Both the position numbers and the translations under genes were made by a program. The notes below the pieces were generated by a model that did not search any database, had not been told where the DNA came from, and was given only the letters and a program-made list of their open reading frames with translations. Positions 1 through 64,000 of a DNA stretch of 64,000 nt are shown here, piece by piece. The stretch's first letter is position 1. Each line of letters opens with the position of its first letter. Source of the DNA: an uncultured Pseudomonadales bacterium (GTDB lineage Bacteria > Patescibacteriota > Microgenomatia > UBA1400 > Chazhemtobacteraceae); contig CAYQZQ010000001.1 of assembly GCA_964422035.1 (NCBI GenBank), forward strand, positions 185,013 to 249,012, given 5' to 3'.

Positions 1-575
1 TTGGCTACAGAGTTAGCTGCATCTACGACTATTTTGAGAGGTTTTATGTTTTGCAGATCATCTTTTTTTGATTGACATTCGATAAGTTTGTCAGTTATGT
101 GAGTAGCTGTAGTGTATCTACCTTGACTAACTGGAGGGAAGTTATTTTCTAGGACAAGGTCTTTAATTTCTTTTATTCCTGAGTTTCCGCTAATTGGTAC
201 TGCCTTGGCTCTGACAAGCTTGAAACCGTTGTATTGTTTAGGATTGTGAGAGGCAGAGACCTGGATACCGCCGTGGAGTTTTAAGAAGCCGACGGCAAAG
301 TAGAAAGTAGGGGTTGAGTTAAAACCAATGTCAACAACGGTTATTCCACTATCGATCAAGCCTTTGATTAGAAAGCCTTTGATTTGCGGAGATGACAAGC
401 GCATATCATTGGATACGGCGATTTTAATTTGATCCTCATTCTCAAGTTCAGATTGAATCAATTGAGCATATGCCCTACCGATGCGATAAGCAACTTTGGA
501 GTCAATTTGATCAGGATAAATCCCCCTGATGTCATAAGTCTTAAAAATAGACGGGTCAATTTTTTGTTTGTTCAT
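1..575 (-). CDS. Phosphomannomutase/phosphoglucomutase, N-terminal part. The C-terminus lies beyond the window start.
   Basis: The reverse-strand ORF starts at the ATG at 573-575 (MNKQKIDPSIFKTYDIRGIY...). It contains the phosphoserine-loop motif SASHNP of the alpha-D-phosphohexomutase family. It is absent from the ORF track because it is truncated by the window edge. Confidence 0.7.
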   Translation of the reverse strand, partial: MNKQKIDPSIFKTYDIRGIYPDQIDSKVAYRIGRAYAQLIQSELENEDQIKIAVSNDMRLSSPQIKGFLIKGLIDSGITVVDIGFNSTPTFYFAVGFLKLHGGIQVSASHNPKQYNGFKLVRAKAVPISGNSGIKEIKDLVLENNFPPVSQGRYTTATHITDKLIECQSKKDDLQNIKPLKIVVDAANSVA

Positions 576-642
576 AATCAGATTATAACAAGTCGTTTGC
601 TGTGATGTTGTGCAGAATATAAGTGTTGTGTAAACTACAAAT

Positions 643-2910
643 ATGCCTGCCGTATTAAATTTTAAGGACATTGACCGTGAAGATATTGAGTTAGTCGGAG
701 GAAAGGGAGCTAATTTGGGAGAGATGACACGGGCCGGTTTTCCTGTTCCAGCAGGTTTTTGTGTGACAGCGCAGACGTATAGGAAAATCATTGAATACAA
801 CGATTTAGATGGAGAGATTCGCCAGATCTTGGAGTCTTTGGATGTACATGATAGTAGAAAGTTGAAAAAAGCGGCGGGAAAAGTAAAAAGATTGATTGAG
901 AGGGCAGACGTGCCGCCTGATATTGTAAATGAGATTATCACAGCATATGAGAAGTTGAAAGAAGGTGAGAGACATCCTTTGGTGGCTGTACGTAGCAGTG
1001 CTACGGCTGAAGATTTACCTGATGCGAGTTTTGCCGGCCAACAAGCTACCTTTTTAAACGTTAAAGGCGAGGCTGAGTTAATGCAGTCGGTGAGAAAAGC
1101 TTGGGCATCTTTATTTGAACCACGGGCAATATTTTATAGAGAAAATAAGGGTTTTGATCATTTTAAGGTAGCTCTGGCTGTTCCGGTGCAGTTGATGGTG
1201 CAAAGTGAAACCAGTGGAATTATGTTTACTATCAATCCGATCAATAATGACAAGCGAAGAGTGGTAATCGAAGCTGTATGGGGTCTGGGAGAGATGGCTG
1301 TGCAGGGCAAGTATACTCCTGACAGGTATCAGGTTGATAAAACTTCCAAGCAACTTTATTCATTGGTGGTAAACAGACAAGAAGAGCAGTTAATTCGTCA
1401 AGGGAAGAATACTAAAGAAGTGGATGTTCCCGAGAAACAGATAGAGGAGCAAAAATTGGATGAAAAACAAGTTATTAGACTGGCCGAGATAGGAATTAAG
1501 CTTCAAGACCATTACACATACCCTCAAGATGTTGAGTGGGCGGAAGAGGATGGTGAGCTTTACATTGTACAGACCAGACCAATTACAACCATGGACAAGG
1601 CAAAAGAAGCAAAAAGCAAGAAGATCGTAGGCATTAATAAGCTGGAAGAGATTTTAGAAGGAATTCCTGCTGCACCGGGGACAGCTTGGGGACCACCCAA
1701 GATCATTAAATCATCAAATGATCTTGAAAAAATTAAAGACGGAGATGTTTTAGTTACTGAGATGACAACTCCTGATTTTGTGCCTGGAATGAAAAGAGCG
1801 GTAGCAATTGTGACGGACAAAGGAGGGCAGACTTCTCATGCGGCAATTGTTTCCCGCGAACTGGGATTGCCGGCTGTAGTAGGAACTGATAATGCTTCTA
1901 AGGTTTTGAGTGATTATAAACTTATTACTGTGGATGGCAGCACAGGAAAAATATATCAAAAAAAACCTGAGCTGAAGGAAAAACAGAGCAGTGTTGTCAA
2001 GAAGATTCAACCAGAGGAAGCTATTGAGACGGCCACTAAAGTCTATGTTAACCTTGGTGAACCAGAACTAGCTGGCAGGGTGGCAGGAAGGGATGTTGAC
2101 GGTGTAGGGCTTTTGAGAGCCGAGTTTATGATGGCTCAGATAGGGGTACATCCTAAGAAAATTATTGAAGATGGAAAGCAGGAAAAGTTTATCGAAAAAC
2201 TTACAGACGGACTAGAGAGGTTTGGTAAAGCTTTTGGATACAGACCTGTTGTCTATAGAGCAAGTGATTTTAAGACTAATGAGTATCGTAATCTAACGGG
2301 AGGTAAAAATTTTGAACCAGAAGAGGAAAACCCAATGCTTGGGTACAGAGGTGCTTCTAGATACATAACAGACGAAAAAGTGTTTGAAATGGAACTGGAG
2401 GCAATCAATAGAGTGCGGGACAAAAGAGAGGTAAAAAATATCTGGCTAATGATTCCGTTTGTAAGAACACCTGATCAGATGATGAAGGTTAAAAGAATTG
2501 TGGCAGCAAGCGGATTGAGAAGGTCTCCCTCTTTTAAGTTGTGGATGATGGTAGAGGTGCCAACAAATATTATAATGCTGGAGGAGTTTGCTAAAGCAGG
2601 TATTGATGGGATAAGCATTGGAAGCAATGATCTAACCATGTTGACATTAGGAGTTGACAGAGATAATGAGAATGTAGCTAATCTATATGATGAAAGAGAC
2701 CCATCAGTGCTGTGGATGATTGAGACGGCCATTAGAAAGGCCCAGGATCTGGATTTAACGATCAGTATTTGCGGGCAAGCCCCCAGTGTTTATTCTGAGC
2801 TGACAGAAAAGTTGGTTAAATGGGGTGTGACCAGTGTATCGGTTTCACCGGATGCAATTGAGAGAACCAGAGAGATTGTCTATGAATGTGAAAAAAGATT
2901 GATGAAATAA
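643..2910 (+). CDS. ppsA: Phosphoenolpyruvate synthase (pyruvate, water dikinase)
   Basis: 755 aa. N-terminal ATP-grasp region (GGKGANLGEM), phosphohistidine swivel-domain motif GGQTSHAAIVSRELGLPAVVG, and C-terminal PEP-utilising TIM-barrel region. Confidence 0.85.
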   Translation: MPAVLNFKDIDREDIELVGGKGANLGEMTRAGFPVPAGFCVTAQTYRKIIEYNDLDGEIRQILESLDVHDSRKLKKAAGKVKRLIERADVPPDIVNEIITAYEKLKEGERHPLVAVRSSATAEDLPDASFAGQQATFLNVKGEAELMQSVRKAWASLFEPRAIFYRENKGFDHFKVALAVPVQLMVQSETSGIMFTINPINNDKRRVVIEAVWGLGEMAVQGKYTPDRYQVDKTSKQLYSLVVNRQEEQLIRQGKNTKEVDVPEKQIEEQKLDEKQVIRLAEIGIKLQDHYTYPQDVEWAEEDGELYIVQTRPITTMDKAKEAKSKKIVGINKLEEILEGIPAAPGTAWGPPKIIKSSNDLEKIKDGDVLVTEMTTPDFVPGMKRAVAIVTDKGGQTSHAAIVSRELGLPAVVGTDNASKVLSDYKLITVDGSTGKIYQKKPELKEKQSSVVKKIQPEEAIETATKVYVNLGEPELAGRVAGRDVDGVGLLRAEFMMAQIGVHPKKIIEDGKQEKFIEKLTDGLERFGKAFGYRPVVYRASDFKTNEYRNLTGGKNFEPEEENPMLGYRGASRYITDEKVFEMELEAINRVRDKREVKNIWLMIPFVRTPDQMMKVKRIVAASGLRRSPSFKLWMMVEVPTNIIMLEEFAKAGIDGISIGSNDLTMLTLGVDRDNENVANLYDERDPSVLWMIETAIRKAQDLDLTISICGQAPSVYSELTEKLVKWGVTSVSVSPDAIERTREIVYECEKRLMK

Positions 2911-2930
2911 TTCGTGATAAACTTTAAGAT

Positions 2931-4205
2931 ATGGCAAAAATAAAAAAGATCGAGGCTAGAGAAATTTTGGACTCACGAGGAAATCCTACTGTTCAGACAA
3001 CTATATGGGCTGACAGTGGCCAAGCTACGATTGCATCTGTACCAGCAGGTGCCAGTACTGGTAAATATGAAGCTAAAGAACTGCGAGACGAAGACCCTAA
3101 TCGCTTTGGGGGTAAAGGTGTATTAAAAGCTGTTGACAATGTAAACAAGATAATTGCTCCAGAGATTGTGGGTATGGATCCTAGATATCAATCTCCTATT
3201 GATAAAAAGATTATAAAGATAGATGGGACCAAGGATAAGTCTAAATTGGGTGCAAATGCAATTTTGTCAGTTTCTCAAGCAGTGGCAGAGTTGGGAGCAA
3301 TTGTGTCCGGCAGACAGGCCTTTGAGTACATAGCTGAAAAGTATGAGTTGTTTAACAGCTCGTCGATGATGCCAGGCGGATTATTTAATCTAATTAATGG
3401 AGGTGCTCATGGTGCGGGAAACAACTTAAATTTTCAAGAGTTTCATATCATACCCTCGACTCGGGTAAAGTTTTCTCAGGCACTTGAGACAGCTGAAAAC
3501 ATATATCAAACTTTAAAGTCCTCTCTGAAAAAAAGAAAGACTTCATATGCCGTAGGTGATGAAGGAGGTTTTGCTCCCAATTTATATGCTAATACTGATG
3601 CCGTCGAGTTTTTGATAGAAGCTACCAAAACAGCTGGATATAGTTTGGGAAAGGATATTTTTATGGGGATCGATGCAGCTGCTAATTACTTTCATAAATC
3701 TGGTAAATACCAACTACAAGATAAATCACAACCTATGGACACAAATGAACTGATTGAATTCTATGAACAAATGCAGAATGATTACCAGCTCTTCTTACTT
3801 GAAGACGGTTTAGCAGAGGATGACTTTAAAGCTTGGGCGCAATTACAGCAAAAGTTAGGACAAAACACTTTAATAGTGGCTGATGACTTGACGGCCACAA
3901 ATAAAGACAGGCTGCAAAAAGCAATTGAGATGAAGGCCTGTGGCGGGGTAATTATCAAACCCAACCAGATTGGGACTATCTCCGAGACAGTTGACGTTGT
4001 TAAGTTGTGCAAAGATAATAAATTAACTGTGATTGTTTCCCACAGGTCTGGCGAGACAATTGATGATTTTATTGCTGATTTTGCGGTAGGTGTGGGAGCA
4101 GATTATGTTAAGTTTGGGGCACCATCAAGAGGAGAAAGAGTAGTTAAATACAACAGACTGATAGCAATTGAAGAAATGATTGAAGGGTCAAGGAAAAAGC
4201 AGTAG
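2931..4205 (+). CDS. eno: Enolase
   Basis: Canonical enolase N-terminus MAKIKKIEAREILDSRGNPTVQT; 424 aa. Confidence 0.95.
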   Translation: MAKIKKIEAREILDSRGNPTVQTTIWADSGQATIASVPAGASTGKYEAKELRDEDPNRFGGKGVLKAVDNVNKIIAPEIVGMDPRYQSPIDKKIIKIDGTKDKSKLGANAILSVSQAVAELGAIVSGRQAFEYIAEKYELFNSSSMMPGGLFNLINGGAHGAGNNLNFQEFHIIPSTRVKFSQALETAENIYQTLKSSLKKRKTSYAVGDEGGFAPNLYANTDAVEFLIEATKTAGYSLGKDIFMGIDAAANYFHKSGKYQLQDKSQPMDTNELIEFYEQMQNDYQLFLLEDGLAEDDFKAWAQLQQKLGQNTLIVADDLTATNKDRLQKAIEMKACGGVIIKPNQIGTISETVDVVKLCKDNKLTVIVSHRSGETIDDFIADFAVGVGADYVKFGAPSRGERVVKYNRLIAIEEMIEGSRKKQ

Positions 4206-4207
4206 TT

Positions 4208-4876
4208 TTAAGAGATGTGGTAGGAGGTATAATCTCCAAACGGATTTTCTACAATGGAGGCTTGATTTTTGGTTAAGTCTTCAAAGTACATTCTAATCAA
4301 CCTCATGGTGTTATTATTGCCACAAAAGGCTACATTAATGTTTTCTTCCAACACCTTCTTTTCTAGTTGTTGGCAAAAAGGTTTGACGCGGTTTTCCCAG
4401 ACCATTTTCAGACTTTCACCATTAGGCGGAGGGTAGTCCCAGGCACGCTTCCAAAGTATAAACTGTTTGGGTTTTTCCTTTATTAATTTCATTTTATTTT
4501 TGCCGGTGAGATCCCCATAGTCTCTTTCCTTTATTCCCTCTTGAGGTTCATAGGGAACCTGAGGTTTTAGCTTCATTAGAGGATCTAAAGTTTGTTGACA
4601 ACGAGTCAGGGGAGGACTTAAGAAAAGATCAATTTGTTTGTCTTTTAACTTTTGGGCTAGTTTTTTTGCTTGTTCTTTTCCAGCCTGTGTTAACTCAACG
4701 TCTCTTCTTCCAGAAAAGATGCGGTTTTTATTGTCGTGGGTTTGGGTGTGACGAAAGAGGTAAAGAATAGGTTTCTGTTGAGAGTCAGTTTTAGGCAGTT
4801 CTTTCTGGGTTTGACCAGGGGCCTTTACTGAACCTAAGGCTGATTTTTTCAACTTTTGAAATCGTTTTTTGTCCAT
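4208..4876 (-). CDS. Histidine-phosphatase superfamily protein (phosphoglycerate-mutase-like branch)
   Basis: LYLFRHTQTHDN is an RHG-type catalytic motif near the N-terminus. The substrate is unknown. Converges on eno with a 2-nt gap. Confidence 0.55.
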   Translation of the reverse strand: MDKKRFQKLKKSALGSVKAPGQTQKELPKTDSQQKPILYLFRHTQTHDNKNRIFSGRRDVELTQAGKEQAKKLAQKLKDKQIDLFLSPPLTRCQQTLDPLMKLKPQVPYEPQEGIKERDYGDLTGKNKMKLIKEKPKQFILWKRAWDYPPPNGESLKMVWENRVKPFCQQLEKKVLEENINVAFCGNNNTMRLIRMYFEDLTKNQASIVENPFGDYTSYHIS

Positions 4877-4886
4877 GGTTGCTTTT

Positions 4887-6413
4887 CTATACGAAGCTTT
4901 TCCCAGTCATGTCATCGGGGATCGTCAATCCTAATATTTTTAATATTGTGGGTGCTAGATCAGATAATTTACCTTTATTATATTTAATCTGACTGTAATT
5001 ATTAGATATTAAGATAAGTGGTGCAGGGTTAGTACTATGAGCTGTAATAACTCTTCCTTTTTTAGTTAACATTTGCTCTGCATTCCCATGATCGGCTGTT
5101 ATTAGAATGTTAAATTCATGTTTTTGGGCCACCGATATCATTTTGCTTAAAACTTTATCTACTGTTTCGCACGCGCTAATTGTTGCTTTTATATTTCCAG
5201 TATGCCCCACCATATCTGCATTGCAAATATTTACGAAAATTACTTCATGTTGGCCTTTTTGTATATCCTTGATTACCTTTTCAGCTATGTCTGGAGTTCT
5301 CATTTTTGGTCTTTCATCATGGGTTTTGATATCAGAGTACGAGTCGAGCATAACTCTATCCTCATTTTTGTATGGTTTTTCTCTTTTGCAATTCATAAAG
5401 AAGGTTAAGTGGGCAAACTTCTCTGTTTCTGTGATTCTGAGTTGTTTTAATCCAGCTTTTGATAAAACTTCTCCTAAGGTATTTTCTATCTTCTTGGGTT
5501 CAAACATTACCTTAATTGGGAAATCACTATTGTATTGGGTCATGGTTACTATTTTGATGCTATTTGGTCCTTTTTCTTGGATTTTTCTTGCTAGTTGGCG
5601 TGGCCTATCGCTGCGAAAGTTAACCATAACCAAGGCATCCCCTTCTTTGAATACTCCCTTTTTATCAATTAGGATCGGTTCTACAAATTCATCTGTTACT
5701 CGGCGGCCATAGCTTAACTGTAAAGCTTCTACTGCTTTATTGTATTCAACACCTTTGCCTTGGGTATAGAGTTTATATGCCTTTTCTGTTCTATTCCAAT
5801 TTTTTTCTCTATCCATTGCAAAATAGCGTCCTATTACCGTTGATATTTTGCCAATTTTCAATTTCATTGTATAACCCTGCAGTTCTTTTATGAAATGTAT
5901 ACCACTGTTTGGATCAGTGTCTCGCCCATCTGTTACTAAATGAAGGTAGGCTGTTTCAATTCCTGACTGCTTGGCTGCTTTTAAGGTTGCTTTCCAATGG
6001 TCAATGTGTGAATGGACTCCCCCGTCGCTTAATAAACCCCATAGGTGTAGTCTTGAATCATTTTTCTTTACAAAATCAAATGCTTGTCTTAATGTTTTGT
6101 TTTTAAAGAAAGATTTATCCTTAATAGCTTCGTTAATTCTGAGCAAATCTTGCTTGATGACTCTGCCGGCCCCGATTGCTTGATGATTTACTTCTGAAGT
6201 CCCCATTTGCCCACTGGGTAACCCCACTTGTTTTCCAGAAGTTTTTAAAATGGCGTGTGGATGTTTTCGCCATGATTTATCAAAGAAGGGTGTTTTGGCT
6301 TTAAAAATCGCATTACCATCATATTCTTTACCTAGTCCCCATCCATCCAATATAACTAACATTACCTTTGCTTTTTCTACTTGCTTAGTTTTTTTAACCG
6401 GTTTGTTGATCAT
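4887..6413 (-). CDS. gpmI: 2,3-bisphosphoglycerate-independent phosphoglycerate mutase
   Basis: 508 aa with the iPGM N-terminus VMLVILDGWGLG and metal-binding phosphatase/transferase domain motifs (ITADHGN). Confidence 0.9.
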   Translation of the reverse strand: MINKPVKKTKQVEKAKVMLVILDGWGLGKEYDGNAIFKAKTPFFDKSWRKHPHAILKTSGKQVGLPSGQMGTSEVNHQAIGAGRVIKQDLLRINEAIKDKSFFKNKTLRQAFDFVKKNDSRLHLWGLLSDGGVHSHIDHWKATLKAAKQSGIETAYLHLVTDGRDTDPNSGIHFIKELQGYTMKLKIGKISTVIGRYFAMDREKNWNRTEKAYKLYTQGKGVEYNKAVEALQLSYGRRVTDEFVEPILIDKKGVFKEGDALVMVNFRSDRPRQLARKIQEKGPNSIKIVTMTQYNSDFPIKVMFEPKKIENTLGEVLSKAGLKQLRITETEKFAHLTFFMNCKREKPYKNEDRVMLDSYSDIKTHDERPKMRTPDIAEKVIKDIQKGQHEVIFVNICNADMVGHTGNIKATISACETVDKVLSKMISVAQKHEFNILITADHGNAEQMLTKKGRVITAHSTNPAPLILISNNYSQIKYNKGKLSDLAPTILKILGLTIPDDMTGKSFV

Positions 6414-6529
6414 GGATTTTTAAATTCTTAATTTATTATGCGAATATATTATTGTCTTCGTTGTTCTCTACTATATCATGTGCTTTACTCACTTTTACTA
6501 CACTACTTTTGCTTTGCTATAGTAAAGGT

Positions 6530-8236
6530 ATGAATAAAAAAATTGTAAGTGTAGAGGACAAAAATCTGGCCAAAGAGCCAAACTTAGAAAATTATCAAAA
6601 AGCCTACAAAGATTTCGATCTTGATCAAATCAAAGACAAGATGGATTTTTTTGAAGATGGGAAGTTTAATGCGGCACACAACGCAATAGGAAGGCATGCT
6701 GATACAGAGCTTAAAAACAAAGTTGCTTTGTACTGGTTAAGTGAGGACATGGAGGAAACCAAAAAGTTTACTTTTGACGAGATGGATGAGCTGTCAAGTA
6801 AATTTGCCAACTTACTGATGGACATGGAAGTTAATAAAGGAGACAGAGTGTTTTTCTTTTTACCTAGGGTGCCAGAGATTTATTATGGTTTTCTAGGTGT
6901 TATTAAAAGAGGTGCAATTGCAGGGACATTATTCAGTGCTTTTCAAGAACAATCATTGATTGACAGGTTAAAAAATAGTGGGGCGAAGGTAGTGGTTACT
7001 AATAAAGATCTTGTTGAACGGGTTGAGAAGGTAAAATCAGAGCTTACTCAGCTGGAGGAAATCATATTAGTAGAAGAGCTGGAAGAGAAATTGGAAGAAC
7101 AGGACAAGGATTTTAAAACCCGGCCGATGGATTTGGATGATCCGGCTTTTATGCTTTATACATCTGGCACAACAGGTAAACCTAAGGGTGTCATTCATGC
7201 ACATCGGGCTATTATGCAGGAACACTTGACAGCTAGATATGTGTTGGATCTTCAAAGTGATGATGTCTATTGGTGTACAGCAGATCCTGGTTGGGTTACT
7301 GGTATTGCCTATGAAATTTTAGGAACATGGAGTATTGGAGCAGCTACCGTAGTATATGAAGGAAGATTTAAGCCAGAAAACTGGTATAAGATTTTACAGG
7401 ACTTTGAAGTGACCGTTTGGTATACAGCACCAACGGCTATAAGAATGATACAAGCAGCAGGTGATGATCTTGTAGATGAGTATGATTTAAGTAACTTAAG
7501 ACACATGTGTAGTGTGGGGGAACCTTTAAATCCTGAAGCTGTCTGGTGGGGGTTGAAAGCTTTTGATTTAGTTTTTCATGACACATGGTGGCAGACAGAA
7601 ACGGGAGGAATTTGTATTGCTAATTATCCATCAATGAAACTTAAGCCGGGATCAATGGGCAAACCCATTCCAGGTGTAGAAGCTGAGATCGTTGATAATG
7701 ACGGAAAACCAATACCGGCCAATCAGGAAGGAAACTTGGCCCTAAAAAAGGGATGGTCCTCACAGATGCTTAAGATTTGGAGAAGGCCCAAAAAATACGA
7801 TAGTTATTTTAAGAACGGCTGGTACATAAGTGGGGACAGAGCTTACAAAGACGATGACGGATATTTCTGGTTTGTGGGAAGAGATGATGATGTAATCAAA
7901 ACCAGCGGTGAAAGGGTGGGTCCCTTTGAGGTTGAGTCAGCTTTGGTGGAACATCCTGATGTGGTAGAGGCAGGAGTTATTGGGAAACCTGATCCAATGA
8001 GAGGGCAAATTATTAAAGCCTTTATTGTCCTTAAACCTGGTGTTAAAGAAAGTAGTAAATTGAAAGATGAGATTGCTCAGTATGTGAAGAAGCATCTGGC
8101 CGGACATGCATATCCGCGAGAAATTGAAGTTATGAATAAACTGCCTAAGACCAGATCAGGAAAAATTGTTAGAAGGATGCTTAGAGCCAAAGAGCTTGAT
8201 CTTGAAGTTGGAGATACCTCAAGCGTAGGAGATTAA
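6530..8236 (+). CDS. AMP-forming acyl-CoA/acetyl-CoA synthetase
   Basis: AMP-binding motif YTSGTTGKPKGV, TWWQTETGG and a C-terminal lysine-region typical of Acs. The ATG at 6530 is preceded by AAAGG. The track's upstream extension (6452) is hydrophobic and likely spurious. Confidence 0.8.
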   Translation: MNKKIVSVEDKNLAKEPNLENYQKAYKDFDLDQIKDKMDFFEDGKFNAAHNAIGRHADTELKNKVALYWLSEDMEETKKFTFDEMDELSSKFANLLMDMEVNKGDRVFFFLPRVPEIYYGFLGVIKRGAIAGTLFSAFQEQSLIDRLKNSGAKVVVTNKDLVERVEKVKSELTQLEEIILVEELEEKLEEQDKDFKTRPMDLDDPAFMLYTSGTTGKPKGVIHAHRAIMQEHLTARYVLDLQSDDVYWCTADPGWVTGIAYEILGTWSIGAATVVYEGRFKPENWYKILQDFEVTVWYTAPTAIRMIQAAGDDLVDEYDLSNLRHMCSVGEPLNPEAVWWGLKAFDLVFHDTWWQTETGGICIANYPSMKLKPGSMGKPIPGVEAEIVDNDGKPIPANQEGNLALKKGWSSQMLKIWRRPKKYDSYFKNGWYISGDRAYKDDDGYFWFVGRDDDVIKTSGERVGPFEVESALVEHPDVVEAGVIGKPDPMRGQIIKAFIVLKPGVKESSKLKDEIAQYVKKHLAGHAYPREIEVMNKLPKTRSGKIVRRMLRAKELDLEVGDTSSVGD

Positions 8237-8934
8237 GATAGCCTTATCAGTATAGTTACTTCACCTTTGATTTTATCGGAAAGCTGATCTTGGATATTTT
8301 GCAGGGTGGAGCGAACAACTTGTTGATGTTTTTTGGTCAGTTCTCTAGTAATTACTATGGAAGTGTCTGAGGGAAAGTTATCTTTCAAGTCATCGATGGT
8401 CGATCTAAGCCGATATGGTGATTCATAGATGATTAAAGTGTGTGAGAGATCTTTACTTAGTTGTTTAGCTGAGTAAAATATGGATTCTCTTTTCGAGGAT
8501 TTTTTAGGAAGAAAACCAACAAATAGAACCCTGTCAGAGGATAAGCCAGACACTGCTAGAGACGAAAGAGCAGCTGTTGGACCTGGTACTATGTCAAGAT
8601 CTTGAGATTTTTCAAGGAAGGTATTTATGAGTTTATAGCCTGGATCTGAGATCGTAGGTAGCCCGGCATCCGATACTAAAAGAGCCTCCCCTACTGTCTC
8701 AATTTTTTCAATTATCTGATCGATTTTATGTTGTTTTTGATAGTCAGTTAAAACTGCATATTCTCCAGAATAGTCATGTTCTATGTAACCCAAATTTTGA
8801 AGTTTTTTGTATAACTTGTTAAATCGTCTGGTATCTTCACATATTACCAGTGAAGATTGAGAGATGGTGTTTATAGCTCTAATAGAGATGTCCTCTATGT
8901 TTCCTAGGGGTAATCCTACAAGTGTAAGTTTCAT
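8233..8934 (-). CDS. rsmI: 16S rRNA (cytidine1402-2'-O)-methyltransferase
   Basis: N-terminal tetrapyrrole-methylase-like motif LTLVGLPLGNIEDISIRAINTISQSSLVICEDTR. Overlaps the acs stop by 4 nt. Confidence 0.85.
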   Translation of the reverse strand: MKLTLVGLPLGNIEDISIRAINTISQSSLVICEDTRRFNKLYKKLQNLGYIEHDYSGEYAVLTDYQKQHKIDQIIEKIETVGEALLVSDAGLPTISDPGYKLINTFLEKSQDLDIVPGPTAALSSLAVSGLSSDRVLFVGFLPKKSSKRESIFYSAKQLSKDLSHTLIIYESPYRLRSTIDDLKDNFPSDTSIVITRELTKKHQQVVRSTLQNIQDQLSDKIKGEVTILIRLS

Positions 8935-8983
8935 GAATATATTTTAACAGGTATGGTTGATAAATATTTGCTATAGTGAGGAT

Positions 8984-10666
8984 ATGTCTGCCAAAGGGAT
9001 TAACTGGAAAATTGCTGGAGCTGCTGGAATGGGAATTAAAACAGCAGGTGAAGTATGGGCCAAAGCTATGAATAGGGCTGGAAAATGGATCCACGGCTAT
9101 ACAGAGTACCCATCACTTATCAGAGGCGGACATAATACGTATCAAGTTATTTCATCAAATGAGCAAGTAAGAGCCCCTGTTAAAAAACTTGATATATTGG
9201 TGGCTTTAAATCAGGCCGGGATTGATCAACATATTGACGAAATCGGCAAAGATACTCTAGTGATAGGAGATGAAAGCCTGGTGACTGAAAAAGTGGATGG
9301 TAAGGTGATTAGCGCCCCTATCTTAAATGAAGCAAAGAAACTGGGAGCTGTTGTATTGCAAAACACTATTGCTATTGGTATTAGTGCAGCTCAGGCTGGG
9401 ATTGATATTGAGATTCTCAAAGAGGTTATTGGTGAGCAGTTAGCAGATAAAGAAGACTTGCTGGAAGTTAACTTCAATGCACTTGATAAAGGATTTAGTA
9501 TGCACCCGAGTCCGGGCGCAAAAAGTCTTACTAAAGTAGATAACAATAGAATTGTGCTGACAGGCAATGAGGCAGTCGCTTTGGGGGCTATTAGTGCTGG
9601 ATTAGATTTTTTTGGAGCTTACCCGATGACGCCAGCATCGTCTGTTTTACATTTTCTAGCTGCTAAACAAAAACAAACAGGTATGATTGTACGGCAAACA
9701 GAAGATGAGATCTCGGCTATTAATATGTGTTTGGGGGCCAGTTTCGCAGGCGCCAAGTCTATGACAGGGACTTCTGGAGGCGGGATGGCTTTAATGCAAG
9801 AGAGTATTTCTCTGGCGGGAATGCTTGAGTTACCAATGGTGCTTTTTTTGGCAATGAGGCCAGGACCGGCTACCGGTATGCCAACATGGACTTCTCAAGG
9901 AGATTTGTTGTTTGCTGTTAATTCAGGTCATGGTGAATTTCCAAAGGCAGTACTTGCACCTGGTGACGCAGAGGAAGCCTTTGAGCTAACAAGAGAAGCC
10001 ATTGATCTATCACAAAAACATCAAACTATTGTTATTTTAATTTCTGACAAGTTTTTAGCTGAATCACACATGAGTGAGGAGAAATTTGAAAACAAAAAAG
10101 CAATTCCGTTACAAAACATTGTCATGGATCCGACACAACCTGATGGCGAAATGTTTCACAGATATCAACCTACACAAAGTGGTGTTTCTAAGAGAACATT
10201 ACCAGGTGTTTTCAATGGCGAATATATAGCGAATTCAGACGAACATGACCCAACTGGTTTAGTGTCTGAAAGTGCAGAGAGGCGACAGATTGCAAACCGT
10301 CAAAGGAACGTTAAGTTGAAAGGAATTGCAGCTGATATGAGAATGCCAAAAATATATGGAGATAGTAATGCTCAAGTTAGTATTGTGACTTGGGGAAGCA
10401 ATAAGGGACCGGTACTTGATGTTTTAAATAATTGGGAAGGGAAAGTAAATTTGATTCACTTTACTCATATGTGGCCATTGCCCGATAGTGTAACAGGATT
10501 ACTTAAGAATAAAAAATTGCTTTCAATTGAGAATAATGCCAGAGGTCAGTTTGCGGGTTTGTTAAAAAAAGAAGCAGGCGTTAATTTCCAGGCTTCACTT
10601 AATAAAGATGATGGCCGGCCTTTTTATTCAGAAGAAATTATTGAATTTGTAGAGAGAAATAAATGA
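8984..10666 (+). CDS. 2-oxoacid:ferredoxin oxidoreductase, alpha subunit
   Basis: KorA/PorA-type N-terminus (INWKIAGAAGMGIKTAGEVWAKAM). The ATG at 8984 is preceded by GAGGA. The TTG start at 8957 in the track is less likely. Substrate specificity cannot be determined. Confidence 0.8.
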   Translation: MSAKGINWKIAGAAGMGIKTAGEVWAKAMNRAGKWIHGYTEYPSLIRGGHNTYQVISSNEQVRAPVKKLDILVALNQAGIDQHIDEIGKDTLVIGDESLVTEKVDGKVISAPILNEAKKLGAVVLQNTIAIGISAAQAGIDIEILKEVIGEQLADKEDLLEVNFNALDKGFSMHPSPGAKSLTKVDNNRIVLTGNEAVALGAISAGLDFFGAYPMTPASSVLHFLAAKQKQTGMIVRQTEDEISAINMCLGASFAGAKSMTGTSGGGMALMQESISLAGMLELPMVLFLAMRPGPATGMPTWTSQGDLLFAVNSGHGEFPKAVLAPGDAEEAFELTREAIDLSQKHQTIVILISDKFLAESHMSEEKFENKKAIPLQNIVMDPTQPDGEMFHRYQPTQSGVSKRTLPGVFNGEYIANSDEHDPTGLVSESAERRQIANRQRNVKLKGIAADMRMPKIYGDSNAQVSIVTWGSNKGPVLDVLNNWEGKVNLIHFTHMWPLPDSVTGLLKNKKLLSIENNARGQFAGLLKKEAGVNFQASLNKDDGRPFYSEEIIEFVERNK

Positions 10667-11508
10667 AAACAAAAGATAATCTTGACACAAATATTTTTCC
10701 CACCTGGTGTCCAGGATGCGGAAACTTGGGAATTTGGTCAGCAATTAAAAAATCTATTAATAATCTAGATATAGCAAAGGAAAGAGTTGTTATCGTCTAC
10801 GGCATTGGATGTAGTGGAAACATGGCCAGCTTTGTTAAAGCTTACGGATTTCACGGCGTACACGGCAGGGGCATTCCCGTTGCTGAGGGAATTAAGCTTG
10901 CAAACCACAAGCTTAAGGTAATTGTAGTTGGAGGTGATGGAGATTTACTTGGTGAAGGCCTTAATCATTTTGTTCAGGCATCCAGAGCAAATCATGACGT
11001 ATCTGTGATTATTCACAATAATCAGATCTATGGTCTGACAACAGGCCAGTCCTCCCCTACTTCACTTAAGAAAACTAAAAGTAAGTCATACCCACTTGGA
11101 GTGACTGATGAGCCGATCAACCCTCTTCAACTTGCACTGACAGCTGGTGCGACACATGTATCAAGAGGCTTTTCAGGTGATATTAATCAGTTAACTGAAT
11201 TGGTCGGTAGTTCGATTGATCACGAAGGCTTCTCTGTATTAGATGTATTGCAACCTTGTGTTACTTTTAACAAAATTAACACCTATAAATGGTTTCAAGA
11301 AAGAGTTGAAAAATTGAATGGACCAATTGAAGATCGGATTGATGCTTTAAAAAAAGCGGTATGGACTAATGAGAAGATTTTCACCGGAGAATTTTATAAA
11401 GAAGAAAACTCCCCATTCCACGCCAGATGGCCACAGATTGATGAGCGTACACTTATTCAACAGACAACAAACAATGATATTAACCAGATAATGGAAAGCT
11501 TAAGTTAG
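10663..11508 (+). CDS. 2-oxoacid:ferredoxin oxidoreductase, beta (TPP-binding) subunit
   Basis: CPGCGNLGIWSAIKK TPP-binding motif. ATGA overlap with the alpha subunit. Confidence 0.85.
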   Translation: MKTKDNLDTNIFPTWCPGCGNLGIWSAIKKSINNLDIAKERVVIVYGIGCSGNMASFVKAYGFHGVHGRGIPVAEGIKLANHKLKVIVVGGDGDLLGEGLNHFVQASRANHDVSVIIHNNQIYGLTTGQSSPTSLKKTKSKSYPLGVTDEPINPLQLALTAGATHVSRGFSGDINQLTELVGSSIDHEGFSVLDVLQPCVTFNKINTYKWFQERVEKLNGPIEDRIDALKKAVWTNEKIFTGEFYKEENSPFHARWPQIDERTLIQQTTNNDINQIMESLS

Positions 11509-12119
11509 AAGCGACGGATGATACCAACTACTCTTCCTTGGATTTTTACTCTTGTAGCGTAAATGGGGCTCATATCTGCATTAGCTGGCTCTAGTCTGAT
11601 ACGGGTTTTTTCTTTAAAGAAGCGTTTTAGAGTGGCTAGACCATTCTCTAAAAGAGCAACAACTATATCTCCGTTGTTGGCATTTTCAGATTCTTCGCAA
11701 ACTACATAATCACCATCAAAAATTCCATCTTCTATCATACTGTCCCCGTTTACCTGCAATACAAAAGCCTTTTTCTTTCCTGAAATCATGCTGGGAGAAA
11801 CTTTCAACTGAGCGTCATTTTCTTCATAAGGTTCGATGGGCTTTCCAGCTGCTATGTAACCTTTAATGGGCAACTCAACGATATTTTTTTCCTGGCCAAT
11901 ACTTTTATTTAAAAGCTCTATGCCCCTGACTGCCCCTTCGTGCTTTCTTATGACCTTTTTCTTTATGAGTGCTTGTAGATGCTCGTGGACAGTGGCGAGT
12001 GAGGAAACACCAATTGCGTCAGCTATTTCTTGCAAAGTAGGAGAATAGCCGTTTTTTTGAATATACTGAGCAATAAAGTCAACGATTTGTCTTTGTCGTT
12101 TATAAAGGGTTACTGCCAT
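11505..12119 (-). CDS. lexA: LexA repressor
   Basis: MAVTLYKRQRQIVDFI... winged-helix N-domain followed by an S24 peptidase domain (GDSMIEDGIFDGDYVV; Ser/Lys dyad region). The ATG is at 12117-12119. Confidence 0.9.
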   Translation of the reverse strand: MAVTLYKRQRQIVDFIAQYIQKNGYSPTLQEIADAIGVSSLATVHEHLQALIKKKVIRKHEGAVRGIELLNKSIGQEKNIVELPIKGYIAAGKPIEPYEENDAQLKVSPSMISGKKKAFVLQVNGDSMIEDGIFDGDYVVCEESENANNGDIVVALLENGLATLKRFFKEKTRIRLEPANADMSPIYATRVKIQGRVVGIIRRF

Positions 12120-12199
12120 ATTAATTTTTATTGTAACCCAAAAGAACCCGAAGTCAAGGGTCAAATTGTTGGGGTTTTTTCTGGTAAAATAGAAGGTTG

Positions 12200-14305
12200 A
12201 TGAAAAAATTTAAGATTAAATCAAATTTTGAACCTGCAGGTGATCAACCACAGGCGATCAAACTTTTATCAGAAGGGGTCAATAATCATATTGACGATCA
12301 AGTGCTATTGGGCGTAACTGGCTCCGGCAAGACTTTTAGTCTGGCAAAAGTAATTGAAAATGTTCAAATGCCAACACTGATTATTTCTCACAATAAAACT
12401 TTGTCTGCTCAGTTGTATCAGGAGTTTAGAGACTTCTTTCCTGACAATGGTGTGAGTTTCTTTGTTTCATATTATGACTACTACCAGCCAGAAGCTTATA
12501 TCCCACAAACTGATACCTATATTGAAAAGGAAACCGAGATTAATGAAGAGATTGACAAGTTGAGACTATCGACAACAGCTAACCTGTTGTCGAGGCCTGA
12601 TGTTATAGTAGTGGCCTCTGTATCCTGCATTTATAACTTAGGTTCCCCTATTGCATATAAAAAGTTTCTACTTAAACTGACTGAAGGTCAGGTTATTGAC
12701 CGAATGACAGTTATTAGTCGGTTAGTAGACCTGCAATATGGTAGACAACGAGAAAAGCTGGAGAGGGGTGACTTTAGAGTAAGGGGTAATTTAATTGACC
12801 TTTGGCCAGCCTATGAGGACATAGTAATCCGACTAAAGTTTGACGAGAAGACTTTATACTCATTGGAATGGCTTGATCCTATCAATTTCACTGAAATAAA
12901 AGCCCCTAAGTATTTTTTTGAAAATAACAAAGTAACCATCTATCCGGCTAAACATTTTATTGCGCCCGAGAAAAATCAAGATGAGGTTTTTTCCCAGATA
13001 AGAGATGATTTAAGCCAGCAAGTAAAGAGGTTGCAAGATAGTGGATTAGAACTAGAAGCTAACAGACTAGAGCAGAGAGTCAATTATGATTTGGATATGA
13101 TTGCAGAGATGGGTTATGTGAGCGGAATTGAAAACTACTCAAGATACTTTGACGGCAGAAAGCCCGGTGAGCCACCTTATACCCTTTTGGATTATATGAA
13201 ATACAACGCAGATAAGTTTAATAAGAAAGGTTTTATGACCATAGTTGATGAGAGTCACATGACGGTTCCCCAGATTAAAGGTATGCACAAAGGTGATAAA
13301 TCTAGAAAAGAGACATTGATTAATCACGGCTTTAGATTACCTGCAGCCAGAGACAATCGCCCATTGGATTTTGACGAATTTAGAGCAAGAACAGAAAACT
13401 CAATTTTTGTGTCGGCTACCCCATCAACCTGGGAGAAAAGTATGGCAACTAAAGCAGCCATGAAGTTTGACCATCCGGGAGTAGTTGAACAACTAGTTAG
13501 ACCGACTGGACTACTTGAGCCGGAGATTGATGTCAGGCCTATTGAGAATCAGGTAAGTGATCTGATTGGTGAGGTTTTGTCTAGAATGGAAAAGGGAGAA
13601 AGAGTGCTGGTAACCACACTGACTAAAAAAATGGCTGAGGATCTGGCTGAGTATCTAGCAAATCCGGAGAAAATCAAGTCTAAAATTGACAGAGTGATAG
13701 ACAGGCCGATAAAGGTTGAATATTTGCACTCTGATGTCGACACTCTTGATAGATCAGACATATTAGATGAGCTGCGAGGAGGAGATATTGATGTAATTGT
13801 AGGCATCAACCTGTTAAGAGAAGGGCTGGACCTGCCTGAAGTATCACTTGTGGCCATCTTAGATGCTGATAAAGAGGGTTTTTTAAGGTCTAAGACATCT
13901 CTGGTCCAAACGATGGGCAGAGCGGCCAGAAACAAAGCTGGGCAGGTAATTTTATATGCCGATGAGGTAACCAGATCAATGAGGAAAGCAGTGGATGAAA
14001 TCAATAGAAGAAGAGAGATCCAAGAAGAGTTTAACAGGAAACACAAAATTGAACCAAAAACAATTAGAAAGCCAATCAGAGAGAAGCTTTTAAAAAGAGA
14101 CAGGAGAGTTGAGTCTGATGCCAATGAGATATTGATGGAGTTTGGTTGGAGTAATTTTGAAGATATTAATCCTGATGCTTTAACACCTAAAGATAGGAAG
14201 AAAGTTTACAAAGAGGTTAGGACCGTGATGAACAAGGCAGCTAAAGACTGGAACTTCGAAAAAGCAGCTGAGCTGAAGAAGATTGTTAATTTGTTAGAAT
14301 CCTAA
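12200..14305 (+). CDS. uvrB: Excinuclease ABC subunit B
   Basis: FEPAGDQPQAI, helicase motifs, and a C-terminal UVR domain. The ATG at 12200 is preceded by AGAAGG. Confidence 0.95.
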   Translation: MKKFKIKSNFEPAGDQPQAIKLLSEGVNNHIDDQVLLGVTGSGKTFSLAKVIENVQMPTLIISHNKTLSAQLYQEFRDFFPDNGVSFFVSYYDYYQPEAYIPQTDTYIEKETEINEEIDKLRLSTTANLLSRPDVIVVASVSCIYNLGSPIAYKKFLLKLTEGQVIDRMTVISRLVDLQYGRQREKLERGDFRVRGNLIDLWPAYEDIVIRLKFDEKTLYSLEWLDPINFTEIKAPKYFFENNKVTIYPAKHFIAPEKNQDEVFSQIRDDLSQQVKRLQDSGLELEANRLEQRVNYDLDMIAEMGYVSGIENYSRYFDGRKPGEPPYTLLDYMKYNADKFNKKGFMTIVDESHMTVPQIKGMHKGDKSRKETLINHGFRLPAARDNRPLDFDEFRARTENSIFVSATPSTWEKSMATKAAMKFDHPGVVEQLVRPTGLLEPEIDVRPIENQVSDLIGEVLSRMEKGERVLVTTLTKKMAEDLAEYLANPEKIKSKIDRVIDRPIKVEYLHSDVDTLDRSDILDELRGGDIDVIVGINLLREGLDLPEVSLVAILDADKEGFLRSKTSLVQTMGRAARNKAGQVILYADEVTRSMRKAVDEINRRREIQEEFNRKHKIEPKTIRKPIREKLLKRDRRVESDANEILMEFGWSNFEDINPDALTPKDRKKVYKEVRTVMNKAAKDWNFEKAAELKKIVNLLES

Positions 14306-14308
14306 CCT

Positions 14309-17275
14309 ATGACTGATAAAAAGATATCACCAGCAACCCACTTGATGATAAGGGGAGCCAGGCAACATAACCTGCAAAACATTGACCTTGACTTACCCAA
14401 GGGAAAATTGGTAGTTTTTACAGGTTTGTCAGGATCTGGAAAGTCCAGCATGGCTTATGACACTGTGTATGCCGAAGGTCAAAGAAGATATGTTGAATCT
14501 CTGTCTTCGTATGCTAGGCAGTTTCTGGGAGTAATGGACAAGCCTGATGTGGATAAAATTGAGGGTTTAAGTCCCGCAATATCAATCGATCAAAAAGGAG
14601 GATCGCATAATCCCCGCTCTACTGTAGGAACAGTAACCGAGATATATGATTACTTGAGACTTCTATATGCCAGAGTAGGACACCCGCATTGTCCGGAATG
14701 TGGAGAGGAAATTACAACCACTGATGCTCAACAAATTACTGACCAAGTCTGGAAGAGGATGCAGGGCGCTGAAGAATTAGATGAAAACAAAGGAATCAGA
14801 TTACTAATACTGTCACCGGTTGTTAGACATCAAAAAGGTCAGTTTAAGGAGTTGTTTAAGAACTTGGAGAAAAAAGGTTTTTCCCAGGCCAGAATTGATA
14901 ATAAAGTATTTGATTTTACTGATGATTTTGATTTAGTGAAAACTAACTATCACGACATCGAAGTGGTAATTGATAAATTAGTAATACCAAGCAAACAACT
15001 TAAAAAAACTGGGCAAGAGAGTAAAAACCGATTATTTGAAGCCATTGAGCAAGCTTTGGAAATGTCTGATGGAATGGTAATAGCCAGCATGATTAAAGAT
15101 AAAGGTTTTAGTATTCCCGAAAAGCCCAAAAAAATGGAGGATCAGCTTTATTCTGAAAAATTTGCATGTACTGAATGTGGTGTGTCTTTACCAGAGATCG
15201 AACCAAGAACATTTTCATTCAACTCTCCTGAAGGAGCTTGTGAGGAGTGCTCTGGATTAGGAACACAGCTTAAGGTAAAGCCGGATTTGATTTTGGCAGA
15301 GGAGTTAACACTAGATGAAGGTGCGATTATTCCCCTGGCAAGCCAGTTTCAAAATAATACCTGGAGAGCGCGCTTAATCAGGACTGTAGCTGATGAGCAT
15401 GGATTTGATAGCAAGACTGCCATTTTAAACCTTGATGATGCGCAACTGAATGTTTTACTTAATGGAACAGGTGATGAAGTATATAAGGTGGAAGGAGAAA
15501 ACAGGCAGGGACGAATGACTACTTGGGAAAGCGATTTTGAAGGGATCTTAAAAGAAATTGAAACCAGGCACGAAAAGACAAGCTCTGATTATGTTAGAAA
15601 TGAATTGGAAAAATACATGATTCAGCGCAGTTGTCCTGTATGTAAGGGATCTAGACTGAAAAAGGAAGCTCTATCTATTACGGTGAATGGATTCTCAATA
15701 GCTGAAGTAGCAGCAATGCCTATTGAAGAAACCCAGAAATGGGCTAAAGGTTTGCCTGATGAGCTATCAAAAGGCGAGATTACTATCGCCAAATCCGTAC
15801 TTGAAGAAGTGGAATCTCGATTGAAGTTTTTAGTTTCAGTTGGCTTGGATTATGTAACCCTGGACCGACAGGCCGGAACTTTGGCAGGAGGAGAGCTACA
15901 GCGGATTCGTTTGGCATCTCAGATTGGATCTCAGCTAACAGGAATTTTGTACGTACTTGATGAACCAACGATCGGGTTGCACCAGAGAGATAATAAAAGA
16001 TTGATTGATACACTTAAAAACCTGCGTGATTTAGGCAATACCCTTCTTGTAGTTGAACATGACCGAGAAATGATTGAGTCTGCTGATCAAATTATTGAGT
16101 TTGGCCCTGGAGCGGGAAAAAAAGGTGGCAGACTGCAGTTTCAAGGTAGTGTAAAGAAGATGAAAAAACAAAGGAAAACTCTTACTAGTAAATACTTAAC
16201 AGGCGAAAAGAAGGTTTTGGTAGAAACAGACAGAAAGCTTAATCTTGACATGCCGAATTTACGACTTTTTGGGGCTAAAAAACACAACTTAAAAGATGTT
16301 GACCTTGAGATTCCTTTGGGGCGATTTGTAACTGTCACCGGAGTGTCTGGATCTGGTAAGTCAAGCTTGATTGTCGAGACCTTGCACGAAGCTTTGGCCA
16401 GAAACTTAAAGAGGATACATCACCAGGAAGAAGCCAATTTTGATCAAATCATGATACCTGATGCTGTCAAAAAAGTTAGTTTGATTGATCAAGGTCCGAT
16501 AGGAAGAACACCCAGAAGTAACCCTGCTACTTATACCAAGGCATTTAATTATATTAGAAAGTTGTTTGCCTCAACTGCGGAAGCTGAGATAAGAGGATAT
16601 GACAAAGGACGATTTAGTTTTAACGTAAAGGGGGGTAGATGCGAGGCGTGCCAAGGACAGGGGCAAAATAAGATCGAGATGCAGTTTATGTCTGATATTT
16701 ATGTCACTTGTGAGGTCTGTGAAGGCAAGAGATATAACTCGCCTACTTTGGAGGTTAAATACAAAGGCAAAAATATCGCCGAGGTGCTGGAGATGACAGT
16801 TGATGAAGCGATCGGATTTTTCAACGGATTACCAGCTTTAAACAAAAGACTTAAAACAATGCAGGATGTTGGCTTGGGATATATTGAGTTAGGTCAGCCG
16901 GCCACGACTTTATCAGGAGGAGAAGCACAGAGAATTAAACTGGCTGCTGAGTTGGCTAAGACAAGAACCGGACATACTATGTATATTCTTGATGAACCAA
17001 CAACAGGTCTTCATTTTGAGGATTTAAGGAAGCTACTTAAGGTGCTGCATCGGTTAGTTAATCAAGATAATACTGTAATTGTTATTGAACACAACCTTGA
17101 TCTTATTAACAATGCTGACTGGATAATTGATTTAGGACCTGGCGGAGGACATAAGGGTGGAGAAATAGTTGCAACAGGTAAACCAGAAGAGATCGCATCT
17201 AATGATAAATCAGTTACTGGTGAGGAATTGCGCAAATATTGGGATGAAAGAGTTGAGAGAAGAAAGTTTAATTGA
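14309..17275 (+). CDS. uvrA: Excinuclease ABC subunit A
   Basis: 988 aa; two ABC ATPase modules, zinc fingers, and the N-terminus IRGARQHNLQNIDLDLPKGKLVVFTGLSGSGKSS. Confidence 0.95.
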   Translation: MTDKKISPATHLMIRGARQHNLQNIDLDLPKGKLVVFTGLSGSGKSSMAYDTVYAEGQRRYVESLSSYARQFLGVMDKPDVDKIEGLSPAISIDQKGGSHNPRSTVGTVTEIYDYLRLLYARVGHPHCPECGEEITTTDAQQITDQVWKRMQGAEELDENKGIRLLILSPVVRHQKGQFKELFKNLEKKGFSQARIDNKVFDFTDDFDLVKTNYHDIEVVIDKLVIPSKQLKKTGQESKNRLFEAIEQALEMSDGMVIASMIKDKGFSIPEKPKKMEDQLYSEKFACTECGVSLPEIEPRTFSFNSPEGACEECSGLGTQLKVKPDLILAEELTLDEGAIIPLASQFQNNTWRARLIRTVADEHGFDSKTAILNLDDAQLNVLLNGTGDEVYKVEGENRQGRMTTWESDFEGILKEIETRHEKTSSDYVRNELEKYMIQRSCPVCKGSRLKKEALSITVNGFSIAEVAAMPIEETQKWAKGLPDELSKGEITIAKSVLEEVESRLKFLVSVGLDYVTLDRQAGTLAGGELQRIRLASQIGSQLTGILYVLDEPTIGLHQRDNKRLIDTLKNLRDLGNTLLVVEHDREMIESADQIIEFGPGAGKKGGRLQFQGSVKKMKKQRKTLTSKYLTGEKKVLVETDRKLNLDMPNLRLFGAKKHNLKDVDLEIPLGRFVTVTGVSGSGKSSLIVETLHEALARNLKRIHHQEEANFDQIMIPDAVKKVSLIDQGPIGRTPRSNPATYTKAFNYIRKLFASTAEAEIRGYDKGRFSFNVKGGRCEACQGQGQNKIEMQFMSDIYVTCEVCEGKRYNSPTLEVKYKGKNIAEVLEMTVDEAIGFFNGLPALNKRLKTMQDVGLGYIELGQPATTLSGGEAQRIKLAAELAKTRTGHTMYILDEPTTGLHFEDLRKLLKVLHRLVNQDNTVIVIEHNLDLINNADWIIDLGPGGGHKGGEIVATGKPEEIASNDKSVTGEELRKYWDERVERRKFN

Positions 17276-17289
17276 TTAAATAGGTAAGA

Positions 17290-19107
17290 ATGAAAAGAAT
17301 ACAGAAGGTTTTTGTAATTTTATTAACAGTCTTGAATTTATTGGCTTTTGGCGGTCAGGCTCAAGCGACTTCTGAGTTTGAAACCAGATATATAACTACT
17401 TATCAAGTCAGCAAGTCTGGTTTAACTACGGTACGACATCAGGTGGATCTTAAAAATAAAGTATCCAATATATATGCTGAAAAGTTTTCAATTGCGGTAG
17501 GTTTTACTGATTTAAATAATATTCGAGTACAGGATGAGGCGGGAACTATAGTCCCAGTAGTAGAAGAGACGCAGAATCAGACTATCATACGCTTTGATTT
17601 TTTAAATAAGGTAGTTGGAAAAGACAAATCACATAATTTTTACATTCAATACCAGACGGGAGATATTGCCAATAAAAATGGATCTGTTTGGGAAGTTAAT
17701 ATCCCAAAACTGGAAACTGAAAAGAACGTTGTAGAGAACAAGATCAGCTTAATTGTTCCCTCTGAGTTCGGACAACCAGCCTATATATCACCAAGGCCCG
17801 TTAAGAAAACAAACAGGCCTCCCTCTGATAATGTAAGCAACGTCTATGAATTTGAAGGTTCTATTCTTAACAGAGAAGCAGTATCTGCATTATTTGGTCG
17901 AGTCCAGCACATGAAGCTTGAATTAAGTTATCATCTTAAAAATGACAGTCAGTCAGTCTCTCAAATGGACATTGCACTCCCTCCAGACACTACTTACCAG
18001 ACGATGATGTACCAGAGCATTACCCCTGAACCGGTCAATGTCAGAGAGGACATAGACGGTAATTGGTTAGCGGTATACAGATTAAAACCTCAAGAAAAAG
18101 TCGACATTAAAGTTGAAGCCATCGCAAGAATTAATTTTTTTCCAGAAAGTATTTTACTAAATGATGAGCAAAAAGCATTGTATACACAAGCAAACGAGTT
18201 CTGGATTTCTGATTCTAGCGAGATTAATCGATTAAGTGAGAATTTCAATAATCCCCAAGCTGTTTATGACTATGTTGTAGATTACTTAAACTACGACTTT
18301 AATCAAATAGAAAATACCACAACAAGAGTACCAGTAAGTAATGTACTAAATTCAAAAATGGCCATCTGTACAGGCTATGCTGATTTATTTGTTACATTGG
18401 CGCGAGCTGCCGGAATACCAAGCAGGGAACTGGAAGGATATGCTTTAACAAATAACGACAAGCTTAGACCATTAAGTCTAAAGAAAGATGTGCTTCATTC
18501 CTGGGTAGAGTATTATGATGATCAGAAAAATACATGGATTCAGCTAGATCCGACTTGGGCTGACACTACCGGAGGAGTTGATTACTTTAATAAGCTGGAT
18601 TTAAATCATGTGGTGTTTGTCATTCATGGTCAAGATCCACGTAATCCAGTCCCTGCCGGAGGATATAAGATTGAAGGTCAGGAACAGAAAGATGTAAGAG
18701 TTGAAGCGGTTGATCCAATCAGCTTTGGTGATCCAAGGCTTGAATTTATTGTTAATAAAGAATTAAAGAAAGGCCAGCTTGTTATCGAAGTAAGCAATAC
18801 AGGCAGTACAGCTTATGAGGGTAAAATTAGAATTGATTCACAGCCAGCTGGTATAGTTAGAGACGATTTTGATGTGGGCAAAATACCTCCGTGGGGAAGA
18901 AAAAAAATTCAAATCTCCACCGACTTACCAGGTAAATGGCGTGAGGTGCCAGTTATAATTAAGTTCAACTATGACCAACAAACAGAGCAAATCACAATCT
19001 CTCTCGAACCACCTTTCAAGAAAAAGGCACAAATGGCCGGAGCAATCATCGGCATGGGCGGAGTTTTGTTCGCAGCTGCCTACTGGACCCGCCGTATATT
19101 CTTTTGA
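17290..19107 (+). CDS. Transglutaminase-like cysteine-protease-domain protein, secreted and membrane-anchored
   Basis: N-terminal signal/TM, transglutaminase core CTGYADLFVTLARAAGIPSRELEGYA with downstream His/Asp, and a C-terminal TM helix (AGAIIGMGGVLFAAAYWT). Confidence 0.7.
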   Translation: MKRIQKVFVILLTVLNLLAFGGQAQATSEFETRYITTYQVSKSGLTTVRHQVDLKNKVSNIYAEKFSIAVGFTDLNNIRVQDEAGTIVPVVEETQNQTIIRFDFLNKVVGKDKSHNFYIQYQTGDIANKNGSVWEVNIPKLETEKNVVENKISLIVPSEFGQPAYISPRPVKKTNRPPSDNVSNVYEFEGSILNREAVSALFGRVQHMKLELSYHLKNDSQSVSQMDIALPPDTTYQTMMYQSITPEPVNVREDIDGNWLAVYRLKPQEKVDIKVEAIARINFFPESILLNDEQKALYTQANEFWISDSSEINRLSENFNNPQAVYDYVVDYLNYDFNQIENTTTRVPVSNVLNSKMAICTGYADLFVTLARAAGIPSRELEGYALTNNDKLRPLSLKKDVLHSWVEYYDDQKNTWIQLDPTWADTTGGVDYFNKLDLNHVVFVIHGQDPRNPVPAGGYKIEGQEQKDVRVEAVDPISFGDPRLEFIVNKELKKGQLVIEVSNTGSTAYEGKIRIDSQPAGIVRDDFDVGKIPPWGRKKIQISTDLPGKWREVPVIIKFNYDQQTEQITISLEPPFKKKAQMAGAIIGMGGVLFAAAYWTRRIFF

Positions 19108-20308
19108 AAACGAAAATCTTCAGGCTTTATATATTGGCAAGACAATAAGTTTGCGGACAAGAATCAGACAGCATTGTAAAAGCTTTGATACAAAAGGCAG
19201 TAAGCAAAAAAGATTTTTGCATGAAGCCAAGTATTTTAGCTACTACTCTGTGAAAAATGATCTTGCAGCAGTTATTTTGGAGGCACGCTTAATTGGAATT
19301 AATAAGCCCAAGTACAACAGTGTACTTAAAGATGATAGATCCTCTTTATATATTAAAATCAGTGGAGACAGTTTTCCTAAAGTTGACATCGTGAGGAAAA
19401 GTGAGCTAAGCAAGAATGACGATTACTATGGCCCATTCACCTCCAATAGACAAACGCAGAGGGTGCTAAGAGTGGCTAGGAAAATTTTTAAATTTTGCAG
19501 TAAGCCCGGTAATGATTCCAAAAGGCCCTGCTTCTACTTTCACATTGACCAGTGTGATGGAGCATGTGTGGGTAAAGTTTCAAAAATAGAGTATCGTAGG
19601 AAAATAGGTTATCTGAAACGATTCTTAAATGGGGAAACAAAAACATTAATTAAAAAAATCGATAGACAGATTAAGAATCTGTCTAAAAATGAAAAGTTTG
19701 AGCAAGCTGGTAAACTTAAACAAGCCAGAGAAGCTGTTTATGAAGCAACTCGAGTTAGTACTGGATTAAGTGCGTTGTTAAAATCCGATCCTCAAACTGA
19801 AAAGCAGCTAAGGAACTTAAAGGAGATTCTATCCTCCCATGGCATGGAAGTTAACTTGGAGAGAATCGAAGGATATGATGTTTCAACACTACAACAAAAA
19901 AACACGGTAGGTGGAATGGTGGTTTTTGTAATGGGAGTAGCTAATAAAAGAGACTACAGACTGTTTAAGATGCAGTGGGACAAGCAAGGTGATACAGCAG
20001 CAATGGAAGAGATGCTTGAAAGAAGGTTTAATCACCAGGAATGGCCTTTTGCTGATTTAGTCTTAATAGATGGAGGAAAACCTCAAGTGTCAAGTGCCTT
20101 AAAAGTTGTGCCCAATAATATTGAAGTGATTGGTATAGCTAAAAAGGAAGAAACATTAGTATATAAAAGGAATGGAAGGTTTGTTGAATTAAAATTAAAG
20201 GACGAATGGCCTGCTAAAGCGTTGATCCAAAAAATTCGAGACGAGGCGCACAGATTCAGCAATAGTTATCAAAGCAAAATCAGAAGAAAGGCGATGATTG
20301 ACAAATGA
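18971..20308 (+). CDS. uvrC: Excinuclease ABC subunit C, short form without the C-terminal (HhH)2 domain
   Basis: GIY-YIG motif LPTGPAVYSF...LYIGKT, Cys-rich region (CDGACVG), UVR-like helix, and endonuclease-domain motifs LIDGGKPQ and IRDEAHRF. The only ATG (18971) gives a 137-nt out-of-frame overlap with the preceding gene. Confidence 0.75.
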   Translation: MTNKQSKSQSLSNHLSRKRHKWPEQSSAWAEFCSQLPTGPAVYSFENENLQALYIGKTISLRTRIRQHCKSFDTKGSKQKRFLHEAKYFSYYSVKNDLAAVILEARLIGINKPKYNSVLKDDRSSLYIKISGDSFPKVDIVRKSELSKNDDYYGPFTSNRQTQRVLRVARKIFKFCSKPGNDSKRPCFYFHIDQCDGACVGKVSKIEYRRKIGYLKRFLNGETKTLIKKIDRQIKNLSKNEKFEQAGKLKQAREAVYEATRVSTGLSALLKSDPQTEKQLRNLKEILSSHGMEVNLERIEGYDVSTLQQKNTVGGMVVFVMGVANKRDYRLFKMQWDKQGDTAAMEEMLERRFNHQEWPFADLVLIDGGKPQVSSALKVVPNNIEVIGIAKKEETLVYKRNGRFVELKLKDEWPAKALIQKIRDEAHRFSNSYQSKIRRKAMIDK

Positions 20309-20333
20309 TAGTCATATGGGGAAAGATTAAGAT

Positions 20334-20738
20334 ATGAGGAAAATACTAAAACCTTTGTTTGTAAACAGCATAGTTTTGTATCTATCGATTTCTATGTACC
20401 CGGGTCTGGTATATGACAAATCTCTTCAAACACTCTTTTGGGCATCTTTGGCCATTTTAGTTTTAGACAAGACTGTTAAACCCATGATTAAGCTTCTAAT
20501 CTTGCCAATAAATGTGTTAACTTTGGGATTGTTTGGGTGGGTGGCTCATGTAATAACAATGTTTTTGTTAACCGAGCTGGTTGCCGGAGTAGCTGTTATC
20601 CCCTTTCACTTTGAAGGTTTTGCATATCAAGGTTTTATAGTTCCAGGCATGAAAGTAACCCTACTGTTGTCATATATTTTTGCCTCGATGATAATTAGTT
20701 TAGTTAAGGGTGCGGTATTGTGGCTGATTTCGGAGTAA
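20334..20738 (+). CDS. PF04020/YvlD-like (holin superfamily-type) small membrane protein
   Basis: 134 aa with 4 predicted TM helices. The pattern PGLVYDKSLQTLFWASLAILVLDKTVKPMIKLLILPINVLTLGLFGWV resembles the DUF360/YvlD family. Confidence 0.5.
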   Translation: MRKILKPLFVNSIVLYLSISMYPGLVYDKSLQTLFWASLAILVLDKTVKPMIKLLILPINVLTLGLFGWVAHVITMFLLTELVAGVAVIPFHFEGFAYQGFIVPGMKVTLLLSYIFASMIISLVKGAVLWLISE

Positions 20739-20744
20739 TCTATA

Positions 20745-20963
20745 ATGGTTAGCATGCAATGGACTTTAGTAGCTCAAATTGTAACTGGAATAGCTTTAAT
20801 CACTTTAATTCTTCTTCAACCTCAAGGTACAGGCTTAGGTAAAGCTTGGGGCGGTGGAAACGTAGCTTATCACTCTAAAAAAGGAATTGAGAAAGCAATG
20901 TTTATCATGACTGTTTCTTTAGCAATATTGTTTGTGTTTTTGGCCATTTATAATCTAATTTAA
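20745..20963 (+). CDS. secG: Preprotein translocase subunit SecG
   Basis: 72 aa with two TM helices and the glycine-rich loop LLQPQGTGLGKAWGGG typical of SecG. Confidence 0.7.
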   Translation: MVSMQWTLVAQIVTGIALITLILLQPQGTGLGKAWGGGNVAYHSKKGIEKAMFIMTVSLAILFVFLAIYNLI

Positions 20964-20966
20964 GAT

Positions 20967-22292
20967 ATGAAACGGTTTGGGAGGAAGACGTATTGGCTGA
21001 TCACCGGTTTTATTGAAAAATATAAAAATATTATTTTTGGAAGTGTAATAGGTTCTGCTCTTATAATAGGAGGATATTTTTTAATAAGACCTCACTTGCC
21101 CAAACCAAAAAACGTTGAGTATATCGGCGTTGTGGGGAGATCACGTCTGACCCAAATTCCTGAGGAAGTAAATGAGAGCCTTGGTAGTGGATTAACTATT
21201 ATCGGTGACAACGGCAAGCCTGAGCCTGGTATAGCCAAAAGATGGGAGATACTGGACGGCGGTGAAAAATACAGATTTTATTTGGATGAGGATGTCCGCT
21301 GGTCAAATGGTGAACCTGTAAAGCTTGAAGACTTTAATTTTCAAATCGGCGAGGTTGATGTAGAAACAGAAGAACCTAATATTTTTGTGTTCACCTTACC
21401 AGAACCTTTTGCTCCATTCCCAAGCATCTTATCTAAGCCCTTGATTAAAGATGGTCTTTTAACCACTGGCAAGTACACAATTCAGGACATAGAGACTGAT
21501 GGGGCTTATTTAAGACAAATCTGGCTAGAGTCTGACAAAGAAAAGAAGATTTATCGTTTCTATGACACATTAAGTCAGGCAATAACAGCGTTCAAACTAG
21601 GCAGAATCGATGTACTTTCAAGTTTGTTTGACGCACCAGAACTATCAGACTGGCCTAATGTTACGGCTGAGAAAAACATTAAAAATGATCATTATGTTGC
21701 AGTTTTTTACAACACAAATGATTCAATTTTAGGAGGCGATGGAGGTAAAAGTATCAGACAAGCTTTGTCTTATGCAATTGAGGATAAGACGAGGAATGGA
21801 GAGAGAGCATTAACCCCAATCAATCCCAGCAGTTGGGTCTACAATCCTGGCGTTAAAGACTATGAATATAATCCTGTTAGAGCAAATGAGTTGCTTGATG
21901 AAGTACCTGACGAGATCGTGTTGAGAGTTGAGCTGGCAACAATACCTGAATTACTTTCTTTAGCAGAAGAGATCAAAAGCGATTGGAGTGATGTAGGTGT
22001 AACGACAGATATTAAAGTTGTAGCTTCACAACCAAGCCAATTTCAAGCTTTTTTAGGCATGGAAGCTATACCCGCAGACCCTGATCAGTATTATATGTGG
22101 CATTCTACACAAGAGGCTAATATAACTGGATTGCAGAGCCCAAGAATTGACAAATTACTGGAAGACGGCCGGCAAACAATTGATGTAGAAGAGAGAAGGC
22201 AGATATATGTAGATTTTCAGAGATTTCTGGTGGAAGAAGTCCCCGCAGTCTTTTTATATCACCCACAGTCTTTCAAGATTAAAAGAGGTTAG
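20967..22292 (+). CDS. Family-5 (Opp/Dpp-like) solute-binding protein homolog with N-terminal membrane anchor
   Basis: GDNGKPEPGIAKRWEILDGGEKYRFYLDEDVRWSNGEPV resembles the SBP_bac_5 N-lobe. A TM helix replaces the lipobox. There are no adjacent permease or ATPase genes. Confidence 0.55.
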   Translation: MKRFGRKTYWLITGFIEKYKNIIFGSVIGSALIIGGYFLIRPHLPKPKNVEYIGVVGRSRLTQIPEEVNESLGSGLTIIGDNGKPEPGIAKRWEILDGGEKYRFYLDEDVRWSNGEPVKLEDFNFQIGEVDVETEEPNIFVFTLPEPFAPFPSILSKPLIKDGLLTTGKYTIQDIETDGAYLRQIWLESDKEKKIYRFYDTLSQAITAFKLGRIDVLSSLFDAPELSDWPNVTAEKNIKNDHYVAVFYNTNDSILGGDGGKSIRQALSYAIEDKTRNGERALTPINPSSWVYNPGVKDYEYNPVRANELLDEVPDEIVLRVELATIPELLSLAEEIKSDWSDVGVTTDIKVVASQPSQFQAFLGMEAIPADPDQYYMWHSTQEANITGLQSPRIDKLLEDGRQTIDVEERRQIYVDFQRFLVEEVPAVFLYHPQSFKIKRG

Positions 22293-22888
22293 TTAAATTT
22301 AAGTTTGCTCAGAAGCCAATCCCAAGCGAGAGGGATGATAGAAGCAAAAATGATGATTAGTAAGGTTGGAATGAGGTATTTGTTAACGTCGGGAATTGAT
22401 TGACCTAAATAGTATCCGGCTAGAGACACTGCCGTGATCCAGAATATTGCACTGATGATATTATGGCTAATAAACTGAGAAAATTTCATGTTAGCAATTC
22501 CAGCCACAATTGGAGCGAAAGTTCTGTCTATGGGAATGAATCGGGCCAAGAATATTGTCTTTCTACCGTGCTTTTTATAGAATTTCTCGGTCTTTATTAA
22601 ATATTTTTTCTTGTAGTACCAAGTGTCTTGTCTATTTTTTAACCAAGACCCAAATCTTTTCCCTGTCCAATAAGCAAAAAAGTTGCCCAGTATAGAGGCT
22701 AGTATTAATATTGGAATTAATAGCCAAATATGAAAGATGTTTTGCGAAGCGATAAATCCTGCGCTAAAAACTAAACTACTACCTGGCAAAAAGAAGCCAA
22801 AAAATAATCCTGTCTGAGCAAAGATAACTATAGTCAATCCCAAATAGCCAATAGTTTCAGTTGTGGTTAAAATGTCTGCTCCAAGCAT
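22289..22888 (-). CDS. DedA/VTT-family membrane protein
   Basis: FGFFLPGSSLVFSAGFIA and FLARFIPIDRTFAPIVAGIANM match the SNARE-associated/DedA motifs. Confidence 0.75.
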   Translation of the reverse strand: MLGADILTTTETIGYLGLTIVIFAQTGLFFGFFLPGSSLVFSAGFIASQNIFHIWLLIPILILASILGNFFAYWTGKRFGSWLKNRQDTWYYKKKYLIKTEKFYKKHGRKTIFLARFIPIDRTFAPIVAGIANMKFSQFISHNIISAIFWITAVSLAGYYLGQSIPDVNKYLIPTLLIIIFASIIPLAWDWLLSKLKFN

Positions 22889-22926
22889 ATCTATTTAAGA
22901 TTACCATACTGGTAATTATTATTGTC

Positions 22927-22954
22927 TTGACATAAATTTTTATTTTTTTATAAT
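22927..22954 (+). promoter_or_regulatory. Consensus sigma-70 promoter (TTGACA-N16-TATAAT) for the hsp20 gene
   Basis: TTGACA at 22927-22932 and TATAAT at 22949-22954. Both hexamers match the consensus perfectly, with 16-nt spacing. Confidence 0.65.
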
Positions 22955-22959
22955 GATTA

Positions 22960-22986
22960 TTAGCAGTCTTATCGATCGAGTGATAA
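22960..22986 (+). promoter_or_regulatory. CIRCE-like inverted repeat (putative HrcA operator)
   Basis: TTAGCAGTC-N9-GAGTGATAA versus CIRCE consensus TTAGCACTC-N9-GAGTGCTAA (one mismatch per half-site). Lies between the promoter and the hsp20 RBS. A perfect 9-bp IR AGTCTTATC-N8-GATAAGACT is embedded at 22965-22990. Confidence 0.55.
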
Positions 22987-23033
22987 GACTAAATATAATC
23001 AATTAACTATTATAAAGGAGGTGAAAATATCAA

Positions 23034-23438
23034 ATGGCAATAATGAAATGGGATCCGTTTGATGTGCATTCATTTATGCGATGGCCTATGGCGCTGGAGG
23101 ATGAACAACTTGATCCTTCAAATAGACAATTAGATGTATATGAGACCGAAGAAAATATTGTAGTCAAAGCAGGGATTGCAGGAGTAAAACCTGAGAACAT
23201 TGATATTACATTTGACGATGGAGTATTAACAATTCGTGGAGAGGAAGAGGAAGAAGAAGAGAATGATGATAAAAAGTTCTATAAAAAATCTCAACGCTCT
23301 TACTCTTATCGAGTAGCTGTTCCTGGTAATATTGATCTTGATCAAGACCCAGAGGCAGAAGTCAATGAAGGAGTATTAACTGTGAAATTTGTCAAGTCAG
23401 AAGAGGCCAAACCACGCAAAATCGAAGTAAAAGTATAA
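23034..23438 (+). CDS. Hsp20/alpha-crystallin small heat-shock protein
   Basis: Alpha-crystallin domain (DVYETEENIVVKAGIAGVKPENIDITFDDGVLTIRGE...VLTVKFVK). The RBS is AAGGAGGTG. Confidence 0.9.
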   Translation: MAIMKWDPFDVHSFMRWPMALEDEQLDPSNRQLDVYETEENIVVKAGIAGVKPENIDITFDDGVLTIRGEEEEEEENDDKKFYKKSQRSYSYRVAVPGNIDLDQDPEAEVNEGVLTVKFVKSEEAKPRKIEVKV

Positions 23439-23458
23439 GAATGTAAAGATCAATAGCA

Positions 23459-23487
23459 AACCCCCGCTGTTTTATTAGCGGGGGTTT
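23459..23487 (+). terminator. Rho-independent terminator after hsp20
   Basis: CCCCCGCT-gttttatt-AGCGGGGG followed by TTTTT. Confidence 0.7.
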
Positions 23488-23531
23488 TTAATCCTTTAAA
23501 GTGCTTTTGCTTTGAGATAAAATGATCAAGT

Positions 23532-24173
23532 ATGCATTTTATTGAAGTAATAATCGATTACCTTGAAGTTCTGGCTACAAAGATGCCAGTTGAAGTGTTT
23601 GCATTCGTTGGCGCATTTGTAGAAGAGGTAATTGCCCCAGTCCCCTCCCCGATTGTGATGACTTTGTCTGGTTCTCTGGCTTCAGCTGAAGGCAAGGTTT
23701 TTGTATTTTTATTTTGGATATCTTTAATTGGAGCTGTGGGAAAGACTTTAGGCGGGCTTGTTTTGTATGTTATTACTGATAAAGCTGAGGATATTTTGGC
23801 TACACGGTTTGGCAAGATGTTGGGAATAACTCATAAAGAGATTGAGAACATCGGAGAAAGAATTGATAAAGGCATGAGAGACGATATTGTTCTTTTGGTT
23901 CTTAGATCATTACCTGTGGTTCCTAGTGCACCGATATCTGTTGTGTGTGGATTGATCAAGATGGATCTTAAGACTTTTACTTGGGCTACTTTTGTAGGTA
24001 CTTTTATAAGAAATATGTTTTACTTGGTGGTTGGCTTCAGTGGACTGGAAAGCTATCAGCGATACATGCATGGCATTGAAGGAGTTGAGTCGATAGTGCA
24101 GATCGTGATTGTGGCGGCAGTTGGTGGATTTTTGGTATGGGGGTATATTAAGCGAAAAGATTTGTTTAAGTAA
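23532..24173 (+). CDS. DedA/TVP38-like membrane protein (second paralog)
   Basis: FVGAFVEEVIAPVPSPIVMTLSGSLA and LRSLPVVPSAPISVVCG resemble VTT-domain motifs. Confidence 0.5.
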   Translation: MHFIEVIIDYLEVLATKMPVEVFAFVGAFVEEVIAPVPSPIVMTLSGSLASAEGKVFVFLFWISLIGAVGKTLGGLVLYVITDKAEDILATRFGKMLGITHKEIENIGERIDKGMRDDIVLLVLRSLPVVPSAPISVVCGLIKMDLKTFTWATFVGTFIRNMFYLVVGFSGLESYQRYMHGIEGVESIVQIVIVAAVGGFLVWGYIKRKDLFK

Positions 24174-24236
24174 TTTCTTTTCAGATTATCAGAGTTGGTG
24201 ATGAGTGTTTCGGGGATTTTATTTAATTGTATGGTG

Positions 24237-24307
24237 TTGCCGGGCTAGGATTCGAACCTAGATAACCGCCTTCAAAGGGCGATGTCCTACCGTTAGACGA
24301 CCCGGCA
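24237..24307 (-). tRNA. tRNA-Gln (anticodon UUG)
   Basis: Cloverleaf with U1-A72 pair, anticodon loop CUUUGAA, and T-loop TTCGAAT. CCA is not encoded. Confidence 0.75.
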
Positions 24308-24334
24308 AAGTAGTTTACATTTTACCAAATTATG

Positions 24335-24407
24335 AGCGGCGGACCGGGTTCGAACCGGCGACCTTCTCCTTGGGAAGGAGACGTTCTACCAACTGAACTA
24401 CCACCGC
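24335..24407 (-). tRNA. tRNA-Gly (anticodon CCC)
   Basis: Acceptor GCGGTGG/CCGCCGC and anticodon loop TTCCCAA. Confidence 0.8.
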
Positions 24408-24447
24408 AGTAACTCAATTTTATCAGACTAGAAATAAATCATTTGGT

Positions 24448-24523
24448 TGGAGCGGCGGACCGGACTCGAACCGGCGACCTTCTCGTTGGCAACGAGACGT
24501 TCTACCAACTGAACTACCACCGC
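24448..24523 (-). tRNA. tRNA-Gly (anticodon GCC)
   Basis: Near-duplicate of the previous tRNA with anticodon loop TTGCCAA. CCA is encoded. Confidence 0.8.
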
Positions 24524-24549
24524 ATGTTTGTATTTTATCAAATTACTTG

Positions 24550-24622
24550 TGCCGAGGCTCGGAATCGAACCGAGATCTGAGGTTTTTCAGACCACCGCCG
24601 TGACCAACTTGGCTACCTCGGC
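24550..24622 (-). tRNA. tRNA-Phe (anticodon GAA), non-canonical stems
   Basis: Acceptor GCCGAGG/CCTCGGC, T-arm CTCGG-TTCGATT-CCGAG, and anticodon loop CUGAAAA. The anticodon stem has a U-U mismatch and the D-stem is short. Confidence 0.55.
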
Positions 24623-24653
24623 AATTAAACAATTATATTTTACACGATTTAGT

Positions 24654-24727
24654 GTGGACTCGCCTGGGATCGAACCAGGGACCTTGCGGATGTAAACCGC
24701 ACGCTCTAACCAGCTGAGCTACGAGTC
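24654..24727 (-). tRNA. tRNA-Val (anticodon UAC)
   Basis: GGACTCGTAGCTCAGCTGGTTAGAGC... with anticodon loop TTTACAT. Confidence 0.8.
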
Positions 24728-24749
24728 CATTACTATAATTTTACCAAAT

Positions 24750-26510
24750 TTACTTGACTGTTACTGATTTGGCCAGATTACGGGGCATATCCGGATCAAG
24801 GTCTTTGAATAAGGCTAAGTAGTAGGCAAGGATTTGTCCAACAACAATGTTAGGAATTATTGAGGCAGTACCAGCATCATCTACGGGTACATAATCATCA
24901 AAGATTGATTCATTTTGGGGTGATAAACCAATAATTCTTCCTCCCCTGGCTTGCACTTCCATGGCGGCTGTTAATATGTCTGACTTTGTTTCATCATCGG
25001 GCGCCAAAACAATACAAGGTGTCCCCTTCTCTATTAAGGCAATTACGCCATGTTTTAGCTCTCCTGAGGGAAATCCTTCAGCGTGAATGTATGATATTTC
25101 TTTAATCTTTAAAGCTATCTCAAGGGCTGCAGGATATGATTGGCCTTTGCCCAACACAAATATTGAAGAGCTATCTTTTGTATCTTTAGCAATTTTTTTA
25201 AGCTTTTTAACCGAAGTCTCGTGAAGCACTTTTTTGCTTGATACTACTGCCTTTTTTAATTGTTCTTTGGCTTTTTTTGATTCACCTGTGTATTGGTAAG
25301 CAGCCATTAATAAAAGGCTTAATTTGGCCGTAAAAGCTTTGGTGCTGGCAACAGCTTTTTCAGGGCCTGCTTCTAGAAAAATACTTTCATCACTTATTCG
25401 ATCGAGAGTTGAGCCTTTGGTGTTTATCAAGGAAAAAGTTTTTGAGCCCTTTTTATTTGCATGCCTGATTGACTGGATAGTATCGATTGTTTCCCCACTT
25501 TGTGAAAGAGCAATGCACAAACTGTCTGGGTTTAAAAAATCAGAATGATAGTAAAATTCAGAACCTATGGCTGGATTAATTTGTTTTTTGGCGATGCGGG
25601 AAAAGAAATACTGGCCTGCCAGAGCAGCATAGGCAGCAGTACCACAAGCTACCGCAAAAACATTGTCTGCTTTTTTAATTTGATCAGCCAGCTTTTGTGT
25701 TGATGGAAGCTTGTCTTGGATAATTTTTTCGATTAATTGTGGTTGTTGATAAATTTCTTTTATCATGAAATGCTTGTGCTCACCTTTCTCTGCTTGTTGA
25801 GGCTTCCAGTCAATTGTTTCAACTTTATATTCAGTTTTTTTACCTGTATGAAGATCATAGATGCTTACATCATTTGGTGAAATTGTGGCAATCTGATCAT
25901 CTTTAAGGTGGATAATTTTATTAGTTTGAGGCAGCAAAGAAGCAATATCTGAAGCGACAAGATGGTTGCCTTTGTTGTAGCCGATGACTATTGGAGATCC
26001 TGTTTTGGCGGCTACTAAGTAGGGATAATCTTGGTGAAAAACCAAAAAGGCATTTATTCCCTTAGTTTGTCTAACGGTTTTTCTAACTGCTTTAAGCAGG
26101 TCTTTATCTTTCTTTAGGTTCTGCTCGATTAGGTGAACTACTATCTCGGAATCAGTCTGCGAATTAATTAGATGTTTGGCTTCAAGTTTATCTTTTAGCT
26201 GTTGCCAGTTGTCAACAATGCCGTTATGTACTAGCGTCAATTTACCAGAACAGTCAACGTGCGGGTGAGCGTTGGTTTTACTAACCTTGCCGTGGGTGGC
26301 CCAACGAGTATGACCGATACCTAACTTGCTTTTGGGAAGATCTGTTTTTGAATTTGAAATTTTACCGACTTTCTTTTGCGTGAGAACTTTCTGCTTGCCT
26401 TTAACTGCTATACCCCAGGAGTCATATCCACGATATTCCAGAAGCTTTAATCCCTCCAAGATTGTTTGGGCGCTGTCTTGATCGTTAGTCGTCGCAAATA
26501 TCCCACACAT
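24750..26510 (-). CDS. glmS: Glutamine--fructose-6-phosphate aminotransferase (isomerising)
   Basis: Starts MCGIFA (Ntn-hydrolase Cys2) and has two SIS domains. The track's N-terminal extension to 26579 overlaps a tRNA and is rejected. Confidence 0.9.
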   Translation of the reverse strand: MCGIFATTNDQDSAQTILEGLKLLEYRGYDSWGIAVKGKQKVLTQKKVGKISNSKTDLPKSKLGIGHTRWATHGKVSKTNAHPHVDCSGKLTLVHNGIVDNWQQLKDKLEAKHLINSQTDSEIVVHLIEQNLKKDKDLLKAVRKTVRQTKGINAFLVFHQDYPYLVAAKTGSPIVIGYNKGNHLVASDIASLLPQTNKIIHLKDDQIATISPNDVSIYDLHTGKKTEYKVETIDWKPQQAEKGEHKHFMIKEIYQQPQLIEKIIQDKLPSTQKLADQIKKADNVFAVACGTAAYAALAGQYFFSRIAKKQINPAIGSEFYYHSDFLNPDSLCIALSQSGETIDTIQSIRHANKKGSKTFSLINTKGSTLDRISDESIFLEAGPEKAVASTKAFTAKLSLLLMAAYQYTGESKKAKEQLKKAVVSSKKVLHETSVKKLKKIAKDTKDSSSIFVLGKGQSYPAALEIALKIKEISYIHAEGFPSGELKHGVIALIEKGTPCIVLAPDDETKSDILTAAMEVQARGGRIIGLSPQNESIFDDYVPVDDAGTASIIPNIVVGQILAYYLALFKDLDPDMPRNLAKSVTVK

Positions 26511-26538
26511 GGGTGTAAGTATAGCAAGGATAGTTTTG

Positions 26539-26622
26539 TGCCGAGGAGAGGACTTGAACCTCCACGGGGAAAACCCCACTACGTCCTCAACGTAGCCTGT
26601 CTACCAGTTCCAGCACCTCGGC
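26539..26622 (-). tRNA. tRNA-Leu (anticodon GAG)
   Basis: Class II tRNA with a long variable arm and anticodon loop TTGAGGA. Confidence 0.8.
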
Positions 26623-26626
26623 TTTG

Positions 26627-26710
26627 TGGGCAGGAGAGGACTCGAACCTCCACGAGCAAATGCCCATACGGATCTGAACCGTACGCGTCTACCAGTTCCG
26701 CCACCTGCCC
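26627..26710 (-). tRNA. tRNA-Leu (anticodon CAG)
   Basis: Class II tRNA with anticodon loop TTCAGAT. Confidence 0.8.
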
Positions 26711-26822
26711 GCGTATGGTTTTGACTGAATAAAATTATACCACCATAAGGCAATTTAGGTTTGACAAGAATGGCGGGATAGATAAAATGGAACTATAGAA
26801 GGTTATTAGTTATAGCAAAAAG

Positions 26823-27710
26823 ATGAGTAGAACAAAGAAAATGCCTAGTATCAAGAAATTAATTGCTCAATCCTGGGAGCGAGTAATTGAAAACTTTAGC
26901 GGATTAATTAAACTTTTGCTACTTGGGTGGCTTGGATATGCTTTAGTTGTACTAGTTAGTTCAGCGTGGCTTTTGGCCTTGGGAGTAACTAATAAAAATA
27001 TCATTTCAAAAGCAACTGCCAATCCTATGATTCTTTTGGAGTCTGGTCTGGTTTTGCAGTCTGCTGTTGTTTTGATTGTGTTAATGTTGCTTTTTGTAGT
27101 CCTTACGAATCTAATTACCATCGTCAAGATAAGAGTTTTAACAGGAAGCAGCAATATTATTGATACGGCTAAGAAAAACTTTAAGTTAGTTCTACCACTT
27201 ATTGGCCTTAATTTATTGATCTGGTTATTGATTTTTGGAGGAACCTGGCTTGTGTTGATTCCTGGCTTAGTTATTTACCTCTTTACAATTTTCGCTAGCT
27301 TGGAGCTTGTTCTTGCTGAGAAGGGAGTTATTTCATCTATCAAGAATAGTGTCCTCAAAGTTAAGGCTAACTTTGGCAAAGTATTGGTCCGTCTGTTGGC
27401 TTTGGCGGGCTTAATGGCTATAGTGTGGGGCCTGTCAGCCGCAATGTTTAAGTCAGAGTCATTGGGAGGCTTGCTCTTGTCATTCTTGAGAGTATTTGCA
27501 GGATGGTATGGTACTGCTTACATAATTGAGCTCTACAAGCATCTGGGCAGCCCAGAGGATAAAGAATGTGCTACCTGGTGGGTGTGGTTACTGGGACTAC
27601 TAGGCTGGATGGTCTTAATTGGGCTGGGTATCTTTGTTTTTAGAAACTTCTCCTCCTGGGGACAACCCTTGCTACAAGATCCCACCTTGCTCCCCACAGA
27701 GATGTCGTAA
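26823..27710 (+). CDS. Hypothetical polytopic membrane protein
   Basis: 295 aa with about 6 hydrophobic helices and no recognisable motif. Sits between two tRNA clusters. Confidence 0.5.
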   Translation: MSRTKKMPSIKKLIAQSWERVIENFSGLIKLLLLGWLGYALVVLVSSAWLLALGVTNKNIISKATANPMILLESGLVLQSAVVLIVLMLLFVVLTNLITIVKIRVLTGSSNIIDTAKKNFKLVLPLIGLNLLIWLLIFGGTWLVLIPGLVIYLFTIFASLELVLAEKGVISSIKNSVLKVKANFGKVLVRLLALAGLMAIVWGLSAAMFKSESLGGLLLSFLRVFAGWYGTAYIIELYKHLGSPEDKECATWWVWLLGLLGWMVLIGLGIFVFRNFSSWGQPLLQDPTLLPTEMS

Positions 27711-27759
27711 GTGGTCAAATAGGTACTAGAGGATTTTAAGTGGTAAAATATTAGGTGTC

Positions 27760-27844
27760 GCCGAGGTGGCGGAATAGGCAGACGCGCGGGACTTAAAATC
27801 CCGTGAGGAGATCCCTCGTGCGGGTTCGATTCCCGCCCTCGGCA
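27760..27844 (+). tRNA. tRNA-Leu (anticodon UAA)
   Basis: Class II tRNA with anticodon loop CTTAAAA. A TGGTAAAAT element lies 11 nt upstream. Confidence 0.8.
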
Positions 27845-27861
27845 CAGACGCACATTTTATA

Positions 27862-27937
27862 CGGGGCGTAGCTCAGATGGCAGAGTGCTGCGTTTGGGAC
27901 GCAGAGGTCCTCGGTTCGAGCCCGAGCGCCCCGACCA
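27862..27937 (+). tRNA. tRNA-Pro (anticodon UGG)
   Basis: CGGGGCG acceptor and anticodon loop TTTGGGA. CCA is encoded. Confidence 0.8.
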
Positions 27938-27947
27938 AATATGTAGT

Positions 27948-28022
27948 GCGGGAGTAGCTCAATGGTTAGAGCATCTGCCTTCCAAGCAGAAGATGGGGGT
28001 TCGATTCCCCTCTCCCGCTCCA
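27948..28022 (+). tRNA. tRNA-Trp (anticodon CCA)
   Basis: GCGGGAG acceptor and anticodon loop TTCCAAG. CCA is encoded. Confidence 0.8.
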
Positions 28023-28023
28023 G

Positions 28024-28100
28024 GCGCCCATAGCTCAGTTGGATAGAGCGACTGCCTTCTAAGCAGTAGGTCGCAGGTTCGAATCCTGCTGGGCGCACCA
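28024..28100 (+). tRNA. tRNA-Arg (anticodon UCU)
   Basis: GCGCCCA acceptor and anticodon loop CTTCTAA. CCA is encoded. 1-nt spacer after tRNA-Trp. Confidence 0.8.
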
Positions 28101-28112
28101 AGCATATGACAT

Positions 28113-28188
28113 GGTGGCTGTAGCTCAGGGGTTAGAGCGCCGCTCTGTGGAAGCGGAGGTCGCGGGTTCGATTCTCGTCAGCCACCCA
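28113..28188 (+). tRNA. tRNA-His (anticodon GUG)
   Basis: Extra G-1 opposite C73 and anticodon loop CTGTGGA. Confidence 0.8.
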
Positions 28189-28209
28189 AACTTAAAATAA
28201 ATCTTTAAT

Positions 28210-29160
28210 ATGAATAGAAAGATATACATTCTTTTTGGCGGACCAAGTTCAGAACATGAAGTATCATTTGGTACTAGAGACTATTTCCTTAAGTTGTATA
28301 GGGATAAGCAACCTACAACAATTTACTGGAGACGTGACGGGAAATTTGAGATTATGGGTGAAGAGTATTCAGAAGATAAAGTTATTTCTTTTTTATCAGA
28401 AAAAAAGGCCGTAGTACTTATTGCTGCCCACGGTGAAAAAGTTGAAGATGGTTATATTCAACAAAAATTTGAGAAGGAAAGAATACCTTTTACAGGCTCG
28501 GATTCTGATTCATGTGAGTTATCGATGGACAAGTACCGATCTATGGAACATGTAAAGAGTATTGTAAATGTGCCTAAAACATATAAGACTGCCCCAGCAG
28601 ATTTTAATTTCCAAAAGATGGTTAAAATTATTGGAAAAGATTATCCTTTATTTGTAAAGCCGGTTGATTTGGGTTCTTCGGTGGATATCCATAAAGTAGA
28701 AAGTGAGACTAAGTTAAAAAAGTTAATAAAAAGGTTGAGTAGAGATGAATATTTATTTCAGTCCGAGATCAAAGGTACTGAGGTTTCACTGGCTAGTGTA
28801 CGCGAAGACAACTCCTTTATGAACCTCTACCCTACCGAGATTATTCCCAGTTCAGACTTTTTTGATTATAAGGCCAAGTACATTCCAGGACAGTCAGAAG
28901 AGATTACACCGGCAAGGATATCTGAAAAGTTAACCAAAAAGCTACAAGAAAAGACCAACAAGATACATCAAGCTCTGGGATTGGGATATTATTCACGGTC
29001 TGATTTCATAATCGATGAAAATGAAGAAATTTTTTATTTAGAGACTAATTCACTGCCTGGAATGACTCAGACATCTTTAGTTCCTCAACAGCTTAAGTAT
29101 TCAGAAAAGGTAAAAGATTTTATAGAAGGATTAATAAACAGGAAGAACTTGATAGGTTGA
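28210..29160 (+). CDS. ddl: D-alanine--D-alanine ligase (ATP-grasp)
   Basis: KIYILFGGPSSEHEVS N-terminus and C-terminal ATP-grasp motifs (SRSDFIIDENEEIFYLETNSLPGMT). Confidence 0.8.
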   Translation: MNRKIYILFGGPSSEHEVSFGTRDYFLKLYRDKQPTTIYWRRDGKFEIMGEEYSEDKVISFLSEKKAVVLIAAHGEKVEDGYIQQKFEKERIPFTGSDSDSCELSMDKYRSMEHVKSIVNVPKTYKTAPADFNFQKMVKIIGKDYPLFVKPVDLGSSVDIHKVESETKLKKLIKRLSRDEYLFQSEIKGTEVSLASVREDNSFMNLYPTEIIPSSDFFDYKAKYIPGQSEEITPARISEKLTKKLQEKTNKIHQALGLGYYSRSDFIIDENEEIFYLETNSLPGMTQTSLVPQQLKYSEKVKDFIEGLINRKNLIG

Positions 29161-29204
29161 GAATAATTTAAAAAGAACACCTTGAGAGGTATAATAAGGT
29201 CATT

Positions 29205-29281
29205 GCGTCGTTAGCTCAGTTGGTCAGAGCACCTGCCTCTTAAGCAGGGTGTCCTGGGTTCGAATCCCAGACGACGCACCA
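29205..29281 (+). tRNA. tRNA-Lys (anticodon CUU)
   Basis: Anticodon loop CTCTTAA. CCA is encoded. TATAAT lies 8 nt upstream. Confidence 0.8.
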
Positions 29282-29355
29282 GCGCCAGTAGCTCAGTGGA
29301 TTAGAGCACCGGTCTTCGGAACCGGGTGTCGGGGGTTCGAATCCCTCCTGGCGCA
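29282..29355 (+). tRNA. tRNA-Arg (anticodon UCG)
   Basis: Begins the nucleotide after the CCA of tRNA-Lys. Anticodon loop CTTCGGA. Confidence 0.75.
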
Positions 29356-29419
29356 CACTTGACATAAAGATAATAGATTGCCAGTATATAGTCAGTTAAG
29401 ATAAATTGATGCCTGCCAG

Positions 29420-30046
29420 ATGAATAAAAAGATATGGTTGTTTCCAGTTTGGTTAATCGGATCTAGTTTGTTGCTAGTTTGGACATTGGCTATGTATAAG
29501 GCTGGTGATGCTTCTGCTAAACCTGAGGTTAAGTCTATGAGTGTAACCAAAACTGGTAGTTCTCCGCAACTTCTGTACTCGGCCGTACCTAACAGACAAA
29601 TTAATATTAGGACAGCGATTAAATCAGCTGACGGAAGAGAAGAAATGTTAAGACAATATCTAAGCAGATATGACTCCCCTCTTGTAGAGCACGCTGGCTT
29701 ACTTGTTGAAATGGCTGATAAATATGACTTTGATTTCCGTTGGATGGTGGCTATCGCTCAACAAGAAAGTAATTTGTGTAAGAAGATTCCACATAATTCA
29801 TATAATTGTTGGGGTTGGGGAATATATTGCTTGGACTACGACCAAGAAGCTCAGAAATGCAACAAGATGCAGGTAATAAGATTTGATAGTTATGAAGATG
29901 CAATTATAAAAATTGCACCCCAATTTAAGGAAAAGTTTTTAGCTGATGAGGATGCCAGTCCCGAGGAGGTAATGCAAACATACACTCCTCCATCTGATGG
30001 ATCTTGGGCTTTTGGGATTAGTCAGTTTATGAGCGATATGGAGTAG
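29420..30046 (+). CDS. Secreted/membrane-anchored protein with possible lysozyme-like (glycoside-hydrolase) motif
   Basis: N-terminal TM. AIAQQESNLCKK...NCWGWGIY weakly resembles the catalytic-Glu region of SLT/glucosaminidase domains. Confidence 0.4.
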   Translation: MNKKIWLFPVWLIGSSLLLVWTLAMYKAGDASAKPEVKSMSVTKTGSSPQLLYSAVPNRQINIRTAIKSADGREEMLRQYLSRYDSPLVEHAGLLVEMADKYDFDFRWMVAIAQQESNLCKKIPHNSYNCWGWGIYCLDYDQEAQKCNKMQVIRFDSYEDAIIKIAPQFKEKFLADEDASPEEVMQTYTPPSDGSWAFGISQFMSDME

Positions 30047-30087
30047 GCTGGTATTTTTGTGGGTAAATAAGGTAAAATATTGCACAT

Positions 30088-30174
30088 GCCGAGGTGGCGG
30101 AATTGGCAGACGCGCTAGATTTAGGATCTAGTGGGATTTATCCCGTGGAGGTTCAAGTCCTCTCCTCGGCACCA
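30088..30174 (+). tRNA. tRNA-Leu (anticodon UAG)
   Basis: Class II tRNA with anticodon loop TTTAGGA. CCA is encoded. Confidence 0.8.
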
Positions 30175-30300
30175 TATATTGACTTTAACCCTATAACATT
30201 ATAGACTTTGTGTATTAAGTTGAGGCAAGTCCTCAGCTTTTGTACTTTTACAGGCAGAAAATACTTACCCACTTCACTCTATTTCTTCAAGGAGGGCATA

Positions 30301-30705
30301 ATGAAAGTAGTCAAAGTAAAAGTTCTTCCCCCTATAGCCAAGGAACTCTACCCAGAGTTACCGGACAAGAACCTTTGCAATGGAAAGATCCTGCTGTTAA
30401 GAAACAGCGCTTGGGAAATTTCCGATCAAGAGATTGTAGCCAGCTTGATTTTGACGGTGCTTGTTCGAGAGAGGCGGTGGTTTCCGGTCCCTTTGCAAGA
30501 GCTTTTCGAAACGCTCAAAGACTGTGAAAAGCTAATGGCAGAACTTCCTCTCCGAAACTTGGTAAAAGCTCTTAGTATGATGGCTGCCAGAGGAGAACTA
30601 GATTTAGTCAGCTACGACTCTTTGCTATATATTTACCCCACAGAGTTGTATCTAGCCAAGATCGAGAAAACATATAATATTAAGCTTCTAAGGACTGACT
30701 CTTAG
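30301..30705 (+). CDS. Hypothetical small protein (134 aa)
   Basis: The ATG at 30301 follows AGGAGGG. The upstream part of the track ORF (from 30208) lacks an RBS. No recognised domain. Confidence 0.45.
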   Translation: MKVVKVKVLPPIAKELYPELPDKNLCNGKILLLRNSAWEISDQEIVASLILTVLVRERRWFPVPLQELFETLKDCEKLMAELPLRNLVKALSMMAARGELDLVSYDSLLYIYPTELYLAKIEKTYNIKLLRTDS

Positions 30706-30734
30706 AATTAAGTAGATTTTCTGCACCAAGACAC

Positions 30735-30788
30735 CCCCCTTCAGAGCCCACTTTTTGTGGATTTGTAATCTGAAGGGGGATTTTTTTG
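30735..30788 (+). terminator. Long-stem rho-independent terminator between convergent genes
   Basis: CCCCCTTCAGA...(23-nt loop with an inner CCCAC/GTGG hairpin)...TCTGAAGGGGG followed by ATTTTTTTT. Confidence 0.55.
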
Positions 30789-30789
30789 T

Positions 30790-31653
30790 CTATAAAAGTT
30801 TTCCTTCTGATCTTTTGGGATTTGATGTACTAGGTTGAATGTAGACGTCAGCGTTGTAATCATTAGTTCCTACGTACTGAGCATCTCCTCTTACAATCAT
30901 CTCAAGAGGCTCACAAGCTCTACAACCACCTTGAGGACAATCAAATTTTTCCAGTTGTCGAGCAAGTTTAATTTTTTTAGCTATTTTTAAAATGTCTCCT
31001 TCTGCTTCTTCTAGTTGAGGAAGCTCTTGCTGTTGCGGAGATTTATCGTGCTGCAGATACCAATAACTAACCTTGTCAACCTGCCATTTTTGAGTGTGAT
31101 GAGCAAGAAGGTGATAGATTGGTAGTTGAAGAGAGCTTTGGTTTTCTTTGTTTTTACCTGTTTTAAAGTCGATGATATGAACAGAGTCTTTGTCTGGCAA
31201 GTATTCAAGCCAATCTATTTTTCCACAGAGAATTATCTGATCTTCTTTTGACAACCAGTAATGAGGTAGATCCATGTCAATTTTTACAGCCAAATTTTTT
31301 AGTGGACCAGGGTTCTCCTCTACAGTACGAATCATTTCCAGACCTCTTTGCTTGAAGCGGTGCTCTTGTTCTTTGTCTGTAAAGCCACCTTTTTCGCCTG
31401 AAATTTTGTTCCAGGCTTTTTGAAAGCGATCAATTAACGGCTCTTTAAAGCGCTGGTCGGTTTTTATATTCGACAATGACTCGACGACTTGGTGAACAGC
31501 TTGTCCAAGAGCTAGGTACGGAGTAATTAAACTAATCTTATTACCTGTCTTGGGGTCTTTGTATACGTTATTTAAGTAGTAGGCACGAGGACAGGTTAGA
31601 TAATCACTTATTGAGGAATGAGATACCCAGGTTGCACTGTATTTGTCTGACAT
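30790..31653 (-). CDS. Cas4-like / RecB-family PD-(D/E)XK nuclease with a C-terminal Cys cluster, stand-alone
   Basis: N-terminal CPRAYYL, the D...IIDFKTGK catalytic motif, QLPIYHLL, and CPQGGCRAC (four-Cys Fe-S signature with the N-terminal Cys). The ATG is at 31651-31653. Confidence 0.7.
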   Translation of the reverse strand: MSDKYSATWVSHSSISDYLTCPRAYYLNNVYKDPKTGNKISLITPYLALGQAVHQVVESLSNIKTDQRFKEPLIDRFQKAWNKISGEKGGFTDKEQEHRFKQRGLEMIRTVEENPGPLKNLAVKIDMDLPHYWLSKEDQIILCGKIDWLEYLPDKDSVHIIDFKTGKNKENQSSLQLPIYHLLAHHTQKWQVDKVSYWYLQHDKSPQQQELPQLEEAEGDILKIAKKIKLARQLEKFDCPQGGCRACEPLEMIVRGDAQYVGTNDYNADVYIQPSTSNPKRSEGKLL

Positions 31654-31714
31654 AATGGTAAGTATACAACAAGACTTGTAATGTTGAACCAAGAAGTGTT
31701 ATAAAATATGAACA

Positions 31715-32425
31715 ATGACAGCTCGAAGGTCAAGACTAAGTAGATACAAGAAAAAGCAAGAGAAACGCAAAGCAGTAATTTATATTTTGCTATCAGGGAT
31801 ATTTTTGTATGGAATGATTAGGTGGGGAATTCCAGGAATTATTAATGTAATTGGCTGGTGGACCAGCTCTGATGAGATTGTATCGGAACAAGGGTATAAA
31901 GTTCCCCCTCAGAAACCGCAATTGGCTCCCTTACCCGAAGCAACTTTTAGTGGAAAAATTAGTGTGTCGGGTACAGCAATTTTAGGTAAAAAAGTTGAGA
32001 TATATGTAAATGGTGACAAGAGAAATGAAAAAGATTTGACAGAGGGAAGTAATTTTGAATTTGAATCAGTAGTTTTGAATAATGGTAAAAACACCATAGA
32101 GATAATATCGAAAAATGACAGTGGCGATAGTCAACCGGCAAGAGCTAAGATTACCAGAGATGACGCTAAGCCGGAGATAACTATTGATGAACCTGGTCTA
32201 GAGGCAGAAAGGTACGGACCCGGAGAGAACAACATTAGTATCAGGGGGACCGTGAATGAGGAGGGCAGAGTCTATGTTAATAACCATTTGGTCTTTGTCA
32301 GTGACGAGGGTAATTTTACATTTGACAGCGACTTAGACGAAGGACTTAATAAGTTTGTAGTCAAAGCAATCGATAAAGCAGGCAATGAATCTGAGAAACT
32401 GGTGAGAGTCACCTACTCACGATGA
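31715..32425 (+). CDS. Membrane-anchored protein with tandem Ig-like (Big) beta-sandwich domains
   Basis: Basic N-terminus plus a TM. Two repeats of about 70 aa (VSGTAILGKKVEIYVNG..., ISIRGTVNEEGRVYVNN...). Confidence 0.45.
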   Translation: MTARRSRLSRYKKKQEKRKAVIYILLSGIFLYGMIRWGIPGIINVIGWWTSSDEIVSEQGYKVPPQKPQLAPLPEATFSGKISVSGTAILGKKVEIYVNGDKRNEKDLTEGSNFEFESVVLNNGKNTIEIISKNDSGDSQPARAKITRDDAKPEITIDEPGLEAERYGPGENNISIRGTVNEEGRVYVNNHLVFVSDEGNFTFDSDLDEGLNKFVVKAIDKAGNESEKLVRVTYSR

Positions 32426-33516
32426 GAAAGAGCTGTAAGTAGCAAAAACAATACCAGTGTCCAGTTGAAAAAGAGTGTGTTGTTAAATAAGGCGTGAGTA
32501 AAGAGGACAAATAAAGAAGCGGTGATAAAAACAGAACGAGATTTTTCAACTGATTGAAACAGAAAATATAAATAAGATGCCAGCCCGACAAGGCCTGTTG
32601 TAACTAAGACAAACAAGTAGCTATTGGGTAAAGATCCTGTGGCCCTATCCGGATAAGGCGACTGATTGACTGAAGACTTTAAGGTATTAAATCCCACTCC
32701 AAAAATAGGTTGCTTTTGGATGGTAGTGAATTGGTTAACTATTGTGTTCCATCGTGACTGTATGGAGAAAGTTCTAGTTAAGTTAACTCCTTCACCGAAA
32801 GGCTTGGGAACAGTCAAAACCAAAAGTATTAGAACAGGGACGATGATTAAATATTGTTTTTTAAATTTTAAAATTAGCAAAACTACTAAACCAACCAAAA
32901 AACTTAAATATGATGAGCGAGAGAAAGTAAGAGTCAAAGCAGTAAGCGGCAGCAGACTAACCGCCTTATACACTCCAGGCATGGATCCTAAAACTACAAA
33001 CACGGAAGCTGCGAGGATGGCACCGGCAAAGTTTGGGTCTATTAAGGTACTGATTAACCTAAAATAGTGATCATCAAAACCATATAGTTTCAGAAATCTT
33101 GTATCCGGCAGAAAGTAATATTGAACCAAGCCAAGCAAGGTAAAAATCAACAGGACTATAGCTGTGGACTTTAGTGATATTTTTTTGTTGAGTGTAAAAA
33201 CAAAATAGAACGATAAATAACTGATTAGTCGAAGCAGGTAGAGACTGCCTATCAATAATTGAGGTACTGGTGTAAATGGAAGTTTGATCAATAAAGAGAA
33301 GGCGGCAACAAGAATAAATATCACTAAGGGCTTGAATAAAGGAGTCTTTTTTATTTTTGAAAAATTATATAGAGAGATAATTAAGCTGATAAAGGCAGCA
33401 ATATCTAAAAGATAAAGATGGGCACCCTGAATGGGCACAGGCAACTCTAAAATTGGCCCAAGTAGCCAAATAATGCTTAGTAAAATTAGAAGAAGGTGTG
33501 ATTTTATGTACTTCAT
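32413..33516 (-). CDS. O-antigen ligase/polymerase-like (Wzy_C family) polytopic membrane protein
   Basis: About 10 TM helices and a central region LTFSRSSYLSFLVG resembling the Wzy_C signature. Confidence 0.5.
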   Translation of the reverse strand: MKYIKSHLLLILLSIIWLLGPILELPVPIQGAHLYLLDIAAFISLIISLYNFSKIKKTPLFKPLVIFILVAAFSLLIKLPFTPVPQLLIGSLYLLRLISYLSFYFVFTLNKKISLKSTAIVLLIFTLLGLVQYYFLPDTRFLKLYGFDDHYFRLISTLIDPNFAGAILAASVFVVLGSMPGVYKAVSLLPLTALTLTFSRSSYLSFLVGLVVLLILKFKKQYLIIVPVLILLVLTVPKPFGEGVNLTRTFSIQSRWNTIVNQFTTIQKQPIFGVGFNTLKSSVNQSPYPDRATGSLPNSYLFVLVTTGLVGLASYLYFLFQSVEKSRSVFITASLFVLFTHALFNNTLFFNWTLVLFLLLTALSHRE

Positions 33517-33525
33517 AAGGTTATT

Positions 33526-34902
33526 TTAGTTGATCTTGAAGACTTGAATGCCCAGAGAGTTGGTATGCAGTAGTTTGCCCTCCACATTAGCAGGGTTTTG
33601 ATTTTTGGTAATAAGGTACGGATACGAATAGTTTTTATCTACCCAAGATTGGTGATCAAAGTTGAGCGGCATGTAGTAGAGATTGTGCAGATTTTTGACT
33701 AACACCTTTTTGTCGGGATTAAGATTGTTTTCTACCCAAGAATCTGAATCAATGAAAGTATCAGGTAGCCGAGCTGACTGTGAAGTTAAAAATTGGTTCT
33801 TGGATTGCTGGCCTAGAATAACCGGTAAAAACTTGCTGTTCGCCCAAAATCTGCCAATCGAGATTAGAAAAGTTGTCAGAAGTATAAAAACTAAGGAGAG
33901 TCTTTTGTAAGCTGTTTTTTTGACCTTAAGAGCTTGACTGCTTATCAGTGCAATCAACGGCAAAATTTGAAGCAAATAACGCCCAGAGGGAGGAGGGATA
34001 AGCTGCCAAACGACAATGGAAGCTAGTGTGTACAAACAAATTTTTTTTAACAAAGAAGAGTTTCTATCTATCGACATGTATAAGCCGACAGGGAAGATAA
34101 AGGCAAACAACGGATTGATTAGAGTGTCGTATGGCTTTCCAATGTATATTGGTGAAAGCATTAATCGTTTTATTATTTGCATGAAGTGATAAAAATTAGT
34201 TGATACTTGTGAGATCTGACTTTGAGTAATGGAAGACTCCAACAGAGGATAAACTGGGTTGCCAGTAAAATGAAATGCAAGATAAAACCAAGGAGATGCT
34301 ACCAGTAAGGCAATGGGGATTATCAAGGGGTTAAAGATTAAACCGGCCAATAATAATGATGCTAAAGCGTGCCACTTGCTGCCAATAGCTAAACCAAAAA
34401 ATATGCCCGAAAGTAACCAGCTGGGGATTTGTAGATTAAGCAATTTATATTTTTCATCTTGAGCGATGAAGTAAATTGCCGACAGCTCAAGAGCTGTTCT
34501 TACAAGATCAATGTAAGCCGAGCCCGACTGCCAGCTGACAAGCCAGGTGTTATAAAAGAGCAGGGCGGCAATGATTGCTATCCCCTTGTTTGAAAACTTT
34601 TTTGTTAGCTTGTAAGTTAGTAAGCTGGCAAAAAGGCCTGAAAAATACTGTATTAGTTTGGGGCCTTGTGTACCCAAAAACTTTAAAGCAGGAATATAGA
34701 GTGTCTCGGCCAAGCGAGGCATGGCGGAAATATACAAAAGCCCAGGATAATACCAACGACCTTGCCAAAGAAAAAGTTTGGGTAAGGTAAGGTGGTAGAA
34801 AAGGGCATCAAAGCCCAGTTCTGGACCCAAAACAGCAATCAGATTTACAACTGCCATGAAGATCAGAATGAAAAGACTTAAGCGTCGGACTTGTTTTCCC
34901 AT
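33526..34902 (-). CDS. GT-C fold membrane glycosyltransferase (ArnT/PMT/GT39-83-like)
   Basis: 458 aa with multiple TM helices, and an N-terminal loop with acidic/aromatic residues (GFDALFYHL). Confidence 0.5.
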   Translation of the reverse strand: MGKQVRRLSLFILIFMAVVNLIAVLGPELGFDALFYHLTLPKLFLWQGRWYYPGLLYISAMPRLAETLYIPALKFLGTQGPKLIQYFSGLFASLLTYKLTKKFSNKGIAIIAALLFYNTWLVSWQSGSAYIDLVRTALELSAIYFIAQDEKYKLLNLQIPSWLLSGIFFGLAIGSKWHALASLLLAGLIFNPLIIPIALLVASPWFYLAFHFTGNPVYPLLESSITQSQISQVSTNFYHFMQIIKRLMLSPIYIGKPYDTLINPLFAFIFPVGLYMSIDRNSSLLKKICLYTLASIVVWQLIPPPSGRYLLQILPLIALISSQALKVKKTAYKRLSLVFILLTTFLISIGRFWANSKFLPVILGQQSKNQFLTSQSARLPDTFIDSDSWVENNLNPDKKVLVKNLHNLYYMPLNFDHQSWVDKNYSYPYLITKNQNPANVEGKLLHTNSLGIQVFKIN

Positions 34903-35621
34903 TGTTTTACTCTAACAATAATTGAGTGCAGACTCATTATGTAAGCGAAGATGAAACCTCTTATTCCATCAAGAAAGCCCAGCAGAATTAGATAATTGTA
35001 GATAAATTTTCCTATTGGCTTGAAAATAAGTTGGACAAGGCTGTATGTTTTACCTTCAATTTTAAGCTCTTTGGCATCGATTGATGTATAAAAATTAATT
35101 TTTTGAATGAACTGACTGATACTTATGTCTCTTGTGTGCAAAATGGGGTTTTTTAGCGAACCTAATTCTCCATTAACTTTCCATACTTCGTGAATAGCTC
35201 TTTGCCAGTTCCCCCTGTCTTTTCTAGCTAGTCTTAATAGTTTGATGTTGCCTGATTCTCCATGTTCGAGCTTTTTACCTAGAAACATATCTTTGCGGGG
35301 GATATAAAAACCCTGCTTGTTTGTATCCGACAAAACATGTACTATTTCTTCTTTCAACTCTTGAGTTACTAGCTCATCGCTGTCTACAAATAACACCCAG
35401 TCGTGAATTGCTTTTTTTAAAGCAAAATTGCGCTGTTTGGACAGATTATTATTTAATTTTCTTTTGTACACTTGAGCGTCCATTTTGTCCGCAATTAAAA
35501 CTGTGTCATCGGAAGAATAATCGTCGATGATCAAAACTTGAGAACAAAAGCTGACTGAATTGAGTACTTTTTTGATAGTTTTTTGATTGTTTTTGGTTAA
35601 AACAACTGCAGTGATATCCAT
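34878..35621 (-). CDS. Family 2 glycosyltransferase
   Basis: AVVLTKNNQKTIKKVLNSV...IIDDYSSDDT and a DSDE motif (GT-A fold DxD). The start is at MDITAV. Confidence 0.8.
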   Translation of the reverse strand: MDITAVVLTKNNQKTIKKVLNSVSFCSQVLIIDDYSSDDTVLIADKMDAQVYKRKLNNNLSKQRNFALKKAIHDWVLFVDSDELVTQELKEEIVHVLSDTNKQGFYIPRKDMFLGKKLEHGESGNIKLLRLARKDRGNWQRAIHEVWKVNGELGSLKNPILHTRDISISQFIQKINFYTSIDAKELKIEGKTYSLVQLIFKPIGKFIYNYLILLGFLDGIRGFIFAYIMSLHSIIVRVKQWENKSDA

Positions 35622-35660
35622 TGTCAAGCACATTATATCGCTAAACTATAAAATGTAAGT

Positions 35661-37145
35661 ATGAAGAAGTGGATAATTATCACCGTAGGCATATTATTTT
35701 TGCTGACTGGATATTTTCTTTACAGATTTAGATTTGTCGTAAGTTGTAGGAATTTAGGTAATTATCAGGACCTGATTATGTGTGCGGATAATCTGATTAA
35801 GAAGCAGGATGCTTTGAGTGATATCAATGAAGTTGTTGGGAATAAGAAGCTGGAGCAAGGAATAAGATTGATCGAAGTAGTTGAAGAGTTTTGGCCAGAG
35901 AAAGACTACCTATTAGGCAAAGACGAGCCCGTTAACTTCTTAGTCTTATTGCAAAATGACAATGAATTACGAGCCAATGGAGGCTTTTTTGGTTCATATG
36001 CGGTAGTTACCGTGGATAAGGCAAAGGCTAGCTTTGAATTTCAAGATATCTATGTTCCCGATGGGCAACTTGAAGGACATGTCAAGCCCCCTGAGCCTAT
36101 TCAACAAGCTTTTAAAAGTGGTCAGTGGAGATTAAGAGATAGTGATTGGAGTGCTGATTTTTCTGTATCTGCCAAGCAAATCAGATGGTTTTTTGAAAAA
36201 GGTGGCGAACAAAGAGTTGAAAACATAGTCACTTTGCCCTTAAGTATTATGAAAAAAATTGTGACAATAATGGGTCCCATTGAGGTTGACGACTATGACA
36301 GAGAAGTTACCGGAGAGAATATTTCTCTCTGGCTCCAGAACGAGAGTGAGGTTGATTTTTTTCCTGGATCAACGCAGAAAAAGGACGCTATTAATGCAGC
36401 TGGAAAGGCTGTCTTGAACAAATTTTCAGAAATTTCTTGGGACAAGAAGTTGCAGATTGCCTCATTGATAATAGATGAGCTTAATCATGGAAATGTCCTT
36501 GTTAATTCTGAATATCATTCAGTTCAATCAAAACTAATTGACAAAGACTGGGCCGGCACACTCTCTGATAAAGCATGGAGTAATCATGCGGACTGGATAA
36601 ACGATGAATATTTGTTGATAGAAAGCAATTTGGGAGCTAATAAGGCAAACTGCTGTGTGAACAGAGCAACAGTACATCAACTTATTGTGGATGATGATAA
36701 AGTTTCTCATCATGTCAAAGTTGAGTTTGAAAATCAATCAGTTAAAGAAAATCCTAAACCTCCATATTTTTATGGTGGTAACTATATAGTTTATTTAAGA
36801 TTTTACATCCCGGAGCAGGCGATTAATGTTGATGTTAAGGCTGCTCCAAGTACTATTGACAGAAGAGAAGGCTACCCTCCCCTCTTAAGCCTTAGAGAAA
36901 CTGATAATTACAAAGTTGAAGGAAACTTTGGATTCAAGGAGATTAGCTTTTTTCATACAACTGCAGCAGGTAATCAAAGTTGGGTAGAGATTGATTATGA
37001 TCTTTACCGAAATCAGGCTAATAAATATCGGTTGAAGATTTTAAAACAACACGGGGTTATGCAATCAAAACAAGAGATTTTAATTCAAGGAGAAAGACAC
37101 GAAACCAATCTTGAAGATGATTATGTTTTAGATTTTGAAATTTAA
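35661..37145 (+). CDS. DUF4012-like membrane-anchored extracytoplasmic protein
   Basis: N-terminal TM plus the motif NDNELRANGGFFGSYAVV. Embedded in the glycosyltransferase cluster. Confidence 0.45.
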   Translation: MKKWIIITVGILFLLTGYFLYRFRFVVSCRNLGNYQDLIMCADNLIKKQDALSDINEVVGNKKLEQGIRLIEVVEEFWPEKDYLLGKDEPVNFLVLLQNDNELRANGGFFGSYAVVTVDKAKASFEFQDIYVPDGQLEGHVKPPEPIQQAFKSGQWRLRDSDWSADFSVSAKQIRWFFEKGGEQRVENIVTLPLSIMKKIVTIMGPIEVDDYDREVTGENISLWLQNESEVDFFPGSTQKKDAINAAGKAVLNKFSEISWDKKLQIASLIIDELNHGNVLVNSEYHSVQSKLIDKDWAGTLSDKAWSNHADWINDEYLLIESNLGANKANCCVNRATVHQLIVDDDKVSHHVKVEFENQSVKENPKPPYFYGGNYIVYLRFYIPEQAINVDVKAAPSTIDRREGYPPLLSLRETDNYKVEGNFGFKEISFFHTTAAGNQSWVEIDYDLYRNQANKYRLKILKQHGVMQSKQEILIQGERHETNLEDDYVLDFEI

Positions 37146-37931
37146 AGCAGCTTTTAGGCGAAGATAGAGGTGATATAAATAAGCAAATGGCAAAGAGCCT
37201 TTGGGTAAGTGCTTGCGAGCAAAAATCCATTGACTCTGAGCCAGTATTTTAAGTTTTTTGTTGCCTAGTTTGTTAGCCGAACTGGAAAGCTGGTGATGAA
37301 TCATTGTGGAGTGACAAGATTGAAGACTAAAACCTTCTTTTTTAGCACGAAGACAAAAGTCAGCATCTTCGTAATAGAGAAAGTAGTTGTCATCTAAAAG
37401 GCCTATTTTTTCAAAGACTTTTGATCTAACAAACAAACTAACTCCACTTAAATAATCAGGTTTTACATCCGGCGGATGAAGTTGAGTTGACTTAATGTGG
37501 GTGTTGTGAGCAAAAAGCCAGTCTACTCTACCCCCATAATCATAATAGGTTTTTTCATTTTGTCTGTATTTGACTACTGGAGAGGTAATGTCGACCGACC
37601 TTTCTATTAGCTGACTAATCAATTGAGGATCTTTGATTATGGTGTCGTTATTAATTAAGAAAACATAGTCTGCTTTGTTCTTCAAAGCTTGTTTTATGCC
37701 TAAGTTGTTTCCTCCAGCGAAGCCTAAATTTTTAGACGAACGGACAATGTTTAGTTTTGGAAAAGCTCCTTGAATTTTTTTTACCACCTGGGACTTGGAG
37801 CCGTTATCTACGAAAATGGTTTCTAAAGAATAGTTGTCTTTATCAATGTTAGAAAGTGATCTTAGGCAGGCAATACTGTCAGAGACGTTGTTGTAGTTGA
37901 CTATTATGATAAATACTTTAGGAAGCTGCAT
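37128..37931 (-). CDS. Family 2 glycosyltransferase
   Basis: IIIVNYNNVSDSIACLRSL...FVDNGS and YEDADFC (DxD). Confidence 0.8.
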   Translation of the reverse strand: MQLPKVFIIIVNYNNVSDSIACLRSLSNIDKDNYSLETIFVDNGSKSQVVKKIQGAFPKLNIVRSSKNLGFAGGNNLGIKQALKNKADYVFLINNDTIIKDPQLISQLIERSVDITSPVVKYRQNEKTYYDYGGRVDWLFAHNTHIKSTQLHPPDVKPDYLSGVSLFVRSKVFEKIGLLDDNYFLYYEDADFCLRAKKEGFSLQSCHSTMIHHQLSSSANKLGNKKLKILAQSQWIFARKHLPKGSLPFAYLYHLYLRLKAALNFKI

Positions 37932-39012
37932 GTTGTAGTGCTTTGTTTACAATTTCTGAAGTTTTTTCCCAAGTGAATTTTTGGGCTTGTTTTACCGATT
38001 GAGATGCTAATTTGTCTAGTTTATCTTGATCTTTGAGTAAGAATTGAAGCTTGTTAGCAAAAACCTTAGTATCTCTAGGAAGCAGCAAGCCTGTTTGATT
38101 ATGAATTATGGTTTCTTTGAAACCACCCTCGTTTACTGCAACAACAGGTGTTGCACATGCCATAGATTCAATGGCAGATAGACCAAATGGTTCTAGATAG
38201 GCAGTAGCTAGGGTAAGTTTTGAAACTTGATATTGCAACCTCATTTGATCTTGACTAAGTGAAGAAAAGGTTTGTATATTTACATCATTTTTACTGGCCA
38301 GTTTTTCAAGATAGCTGTAGTCACTTGGTCTGGGTCCGGCAATTATAAGTTTGGGCCTTAGTTTTTTGGTCACTTTTCCAAGAGTCTCAATTGCAAAGGA
38401 TAATCCCTTTTGTGGTTCAGCATTACCAACTATAAAAACCTGATTAGTTCTTTTTTTGTTTGAAGGATAAAACCTATCCAAGTTAACCCCGAGATGGGCT
38501 GGTATGGCCGAAACCCCATAAGCCCTTAAAATTGACTCTGCTCCGAAAGCTGAATTTGAAATTATCTGATTGGCTTTTTGAGCGTTGTTAATCTCTATTT
38601 TCTTTTTGACCAATCTTACTGATCGTTCATAGATTTGATTGATTAAGGGCCAAGAATCGTCTATCTCTAGAAATTGCTCAAAAAAAGCTCTGGTGGGCTC
38701 TTGACACAAGAAGATTGTAGGAGTTTTGAGATATCGCAGCACCCAAGGAGCTTGGATGTGAGAATCGTGGGTGACAATACAAGCATCAAAAGATTGGCTG
38801 TCAATCTTTTGAGCAACCAATTTAGATTGTTTCCTTGCTTTTACTAAACTATTGAAGTCTTGTCTTAGTCGTTGAAAAAGATGACTATCTTCTTTGCTTG
38901 GCGGTAAAGTAAAATTTGAAATTTGATGACTCTCTCCCAACTTTGAAAGAATAGAATTGGTAGCCACCCTGGCTCCTCCGTTGGGAAGCTGAGAATATAC
39001 AGCAATTTTCAT
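37918..39012 (-). CDS. Family 4 (GT-B) glycosyltransferase
   Basis: EPFGLSAIESMACATPVVAVNEGG C-terminal GT4 motif. Confidence 0.8.
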   Translation of the reverse strand: MKIAVYSQLPNGGARVATNSILSKLGESHQISNFTLPPSKEDSHLFQRLRQDFNSLVKARKQSKLVAQKIDSQSFDACIVTHDSHIQAPWVLRYLKTPTIFLCQEPTRAFFEQFLEIDDSWPLINQIYERSVRLVKKKIEINNAQKANQIISNSAFGAESILRAYGVSAIPAHLGVNLDRFYPSNKKRTNQVFIVGNAEPQKGLSFAIETLGKVTKKLRPKLIIAGPRPSDYSYLEKLASKNDVNIQTFSSLSQDQMRLQYQVSKLTLATAYLEPFGLSAIESMACATPVVAVNEGGFKETIIHNQTGLLLPRDTKVFANKLQFLLKDQDKLDKLASQSVKQAQKFTWEKTSEIVNKALQHAAS

Positions 39013-39013
39013 T

Positions 39014-40318
39014 TTAAGAATTATTTATTTTTGCCTGAAATTTGTTAAAAGCTATAGAAAAGGTAAATAAAAATATGGGAACCGTGATTATGCTGGAAAT
39101 AACAAGAGCATAAGCCGGCCCAGTGGCCCCCAGAATAGGTGTTAAGTAGATAATTACACCGATGGTAATAACAGTGGTTAAAACAGCAAAGATCGATGGT
39201 ATGTGCGGCTTGTTGATGCTGTTTAATACAGCACCAGGTATTGGCGTTAGAGTTGTGATTAAAAAGTACCAACTTAGAATTTTCAGCACCTCAAAGGCTT
39301 GAGCGGCAAACTGAGGATCATTTAACCACCAAACTAATACCGGCTCTCCCCATCTGTGTACCAGAAAGACTTGAATTGCACCCAATAATAAAATTAAGCT
39401 CTCTAGTCCTAGGATGAGTTTTTTTAGCTTGGGAAGTCTTTCTTTGGTAGAAAGAGACGTACTCATTGGGAAAAATGCTAATGTAGCTTGAGAAATTGCT
39501 CCTGAAGCATTTACGATTATTTGGTGAGGTACCGTAAAAATTGAAACGGCACCAGCAGATAAGAAATCGCCTATTGCATATCTAGAGAACTGATTTTGCA
39601 ACTGGTTAGATAAGTTGCCAATAAAGTGCTTTACACCAAAATTTAAAAGAGACTTTGAGGAATCTCTGTAAAATTTGGGAGAAAGAGGGTTATTTTTAAA
39701 GTAACGATACGAATAAATCAAAAGTAAAATAAGTAAAATAAAATACATACTTAATCGAAGTAAAAATATGGCTTGAATGTTGGGAAAAAATTGGACCAAT
39801 AGAGCAGGAAGTATGGTGTTTCCAGAACCGACGATTAAAGGATATAAGTTGTAAGTAAAAAAGTTTTGCCTTGCTTGAGGTAAAGATAAGCCGTGAATTA
39901 CTAGATAATTTAAAAAGACAATAAGTGAAACCAATAGTGATGTCCTAACAAGTCCTGCCTGGCTTAATGGGTCAAGAGCTTTGATATTAGTCAAAAACAG
40001 GATGCTAATTAGAAAGAAAACGGCAGACATTATTACGGCGTTAATTAAAAATAAAAACAAGGAAGATTGCCAGATCTTAAATTTTTGGCTTTTAGTTATT
40101 TTTGGTAAAGAAAGGCGACGAATGGTGGCCGTTGAAAGACCAAAATCAGCGGACACTGCTAGTGGTATTAAGCCAGAGAAAAGCAGGTATACTCCAAAAC
40201 TGTCAGGGCCTAATTTGGAGAGCAGAATTGGCACTGAAACTATACTGCCAATAGCAACATAGATGTATCCGACTAAATTAAGAGTAGTGTTTTTAACTAA
40301 AGTTCTCTTTAAACTCAT
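39014..40318 (-). CDS. Polysaccharide flippase (Wzx/MOP superfamily)
   Basis: 434 aa with about 12-14 TM helices and a polysaccharide-transporter-like N-terminus (TLVKNTTLNLVGYIYVAIGS). Confidence 0.65.
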   Translation of the reverse strand: MSLKRTLVKNTTLNLVGYIYVAIGSIVSVPILLSKLGPDSFGVYLLFSGLIPLAVSADFGLSTATIRRLSLPKITKSQKFKIWQSSLFLFLINAVIMSAVFFLISILFLTNIKALDPLSQAGLVRTSLLVSLIVFLNYLVIHGLSLPQARQNFFTYNLYPLIVGSGNTILPALLVQFFPNIQAIFLLRLSMYFILLILLLIYSYRYFKNNPLSPKFYRDSSKSLLNFGVKHFIGNLSNQLQNQFSRYAIGDFLSAGAVSIFTVPHQIIVNASGAISQATLAFFPMSTSLSTKERLPKLKKLILGLESLILLLGAIQVFLVHRWGEPVLVWWLNDPQFAAQAFEVLKILSWYFLITTLTPIPGAVLNSINKPHIPSIFAVLTTVITIGVIIYLTPILGATGPAYALVISSIITVPIFLFTFSIAFNKFQAKINNS

Positions 40319-41415
40319 GACTTTATTTTATGATACAGGTGATTAATCTTTCTAGCTATTTTTTTATGATCAAAGTGGGTCTGCGCCCTCTTTCTGGACT
40401 TTTTGCCCATTTTTTTTCTAAGTTGTGTATTTTCAACCAATTTCTTCAGTTGTCGATATGTATCTGCCACATCAGATTGCTCTACATATAGAGCTTCAGA
40501 GCCGCAAACTTCTGGTATAGCTCCAGATCTGGTGGTTATTATTGGTAAGCCTGATGCCATAGCTTCTACCAAAACCATGCCGTATTGCTCTTGCCAAGTC
40601 TTGGTAGACTTACTCAATAGGCAAAAAATGTCAGCTTTCTGATATTCCTGATTGATCTGACTATAGCTAACTGACTTAATTTCAACTCCTGATTGCCTTA
40701 CTACTTTTGACATGGAGCCAGAACCGATAATTGTGAGCTCCACCTTAGAAGTCTCATTTTTTAATCTTAAGAATGCTTGAAGTAACTCATTTACGCCTTT
40801 TTCAGTCTCTAATCTGCCAACAAATAGTACTCGAGTAATGTTGTTACTCGACTTTTTGTGTACAGGTGAAAACCTGTGTAAATCAACTCCCATGGGGATT
40901 ACAGATATTCTATCCTCACTCACCCCTTCTTTTATCAATGCCTTTTTTGCCATATTTGTTACGGTTATATAATGATCAATGTGCTTGTATGAAAGTTCTT
41001 TGATTTTCTTTCTCCCTTTTAATGTTTCATTATTGTGAGGGATTATCTCCCACACCGTGCTTATAATTTTGTCTATCTTACCCAGTTTTTTGGCATTTAT
41101 GACTTGTCTGTTGTAGTTGTAGTATGTTTCCGCAACATGAACAATGTCAGACCCTTCTATTACACTTGATAAACCAAGCAGATAGTGAGCATCTCCAAAT
41201 ACTCTATTCAAAACAGGATATTTATGTGGAAAGTTTGGAAGATCAGTCGGTGACCATAGTTTTACTAGAGGAAGCTTGATGTTTTCATTAATAGGATTCT
41301 GAGAAGATATTGCCTGAATCTTGTGCTTTTTCTTTAGTGAGTTATAGTTTTGTAGCTCAAAAGGATTTAAGAAAGCCCCTCGGATTATGCTAATTTTCAT
41401 CGATTTTTTTTTCAA
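40315..41415 (-). CDS. Family 4 glycosyltransferase
   Basis: VLFVGRLETEKGV...EAMASGLPIITTRSGAIPEV. The start could be at MKISII (41400). Confidence 0.8.
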   Translation of the reverse strand: MKKKSMKISIIRGAFLNPFELQNYNSLKKKHKIQAISSQNPINENIKLPLVKLWSPTDLPNFPHKYPVLNRVFGDAHYLLGLSSVIEGSDIVHVAETYYNYNRQVINAKKLGKIDKIISTVWEIIPHNNETLKGRKKIKELSYKHIDHYITVTNMAKKALIKEGVSEDRISVIPMGVDLHRFSPVHKKSSNNITRVLFVGRLETEKGVNELLQAFLRLKNETSKVELTIIGSGSMSKVVRQSGVEIKSVSYSQINQEYQKADIFCLLSKSTKTWQEQYGMVLVEAMASGLPIITTRSGAIPEVCGSEALYVEQSDVADTYRQLKKLVENTQLRKKMGKKSRKRAQTHFDHKKIARKINHLYHKIKS

Positions 41416-42502
41416 TTAATTTAAAGAAGTCTTGCCATGTCCACTTGTTCTGTATTTTTTTAATTCCTTTTTTTCCAAGTTTCTCATACATATTAATTGC
41501 TTTTATTGTCTTATTTTTGAACTCATTTAGGTCTCTCCCCGTCAAAAAGCCTGTACATCCATCATAAACATTTTCTTTTAAACCCCCTTCATTCACTGCC
41601 ACAACTGGAAGGCCTGTTGCTTGTGCCTCAATTGAGATTAGTCCAAAAGGCTCGTGATAGGCGCCTATACAAAGCACCTTGGACTCATTGTAGAAATTTA
41701 TAATCTCATTTTCTGACACATGACCACAAACATCCATGTATTTACTTTTATTTCCCAATATTTTGCGTAACTTTTTCTCGTATTCGACGTCTCCACCCCC
41801 TATAATTATGAGTCTGTATTTTCCTAAAATGGGTTTAAGAGCTTCTACTACGAATTCGTGGCCTTTTAGCTTTTTTAGCCCACCTATTGAGAGTATTTGG
41901 TCTTTCCTGTCCTTATTAAGTGGTTTAAACTTTGTGATATCTACACCCGGATATGCGACCTTTGATTCCTTTTGGTATATTTCAAAGATTCTTTTTTTAG
42001 AATAGTTAGAATTTGCAATTATTGTTTTAGCTGATTCGACATTTTTCTTGTCAATGTACTTCAAAGGATATCTAAATATATTAGCGACTTTACTTTTTAT
42101 TTTTGGGGCATGCAAGTGAAAGTTTTCATAAAACTCTCGTGGAGGTTCATGTAATAGATACATGTGACCTATCTTTAGATAGCGCAACAAATAAGGTGAT
42201 TTTGTAAAATAATCATGGGAGATAATTGCAAAGTCATATTTGTTAATTTCATCAGCCATTCTTTTGTGTACTTCAGGGAGTTTGAGCGCAATCCACGCTA
42301 GTCCTTTAAAAAAACCATTCCAAGGCTTGACTTTATAACGAATCTCTTTATTTTTTGAAATTTTATTTTGCCAATTTTTCTCGCCCTTTACGCTTAATGA
42401 GAAGGTCTGTACTGTATGCTTTTTCGAAAGGTGCTCTTCAAGTTGAGCGATCACTCTATACCCACCGCCTCCGGGAATATTGTGAAAGATAGCGATTCTC
42501 AT
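41390..42502 (-). CDS. Family 4 glycosyltransferase
   Basis: EPFGLISIEAQATGLPVVAVNEGGLKENV. Confidence 0.8.
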   Translation of the reverse strand: MRIAIFHNIPGGGGYRVIAQLEEHLSKKHTVQTFSLSVKGEKNWQNKISKNKEIRYKVKPWNGFFKGLAWIALKLPEVHKRMADEINKYDFAIISHDYFTKSPYLLRYLKIGHMYLLHEPPREFYENFHLHAPKIKSKVANIFRYPLKYIDKKNVESAKTIIANSNYSKKRIFEIYQKESKVAYPGVDITKFKPLNKDRKDQILSIGGLKKLKGHEFVVEALKPILGKYRLIIIGGGDVEYEKKLRKILGNKSKYMDVCGHVSENEIINFYNESKVLCIGAYHEPFGLISIEAQATGLPVVAVNEGGLKENVYDGCTGFLTGRDLNEFKNKTIKAINMYEKLGKKGIKKIQNKWTWQDFFKLIEKKIDEN

Positions 42503-42547
42503 ATGTTTTGTTGACTAAATATTTAAACCGGTGTTAACTTATTTTAA

Positions 42548-45061
42548 GTGAAAAGAATAATAAATGGATTATTTCTTTTTTTGTTTAAAATAGTGATAAT
42601 CTTACTGCCTCTACTTTACCACTCCAAAATATACGCTTTCTCGGAAAATTTTAATGGCTCTTATGATAATCCCGATATGTGGACAGAGGCACCAAATGAT
42701 GGAGCTATAAAATTTACTCAAGAAACCATATCATTAGAAAGCAATAAGAATTCAATTAACTCATTTCCCTATTTGTACCTTAATGACAATTCTATCTTTG
42801 GGGAAATATTGCCTATAGAAATTGAAATTCGCTTTAGATATACAGAACTTGGTGATTTTGGTGGTGGTATTTTTATCTCAGATGGAATTGTGCTTTCAAA
42901 GAGTGAGAGGAGAGAGAAAGCTCTTTTTCAAGTTTGGCAAGATGCTGCAAATTATAAACTATCTCTAATCTCTCATTTGTGTCACGAAAATGAGCCTGGC
43001 TGTGATGAAAGATCAGTATTTTATACAGCGGATGACTATAATACAGAATCTCATGTATTGAAAGTAGTATATTCAGCAGACAATAAATATAGAGCTTACC
43101 TTGATGATTTTGGCCAACCATTGTTTATTTCTAGTCAAACTTATCGTTTTCCAAAAGGATTAGATTTTGGAAATGTTTCAACGACTGAATCTCAAAATCT
43201 TTGGTCTGATATTGAAGTTGACTATGTCCGCATTAACGAAACTCCATCGAATGAATTAACACCAGTGCTAATTATTCCCGGACTAGGAGCTTCATGGAAC
43301 TATAACGCTATCCTAAATAATACTGAGAGCAGTAATTGGTTTTTGCCTGAATGGATAAATGTTTATGACAATCTCATTAATACCTTTGAAGATGCAGGGT
43401 ATACCAAGAATGAAGACTTGTTCGTTTATACCTATGATTGGCGCAAGAAATTAAACGAGCTGGGAATCGACCTGAATAACTATCTTAATAACTTAGTTAA
43501 CTCAGGAAAAGTGAAAGATGATGAAAAAATTAATGTTATTGGTCACAGTTATGGCGGTTTGGTAGGACGATCATATTTACATCAATTTGGGAGCGATACT
43601 GCGAGCAAACTAATCACATTAGGATCCCCTCACGAAGGATCTGCTTTATCTTATGGTGCTTGGGAGGGCGCCCAACTTTGGGGACGGCCTTGGTGGCAGA
43701 AGGTAGCTTTAGAAGTACTGCTTGAACTTAATCGTGCTCCAGGAGAGACAAAAGTTGAGGCAATTCAAAGAATGTCACCTTCCCTAAAAGACTTGCTGCC
43801 CGTATATCAAGATTATTTATATGATACTCAAGCAGAAGGGTGGAAAGATGTTGCAAGCTTATATCAGCAGAACTTAACATTGCATAACTGGAAAGGTAGA
43901 GTTGGGGATGTCGACAATAAAATTACTGCACTTGGTGGAGTTAATAAGCAAACTCTAGAAACAATTGACGTAGTAGAGAGAAATTGGATTAATAGAGCCT
44001 TAGATCAATGGGAAGACGGCAAGCCAAAAAATTTAAATTACAGCTCACAAGGTGACGGAGTTGTTTTAGCATTGAGTGCATTTAGCAGTTTGGGTAATTT
44101 TTCAACCATAGAAAGTGATCATGTGGACTTGGTGAGCAATAACCAAGGATTGGACATGATCTTGGAGACAATTGGATTAGGGCCACAGGCAATTAACAGC
44201 TCTTCAGTTGATAAAAGTGAAGAGGTATTAATAGTTTTATTAGAATCTCCTGGTAAGCTTCGACTAATAGATTCACAGGGCAAGGTTCTAGATGAAAACA
44301 CTTCTGAATTTGATGGCTATGTTGTTAGTGATCCCAAGATGATTATTGTTCCTTCTCCATCTCTTGGTAATTATCGGATAAAGATTATTGAAGAAGGTGA
44401 GGTAGGGCAATATCATTTGCATGTGGGAATACTCAAGAGCCTAAATACTGAATGGCTAAGTTTTATGGGGAATTTGAAATCAAGCGAGGTTGATCAATTC
44501 AATATAGAGCTGGATGAAGGGGGAATCGAGGCTGCCAGCAGCGCGGCTTATGACTACAAAGAAGTTATTGATGAGTTACTAGTTCAAATTGATAGCTTAA
44601 TGAACTCATGGCAAGAGAGAAATGGTCAACGAGCCGAGATATTTTATGCGTCAGCTAAAAACAATATTCGCTCGGCCTACGAAGAGGCCGATGACGATGA
44701 AGTTCTATTGTTGCTTAACAGATCGCGATATTTATTAAATCAATTAAGCCGTCAGGCCGAAAGCTCTGAAAAATATCAGGTTGCTGAAATCACAGAAGAG
44801 CTTCTTTCTAAAATCGATGATTGGAGTTATCAATTTGGTGAGTCTGAAGAAAGTGAAACAGAAAAAATTAAGCTTGTTTTAGAAAGGGTAATTAATTATA
44901 AAGAAAATGAACTGTCTATAAATTATGATAAAAATAAAGCTTTGAGTTTTATTAAAGCTAGCCTATTAAAAGAAAAGGGTGATGATTTGTTTATTAACCA
45001 AGAATGGGGACAAGCTAGAGAAACCTATTTATCTGCTTGGTTTTGGCTGATAAAGTCCTGA
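42548..45061 (+). CDS. Secreted multidomain protein: ConA-like lectin/glucanase-type domain, class-2 lipase-like alpha/beta hydrolase, beta-sandwich, and helical C-terminus
   Basis: Signal/TM. VLIIPGLGASWNY...INVIGHSYGGLVGRSYL...GSPHEGS has the nucleophile elbow GHSYG, as in Bacillus LipA-type lipases. The C-terminus is a helical repeat of about 270 aa. Confidence 0.55.
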   Translation: MKRIINGLFLFLFKIVIILLPLLYHSKIYAFSENFNGSYDNPDMWTEAPNDGAIKFTQETISLESNKNSINSFPYLYLNDNSIFGEILPIEIEIRFRYTELGDFGGGIFISDGIVLSKSERREKALFQVWQDAANYKLSLISHLCHENEPGCDERSVFYTADDYNTESHVLKVVYSADNKYRAYLDDFGQPLFISSQTYRFPKGLDFGNVSTTESQNLWSDIEVDYVRINETPSNELTPVLIIPGLGASWNYNAILNNTESSNWFLPEWINVYDNLINTFEDAGYTKNEDLFVYTYDWRKKLNELGIDLNNYLNNLVNSGKVKDDEKINVIGHSYGGLVGRSYLHQFGSDTASKLITLGSPHEGSALSYGAWEGAQLWGRPWWQKVALEVLLELNRAPGETKVEAIQRMSPSLKDLLPVYQDYLYDTQAEGWKDVASLYQQNLTLHNWKGRVGDVDNKITALGGVNKQTLETIDVVERNWINRALDQWEDGKPKNLNYSSQGDGVVLALSAFSSLGNFSTIESDHVDLVSNNQGLDMILETIGLGPQAINSSSVDKSEEVLIVLLESPGKLRLIDSQGKVLDENTSEFDGYVVSDPKMIIVPSPSLGNYRIKIIEEGEVGQYHLHVGILKSLNTEWLSFMGNLKSSEVDQFNIELDEGGIEAASSAAYDYKEVIDELLVQIDSLMNSWQERNGQRAEIFYASAKNNIRSAYEEADDDEVLLLLNRSRYLLNQLSRQAESSEKYQVAEITEELLSKIDDWSYQFGESEESETEKIKLVLERVINYKENELSINYDKNKALSFIKASLLKEKGDDLFINQEWGQARETYLSAWFWLIKS

Positions 45062-45101
45062 CGTTTTCTAAATTTAAGCATTTCTGTTACAATTCGCTCA
45101 A

Positions 45102-45530
45102 ATGAAGGACAGGTTGGAAAGAGCCAGAAAGCCAGTTATAGACTCTTTTGGAGAGAAGTTACGTGAGCATATTAGATCATTCAAGTTTAAAGTTGAGTTA
45201 GGTGAGGATGATTCTCTAAAAGCTCTGGGAGAAGAGTTGCAAAGAATTAAAGAAGATGAAATTGAAGTTGAAGGAAAGGTTTCGCCTGGTAAGTTTGTAC
45301 TACTTAAGGATTTAAAGTTTGACGAAAAAATATGGTTTATGCCTTTAGACTTAGAAAACGCAGGTGGCTTTATAGCAGTTGTGGGAGAAGAAGAAGTTTG
45401 GGCTGTATCTAGAAAGTCAAGTATGGGCGGCAAGCTGTTTAATCAATACAAGAACCTTAAGACAGGAGATGAGTTTAGTTATTCTACTGAAGCCGGTGAG
45501 TTAAGTTGGAAAGTTATGGCAGTAATTTAG
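45102..45530 (+). CDS. Hypothetical cytoplasmic protein (142 aa)
   Basis: Balanced charged composition. Preferred over the Ser-rich antisense ORF 45098-45433. No recognised motif. Confidence 0.4.
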   Translation: MKDRLERARKPVIDSFGEKLREHIRSFKFKVELGEDDSLKALGEELQRIKEDEIEVEGKVSPGKFVLLKDLKFDEKIWFMPLDLENAGGFIAVVGEEEVWAVSRKSSMGGKLFNQYKNLKTGDEFSYSTEAGELSWKVMAVI

Positions 45531-45606
45531 TGGTGGACGGTGAAGGACTTGAACCTTCGACCTCTGCAATGTGAATGCAGCGCTCTGCCAACTGAGCTAA
45601 CCGTCC
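45531..45606 (-). tRNA. tRNA-Val (anticodon CAC)
   Basis: GGACGGTTAGCTCAGTTGG... with anticodon loop TTCACAT. CCA is encoded. GGTATAAT lies 12 nt upstream. Confidence 0.8.
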
Positions 45607-45702
45607 GTTGCGGCTAATTATACCTTAAGACCTGATAATAATATGCTCTTAGTATTGTAAAATGGAGTTGATAGATTTAGTTAAAGCGAGTAATCTTAAT
45701 AT

Positions 45703-46287
45703 ATGATTAATTTTTTGAAAAAAATCAGCAAGTGGGCAATGGATATTGTCGAGGTGTTTGTCATCTCAATGTCAGTATTTATTATTATTTATCTTTTTTT
45801 AGTTCAACCCCATCAAGTAAAAGGCCAATCAATGCACCCTACTTTTAAAGATGGTGAGTACTTAATGACTGATAAGATTTCATATCGAAGAAGAGACCCA
45901 AAAAGAGGTGAGATAGTAGTCTTTAAATCACCTGTAAATGAGAGTTTTGATTTCATAAAAAGAGTTGTTGCAGGACCAGGAGATACAATTTTAATTAATG
46001 ATGGACTGGTATATTTGAACGGCAGTGAATTAGCAGAGCCCTATATAACTGAGGGGTACAAAACTGAAGGAGGCAGATTTATAAGAGAAGGGGTGGACTA
46101 CACAGTGCCACAAGGAACATGGATAGTAATGGGAGATAATCGCAGTCATTCAAGCGACAGTAGAGAATGGGGGCCTGTTCCTTTTGAAAATTTTGTAGGA
46201 CGTGGTTTTTTAAGATACTGGCCTTTAGATGCAATAAGCTGGATAAACACCCAAAAAGATGTACAGGCGGCACAGAGAACTAAATAA
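45703..46287 (+). CDS. lepB: Signal peptidase I
   Basis: SMHPTF (catalytic Ser), KRVVAGPGDTI (catalytic Lys box), and GDNRSHSSDSREWGPV. Confidence 0.85.
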   Translation: MINFLKKISKWAMDIVEVFVISMSVFIIIYLFLVQPHQVKGQSMHPTFKDGEYLMTDKISYRRRDPKRGEIVVFKSPVNESFDFIKRVVAGPGDTILINDGLVYLNGSELAEPYITEGYKTEGGRFIREGVDYTVPQGTWIVMGDNRSHSSDSREWGPVPFENFVGRGFLRYWPLDAISWINTQKDVQAAQRTK

Positions 46288-46291
46288 GAAA

Positions 46292-47122
46292 CTATTTTAA
46301 ATCAGAGCCGGTAATCCAACGATAGATTTTTTTGACTTGATTTTCTGTTTTTTTAACATCACCTTTTAAGGCTATGTGAATGGCAGTCTCAACTCTTGAT
46401 CGACGAATTTTAACGTCAGCGTTGTCGCCTATTACTTTTTGCAGATCTTGAGCCATCTGATCAATTTGTTCATTAACAGGAGAATCTTTCTTTTCTTCAG
46501 ATTGCTTGCCTCTCCTTTTTTTATTTCTCTTTAGCCTCCTGGCTAACTCTTCGGCTCGGCGAACTGAGCCGTCTTCTTTGAGAATTGTTTTGTAAGCATC
46601 AATCATGGTTGGGGTGTCTTTGATAGCTGACAAAGCTCTGGCATGACCTTCTGTGATCACACCTGAGATGAGGCCGTCTGTTAAAGCGTCTGGGAGTTCT
46701 AGAAGTTTTAAAGTGTTACTTACATAAGCGGGACTTTTACCGATTCTTTTTGATATCTCTTGATTAGTCATGCCAAACTCGTTGATTAATCTCTCAAATG
46801 ATTTTGCTCTCTCAACCGGGTTTAAGTCTTGTCTTTGAACATTTTCAACGATTGCCATCTCAAGCATTCCCTTGGGGTTGGTTTCTTTGATAATGACAGG
46901 AACTTCATCTAGGCCGGCAACTTTGGATGCACGCCATCTTCTTTCACCGGCAATGATTTGATAACCTGCAGGAGTGTGAGCCACAACTAAAGGCTCGATA
47001 ATGCCGTGAATTTTGATGGAGTCTACTAAGTCAGCGAGAGAATCAGGTCTGATGGAACCACGCGGCTGGAGAGGGTTGGGTTGCAGTTGATCTATTGAAA
47101 GTTTTGTAACTTCGTCACTCAT
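46292..47122 (-). CDS. parB: ParB/Spo0J-family partition protein
   Basis: ParB N-domain with IIAGERRWRAS and an HTH segment. The ATG overlaps the rpmA stop (ATGA). Confidence 0.85.
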   Translation of the reverse strand: MSDEVTKLSIDQLQPNPLQPRGSIRPDSLADLVDSIKIHGIIEPLVVAHTPAGYQIIAGERRWRASKVAGLDEVPVIIKETNPKGMLEMAIVENVQRQDLNPVERAKSFERLINEFGMTNQEISKRIGKSPAYVSNTLKLLELPDALTDGLISGVITEGHARALSAIKDTPTMIDAYKTILKEDGSVRRAEELARRLKRNKKRRGKQSEEKKDSPVNEQIDQMAQDLQKVIGDNADVKIRRSRVETAIHIALKGDVKKTENQVKKIYRWITGSDLK

Positions 47123-47370
47123 TGAGAGATAACTGTGATGTATTTACGACCTAGCTTTTGCTTGAAAGAGACTTTTCCTTCGCGAGTAGCAAAAATTGTG
47201 AAATCCTTGCCAATTTTTGTACCATCACCGGGGTGAATCTTGGTGCCTCTCTGGCGAACTAAAATGTTGCCTGGCTGAATGGTTTGACCATCACCTACTT
47301 TAAGACCAAGGCGTTTACCTGGCCTCTGTGAATGCTGTCTGGCTTTACCGGATTGTTTTGACTTTGCCAT
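47119..47370 (-). CDS. rpmA: 50S ribosomal protein L27
   Basis: MAKSKQSGKARQHSQRPGKRLGLKVGDGQ. Confidence 0.9.
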   Translation of the reverse strand: MAKSKQSGKARQHSQRPGKRLGLKVGDGQTIQPGNILVRQRGTKIHPGDGTKIGKDFTIFATREGKVSFKQKLGRKYITVISQ

Positions 47371-47371
47371 G

Positions 47372-48496
47372 TTATTTTTTGTTAAATTTAAGTATTAAAA
47401 TTTGACGTTCTATTTTGGCGCCTGGACGGGTAAATATCAAGCTTGAATCGATGATATTGTAGCTTAAGCTTGGGTGACTGTCAATGAATTCGTGGGTAGA
47501 AATAGTTTTGTCTTCCATTTTAAAACGAGGAAAGGCTATCACTAATCTGGCTTGGTCTTTTAGAAAACTTTGCCAATCTTTTAGAGCACCCAGATAGAGT
47601 TTTTGCAGACCTTCAGCAATTTGAGGCATGTCATCTTCTTGTGGAGAAACAGGGCCCAGTGAAGGCTCAGTAACTATGACGTCTATTGAATCTTTTATTA
47701 TTTTAGATAGATGAGTGGCATCATGATTGTAAAGTATTGTCGTAGTGAAGGGTTGCTGACAGAAATGATTTTGAGGGAGCCAGTCAAGATTTTGTCTGGT
47801 ACCTGTCATTTTATCTTCTGATATATCACTACCAATAGTGTTGGCTCCTAAGAGAACTGCTTCTGTCAGAATAGTACCTGTACCACAGAATGGGTCCAAC
47901 AGAGTAAGATCTTGGGTGTCTGTGCTGTTTAAACCAAGGTTGACCATTATTCTTGCTAGTTTAGGGGGCAGCATACCTTGTTTGGGGGTAAGAAAGGGCT
48001 TATTGCGATCTCTCTCAATCCAATTATTATAGTCATGCAAGTGGGTGGTGTGAAAAAATTGCTTGGACTCAAGATCAATGGTTATTTCTGTAACACTTTG
48101 TGTTTTTATGATGAGAGGAGACAAAAAAGGGTTGCGTGCTTTTATATATCGTGAGGAAAAGTCGTTTTTGGTTAAGATTTCTTTCACTTCCTTGGCTATT
48201 TGAAAAGCTTTGGTGTTGTTGCTTTGAAGTATATTTATTGAAAAGTTTTTATTACCCACCTTTTGAATGAAATCGGAGATTTGGGAAGTGGGGTTATCAG
48301 AGTCAAGATCTGATACGAATGAGGCTATTTTAACAGTGCCACCCAGCCGACAGTTTAGATCATCTAAGTCGAGCTCATCTTGAGACTCAAAAAGAGCTGT
48401 GGACTCGAATAATTTGTGATCAAAATTAGGCACCAGAGAATCTAGTTCAGCAAGAGAAAGGGGAATGTTTTGACCAAGGAAGAATAAATATTTCAC
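47372..48496 (-). CDS. THUMP-like plus PF01170 (UPF0020/Trm11-RlmL type) SAM-dependent N-methyltransferase
   Basis: LPPKLARIMVNL substrate-helix motif, motif I LDPFCGTGTIL, and a degenerate motif IV VTEPSLG. GTG start at 48494-48496 directly abuts the rplU stop. Confidence 0.55.
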   Translation of the reverse strand: MKYLFFLGQNIPLSLAELDSLVPNFDHKLFESTALFESQDELDLDDLNCRLGGTVKIASFVSDLDSDNPTSQISDFIQKVGNKNFSINILQSNNTKAFQIAKEVKEILTKNDFSSRYIKARNPFLSPLIIKTQSVTEITIDLESKQFFHTTHLHDYNNWIERDRNKPFLTPKQGMLPPKLARIMVNLGLNSTDTQDLTLLDPFCGTGTILTEAVLLGANTIGSDISEDKMTGTRQNLDWLPQNHFCQQPFTTTILYNHDATHLSKIIKDSIDVIVTEPSLGPVSPQEDDMPQIAEGLQKLYLGALKDWQSFLKDQARLVIAFPRFKMEDKTISTHEFIDSHPSLSYNIIDSSLIFTRPGAKIERQILILKFNKK

Positions 48497-48820
48497 TTAT
48501 GTGGAAATTTTGGAGACTTCTAGTTCGGTCTGAGGTTGCCTGTGACCCATTCGACGACGATATCTTGATTTAGCTCTAAATCGGAGAATTTTTATCTTAG
48601 GTCCTCTTTTGAGTTCTTTTACTTTGAAAGTAACAGAGACTCCTTTTACATTAGGAGTACCAATTTTAACTTCATCATCATTTGAATATAAAAGGACATC
48701 CTTTACTGTAAGTTGACCACCTTCTTTGCGGTCTACATGTTTGTCAACGGTAATGGTTGAGCCCGGAGTAACTAAGTACTGGTGTCCTGCGAATTGAATG
48801 ACTGCTTGTTGTTTTGCCAT
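48497..48820 (-). CDS. rplU: 50S ribosomal protein L21
   Basis: MAKQQAVIQFAGHQYLV...; basic C-terminus. The ATG is at 48818-48820. Confidence 0.9.
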   Translation of the reverse strand: MAKQQAVIQFAGHQYLVTPGSTITVDKHVDRKEGGQLTVKDVLLYSNDDEVKIGTPNVKGVSVTFKVKELKRGPKIKILRFRAKSRYRRRMGHRQPQTELEVSKIST

Positions 48821-48860
48821 GAGGCTAATTTTACAAGATTTTAAGTAATAAGGCAAAGAT

Positions 48861-49910
48861 TCAGGTGTTCACCGGACCTCTATAGGCCGAATATACCAAT
48901 CCCAATGAAGCAAATGAGGTAACTAGAGAGCTGCCTCCGTATGATACAAAAGGCAAAGTAATTCCAGTGACCGGCATCAAACCTAAGTTCATACTGATAT
49001 TAATTGCAAACTGAACAAAAATCAACCAGAAAACCCCAAGGACAATCAGTTTTTCAAATTTCTTCAGACGCTCAGCTGCATTCAATAACCAGAATAAAAT
49101 GGCTACAAAAGCTGAAAGCAGCAAAGTAATGCCTACAAAGCCAAATTCTTCTCCAAAAGCTGCGAAGGCAAAGTCTGTGTGTCTTTCAGGTAGAAATTTT
49201 AGTTGTGATTGCGTTCCCTGTCGCACTCCTTTGCCTAAAAACTGGCCCGCACCGATTGCAATGATCGATTGAATAACATTGTAACCACTACCAGAAGGAT
49301 CTGTGTAGGGATTAATAAAACTAAATATACGTAGCTTTTGATAGTCTTGCAGAAACAACCAACCGCTGGGAATTGAAACTAAAATTAATCCTACTAAGGC
49401 CAAAAGTTGTTTTTTACTAGGACCACTGATTAAAAACATACCAAGCCATATCGCAGAAATAATCATAGCAGAGCCCAAGTCAGGTTGAATAAAGACCAAG
49501 AAGACAACGACTGCTAGAATGCCCAGCTGCTTTGCAAGCCACTGAAGGCTTTCTTTTTTGTTAGAGAAAAAGTGAGCAAAGCTAATGATCAACATGGGTT
49601 TGATTATCTCTGAAGTTTGGAGCCGAAATGTGCCTATCTCGATCCAGCGCACTGACCCTCTGGTTATATTGCCTAAAAGTAAAGTGACAAGAAGAAGTAA
49701 AATTGCTCCGACTAAACTGGGGATAGCTAGAATGGGCAGAAATTGAGCAGGAATGCGGGAGATGATTATCATGACAGTTATGCCAATGAAAACAAAAAGT
49801 AGTTGACTTAAAAACAAACTGGGAGTAGTACTCCAAATAGTAGAGAGACCAAAAATCAGAATTAAAATTAGAGGAACAGCCAGTTTTAAGACAAATTCCT
49901 TGTTATTCAT
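48861..49910 (-). CDS. SEDS-family peptidoglycan glycosyltransferase (RodA-like). A second copy is distinct from the FtsW in the dcw cluster.
   Basis: 349 aa with 10 TM helices and SEDS motifs (DLGSAMII, PFVSYGGSSL). Confidence 0.75.
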   Translation of the reverse strand: MNNKEFVLKLAVPLILILIFGLSTIWSTTPSLFLSQLLFVFIGITVMIIISRIPAQFLPILAIPSLVGAILLLLVTLLLGNITRGSVRWIEIGTFRLQTSEIIKPMLIISFAHFFSNKKESLQWLAKQLGILAVVVFLVFIQPDLGSAMIISAIWLGMFLISGPSKKQLLALVGLILVSIPSGWLFLQDYQKLRIFSFINPYTDPSGSGYNVIQSIIAIGAGQFLGKGVRQGTQSQLKFLPERHTDFAFAAFGEEFGFVGITLLLSAFVAILFWLLNAAERLKKFEKLIVLGVFWLIFVQFAINISMNLGLMPVTGITLPFVSYGGSSLVTSFASLGLVYSAYRGPVNT

Positions 49911-49914
49911 TAGT

Positions 49915-52863
49915 TTAGGATTTAATGATCTTTAGCTCATCCCCTTGCTTTATCTCTTTTACTTGAGCTTGTGATTTAATTTCATCTTCAAATTCTTTAG
50001 GCCAATCAGGAAGCTCTATTACGATTTGGGCGTCAAAGTCTGTTTGCGCTTTTTTACGAGCTTTTTGTATTTCACGAATGATTTTTCTTGTTTCACCTTT
50101 TTGTTTTAGTCTTTCTGTGAGTTTGGTATCGAGCTTGACTTTTATTTCACCTGCTTTGCTTATGTTTACTTTTTCGATATTTAGCTCTTCTTTAATTAAT
50201 TGAAGTAGACCATTTTGGTCTTTAAAATGCTCGACAGGACCAAAAACAGATATCTTCGACAGAGGTTGCCTTAAAGGTATGTCTTCTTTTTTTCTGTGGG
50301 CTCTACCCAGCTCAACTATTTCTCTCACAAGTTTCATATCCTCAATTAGTTGCAGCTGCTCTTGATTAAGAGGTTCTGTTTTTGGCCAGTCAGATAGATT
50401 AACGGATTCATAACCTGTCAGGTTTGTGTAGATTTGCTCTGAAACAAATGGCATAAATGGCATAAGTATGCGTGACAGATCGACAAGGACTGAATGCAGG
50501 GTATGATTTGCAGCTTGTTTTTCGGGTGAGTCTTTTACATTGGGTCCAATTTTGCTACGAGAGCGGCGGATGTACCATGTTGAAAGATCTGAAACAAAAG
50601 CTTCGATCGCTTGGCTTGCAGTGAATGCATCAAAGTCATTTAAGCTTTTTTCAGCAATAATTATAGTCTGATCAAGTCTGGTCCTAATCCAATCATCTAA
50701 GGTCGAAGGCTGAATATCGTCTTGAGGTTCCCAGTCTTCAAGAGCGGCATAGTTGGCAAAAAAGCGATATGAGTGCCATAGAATCATTAAAAACTGACGA
50801 CGAATCTCATCAGCTTTCTTGTAACCAAATAGAAGGTTTCTCTGAGGGTTTTGCCTGGCGTATAACCAACGCATAACGTCTACTCCCATTTTGTTTGCCG
50901 CCTCATCAAAGGCTATGGCGTTACCAGCTGACTTGTGCATCTCTTCTCCTTTTTCATCTAAAACTGTTGCGAAGCCTAATACATTCTTAAAAGGATTGGT
51001 GTTTTCAAGAGCGGTGCTCATGGCAATAAGTGAGTAAAACCAGTTTTTAAACTGGCCGGGGAAGGACTCGGTTATATAATCTGCAGGAAACCATTTTTGC
51101 CAGTATTTTTTGTCATCTGTATAACTTAACTGATCTTTGTCTGGATCGGTTAGAGTTGAGAAGGGAACGATACCGGCATCTAGCCAGGGATTGCCCACGT
51201 CTTCGATTCTGGTCATTTGACCACCACAAGAACAAGCGATTTTTACCTGATCTACGTAAGGTTTATGGGGTGTTTTTTCTTCAAATTTTTCCCAACCTTG
51301 CGTGGCTTTTCTTTTTAATTCTTGCTTGCTGCCGATTACCTCAATCTGATCACAGTCATTACATTTCCATATTGGTAAAGAAAGGCCCCAGTAACGATTC
51401 TTTTTTGAGATTAACCAATCACTCATGTTATTTAACCAGTCTAGTTCTCTATCCAGTCCAAACTCCGGTCTCCAGTCAATTTTTTTAGCTACATTGATCA
51501 TCTTTTCTCTCAGGGTGTTAGCGTCGGGATCATTTGGATCTTCTTTGTCCATGGCAATATACCACTCATCAGCTAATTTCCAGATTAATTCTGTCTTACA
51601 GCGCCAACAAGTAGGATAGCGGTGTTTGTATTGGTGAATATTAAATACCCAGTTACTGCCTTTTTGGTCTTCTTCAATCAAATGATCAAGAACAACTTCA
51701 GGATTTTTCTTAGCATTTTTACCAGTTAAGAAACCCAAGCCCTCTTTATAGGTGGCGTCATCGTTGATAACAGGAATTAAGGGGAGGTCTAATTTTTGGC
51801 CTAACTTGTAGTCTTGAGTACCGGCACTCACAGCCGTATGAACCAGACCAGTCCCTTCCTCTGTTGAGATAGGCAATATGCGGGGATCGGTGGCTATGAC
51901 GGTGTGAAACTTGTCTGAACTCTCTTGAACTTTTTTAACAGCTGCCAGATTATCAAAGGGAGCCCGGTACTTTAATCCCACCAATTTTTTACCTTTTTGA
52001 GTCTTGATGATTTTGACATCCTGGTCAAAGATTTCAGCTACCAATTGAGCAGCCAGCCATAGTTGTTTATCTGAATCCGGCTCCTGGACAAGTGTGTATT
52101 CAAGGTTTGGATCAACGGCAACTGAGATATTGGCGGGAATTGTCCAGGGTGTGGTGGTCCAGACTAGTAAGAATTGATTATCTTTGCCTTCTATGGGGAG
52201 GCGAAAGAAGATTGATTTGTGGGTTATATCTTTATAGTTTTCGGTTAAGATTTCGTGTTGAGAGAGAGCTGTCTGGCATCTTGGACACCAAGGGACAGAG
52301 TCTTTACCTTGATATAACCAGCCTTTTTGATGACATGTTTTGAGAAAGTGCCAAATCATGTAGTTGTTTTTTTCTGACATGGTGAAGTAGGAGTTTTCCC
52401 AATCCATTAGGTATCCCAGACGCTTGCTTTGATCGGTCTGGATGTCTGAGTATTTTTTGACTCTGTCTTTACATTTTTGGACAAAGTCAGCTACACCGTA
52501 TTGCTCAATATCTTTTTTGTTTTTAAAGTTTAGCTGCTTTTCTACTTCAACCTCGACCCACAAGCCCTGGCAGTCAAAACCATTTTGAAAACGCTGTTTG
52601 TAGCCTTTCATGTTTTTATAACGCTGCCATAAGTCTTTGTAAGTTCTACCCCAACCGTGGTGAACACCCATAGGGTTATTGGCAGTGATTGGTCCATCCA
52701 AAAAAGAAAATCTTTTTTCAGATTGGTCATTTTTATGCAGATATTTATCGACAACTCCCTCTTGGTACCACTTTTTTAGTATTTTTTTCTCTCGCTTTAC
52801 AAAATCAGGACGGCTGTCAACCGACTGGATTTTATGACCTGACTTAAATTTTGTGTCTGACAT
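49915..52863 (-). CDS. ileS: Isoleucyl-tRNA synthetase
   Basis: Class Ia: GFDCQGLWVE, zinc knuckle VPWCPRCQTAL, editing-domain TTTPWTIPANISVAVDP, and a KMSKS-like MHKSAGNAI. 982 aa. Confidence 0.9.
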   Translation of the reverse strand: MSDTKFKSGHKIQSVDSRPDFVKREKKILKKWYQEGVVDKYLHKNDQSEKRFSFLDGPITANNPMGVHHGWGRTYKDLWQRYKNMKGYKQRFQNGFDCQGLWVEVEVEKQLNFKNKKDIEQYGVADFVQKCKDRVKKYSDIQTDQSKRLGYLMDWENSYFTMSEKNNYMIWHFLKTCHQKGWLYQGKDSVPWCPRCQTALSQHEILTENYKDITHKSIFFRLPIEGKDNQFLLVWTTTPWTIPANISVAVDPNLEYTLVQEPDSDKQLWLAAQLVAEIFDQDVKIIKTQKGKKLVGLKYRAPFDNLAAVKKVQESSDKFHTVIATDPRILPISTEEGTGLVHTAVSAGTQDYKLGQKLDLPLIPVINDDATYKEGLGFLTGKNAKKNPEVVLDHLIEEDQKGSNWVFNIHQYKHRYPTCWRCKTELIWKLADEWYIAMDKEDPNDPDANTLREKMINVAKKIDWRPEFGLDRELDWLNNMSDWLISKKNRYWGLSLPIWKCNDCDQIEVIGSKQELKRKATQGWEKFEEKTPHKPYVDQVKIACSCGGQMTRIEDVGNPWLDAGIVPFSTLTDPDKDQLSYTDDKKYWQKWFPADYITESFPGQFKNWFYSLIAMSTALENTNPFKNVLGFATVLDEKGEEMHKSAGNAIAFDEAANKMGVDVMRWLYARQNPQRNLLFGYKKADEIRRQFLMILWHSYRFFANYAALEDWEPQDDIQPSTLDDWIRTRLDQTIIIAEKSLNDFDAFTASQAIEAFVSDLSTWYIRRSRSKIGPNVKDSPEKQAANHTLHSVLVDLSRILMPFMPFVSEQIYTNLTGYESVNLSDWPKTEPLNQEQLQLIEDMKLVREIVELGRAHRKKEDIPLRQPLSKISVFGPVEHFKDQNGLLQLIKEELNIEKVNISKAGEIKVKLDTKLTERLKQKGETRKIIREIQKARKKAQTDFDAQIVIELPDWPKEFEDEIKSQAQVKEIKQGDELKIIKS

Positions 52864-53055
52864 AGTTTAAGGATAACAAATTAAAAAAAGCACACCACTC
52901 TGGTGTGCTAGATCCCGTTGGAGGGAGGTACCATCTAACTATTTACTTATTTTACCGCTATGACGGGCTTACCCGGAGAGGTCTACTAGTTATTAAAACT
53001 TTCTTCTCTCAACTTCGCTTAGTGATAGCCAAGCTCAGATGTTTTTTAAGCTAGT
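52864..53055 (-). ncRNA. Candidate T-box leader (Ile specifier) / transcription attenuator for ileS
   Basis: Minus-strand transcript contains AGUUAGA-UGGUACC-UCCC...GGGA-UCUAG (T-box-like 7-nt bulge UGGNACC with N=U), an upstream loop GGCUAUCACU carrying AUC-A, and terminator AGCACACCA-GAG-UGGUGUGCU plus U7 ending 19 nt before the AUG. Confidence 0.4.
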
Positions 53056-53058
53056 TTG

Positions 53059-53087
53059 ATTATACAAAAAGAACTGTAAGAGAGCAA
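53059..53087 (-). promoter_or_regulatory. Putative promoter for the ileS leader (TTGCTC-N17-TGTATAAT, extended -10)
   Basis: Read on the minus strand. -10 TATAAT at 53059-53064 with an upstream TG; -35-like TTGCTC at 53082-53087. Confidence 0.4.
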
Positions 53088-53101
53088 AAACTAACTTGTG
53101 T

Positions 53102-54331
53102 TTATTTTTTTCTCAAAAACGCGGGAATGTCAAGCTCTGACTCTACCTGAACTTCTGAGTGCTTGTATTTATCGTCTAGGTCCTGAGGTGACTTGTCTTT
53201 GCTTTCTTGCTGTTTATCTTTTGGCTTAGACTTTTTATCTTCTTCAGTGGGCTTTTGCTTATCTTGAGGAGGAGAGGTTTTAGTATCTTGATCTTTTTTA
53301 TCAGGTACATTAAGTTTTTGAGTGGAGAAGGAGGACTGGGAGCGATTAACAAAACCTTGGAGACGTCGACGGGATTCATCAAAGCCGGTAGCGATTACAG
53401 AAATCTTCATATCTCCTTTTTTAAGACTTTCATCGATGTTGGCCCCAAAGATTATATTAGCATCGGCATCGGCGGCTTCAGCAATTATCTGAGCTGCGTT
53501 ATTTACCTCAGTCATAGTAAGATCTGGTCCACCAGTAATATTGAAAAGTATGCCTCTGGCTCCCTCGATTGAAGTTTCTAAAAGTGGAGAGCTGGTGGCA
53601 TCTCTGGCCGCTTCTTGAGCCCTGTTTTCGCCAGATCCGGTACCAGTACCCATCAAGGCTGAACCAGCGTTGTACATAATAGTTCTTACATCTGCAAAGT
53701 CAACGTTAATTAGTCCTGGAACGGTAATTAGATCTGATATGGCTTGGACGCCTTTGGATAGAACTGAGTCGACAATTGAAAAAGCTTCCAGCATGGAAAC
53801 ATCCTTATCAATGATCTCCATAACCTTTTGGTTGGGAATAACAATTAAAGTATCAACCTTATCTTTTAATTGTTCTATCCCCTCTTCTGCTTGTACCATG
53901 CGGCGGGTGCCTTCAAAGACGAATGGTTTGGTTACAACAGCGACGGTTAGAGCTCCTACTTCTCTGGATATTTCAGCAATGATGGGGGCGGCTCCGGTTC
54001 CAGTGCCTCCACCCATACCAGCGGTAATAAAAGTCATGTCTGTATCCACCAAAAGATCTCTTATCTTGTCTCGTGATTCTTCAGCAGCAGAATTGCCAAT
54101 TTCGGGGTCACCACCAGAGCCTAGACCCTGGGTAAGCTCTTCACCAATTTGAAGCTTGGTTTCAGCGTTGTTGCTGAGCATGGCCTGGAGGTCGGTATTT
54201 ACAGCGATAAACTCAACTCCCTTGATATTTCCTTCTCTAATCATGGTATTGACGGCATTACCACCACCACCACCAATACCAAGAACTTTGATCTTGGCGA
54301 ATGAGTTAATGTCTGGTTTAACTAAACCCAT
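53102..54331 (-). CDS. ftsZ: Cell division GTPase FtsZ
   Basis: GIGGGGGNAVNTM and the tubulin signature; disordered C-terminal tail. Confidence 0.95.
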   Translation of the reverse strand: MGLVKPDINSFAKIKVLGIGGGGGNAVNTMIREGNIKGVEFIAVNTDLQAMLSNNAETKLQIGEELTQGLGSGGDPEIGNSAAEESRDKIRDLLVDTDMTFITAGMGGGTGTGAAPIIAEISREVGALTVAVVTKPFVFEGTRRMVQAEEGIEQLKDKVDTLIVIPNQKVMEIIDKDVSMLEAFSIVDSVLSKGVQAISDLITVPGLINVDFADVRTIMYNAGSALMGTGTGSGENRAQEAARDATSSPLLETSIEGARGILFNITGGPDLTMTEVNNAAQIIAEAADADANIIFGANIDESLKKGDMKISVIATGFDESRRRLQGFVNRSQSSFSTQKLNVPDKKDQDTKTSPPQDKQKPTEEDKKSKPKDKQQESKDKSPQDLDDKYKHSEVQVESELDIPAFLRKK

Positions 54332-54397
54332 GAGTATTTAAGTAATTGTTGGAGTGATAGTAACAGATTATAGATTTTTTACAAGGAGACTGGTTGT

Positions 54398-55693
54398 CTA
54401 TGGCAGCAGTGATTTTAACCAAGCAAACACTTTATTAAAAGATCCCTTTCCGGGCAGTTTTTTGAAAAATTGACCAAAGTCAGGTGAGATACCACCACCG
54501 GCTGAAGTTTCTTGGGTGGCGCCATAGAGAATCAAGCCTGAAACTGAGGAGTAGGCTGGAGTTTTTATTTCATCGACGAGACCAGACAGACCACTGGGCT
54601 CTCCAATGCGGGCAGGCAACCGGAGAGTGTTTTTGCAACTTTTAAGAACACCTGTTGTTTGAGCACCTCCTCCGGTAATGACAACTCCAGCCGGAGTAGA
54701 ACCAGCAAAACCTGATTTTTCAAGCTCTTGGCCTACAAAATCAAATATTTCGTTTAGACGAGGTCTGATTATCCCCTCTTCGAGAGTTTTCCTTGAGGCG
54801 GTTTTAATGTCTTCGGCAATACCTAGTCTAGATAGATTGATTTCATCTTGAGATCTGGGGGGGGTGTCTTCATGTGGAGTAGCTGTGCGAGGACGAGTTT
54901 TAAGTTCAGTTAAGTGTTTTTTTATCTTTTCTGCTGATTCTAAACTGACCCTTAAGCCAATGGCTAAGTCATTGGTGATGTTTTTGGCTCCAATGGGCAA
55001 AACAGATGAATATGATAAAGCACTGTCGGCGAAAACAGTGATTGAGGTTGTTCCCCCGCCAAGATCTACCAAAACTACACCTAATTCTTTTTCGGTTTCT
55101 GACAGAACTGCCTGAGAAGAAGCCAGGCCTGAGAAAACTAGATCTTCTATATCAATACCCAGGTCTTCTACACATTTAACAAGATTGCGTATCACGGCGG
55201 TGGAACCGGTAATCAAATGAGCTTCTGTCTCCAAACGGACGCCTGTCATCCCCAACGGATCGCGGATATCACCTTGAGAGTCAACTATAAATTCCCTGGG
55301 GATAACGTGAAGAATTTCTCTTGATGAAGGCAAGGATACGGCGCGGGCAGCTTCGATAACTCTGAAGATATCATCTTGAATGATTTCACCTTCCGGATTA
55401 CCAACAGCGACAACTCCTTTTGAGTTTTGTGATTGAACATGTTCACCGCCTACAGCAATAAAAGCAGAGCTGATGGGATAACCAGCCATTCTTTCTGCAG
55501 CTTCGACTGATTCTGTTATAGAAGCTATGGCTGCTTCAATATCAACTACTTGGCTTTTTTTGATTCCCCTACTGGAAACAGAGGAGACTCCGACAACATT
55601 TAAACGGTCACTTTCTTGGGAAGTTGCTGCAATGACTGTGGCTATTTTACTGGAGCCTATATCGACGGCAGCGGTTAATTTTGGGCGAGGCAT
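54398..55693 (-). CDS. ftsA: Cell division protein FtsA
   Basis: Actin-fold with AAVDIGSSKIATVIA, GGGTTSITVF and VITGGGAQTTG. Confidence 0.9.
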   Translation of the reverse strand: MPRPKLTAAVDIGSSKIATVIAATSQESDRLNVVGVSSVSSRGIKKSQVVDIEAAIASITESVEAAERMAGYPISSAFIAVGGEHVQSQNSKGVVAVGNPEGEIIQDDIFRVIEAARAVSLPSSREILHVIPREFIVDSQGDIRDPLGMTGVRLETEAHLITGSTAVIRNLVKCVEDLGIDIEDLVFSGLASSQAVLSETEKELGVVLVDLGGGTTSITVFADSALSYSSVLPIGAKNITNDLAIGLRVSLESAEKIKKHLTELKTRPRTATPHEDTPPRSQDEINLSRLGIAEDIKTASRKTLEEGIIRPRLNEIFDFVGQELEKSGFAGSTPAGVVITGGGAQTTGVLKSCKNTLRLPARIGEPSGLSGLVDEIKTPAYSSVSGLILYGATQETSAGGGISPDFGQFFKKLPGKGSFNKVFAWLKSLLP

Positions 55694-55720
55694 ATTAAAA
55701 TTTGAACCTTTGTAGATTAT

Positions 55721-56629
55721 TTAGTAATCAGATACGACTGGTTGATTGAACCTTAGATCTATTATAACCCGATTAAGATTGATTGTAGACTGGGAACGGA
55801 TTTGTTGTAAAGTGGCGACTATCTGTCCGGGCTGATCATTGAGTGGCAGTTTGGTGTAAAGACTCGGAGTTATGAAAAGAACAGTATGATCATCAAATAA
55901 CCAAAACACTTTGGGGGTAATACCACTTAAGATAAGTTCCTGATAAAGACGATAGAATGACTTAAGCAGAGTATGATCCGAAGTACTTGAAAGTAAGTAA
56001 GCTTTTGGTTTGTCTGACTCTGAAGCAGCAATAAGACTGCCGGTTGAGGTTAATATCTTAACTTGAGGTTGAGCAGACTGTATTGCCTGCCTTTGCTTGA
56101 TGACTTGAGGAGTAGATGCAGGAGAAGGTGTAGCTGAGGAAGTGGCTTGAGCTGAGACAGTCGAGTTTGGACTGTCTGTTGAAACTTGAGTGGGAGTAGC
56201 AGTGGCGGTGGCGGTGGGAGGAGGAGTGGAAGAGTGGTAACTGATTATGCCTATAGGCAGGGTGTTTTCTTGAGAGTGTAGTTTGACTTGCAGATGATTG
56301 GGAAACTTGGATATTACTTGTGCAGAAGCTAGAAGTTGGTCTTGATTTAATAATTTCTCTTCTATCTTGGTGGGCTTTAGTAAAAGCAGATGACTAGATT
56401 TGTATTGATTGAGTGTTTGCAGGTGAATATCTTGACATGCTTTTTGATCTAACTGGCAAGATATGGTGTCGATTTTTAGAAAATCAGAGAATGACAACCA
56501 AGCAACAAAGACCAGTATCAATATGATGATAAAAATCTTCAGGGTAAGTTTTAGGTTCTGGCGAAGTTTTCTTTTTCTTGCTTTGGGAGGAAGCTTGCGT
56601 CTGCGTCTTTTATTTTTCCGTTTTCTCAT
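55721..56629 (-). CDS. ftsQ: FtsQ/DivIB-like cell division protein with low-complexity Thr/Ala/Pro linker
   Basis: Basic N-terminus, single TM, POTRA-like region, and a TPPPTATATATPT linker. Sits in the dcw position between murG and ftsA. Confidence 0.55.
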   Translation of the reverse strand: MRKRKNKRRRRKLPPKARKRKLRQNLKLTLKIFIIILILVFVAWLSFSDFLKIDTISCQLDQKACQDIHLQTLNQYKSSHLLLLKPTKIEEKLLNQDQLLASAQVISKFPNHLQVKLHSQENTLPIGIISYHSSTPPPTATATATPTQVSTDSPNSTVSAQATSSATPSPASTPQVIKQRQAIQSAQPQVKILTSTGSLIAASESDKPKAYLLSSTSDHTLLKSFYRLYQELILSGITPKVFWLFDDHTVLFITPSLYTKLPLNDQPGQIVATLQQIRSQSTINLNRVIIDLRFNQPVVSDY

Positions 56630-57701
56630 TTAGATAAGGTTGTAGTTGTTGAAATATCTGCTCGGTAGCGTCGGTTATCACAGATGAAGATTTTCTCTTC
56701 TTAGGCTTTAATTTCATACCTTTATCGATTGCCTGCTTTAGGGTTTTGGAAGTTAATCTATTTTGAGGAAGAATTATGGCAGTGCCTAACTGCTTGAGAA
56801 GTTGAGCGTTTTTAGCCTGCTCATTATGAGAAGCCCAGGGGATAGGGATGGTTACAGTTGGTTTATTTAGATAAAGTAGTTCATAAATTGTATGTGCACC
56901 AGAGCGAGAGACAACCAGCTTGGCTGTTTTTAAGTATCTAGTTGCTTCGATAGGAAAGAAATATTCTTTATGTTGATAGCGAGAACGGAGACTTGATGGT
57001 AGAGACTGCTTTAGACGTCTGGCTTTATCTTTATCATTGGTAACCGAGGAGCTGCCTGTCTGGTGAACTACTTGATATTCCTTCACTAACTGGGGAATTA
57101 TAGGGAAAAGGGCTTGGTTAATGGTGTGGCTACCCTGCTTGCCGCAGGTGATGTATATAAGAGGAGGGTCTGGTTCTTGGTACTGTTTGTCTTCTAGAAT
57201 CTCAGGCCTTAAGGGCAGACCTGTTACTACCGATTTTTTAGACGGATAGTTTTCAATAGCTTCTTTGTGAGTTAGGAAAATTTTTTTAACAAAGGGGCTG
57301 ATGGCCTTGTTTGCCCAACCGGCAGTGACTGTCTGCTCATGAGTTACAGAAGGTATTTTTAAAGCTGCACCAGTAATAACAACAGGGACAGATAAATAAC
57401 CTCCAAAGGAAACTATTAAGTCAGGCTTTATGCGCAAAAGATATGTTAGAGCTTGAATAAAGCCTAAGGCAATCTTTAGATACTCTAAAGGATTGTATAT
57501 ATTGTAAAACTTGCCTGTTTTTAGCTCATAGAAAGGAATATCCTGGTTGGTGACTTCCTGATATTCGGCTGACAGAGACTTATCACCACTCATGGTGAAT
57601 TTGTGCCCTATCCAATGGACTTGGTGGCCTTGTTTTTTTATTTTTTTGGCCACTTCTAAAGCCGAGTTATGATGGCCACCGGTGAAAACAATTTTACTCA
57701 T
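56610..57701 (-). CDS. murG: UDP-GlcNAc:undecaprenyl-PP-MurNAc-pentapeptide GlcNAc transferase
   Basis: KIVFTGGHHNSALEVAKKIKKQGHQVHWIG and GT28 C-domain motifs. Confidence 0.9.
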   Translation of the reverse strand: MSKIVFTGGHHNSALEVAKKIKKQGHQVHWIGHKFTMSGDKSLSAEYQEVTNQDIPFYELKTGKFYNIYNPLEYLKIALGFIQALTYLLRIKPDLIVSFGGYLSVPVVITGAALKIPSVTHEQTVTAGWANKAISPFVKKIFLTHKEAIENYPSKKSVVTGLPLRPEILEDKQYQEPDPPLIYITCGKQGSHTINQALFPIIPQLVKEYQVVHQTGSSSVTNDKDKARRLKQSLPSSLRSRYQHKEYFFPIEATRYLKTAKLVVSRSGAHTIYELLYLNKPTVTIPIPWASHNEQAKNAQLLKQLGTAIILPQNRLTSKTLKQAIDKGMKLKPKKRKSSSVITDATEQIFQQLQPYLNEKTEK

Positions 57702-57716
57702 AAGTATGTATATAGT

Positions 57717-58820
57717 TTACAACTTTTCCGCTCTGGCCACAGCTGCCAGTATTCCTAAACTGGCCAATGTGGTTAACAACGAGGAACCACCATATGATAT
57801 TAAAGGTAGAGGAATACCGGTAAGGGGAACCAGCGCAGCCATAGCAGAAATATTTAAGAGGGTCTGAATAGCTATCCAGCCGGCGATACCTCCTGCCAGC
57901 AATTGGTGAAAGCTGTCTTTTGACTGAACAGCAATTCTAAAACCGATAACGGCCAAGGCGGCTAGTAAGACTACTATTAAGGAGGCACCTAAAAAGCCTG
58001 TTTCTTCAGCAATGATGGCAAAGATTGAGTCTGTGGTGGCTTCAGGCAGATAGCGATATTTTTGCCGGCTGCGCCCCAGACCCACCCCTGTCCAGCCCCC
58101 TGAACCTAAGGCAATTAAAACCTGATTTATGTGGTAGGAGGATCCGAGCGTGTCTTGAGTAGGATCTAAAAAAGTGGATACTCGGGCTCGGCGATAGGGA
58201 GATGAAAGTATCAGTAGTGACCCTAAGGCGAGGCCGCCCAAGCCGATGATGAGCATTGAAGAAAGATTGGCGCCAGATAGATAATAAACTAAAAAGCCTG
58301 TGGTAGCTAAAACTACGGTGGTACCCAAGTCAGGCTGGATAAGAGTAAGACCCAAAACTACAATCATGATAAATAAGAAACTGGGTAGAGGACGTTTTTC
58401 CTGAAGCCAGGCAGCTAAGTAAAAGATAAGAGCCGGCTTTAGAAGCTCTGACGGCTGCAACTGAATGCCGCCAATTCTTAACCATCTACGTGCACCTTGT
58501 ACCTGTTGACCCAGACCGGGAATAAGAACCAAAATCATTAAAAGAAGGGTAAAAATAAAAACAGAAGTAGCAGTTTTTTTAATGATATTAGTTGGAAGTC
58601 TTGAAGTAACTAACATGATAATTAAACCAGCAACAGCCCAAATTAATTGCTGACGGGCAAAATGAAACTTGTCTTGGAAATCTACAAATGCTTCGTAGAC
58701 ACTGGCATCGTAAACAGCAATTATACCTAAAAGAAGAATTAAGAAGGTTAGGCCTATGAGGGCGTAATAAAGTTTAAGTTGAGACTTGGATTGGTCGTAC
58801 TGACGTTGAGGACGACTCAT
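57717..58820 (-). CDS. ftsW: SEDS protein FtsW
   Basis: 367 aa with 10 TM helices and the SEDS motif PLISYGGSSLL. Position in the dcw cluster. Confidence 0.8.
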   Translation of the reverse strand: MSRPQRQYDQSKSQLKLYYALIGLTFLILLLGIIAVYDASVYEAFVDFQDKFHFARQQLIWAVAGLIIMLVTSRLPTNIIKKTATSVFIFTLLLMILVLIPGLGQQVQGARRWLRIGGIQLQPSELLKPALIFYLAAWLQEKRPLPSFLFIMIVVLGLTLIQPDLGTTVVLATTGFLVYYLSGANLSSMLIIGLGGLALGSLLILSSPYRRARVSTFLDPTQDTLGSSYHINQVLIALGSGGWTGVGLGRSRQKYRYLPEATTDSIFAIIAEETGFLGASLIVVLLAALAVIGFRIAVQSKDSFHQLLAGGIAGWIAIQTLLNISAMAALVPLTGIPLPLISYGGSSLLTTLASLGILAAVARAEKL

Positions 58821-58821
58821 G

Positions 58822-59847
58822 TTAGATCAGAGCCAACCAAACACCAAAGATAACTACCATGATGCTGGCTAACCAAGCGCGGGTAACGATCTTTGGTTCA
58901 CTCCAACCCATTTTCAAAAGCCAGTAATGCAGTGGTGCAACCGGAAGAATTTTTTTACCAAAGATCTTTTTTGAACCAATTTGAACGAAACTTGACAGGC
59001 CAGTAATGATGAAAGGTGCGCCCATAACAACTAAGGCAACGATTTTACCCAAAAGCAGACCCACCACTGCCAGAGTGGCACCAAACGACATGGCACCAAC
59101 GTCTCCCATAAAAATACGGGCCGGATATACATTAAAGTACAAGAAGGCCATCAATGAACCAAGCCATAAAGCGATAAAGATAGAAAGCGGAGTATCAAGA
59201 ATGGAAGCGGACAAAAACCAAAAACCAAACAAGGTAATCATTAGAATACCGCCTGCAAGCCCATCCATGCCATCGGTAATGTTAACACTATTGGTAAAAC
59301 CAATAATCAACAGAGCTGCTAGAGGAATAAAGAAGGGGCCAAGGTCAAGGACTCCAATAAAGGGAATATTTAGAATTGAGATTCCTAAGTTAAAGTACAG
59401 AAGAGAGCCAATGGTGAGTGAGAGAATAATCTGGATAAACAACTTGTGAATTGACTTTAGGCCGGCAAAACCCTGATCCCTCTCCATCTCAAAGAAACCA
59501 ACAACATCGTCATACAAACCGAGTAACCCAAACGAAAGGAAAGTAAAAAAGATGATATTTATCTCATCAACCAAGGGGTATACCTGAGTGACATATAAGC
59601 CTAAAAATCTAAGTAGCGGAAAAAGTAGTGCAAACAAGAGGCTGACCATCGCTATCATTAAAAGCCCACCACCTTCTGGAGTTTCAAGTTTGCTTTTAAT
59701 GTGATCAGAGGCGGCATTTTTCTTAGCCGAGATTATAGCCGTAGGAGATTTATAAAACTTTATTTTATACAGAAGATTAATAAAAGGAACAATGGCTATG
59801 CTGTTGACTATGAAGGAGAAAATTAAAATTCCAAAAAGGAGTGACAT
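58822..59847 (-). CDS. mraY: Phospho-N-acetylmuramoyl-pentapeptide transferase
   Basis: NSVNITDGMDGLAGG (the DDxxD-region analog) and HH motifs. 341 aa with 10 TM helices. Confidence 0.9.
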   Translation of the reverse strand: MSLLFGILIFSFIVNSIAIVPFINLLYKIKFYKSPTAIISAKKNAASDHIKSKLETPEGGGLLMIAMVSLLFALLFPLLRFLGLYVTQVYPLVDEINIIFFTFLSFGLLGLYDDVVGFFEMERDQGFAGLKSIHKLFIQIILSLTIGSLLYFNLGISILNIPFIGVLDLGPFFIPLAALLIIGFTNSVNITDGMDGLAGGILMITLFGFWFLSASILDTPLSIFIALWLGSLMAFLYFNVYPARIFMGDVGAMSFGATLAVVGLLLGKIVALVVMGAPFIITGLSSFVQIGSKKIFGKKILPVAPLHYWLLKMGWSEPKIVTRAWLASIMVVIFGVWLALI

Positions 59848-59848
59848 T

Positions 59849-60235
59849 TTAGTTAGCTAATTTTAGTAAGTAGGGAGCAAAAATAATAATACCAATAATT
59901 ACTGATGCAATTGATGAGACTAGAACCATGCCGGCACCGACATCTTTGGCTATCTTGGCATGAGCACTGTGCTTTATTGTAATCAGATCAACAATGGACT
60001 CAATACCGGTGTTGATCATTTCGGTGATGATAACAAGACTGATTGTAAATATGATTATCAACCACTCCCAAACTTGTATTTTTAAAAACAAGCCTAATAA
60101 AGTAACAGCTATGGCCATTACAAAATGAATTCTTAAGTTAACCTGGGTTTTGAGGGCGTACATTAGTCCCCGTATGGCATGCTTGAATGAATTGTGGCGT
60201 GATTGCATTATTTTAAGTTTAGCAGATTCTATCAA
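59849..60235 (-). CDS. DgkA-family lipid kinase (diacylglycerol/undecaprenol kinase)
   Basis: 128 aa with 3 TM helices and the signature EMINTGIESIVD. Confidence 0.7.
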   Translation of the reverse strand: MIESAKLKIMQSRHNSFKHAIRGLMYALKTQVNLRIHFVMAIAVTLLGLFLKIQVWEWLIIIFTISLVIITEMINTGIESIVDLITIKHSAHAKIAKDVGAGMVLVSSIASVIIGIIIFAPYLLKLAN

Positions 60236-61959
60236 TCAGAAAGTAAAATCAAATTTTTTGCAATATCAAACCATAGTGGAGCAGCAGTCTCGCTACCCCA
60301 AGGAGATGTTTGAGGTTCTCTTAAGGTAACCAGCATGGTGTACTTGGGATCATCGGCTGGGAAAAAACCTACAAAACTAGCTATCGTCTTATCCTCGTCG
60401 TAGTGACCAGCGATGGGAATCTGTGCCGTTCCAGTTTTACCAGCAATTTTAATGTTTTCCGGTTTGGTCCATTTGGCTGCCCCGTCTTCAACGGCTGACA
60501 CCATCATTTCTTTGATTTGCTGTGATGACTGTTTGGAGATGACTTGTCTAGATTGTAATTTTTTGACGGGAACTTCTTCATTGGCAGTTTTAATTGACTG
60601 AACAATGTGGGGAGAGACCATCTTGCCATTATTGGCTAAAGCATTGATAGCGGTTATCAGTTGAATACGAGTAACAGCGATGCCCTGACCAAATGATGTG
60701 GTGGCAATCTCGATTGGTCCCATATCATTAACATCGCTTAGGCTGCCACTAACTTCTTCCTGAAGGTCAACGTCTGTTTTTGAGCCAAGACCAAATTTGT
60801 CTAGATAATCATGCAGATCTTTTGCGCCTAATTTTCTAGCAACAAAAACCATGCCTGTGTTATCTGAGTTAACAATGGTTTCTGTCATGGTGGTGTTGGG
60901 GTGATACTCTTCGTTCCAGGTTTTGATTGTATATTTACCGATTTTGATGGGCTTGGCGCAGATGTCACACTCTGTATCCGGCTTGACTTTGCCGGTATCT
61001 AGAGCAGCGGCCATAACTAAGGGTTTAAAGATAGAGCCTGGTTCGAAAAGATTGGCTACAACGGGGTTTTTATAAAGGGACTGATCGTATTGATAGAAGA
61101 TCCTGGAATCATATGAGGGAAGGTTGGCTAAAGATAGAATTGCTCCAGTCTTTGAGTTCATGATTATGGCTGTTCCCTGTTTGGCCCCATACTTTTTGAG
61201 GCCTTCTTTAAGCAGCTTCTCCACTTGATACTGAAAGCTGCGATTTATGGTAGTGACTAGATCGCGACCATTACGTGAAGTTATGTTTTGATAGCGGCCG
61301 ACTAAGATAGGGTTGCCTTGAGCATCAGTTTCCTGAATAAGCTGACCTGATCTGCCCTGCAACTGGCGATCATAGTAGCCTTCCAGACCAAAGTAACCTT
61401 GGGGTTGACCGGAGTTATCTTTGCCGACAAAGCCGAGAATGTTGGCGCTCATGGATGCTTCAGGATAGTAACGGATTGTTTGAGGCTGGAAGCCTAATCC
61501 TTTTATGCCCAGTTTCTCGATAGATTCTTTTTGATCGATTGTTAAGTGATGTTTTAGGGCAATCCAGGAACGATCCATGGAGAATCTTTGCTTTAAATAG
61601 TCTTGTGTTAGCTTGATTCTTTCATCTAAAGGTACAACTTGAGCTGAGCTTGTGGCAGGCAGATTATCATGGGCAAGAATGGGTGAGATTTCTTCGCTTA
61701 TTTGATCGGTTGGTTTTTCAATATGAGGTGTGTAGGCATATAGGAGATATCGGTTTTCTGTTCCGGCTAGGATGGAGCCGTCACTGCTTAGAATGCTACC
61801 CCTGTGGGCGTCGATACTAACGATATCACTGTGCTGACTGGATGCTTTAGTAGACAGTTGTGGTCTGCGAATTATCTGCCAGTAAAATAGACGACCAAGA
61901 ACAAGAAGACTTAAAACGGGGATAAGGACCTGAACTAGTTTAAGTCTTAAACGTGTCAC
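60232..61959 (-). CDS. ftsI: Penicillin-binding protein (FtsI/PBP2-type transpeptidase)
   Basis: N-terminal TM, dimerisation domain, SxxK (SIFKP), SxN (SDN) and KTG (KTGTA) motifs. Confidence 0.85.
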   Translation of the reverse strand: MTRLRLKLVQVLIPVLSLLVLGRLFYWQIIRRPQLSTKASSQHSDIVSIDAHRGSILSSDGSILAGTENRYLLYAYTPHIEKPTDQISEEISPILAHDNLPATSSAQVVPLDERIKLTQDYLKQRFSMDRSWIALKHHLTIDQKESIEKLGIKGLGFQPQTIRYYPEASMSANILGFVGKDNSGQPQGYFGLEGYYDRQLQGRSGQLIQETDAQGNPILVGRYQNITSRNGRDLVTTINRSFQYQVEKLLKEGLKKYGAKQGTAIIMNSKTGAILSLANLPSYDSRIFYQYDQSLYKNPVVANLFEPGSIFKPLVMAAALDTGKVKPDTECDICAKPIKIGKYTIKTWNEEYHPNTTMTETIVNSDNTGMVFVARKLGAKDLHDYLDKFGLGSKTDVDLQEEVSGSLSDVNDMGPIEIATTSFGQGIAVTRIQLITAINALANNGKMVSPHIVQSIKTANEEVPVKKLQSRQVISKQSSQQIKEMMVSAVEDGAAKWTKPENIKIAGKTGTAQIPIAGHYDEDKTIASFVGFFPADDPKYTMLVTLREPQTSPWGSETAAPLWFDIAKNLILLSD

Positions 61960-61973
61960 ATTCTAATTTTAAC

Positions 61974-62267
61974 TTATCGATTGTTGATGTAGGCAACTGG
62001 GGCAATATCTTTTAGAGCTAGAGGTTTTGAAATCTTGATAAAACCTTTTTCCTTTGCCTGTTCCTCCAGATAGCTTAGTGATGAGCAATGGGCAATCTTG
62101 TTGGCGAGGATCTGGTTTTCGTTTTCTAGTTGAAGAGTTTTTTGGTGAATTTGTTCCAGCTCTTGTCCCTGAGTAGCAAGCAAATTGGTGCCGATGATGT
62201 TTAAGATGGCAAGCACTACTACTAGTGCGGCGGTTATTTTAAGGCTTATGTTTAAGTGTTTATCCAT
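61974..62267 (-). CDS. ftsL: FtsL-like small bitopic division protein
   Basis: 97 aa: TM followed by a coiled coil (QELEQIHQKTLQLENENQILANKI). Position between rsmH and ftsI. Confidence 0.5.
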   Translation of the reverse strand: MDKHLNISLKITAALVVVLAILNIIGTNLLATQGQELEQIHQKTLQLENENQILANKIAHCSSLSYLEEQAKEKGFIKISKPLALKDIAPVAYINNR

Positions 62268-62268
62268 T

Positions 62269-63192
62269 TTATTTTTTTTGTGCTACTCTCAGCTTGGCGC
62301 TGCGAGAGCGGGGGTTATATTTAATTTCTGATGTCTGTGGACTAATTGGTTTTTTAGTTAATATTTTTAATTGACTTGAGTTCTTGAAAAACTGTTTAAC
62401 GATTCTGTCTTCTCCGGCGTGAAAAGAGATAATAATCAGCTTGGCATCTTTTTGTAAAAGTTCTACCGCTTGTGGTAGAGCTTGAGCAAGGTTTTCTCTT
62501 TCAGAGTTGACTGCCATTCTTAAAGCCTGAAATACTTTAGTGGCTGGATGGAGTTTGCCTGATCGGTGTTTTACTGATTCAACTAAGTAAGCCAGCTCTT
62601 TGGTGGTTGTGATAGGTTTTTCTTTTCTGGTATTGACTATTTTTTCTGCGATTGGTTTGGCAAAAGGTTCGTCACCTAAAGTTCTAAATAAGTTTTTTAA
62701 CTCAGCAGTGCGAAGACCGTTTATTAGATCAGCAGCGGAAACAGCTAGGTCAGGATCCATTCTCATGTCCAGCGGGGCATCTGATTGGAAACTAAAACCT
62801 CTCTGTGAGGAGAGTATTTGATGAGTTGAAACTCCCAGATCAAAAAGAATGCCAGAAAATTTTTCAAAACCCATTTTTGCTGTTAATTCTTTTAGGTTTG
62901 AAAAATTACCCTGAAGCAGTATGCAGTCGGATGTTTTATCGACTTCTTTTGGTTTGGTAAGAACTTGAACATCTTTGTCTGGTAGTTGATCTGCGATGAT
63001 CTTTTGAGACCTTTCTAAGGCCTTTGGATCTCGATCTAATCCCAAGACATTTGAATCATGCTTAAGCAGCTCTAGAGTATGCCCGGCATCGCCTAAGGTG
63101 GCATCCAGATGCCATTGACCTTGTTGGGGATTAAGATGCTTTAACACCTCTTCCATCAAGACTGGTTTGTGTAGGTTTTTAATTTCTTTCAT
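62269..63192 (-). CDS. rsmH: 16S rRNA m4C1402 methyltransferase
   Basis: HKPVLMEEVLKHL...DATLGDAGHT and FHAGEDRIVK. Confidence 0.9.
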   Translation of the reverse strand: MKEIKNLHKPVLMEEVLKHLNPQQGQWHLDATLGDAGHTLELLKHDSNVLGLDRDPKALERSQKIIADQLPDKDVQVLTKPKEVDKTSDCILLQGNFSNLKELTAKMGFEKFSGILFDLGVSTHQILSSQRGFSFQSDAPLDMRMDPDLAVSAADLINGLRTAELKNLFRTLGDEPFAKPIAEKIVNTRKEKPITTTKELAYLVESVKHRSGKLHPATKVFQALRMAVNSERENLAQALPQAVELLQKDAKLIIISFHAGEDRIVKQFFKNSSQLKILTKKPISPQTSEIKYNPRSRSAKLRVAQKK

Positions 63193-63620
63193 ATATTTAG
63201 TTGTGACAATTGTTCTTCTATCTTTTCAGTTTGTTTTTCAAGATTGTCAAGGTGCTGGTGGTATAGATCTCTGTCCCAGATTTCAATCCTGGTTAGAGCT
63301 CCGGCTACCACTATGTTTTTGTCTAGATTGACTGTCTCCCGAAGGTGTTGAGGAATAAGAGTACGCCCCTGAGGATCGAGATCTAAGGGGGTGGCTGATT
63401 GTACGAGTAAACGGACGAATTGTCTTGCTTGAGGGCTGGTCAAGGGCAGAGAGGCCAGCTTGTCGGAGAGTTTCTGCCAGGAAGAGGCGGGGAAAAGAAA
63501 CAGGCATCCATCCATTCCTCTGGTGATGACGCCACCAGATTTTAGTTCTTTGCGAAACTTCTTGGGAATCGACAGACGACCTTTGTTCTCGAGATGATGA
63601 TAGTAGCGGCCAATAAACAT
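63189..63620 (-). CDS. mraZ: Transcriptional regulator MraZ
   Basis: Two SpoVT/AbrB-like repeats (GRLSIPKKFRKEL; GRTLIPQHLRETV). Confidence 0.9.
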   Translation of the reverse strand: MFIGRYYHHLENKGRLSIPKKFRKELKSGGVITRGMDGCLFLFPASSWQKLSDKLASLPLTSPQARQFVRLLVQSATPLDLDPQGRTLIPQHLRETVNLDKNIVVAGALTRIEIWDRDLYHQHLDNLEKQTEKIEEQLSQLNI

Positions 63621-63680
63621 ATTTCATATGGCAGGCGAGTGCTTTTTGTTAATTATTTATTTGTTAATTATCGGTTGCTT

Positions 63681-63696
63681 TACCACCCTATACCAC
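63681..63696 (-). promoter_or_regulatory. Candidate MraZ operator: GTGGTA direct repeats with 10-bp periodicity
   Basis: Minus-strand reading GTGGTA-TAGG-GTGGTA. Lies between a TTGACA-containing promoter-like element (63724-63729) and the mraZ start. Confidence 0.4.
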
Positions 63697-63810
63697 TTTC
63701 AGTTAACTATAGTCTGATACCCTTGTCAAGAGTTAAACAATAGAGTGAACACACCTGAAACAGGGTTTTTGCAAAACACAGAAAACTAAAAATAGAGGGT
63801 TAGAGAAAAG

Positions 63811-64000
63811 TTACTTTACAGCTATGAAGGGGCCGACTTGATAGAGTGTCACCTCTTCTGTTTCTCCTTGAAGATCGTCTCTTATTATCTCGATTTGATT
63901 GCTTTGAGGAGACAGGTCAATATCAGCAACCAAGTACTGGCCTTCTTTTTGGGCTTCTATTTCTTGATATTCTTGCCCGTTGTAGTAGTAAAGCTTTTGG
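63811..64000 (-). CDS. 3' end of an unidentified minus-strand CDS. The N-terminus lies beyond the window end.
   Basis: Open frame reading ...YYYNGQEYQEIEAQKEGQYLVADIDLSPQSNQIEIIRDDLQGETEEVTLYQVGPFIAVK-stop (TAA at 63811-63813). Confidence 0.35.
   Translation of the reverse strand, partial: QKLYYYNGQEYQEIEAQKEGQYLVADIDLSPQSNQIEIIRDDLQGETEEVTLYQVGPFIAVK

Follow-up and report, generated by a model that had tools for sequence, protein, structure and literature searches.

The locus raises the question of what is encoded in the long spacer between ftsZ and ileS, and whether it controls the synthetase gene that follows. The window, i.e. the whole analyzed stretch of 64,000 nucleotides, carries on its minus strand the gene order ftsA, ftsZ, a 238-nt spacer, ileS and rodA.

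54398-55693, minus strand: ftsA
53102-54331, minus strand: ftsZ, the upstream neighbour, outside the switch (NCBIfam TIGR00065, 421.5 bits)
49915-52863, minus strand: ileS, the gene predicted to be under control, 982 aa, a single ORF (NCBIfam TIGR00392, 655.9 bits, over the cut-off)
48861-49910, minus strand: rodA

The spacer extends from the ftsZ stop codon (53104-53102) to the ileS ATG (52863-52861), which is in agreement with the length given in the first-pass annotation, and the identities of both flanking genes were taken from NCBIfam. The closest IleS proteins are of the Patescibacteria/Microgenomates type with an identity of at most 70%. In the relatives L087, L089, L090, L092, L093, L094, L095 and L096, ileS was called as two consecutive ORFs (three in L094), with splits after ~370-690 codons, and the ileS of the window is unsplit. 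Such split calls in CPR relatives could be due to frameshifts in the assembly, to recoding or to genuinely split genes. The window also contains 16 tRNA genes in tight clusters on both strands (24236-30174 and 45531-45606), namely Gln, Gly (three), Phe, Val (two), Leu (four), Pro, Arg (two), His and Lys. No tRNA-Ile gene was found in the window or in any of the fetched loci.

For the identification of the putative regulatory element, the 5′ half of the spacer was analyzed first by comparison with RNA families. The Rfam covariance-model check that had been proposed for the spacer was negative. At gathering thresholds the scan of the whole window returned tRNAs only, and an E-value scan of the spacer (351-nt region, E ≤ 10) did not find the T-box family RF00230; the five Rfam matches listed there (patAB, U54 and others, E 0.6-6) are noise. 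RF00230 also missed the family members L090 and L088. In the first-pass annotation the absence of a significant T-box hit had been regarded as a refutation. This is too narrow, since RF00230 scores clear CPR T-boxes at just 40-70 bits, compared to a gathering score of 93. The scores were 56.8 bits (E 5e-12) for L004, 57.3 bits for L048 and 40.5 bits for L005, all below the gathering score. In the Rfam alignments of L004 and L005 the distal part of Stem I is deleted, with 74 model positions reduced to 4, and the remaining short hairpin has the apical loop UAAUCA or AUAUCA.

For an independent test, a covariance model (R1) was trained on three decoding domains only, those of L004, L005 and L048, with the window left out. 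It covers the base and hairpin of Stem I, the lower helix and apical hairpin of Stem II, and Stem IIA. Searching both strands of the 64-kb window, R1 gave one match at 52956-53045 on the minus strand with 47.8 bits and an E-value of 1.6e-8, over the full length of the model and with 19 of 19 pairs canonical. This is the top score outside the three seeds; further matches were found in L074, L078, L054, L059, L088, L090 and L092. Five unrelated contigs with the exact IIA/F-box motif served as negative controls and scored just 13-23 bits. They came from pattern scans of viral contigs, which yielded no compact T-box; their five motif matches lie inside coding sequence and were rejected as chance matches. 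The matched region comprises the following elements:

52956-53045, minus strand: T-box decoding domain with Stem I, Stem II, Stem IIA and F-box tail (R1 match and covariation in 11 leaders)
53017-53034, minus strand: ultrashort Stem I hairpin GCUUGG-CUAUCA-CUAAGC, 18 nt (covariance-model alignment)
52976-53010, minus strand: Stem II with the lower helix GAGAG/CUCUC, the S-turn strands AAGAAA and UAGUAGAC and the apical hairpin GUU-UUAAU-AAC (covariance-model alignment and covariation)
52956-52975, minus strand: Stem IIA hairpin CGGG-UAAG-CCCG with the F-box-like tail UCAUAGCG (covariance-model alignment)

In the alignment of 11 leaders, 95.1% of the cells in paired columns are paired, compared to 68.7% after shuffling (reached in 0 of 500 shuffles) and 32-50% when the partners were slid. 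Changes on both sides were found for 13 of the 19 modelled pairs. The unpaired motifs were invariant or nearly so, i.e. the AUCA loop, the S-turn strands GAAGAAA and AGUAGAC, and CGGGUAAGCCCGU-A-AGC. The ileS leaders of the relatives keep the specifier loop and the bulge of the T-box as well as S-turn and F-box while the helices covary, which is what the first-pass annotation had asked of Stem I and the specifier. Its proposal that ileS is preceded by an Ile-specific T-box leader in this CPR-type genome is supported by the match to a model made from relatives only and by this covariation.

The specifier AUC is located at 53026-53024 in the apical loop CUAUCA (53028-53023), upstream of ileS, and is followed by the purine A at 53023. 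The loop sequence GGCUAUCACU with an Ile codon and a subsequent purine was therefore correctly noted at first reading. The 10-nt loop drawn there did not stand: the better-supported register is a 6-bp stem GCUUGG/CUAAGC with the 6-nt loop CUAUCA, which is favoured because the loops of the relatives read NNAUCA. This was the case in all 10 relatives aligned at that position, with AUCA invariant; the loop CCAUCAA of L088 was left as an insert. Stem I is flanked by tandem GA on both strands (53036-53035 and 53016-53015), and a check for a K-turn/GA motif showed a bulge of 4 nt and an extra A on the opposite strand. A long Stem I with the distal platform for the tRNA elbow (interdigitated T-loops) is absent, Stem I of the window being the 18-nt hairpin.

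The lower helix of Stem II shows double changes across the family in 5 of 5 pairs, and its S-turn strands are conserved. It is followed on the 3′ side by the Stem IIA/F-box hairpin CGGGUAAGCCCGUCAUAGC, which is nearly identical in L005, L048, L088, L090 and L092; a IIB pseudoknot is putative. Stem II with its S-turn strands and Stem IIA/F-box, which had not been used in the first-pass annotation, are the strongest evidence for a T-box.

The T-box sequence itself is less discriminating. The window contains 44 copies of the pattern UGGNA[AC]C, and the arrangement helix-UGGNACC-helix alone is not rare, with 2 observed cases compared to 3.05±1.6 per shuffled window. A helix-bulge-helix with an adjoining terminator was obtained in 4 of 100 shuffled windows. 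A second TGGTACC with complementary arms lies at ~52770 on the minus strand inside ileS, in the codons for KKWYQEG and with no terminator after it; sites of this kind are as frequent as expected by chance. The fold of the whole spacer is modestly better than that of shuffled sequences (z = -1.85). Taken with the negative Rfam result, the modest z-score and the frequency of the helix-UGGNACC-helix shape in shuffles would suit a structured RNA of another kind, such as an ftsZ 3′ UTR or a small RNA, or a resemblance by chance. This explanation is hardly credible here, as the independent covariance model (E~2e-8) and the covariation already effectively refute it. Moreover, the correct Ile codon lies in the correct loop before ileS, and the same element is found in relatives. 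The antiterminator bulge is located 22 nt downstream of the sole decoding-domain match in the window.

In the 3′ half of the leader, the following elements were identified:

52940-52955, minus strand: linker GUAAAAUAAGUAAAUA, single-stranded and rich in purines, Stem III hairpin absent (spacing, alignment gap and comparison with L090)
52907-52939, minus strand: antiterminator with helix A1 GUUAGA/UCUAGC, the 7-nt bulge UGGUACC (52933-52927) and helix A2 UCCC-UCCAAC-GGGA (sequence, fold and RNAalifold with L090)
52883-52909, minus strand: intrinsic terminator AGCACACCA-GAG-UGGUGUGCU followed by a U-run (U7) (terminator prediction and fold)

The T-box sequence AGUUAGAUGGUACCUCCC is present as originally described, with the arms UUAGA/UCUAG and UCCC/GGGA flanking the 7-nt bulge UGGUACC. 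The core in the window is AGAUGGUACCUCC, compared to the canonical GGGUGGNACCGCG, and both helices are still kept. The variable position N of UGGN was U in each of the 22 T-box motifs detected upstream of ileS. The discriminator base of bacterial tRNA-Ile is A73, to which a U at this position fits; the pairing of the two, as proposed in the first-pass annotation, is a prediction. The first pair of A2 is U-A in the window and in L088, G-C in L090 and A-U in L092 and L048; a G-U wobble was found only in L004 and L074.

The perfect 9-bp terminator with its U-run (52909-52883) lies exactly 19 nt before the ileS AUG, as had been reported. Its first three nucleotides, AGC (52909-52907), are also the last three of the 3′ strand of A1. 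The mutual exclusivity of antiterminator and terminator, which the first-pass annotation had left to folding, thus holds for the AGC common to both, with an overlap of just 3 nt. Given this overlap, the inner half of A1 together with A2 can form even when the terminator is complete. The computed energies of the terminator and the antiterminator state were -18.9 and -16.1 kcal/mol for the window and -17.9 and -16.5 kcal/mol for L090. According to these computed values, the small gap would be the arrangement expected of an off-by-default switch that is tipped by four ACCA pairs.

Two other pairings were considered and rejected. In the MFE structure the F-box tail CCGUCAUAGC (52956-52966) pairs with GUUAGAUGG (52931-52939) and masks the T-box. 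L090 does not conserve this pairing, which is therefore probably fortuitous. A mimicry in cis, in which the ACCA of the terminator 5′ arm pairs with the bulge in the manner of a tRNA end, comprises just 4 bp and is unsupported by conservation.

An ultrashort Stem I is a typical trait of translational T-boxes, and the related leaders of L054, L059 and L078 carry Shine-Dalgarno sequestrators. A T-box acting at translation or by another non-attenuation mechanism, like the actinobacterial ileS T-boxes with an ultrashort Stem I, was therefore considered for the window. In the 19 nt between U-run and AUG, however, no Shine-Dalgarno-like sequence was found and the start region has no pairing partner. 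The 3′ structure is instead a textbook hairpin with U7, as in L090, L092, L048 and L004, so that a translational mechanism appears very improbable.

The region upstream of the leader was analyzed for a promoter, with the following result:

53082-53087, minus strand: possible -35-like hexamer TTGCTC, 3 of 6 positions identical to TTGACA, 17 nt upstream of the -10 hexamer (read from the sequence)
53059-53064, minus strand: -10 hexamer TATAAT, located 13 nt before the start of the modelled RNA (sequence)

An extended -10 promoter had been described for this region. The hexamer TATAAT at 53064-53059 could be confirmed. The canonical TGnTATAAT could not, as the TG directly abuts the hexamer (TGTATAAT). 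The promoter was not called by a consensus scan because the -35 region matches at only 3 of 6 positions. In 6 of 7 family members a TATAAT or TACAAT hexamer was found 6-18 nt upstream of the T-box.

With a probability of roughly 80%, the spacer is an isoleucine-specific T-box riboswitch which controls ileS by transcription attenuation. Transcription would start a few nucleotides past the TATAAT at 53064-53059. The nascent leader would then fold the decoding domain, with the short Stem I presenting AUC and the subsequent purine in its apical loop. The S-turn of Stem II and Stem IIA/B would dock beside Stem I, as in the solved actinobacterial ileS T-boxes, and tRNA-Ile (anticodon GAU) would bind to this domain. 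In the case of an uncharged tRNA, the 3′ ACCA is predicted to pair with UGGU of the bulge and thereby to stabilize helix A1 (GUUAGA/UCUAGC). A1 would take AGC, the bottom three nucleotides of the terminator 5′ arm, which would reduce the terminator stem from 9 to 6 bp and place it 3 nt off the U-run. Termination generally requires a stem whose base directly adjoins the U-run, and on this ground the loss of the bottom three pairs should suffice for read-through. With the terminator shortened and displaced, RNA polymerase would read through into ileS. In the case of a charged tRNA, the full terminator would form and transcription would stop 19 nt before the AUG.

The window element is a compact variant without elbow platform, Stem III and A2 G-U wobble. 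The distance from the IIA tail to the bulge is 22 nt, compared to 36-110 nt in L092, L088, L048, L004, L074 and L005, where it accommodates a hairpin. In the alignment, a gap of 17 columns in the window lies opposite Stem III of L092 and L088. The purines flanking Stem III (5′-RRRxG-Stem III-AA-3′) remain in the window as AAGU-AAA. A covariance model of the discriminator domain from Stem III-bearing relatives was abandoned, as MAFFT scattered the variable Stem III hairpins. In the glyQS system, Stem III has been reported to be indispensable for the binding of the tRNA 3′ end, together with the purines RRRxG...AA, and the A2 G-U wobble is stated to sense the aminoacyl group sterically (PMC7583486).

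The missing Stem III and G-U wobble could thus indicate a decaying relic, i.e. an element of T-box descent whose discriminator half is dead after their loss. The terminator would then be constitutive or leaky, or would mainly end read-through from ftsA-ftsZ. The lack of an Rfam match is consistent with this explanation, and so is the patchy distribution of the element among close relatives, being present in the window, L088, L090 and L092 and missing from about a dozen. No T-box was found before ileS in L001, L002, L003, L006, L007, L086, L087, L089, L091 and L093-L097, so that most of these relatives offer no leader for a comparison. As most close relatives are without a T-box altogether, loss would be ongoing in the clade, and the T-box is dispensable there. 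The synteny of ftsZ and ileS is retained in the T-box-less relatives L001, L002, L006, L089, L093, L094 and L097, and in many T-box-less relatives the ftsZ-ileS spacer is just 15-57 nt. The spacer of L002 measures ~200 nt (2800-2990) and contains two copies of the short direct repeat ATTTGGGATTTGT and the GC-rich palindrome CCTGCCGGCCGGCAGG, with no T-box.

The main evidence against a relic, which is the main rival of the attenuation model, comes from L090. Its IleS is 64% identical to that of the window and its upstream gene is VanW, not ftsZ. Among all leaders found, only L090 shares the design without Stem III and with a 3-nt overlap, resulting in a total of two examples. It has the identical loop CUAUCA, the identical core UUAGAUGGUACC and the sequence AAGUAAAAA, which runs straight into A1 without a Stem III. 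The L090 terminator AAUCUCC...GGGGAUU with U-run has exactly 3 nt (AAU) in common with A1. Between window and L090, identity was 6/6 in the specifier loop, 6/6 in AAGAAA, 7/7 in the bulge and 13/16 in the purine linker, and drift would not preserve these elements in a dead discriminator half. Compensatory pairs were found in Stem I (two stem changes), Stem II and A1 (GC>AU, UG>UA). A2 and the terminator are unrelated in sequence and alike in shape, i.e. re-invented in L090. RNAalifold, applied to both leaders without guidance, recovered Stem I, A1, the unpaired bulge and A2. In addition, a constitutive 9-bp/U7 terminator between an essential gene and its own promoter, 19 nt before the gene, would be deleterious unless overridden. 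The comparison with L090 thus disfavours the relic, which is considered unlikely.

If the attenuation model is followed further, the leaders of the window and L090 could be natural minimal T-boxes (~160 nt) without elbow platform or Stem III, in which the upper terminator hairpin serves as a surrogate of Stem III. This extension is tentative and rather doubtful at present. The residual upper 6-bp hairpin of the terminator starts on the nucleotide right after A1 and therefore could stack coaxially on A1, at the place where Stem III normally stacks, and the purines AAGU-AAA would lie along the minor groove. In this arrangement a single hairpin would be both terminator and stand-in for Stem III, and charging would be sensed without a G-U wobble. 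The replacement of Stem III by the residual terminator hairpin would also account for the joint occurrence of Stem III loss and 3-nt overlap.

Beyond the close relatives, ileS T-boxes with an ultrashort Stem I were also found in L048 (Parcubacteria-type), L004 (a Dojkabacteria MAG) and L005 (a 'Saccharibacteria' MAG). The gene upstream of the T-box and ileS varies and was found to be ftsZ (window, L088), VanW (L090) or a pilin-like gene (L092); the T-box travels with ileS whatever gene lies upstream. A clear hairpin with U7 ends the leaders of L048, L004, L092, L090 and the window, and the 3′ fold of L088 is atypical. In the fold predicted for L088 (~2410-2480), the 5′ half of the T-box including UGG of the bulge (AGAGGUGG) pairs with CCACCUUU, followed by a U-run, with A2 and a second hairpin enclosed between the two strands. 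The predicted terminator-like structure would thus sequester the tRNA-binding bulge, compared to the usual competition for the 3′ strand. In L005 a terminator-like hairpin with a U-run (CCCGUAAUGGGAUUUUUU) was found at ~2380-2420 in the long T-box linker, upstream of the bulge. An ORF for a DUF1232 membrane protein (Pfam PF06803, E 6e-11 and 4e-15) lies between T-box and ileS in L004 (2755-2979) and L005 (2666-2851). The T-box would therefore control a two-gene unit.

In the searchable literature, no paper was found that pairs a T-box riboswitch with Patescibacteria or the Candidate Phyla Radiation, which is an absence of evidence only. As judged from the sequences, the leaders described here would extend T-box regulation to Microgenomates-, Parcubacteria-, Dojkabacteria- and Saccharibacteria-type CPR genomes. 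Standard Rfam annotation misses or under-scores these CPR ileS T-boxes. T-boxes are a model system for RNA-RNA recognition, and the elbow-binding platform of Stem I has been described as needed by transcriptional T-boxes for a sufficiently fast capture of the tRNA (PMC7583486). A transcriptional T-box without elbow platform and Stem III would be surprising to T-box specialists; two such leaders were found here. They keep all single-stranded motifs that contact the tRNA as well as the terminator. If the model is true, the two missing modules are dispensable or replaceable, or the sensor is built in a new way, and a leader of ~160 nt would be a handy minimal scaffold for structural and synthetic work.

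The actinobacterial ileS T-boxes with an ultrashort Stem I (Sherwood et al., 2015, as cited in the review PMC7583486) are among the closest known systems. In Mycobacterium and Nocardia they precede the same gene and use the same AUC specifier as the window. In both, a short Stem I carries the specifier in its apical loop, the position that TBDB also gives for this class (Stem I hairpin loop), and an elbow platform is absent. The S-turn of Stem II, Stem IIA/B (F-box) and the 7-nt UGGNACC bulge between two helices are also common to both. The ultrashort Stem I has been described as a feature of translational T-boxes, and transcriptional ones 'generally require' the elbow platform (PMC7583486). 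The actinobacterial class is translational with a Shine-Dalgarno sequestrator, whereas the window has an intrinsic terminator. Furthermore, the actinobacterial class has a Stem III and a conserved GAG linker, whereas the window leader lacks Stem III and belongs to a CPR genome.

With the transcriptional leaders of the Firmicutes (RF00230; Bacillus tyrS, glyQS), the window shares the choice between terminator and antiterminator, an aminoacyl-tRNA synthetase gene downstream and a specifier followed by a purine. The pairing of the bulge with the tRNA NCCA end is predicted for the window as well. In contrast to these leaders, the window has no long Stem I, distal platform, specifier side-bulge or Stem III. 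It carries AGAUGGUACCUCC instead of GGGUGGNACCGCG, and its A2 opens with U-A instead of G-U. The overlap between antiterminator and terminator is 3 nt in the window, whereas it covers most of the 3′ strand in the Firmicutes leaders.

The CPR ileS T-boxes of L004, L005, L048, L088 and L092 (the latter two Microgenomates-type) have the same decoding domain with an NNAUCA apical loop. They keep Stem III, which the window does not have. In L048, L004 and L092 a large part of A2/A1 is shared with the terminator, compared to the 3 nt found in the window.
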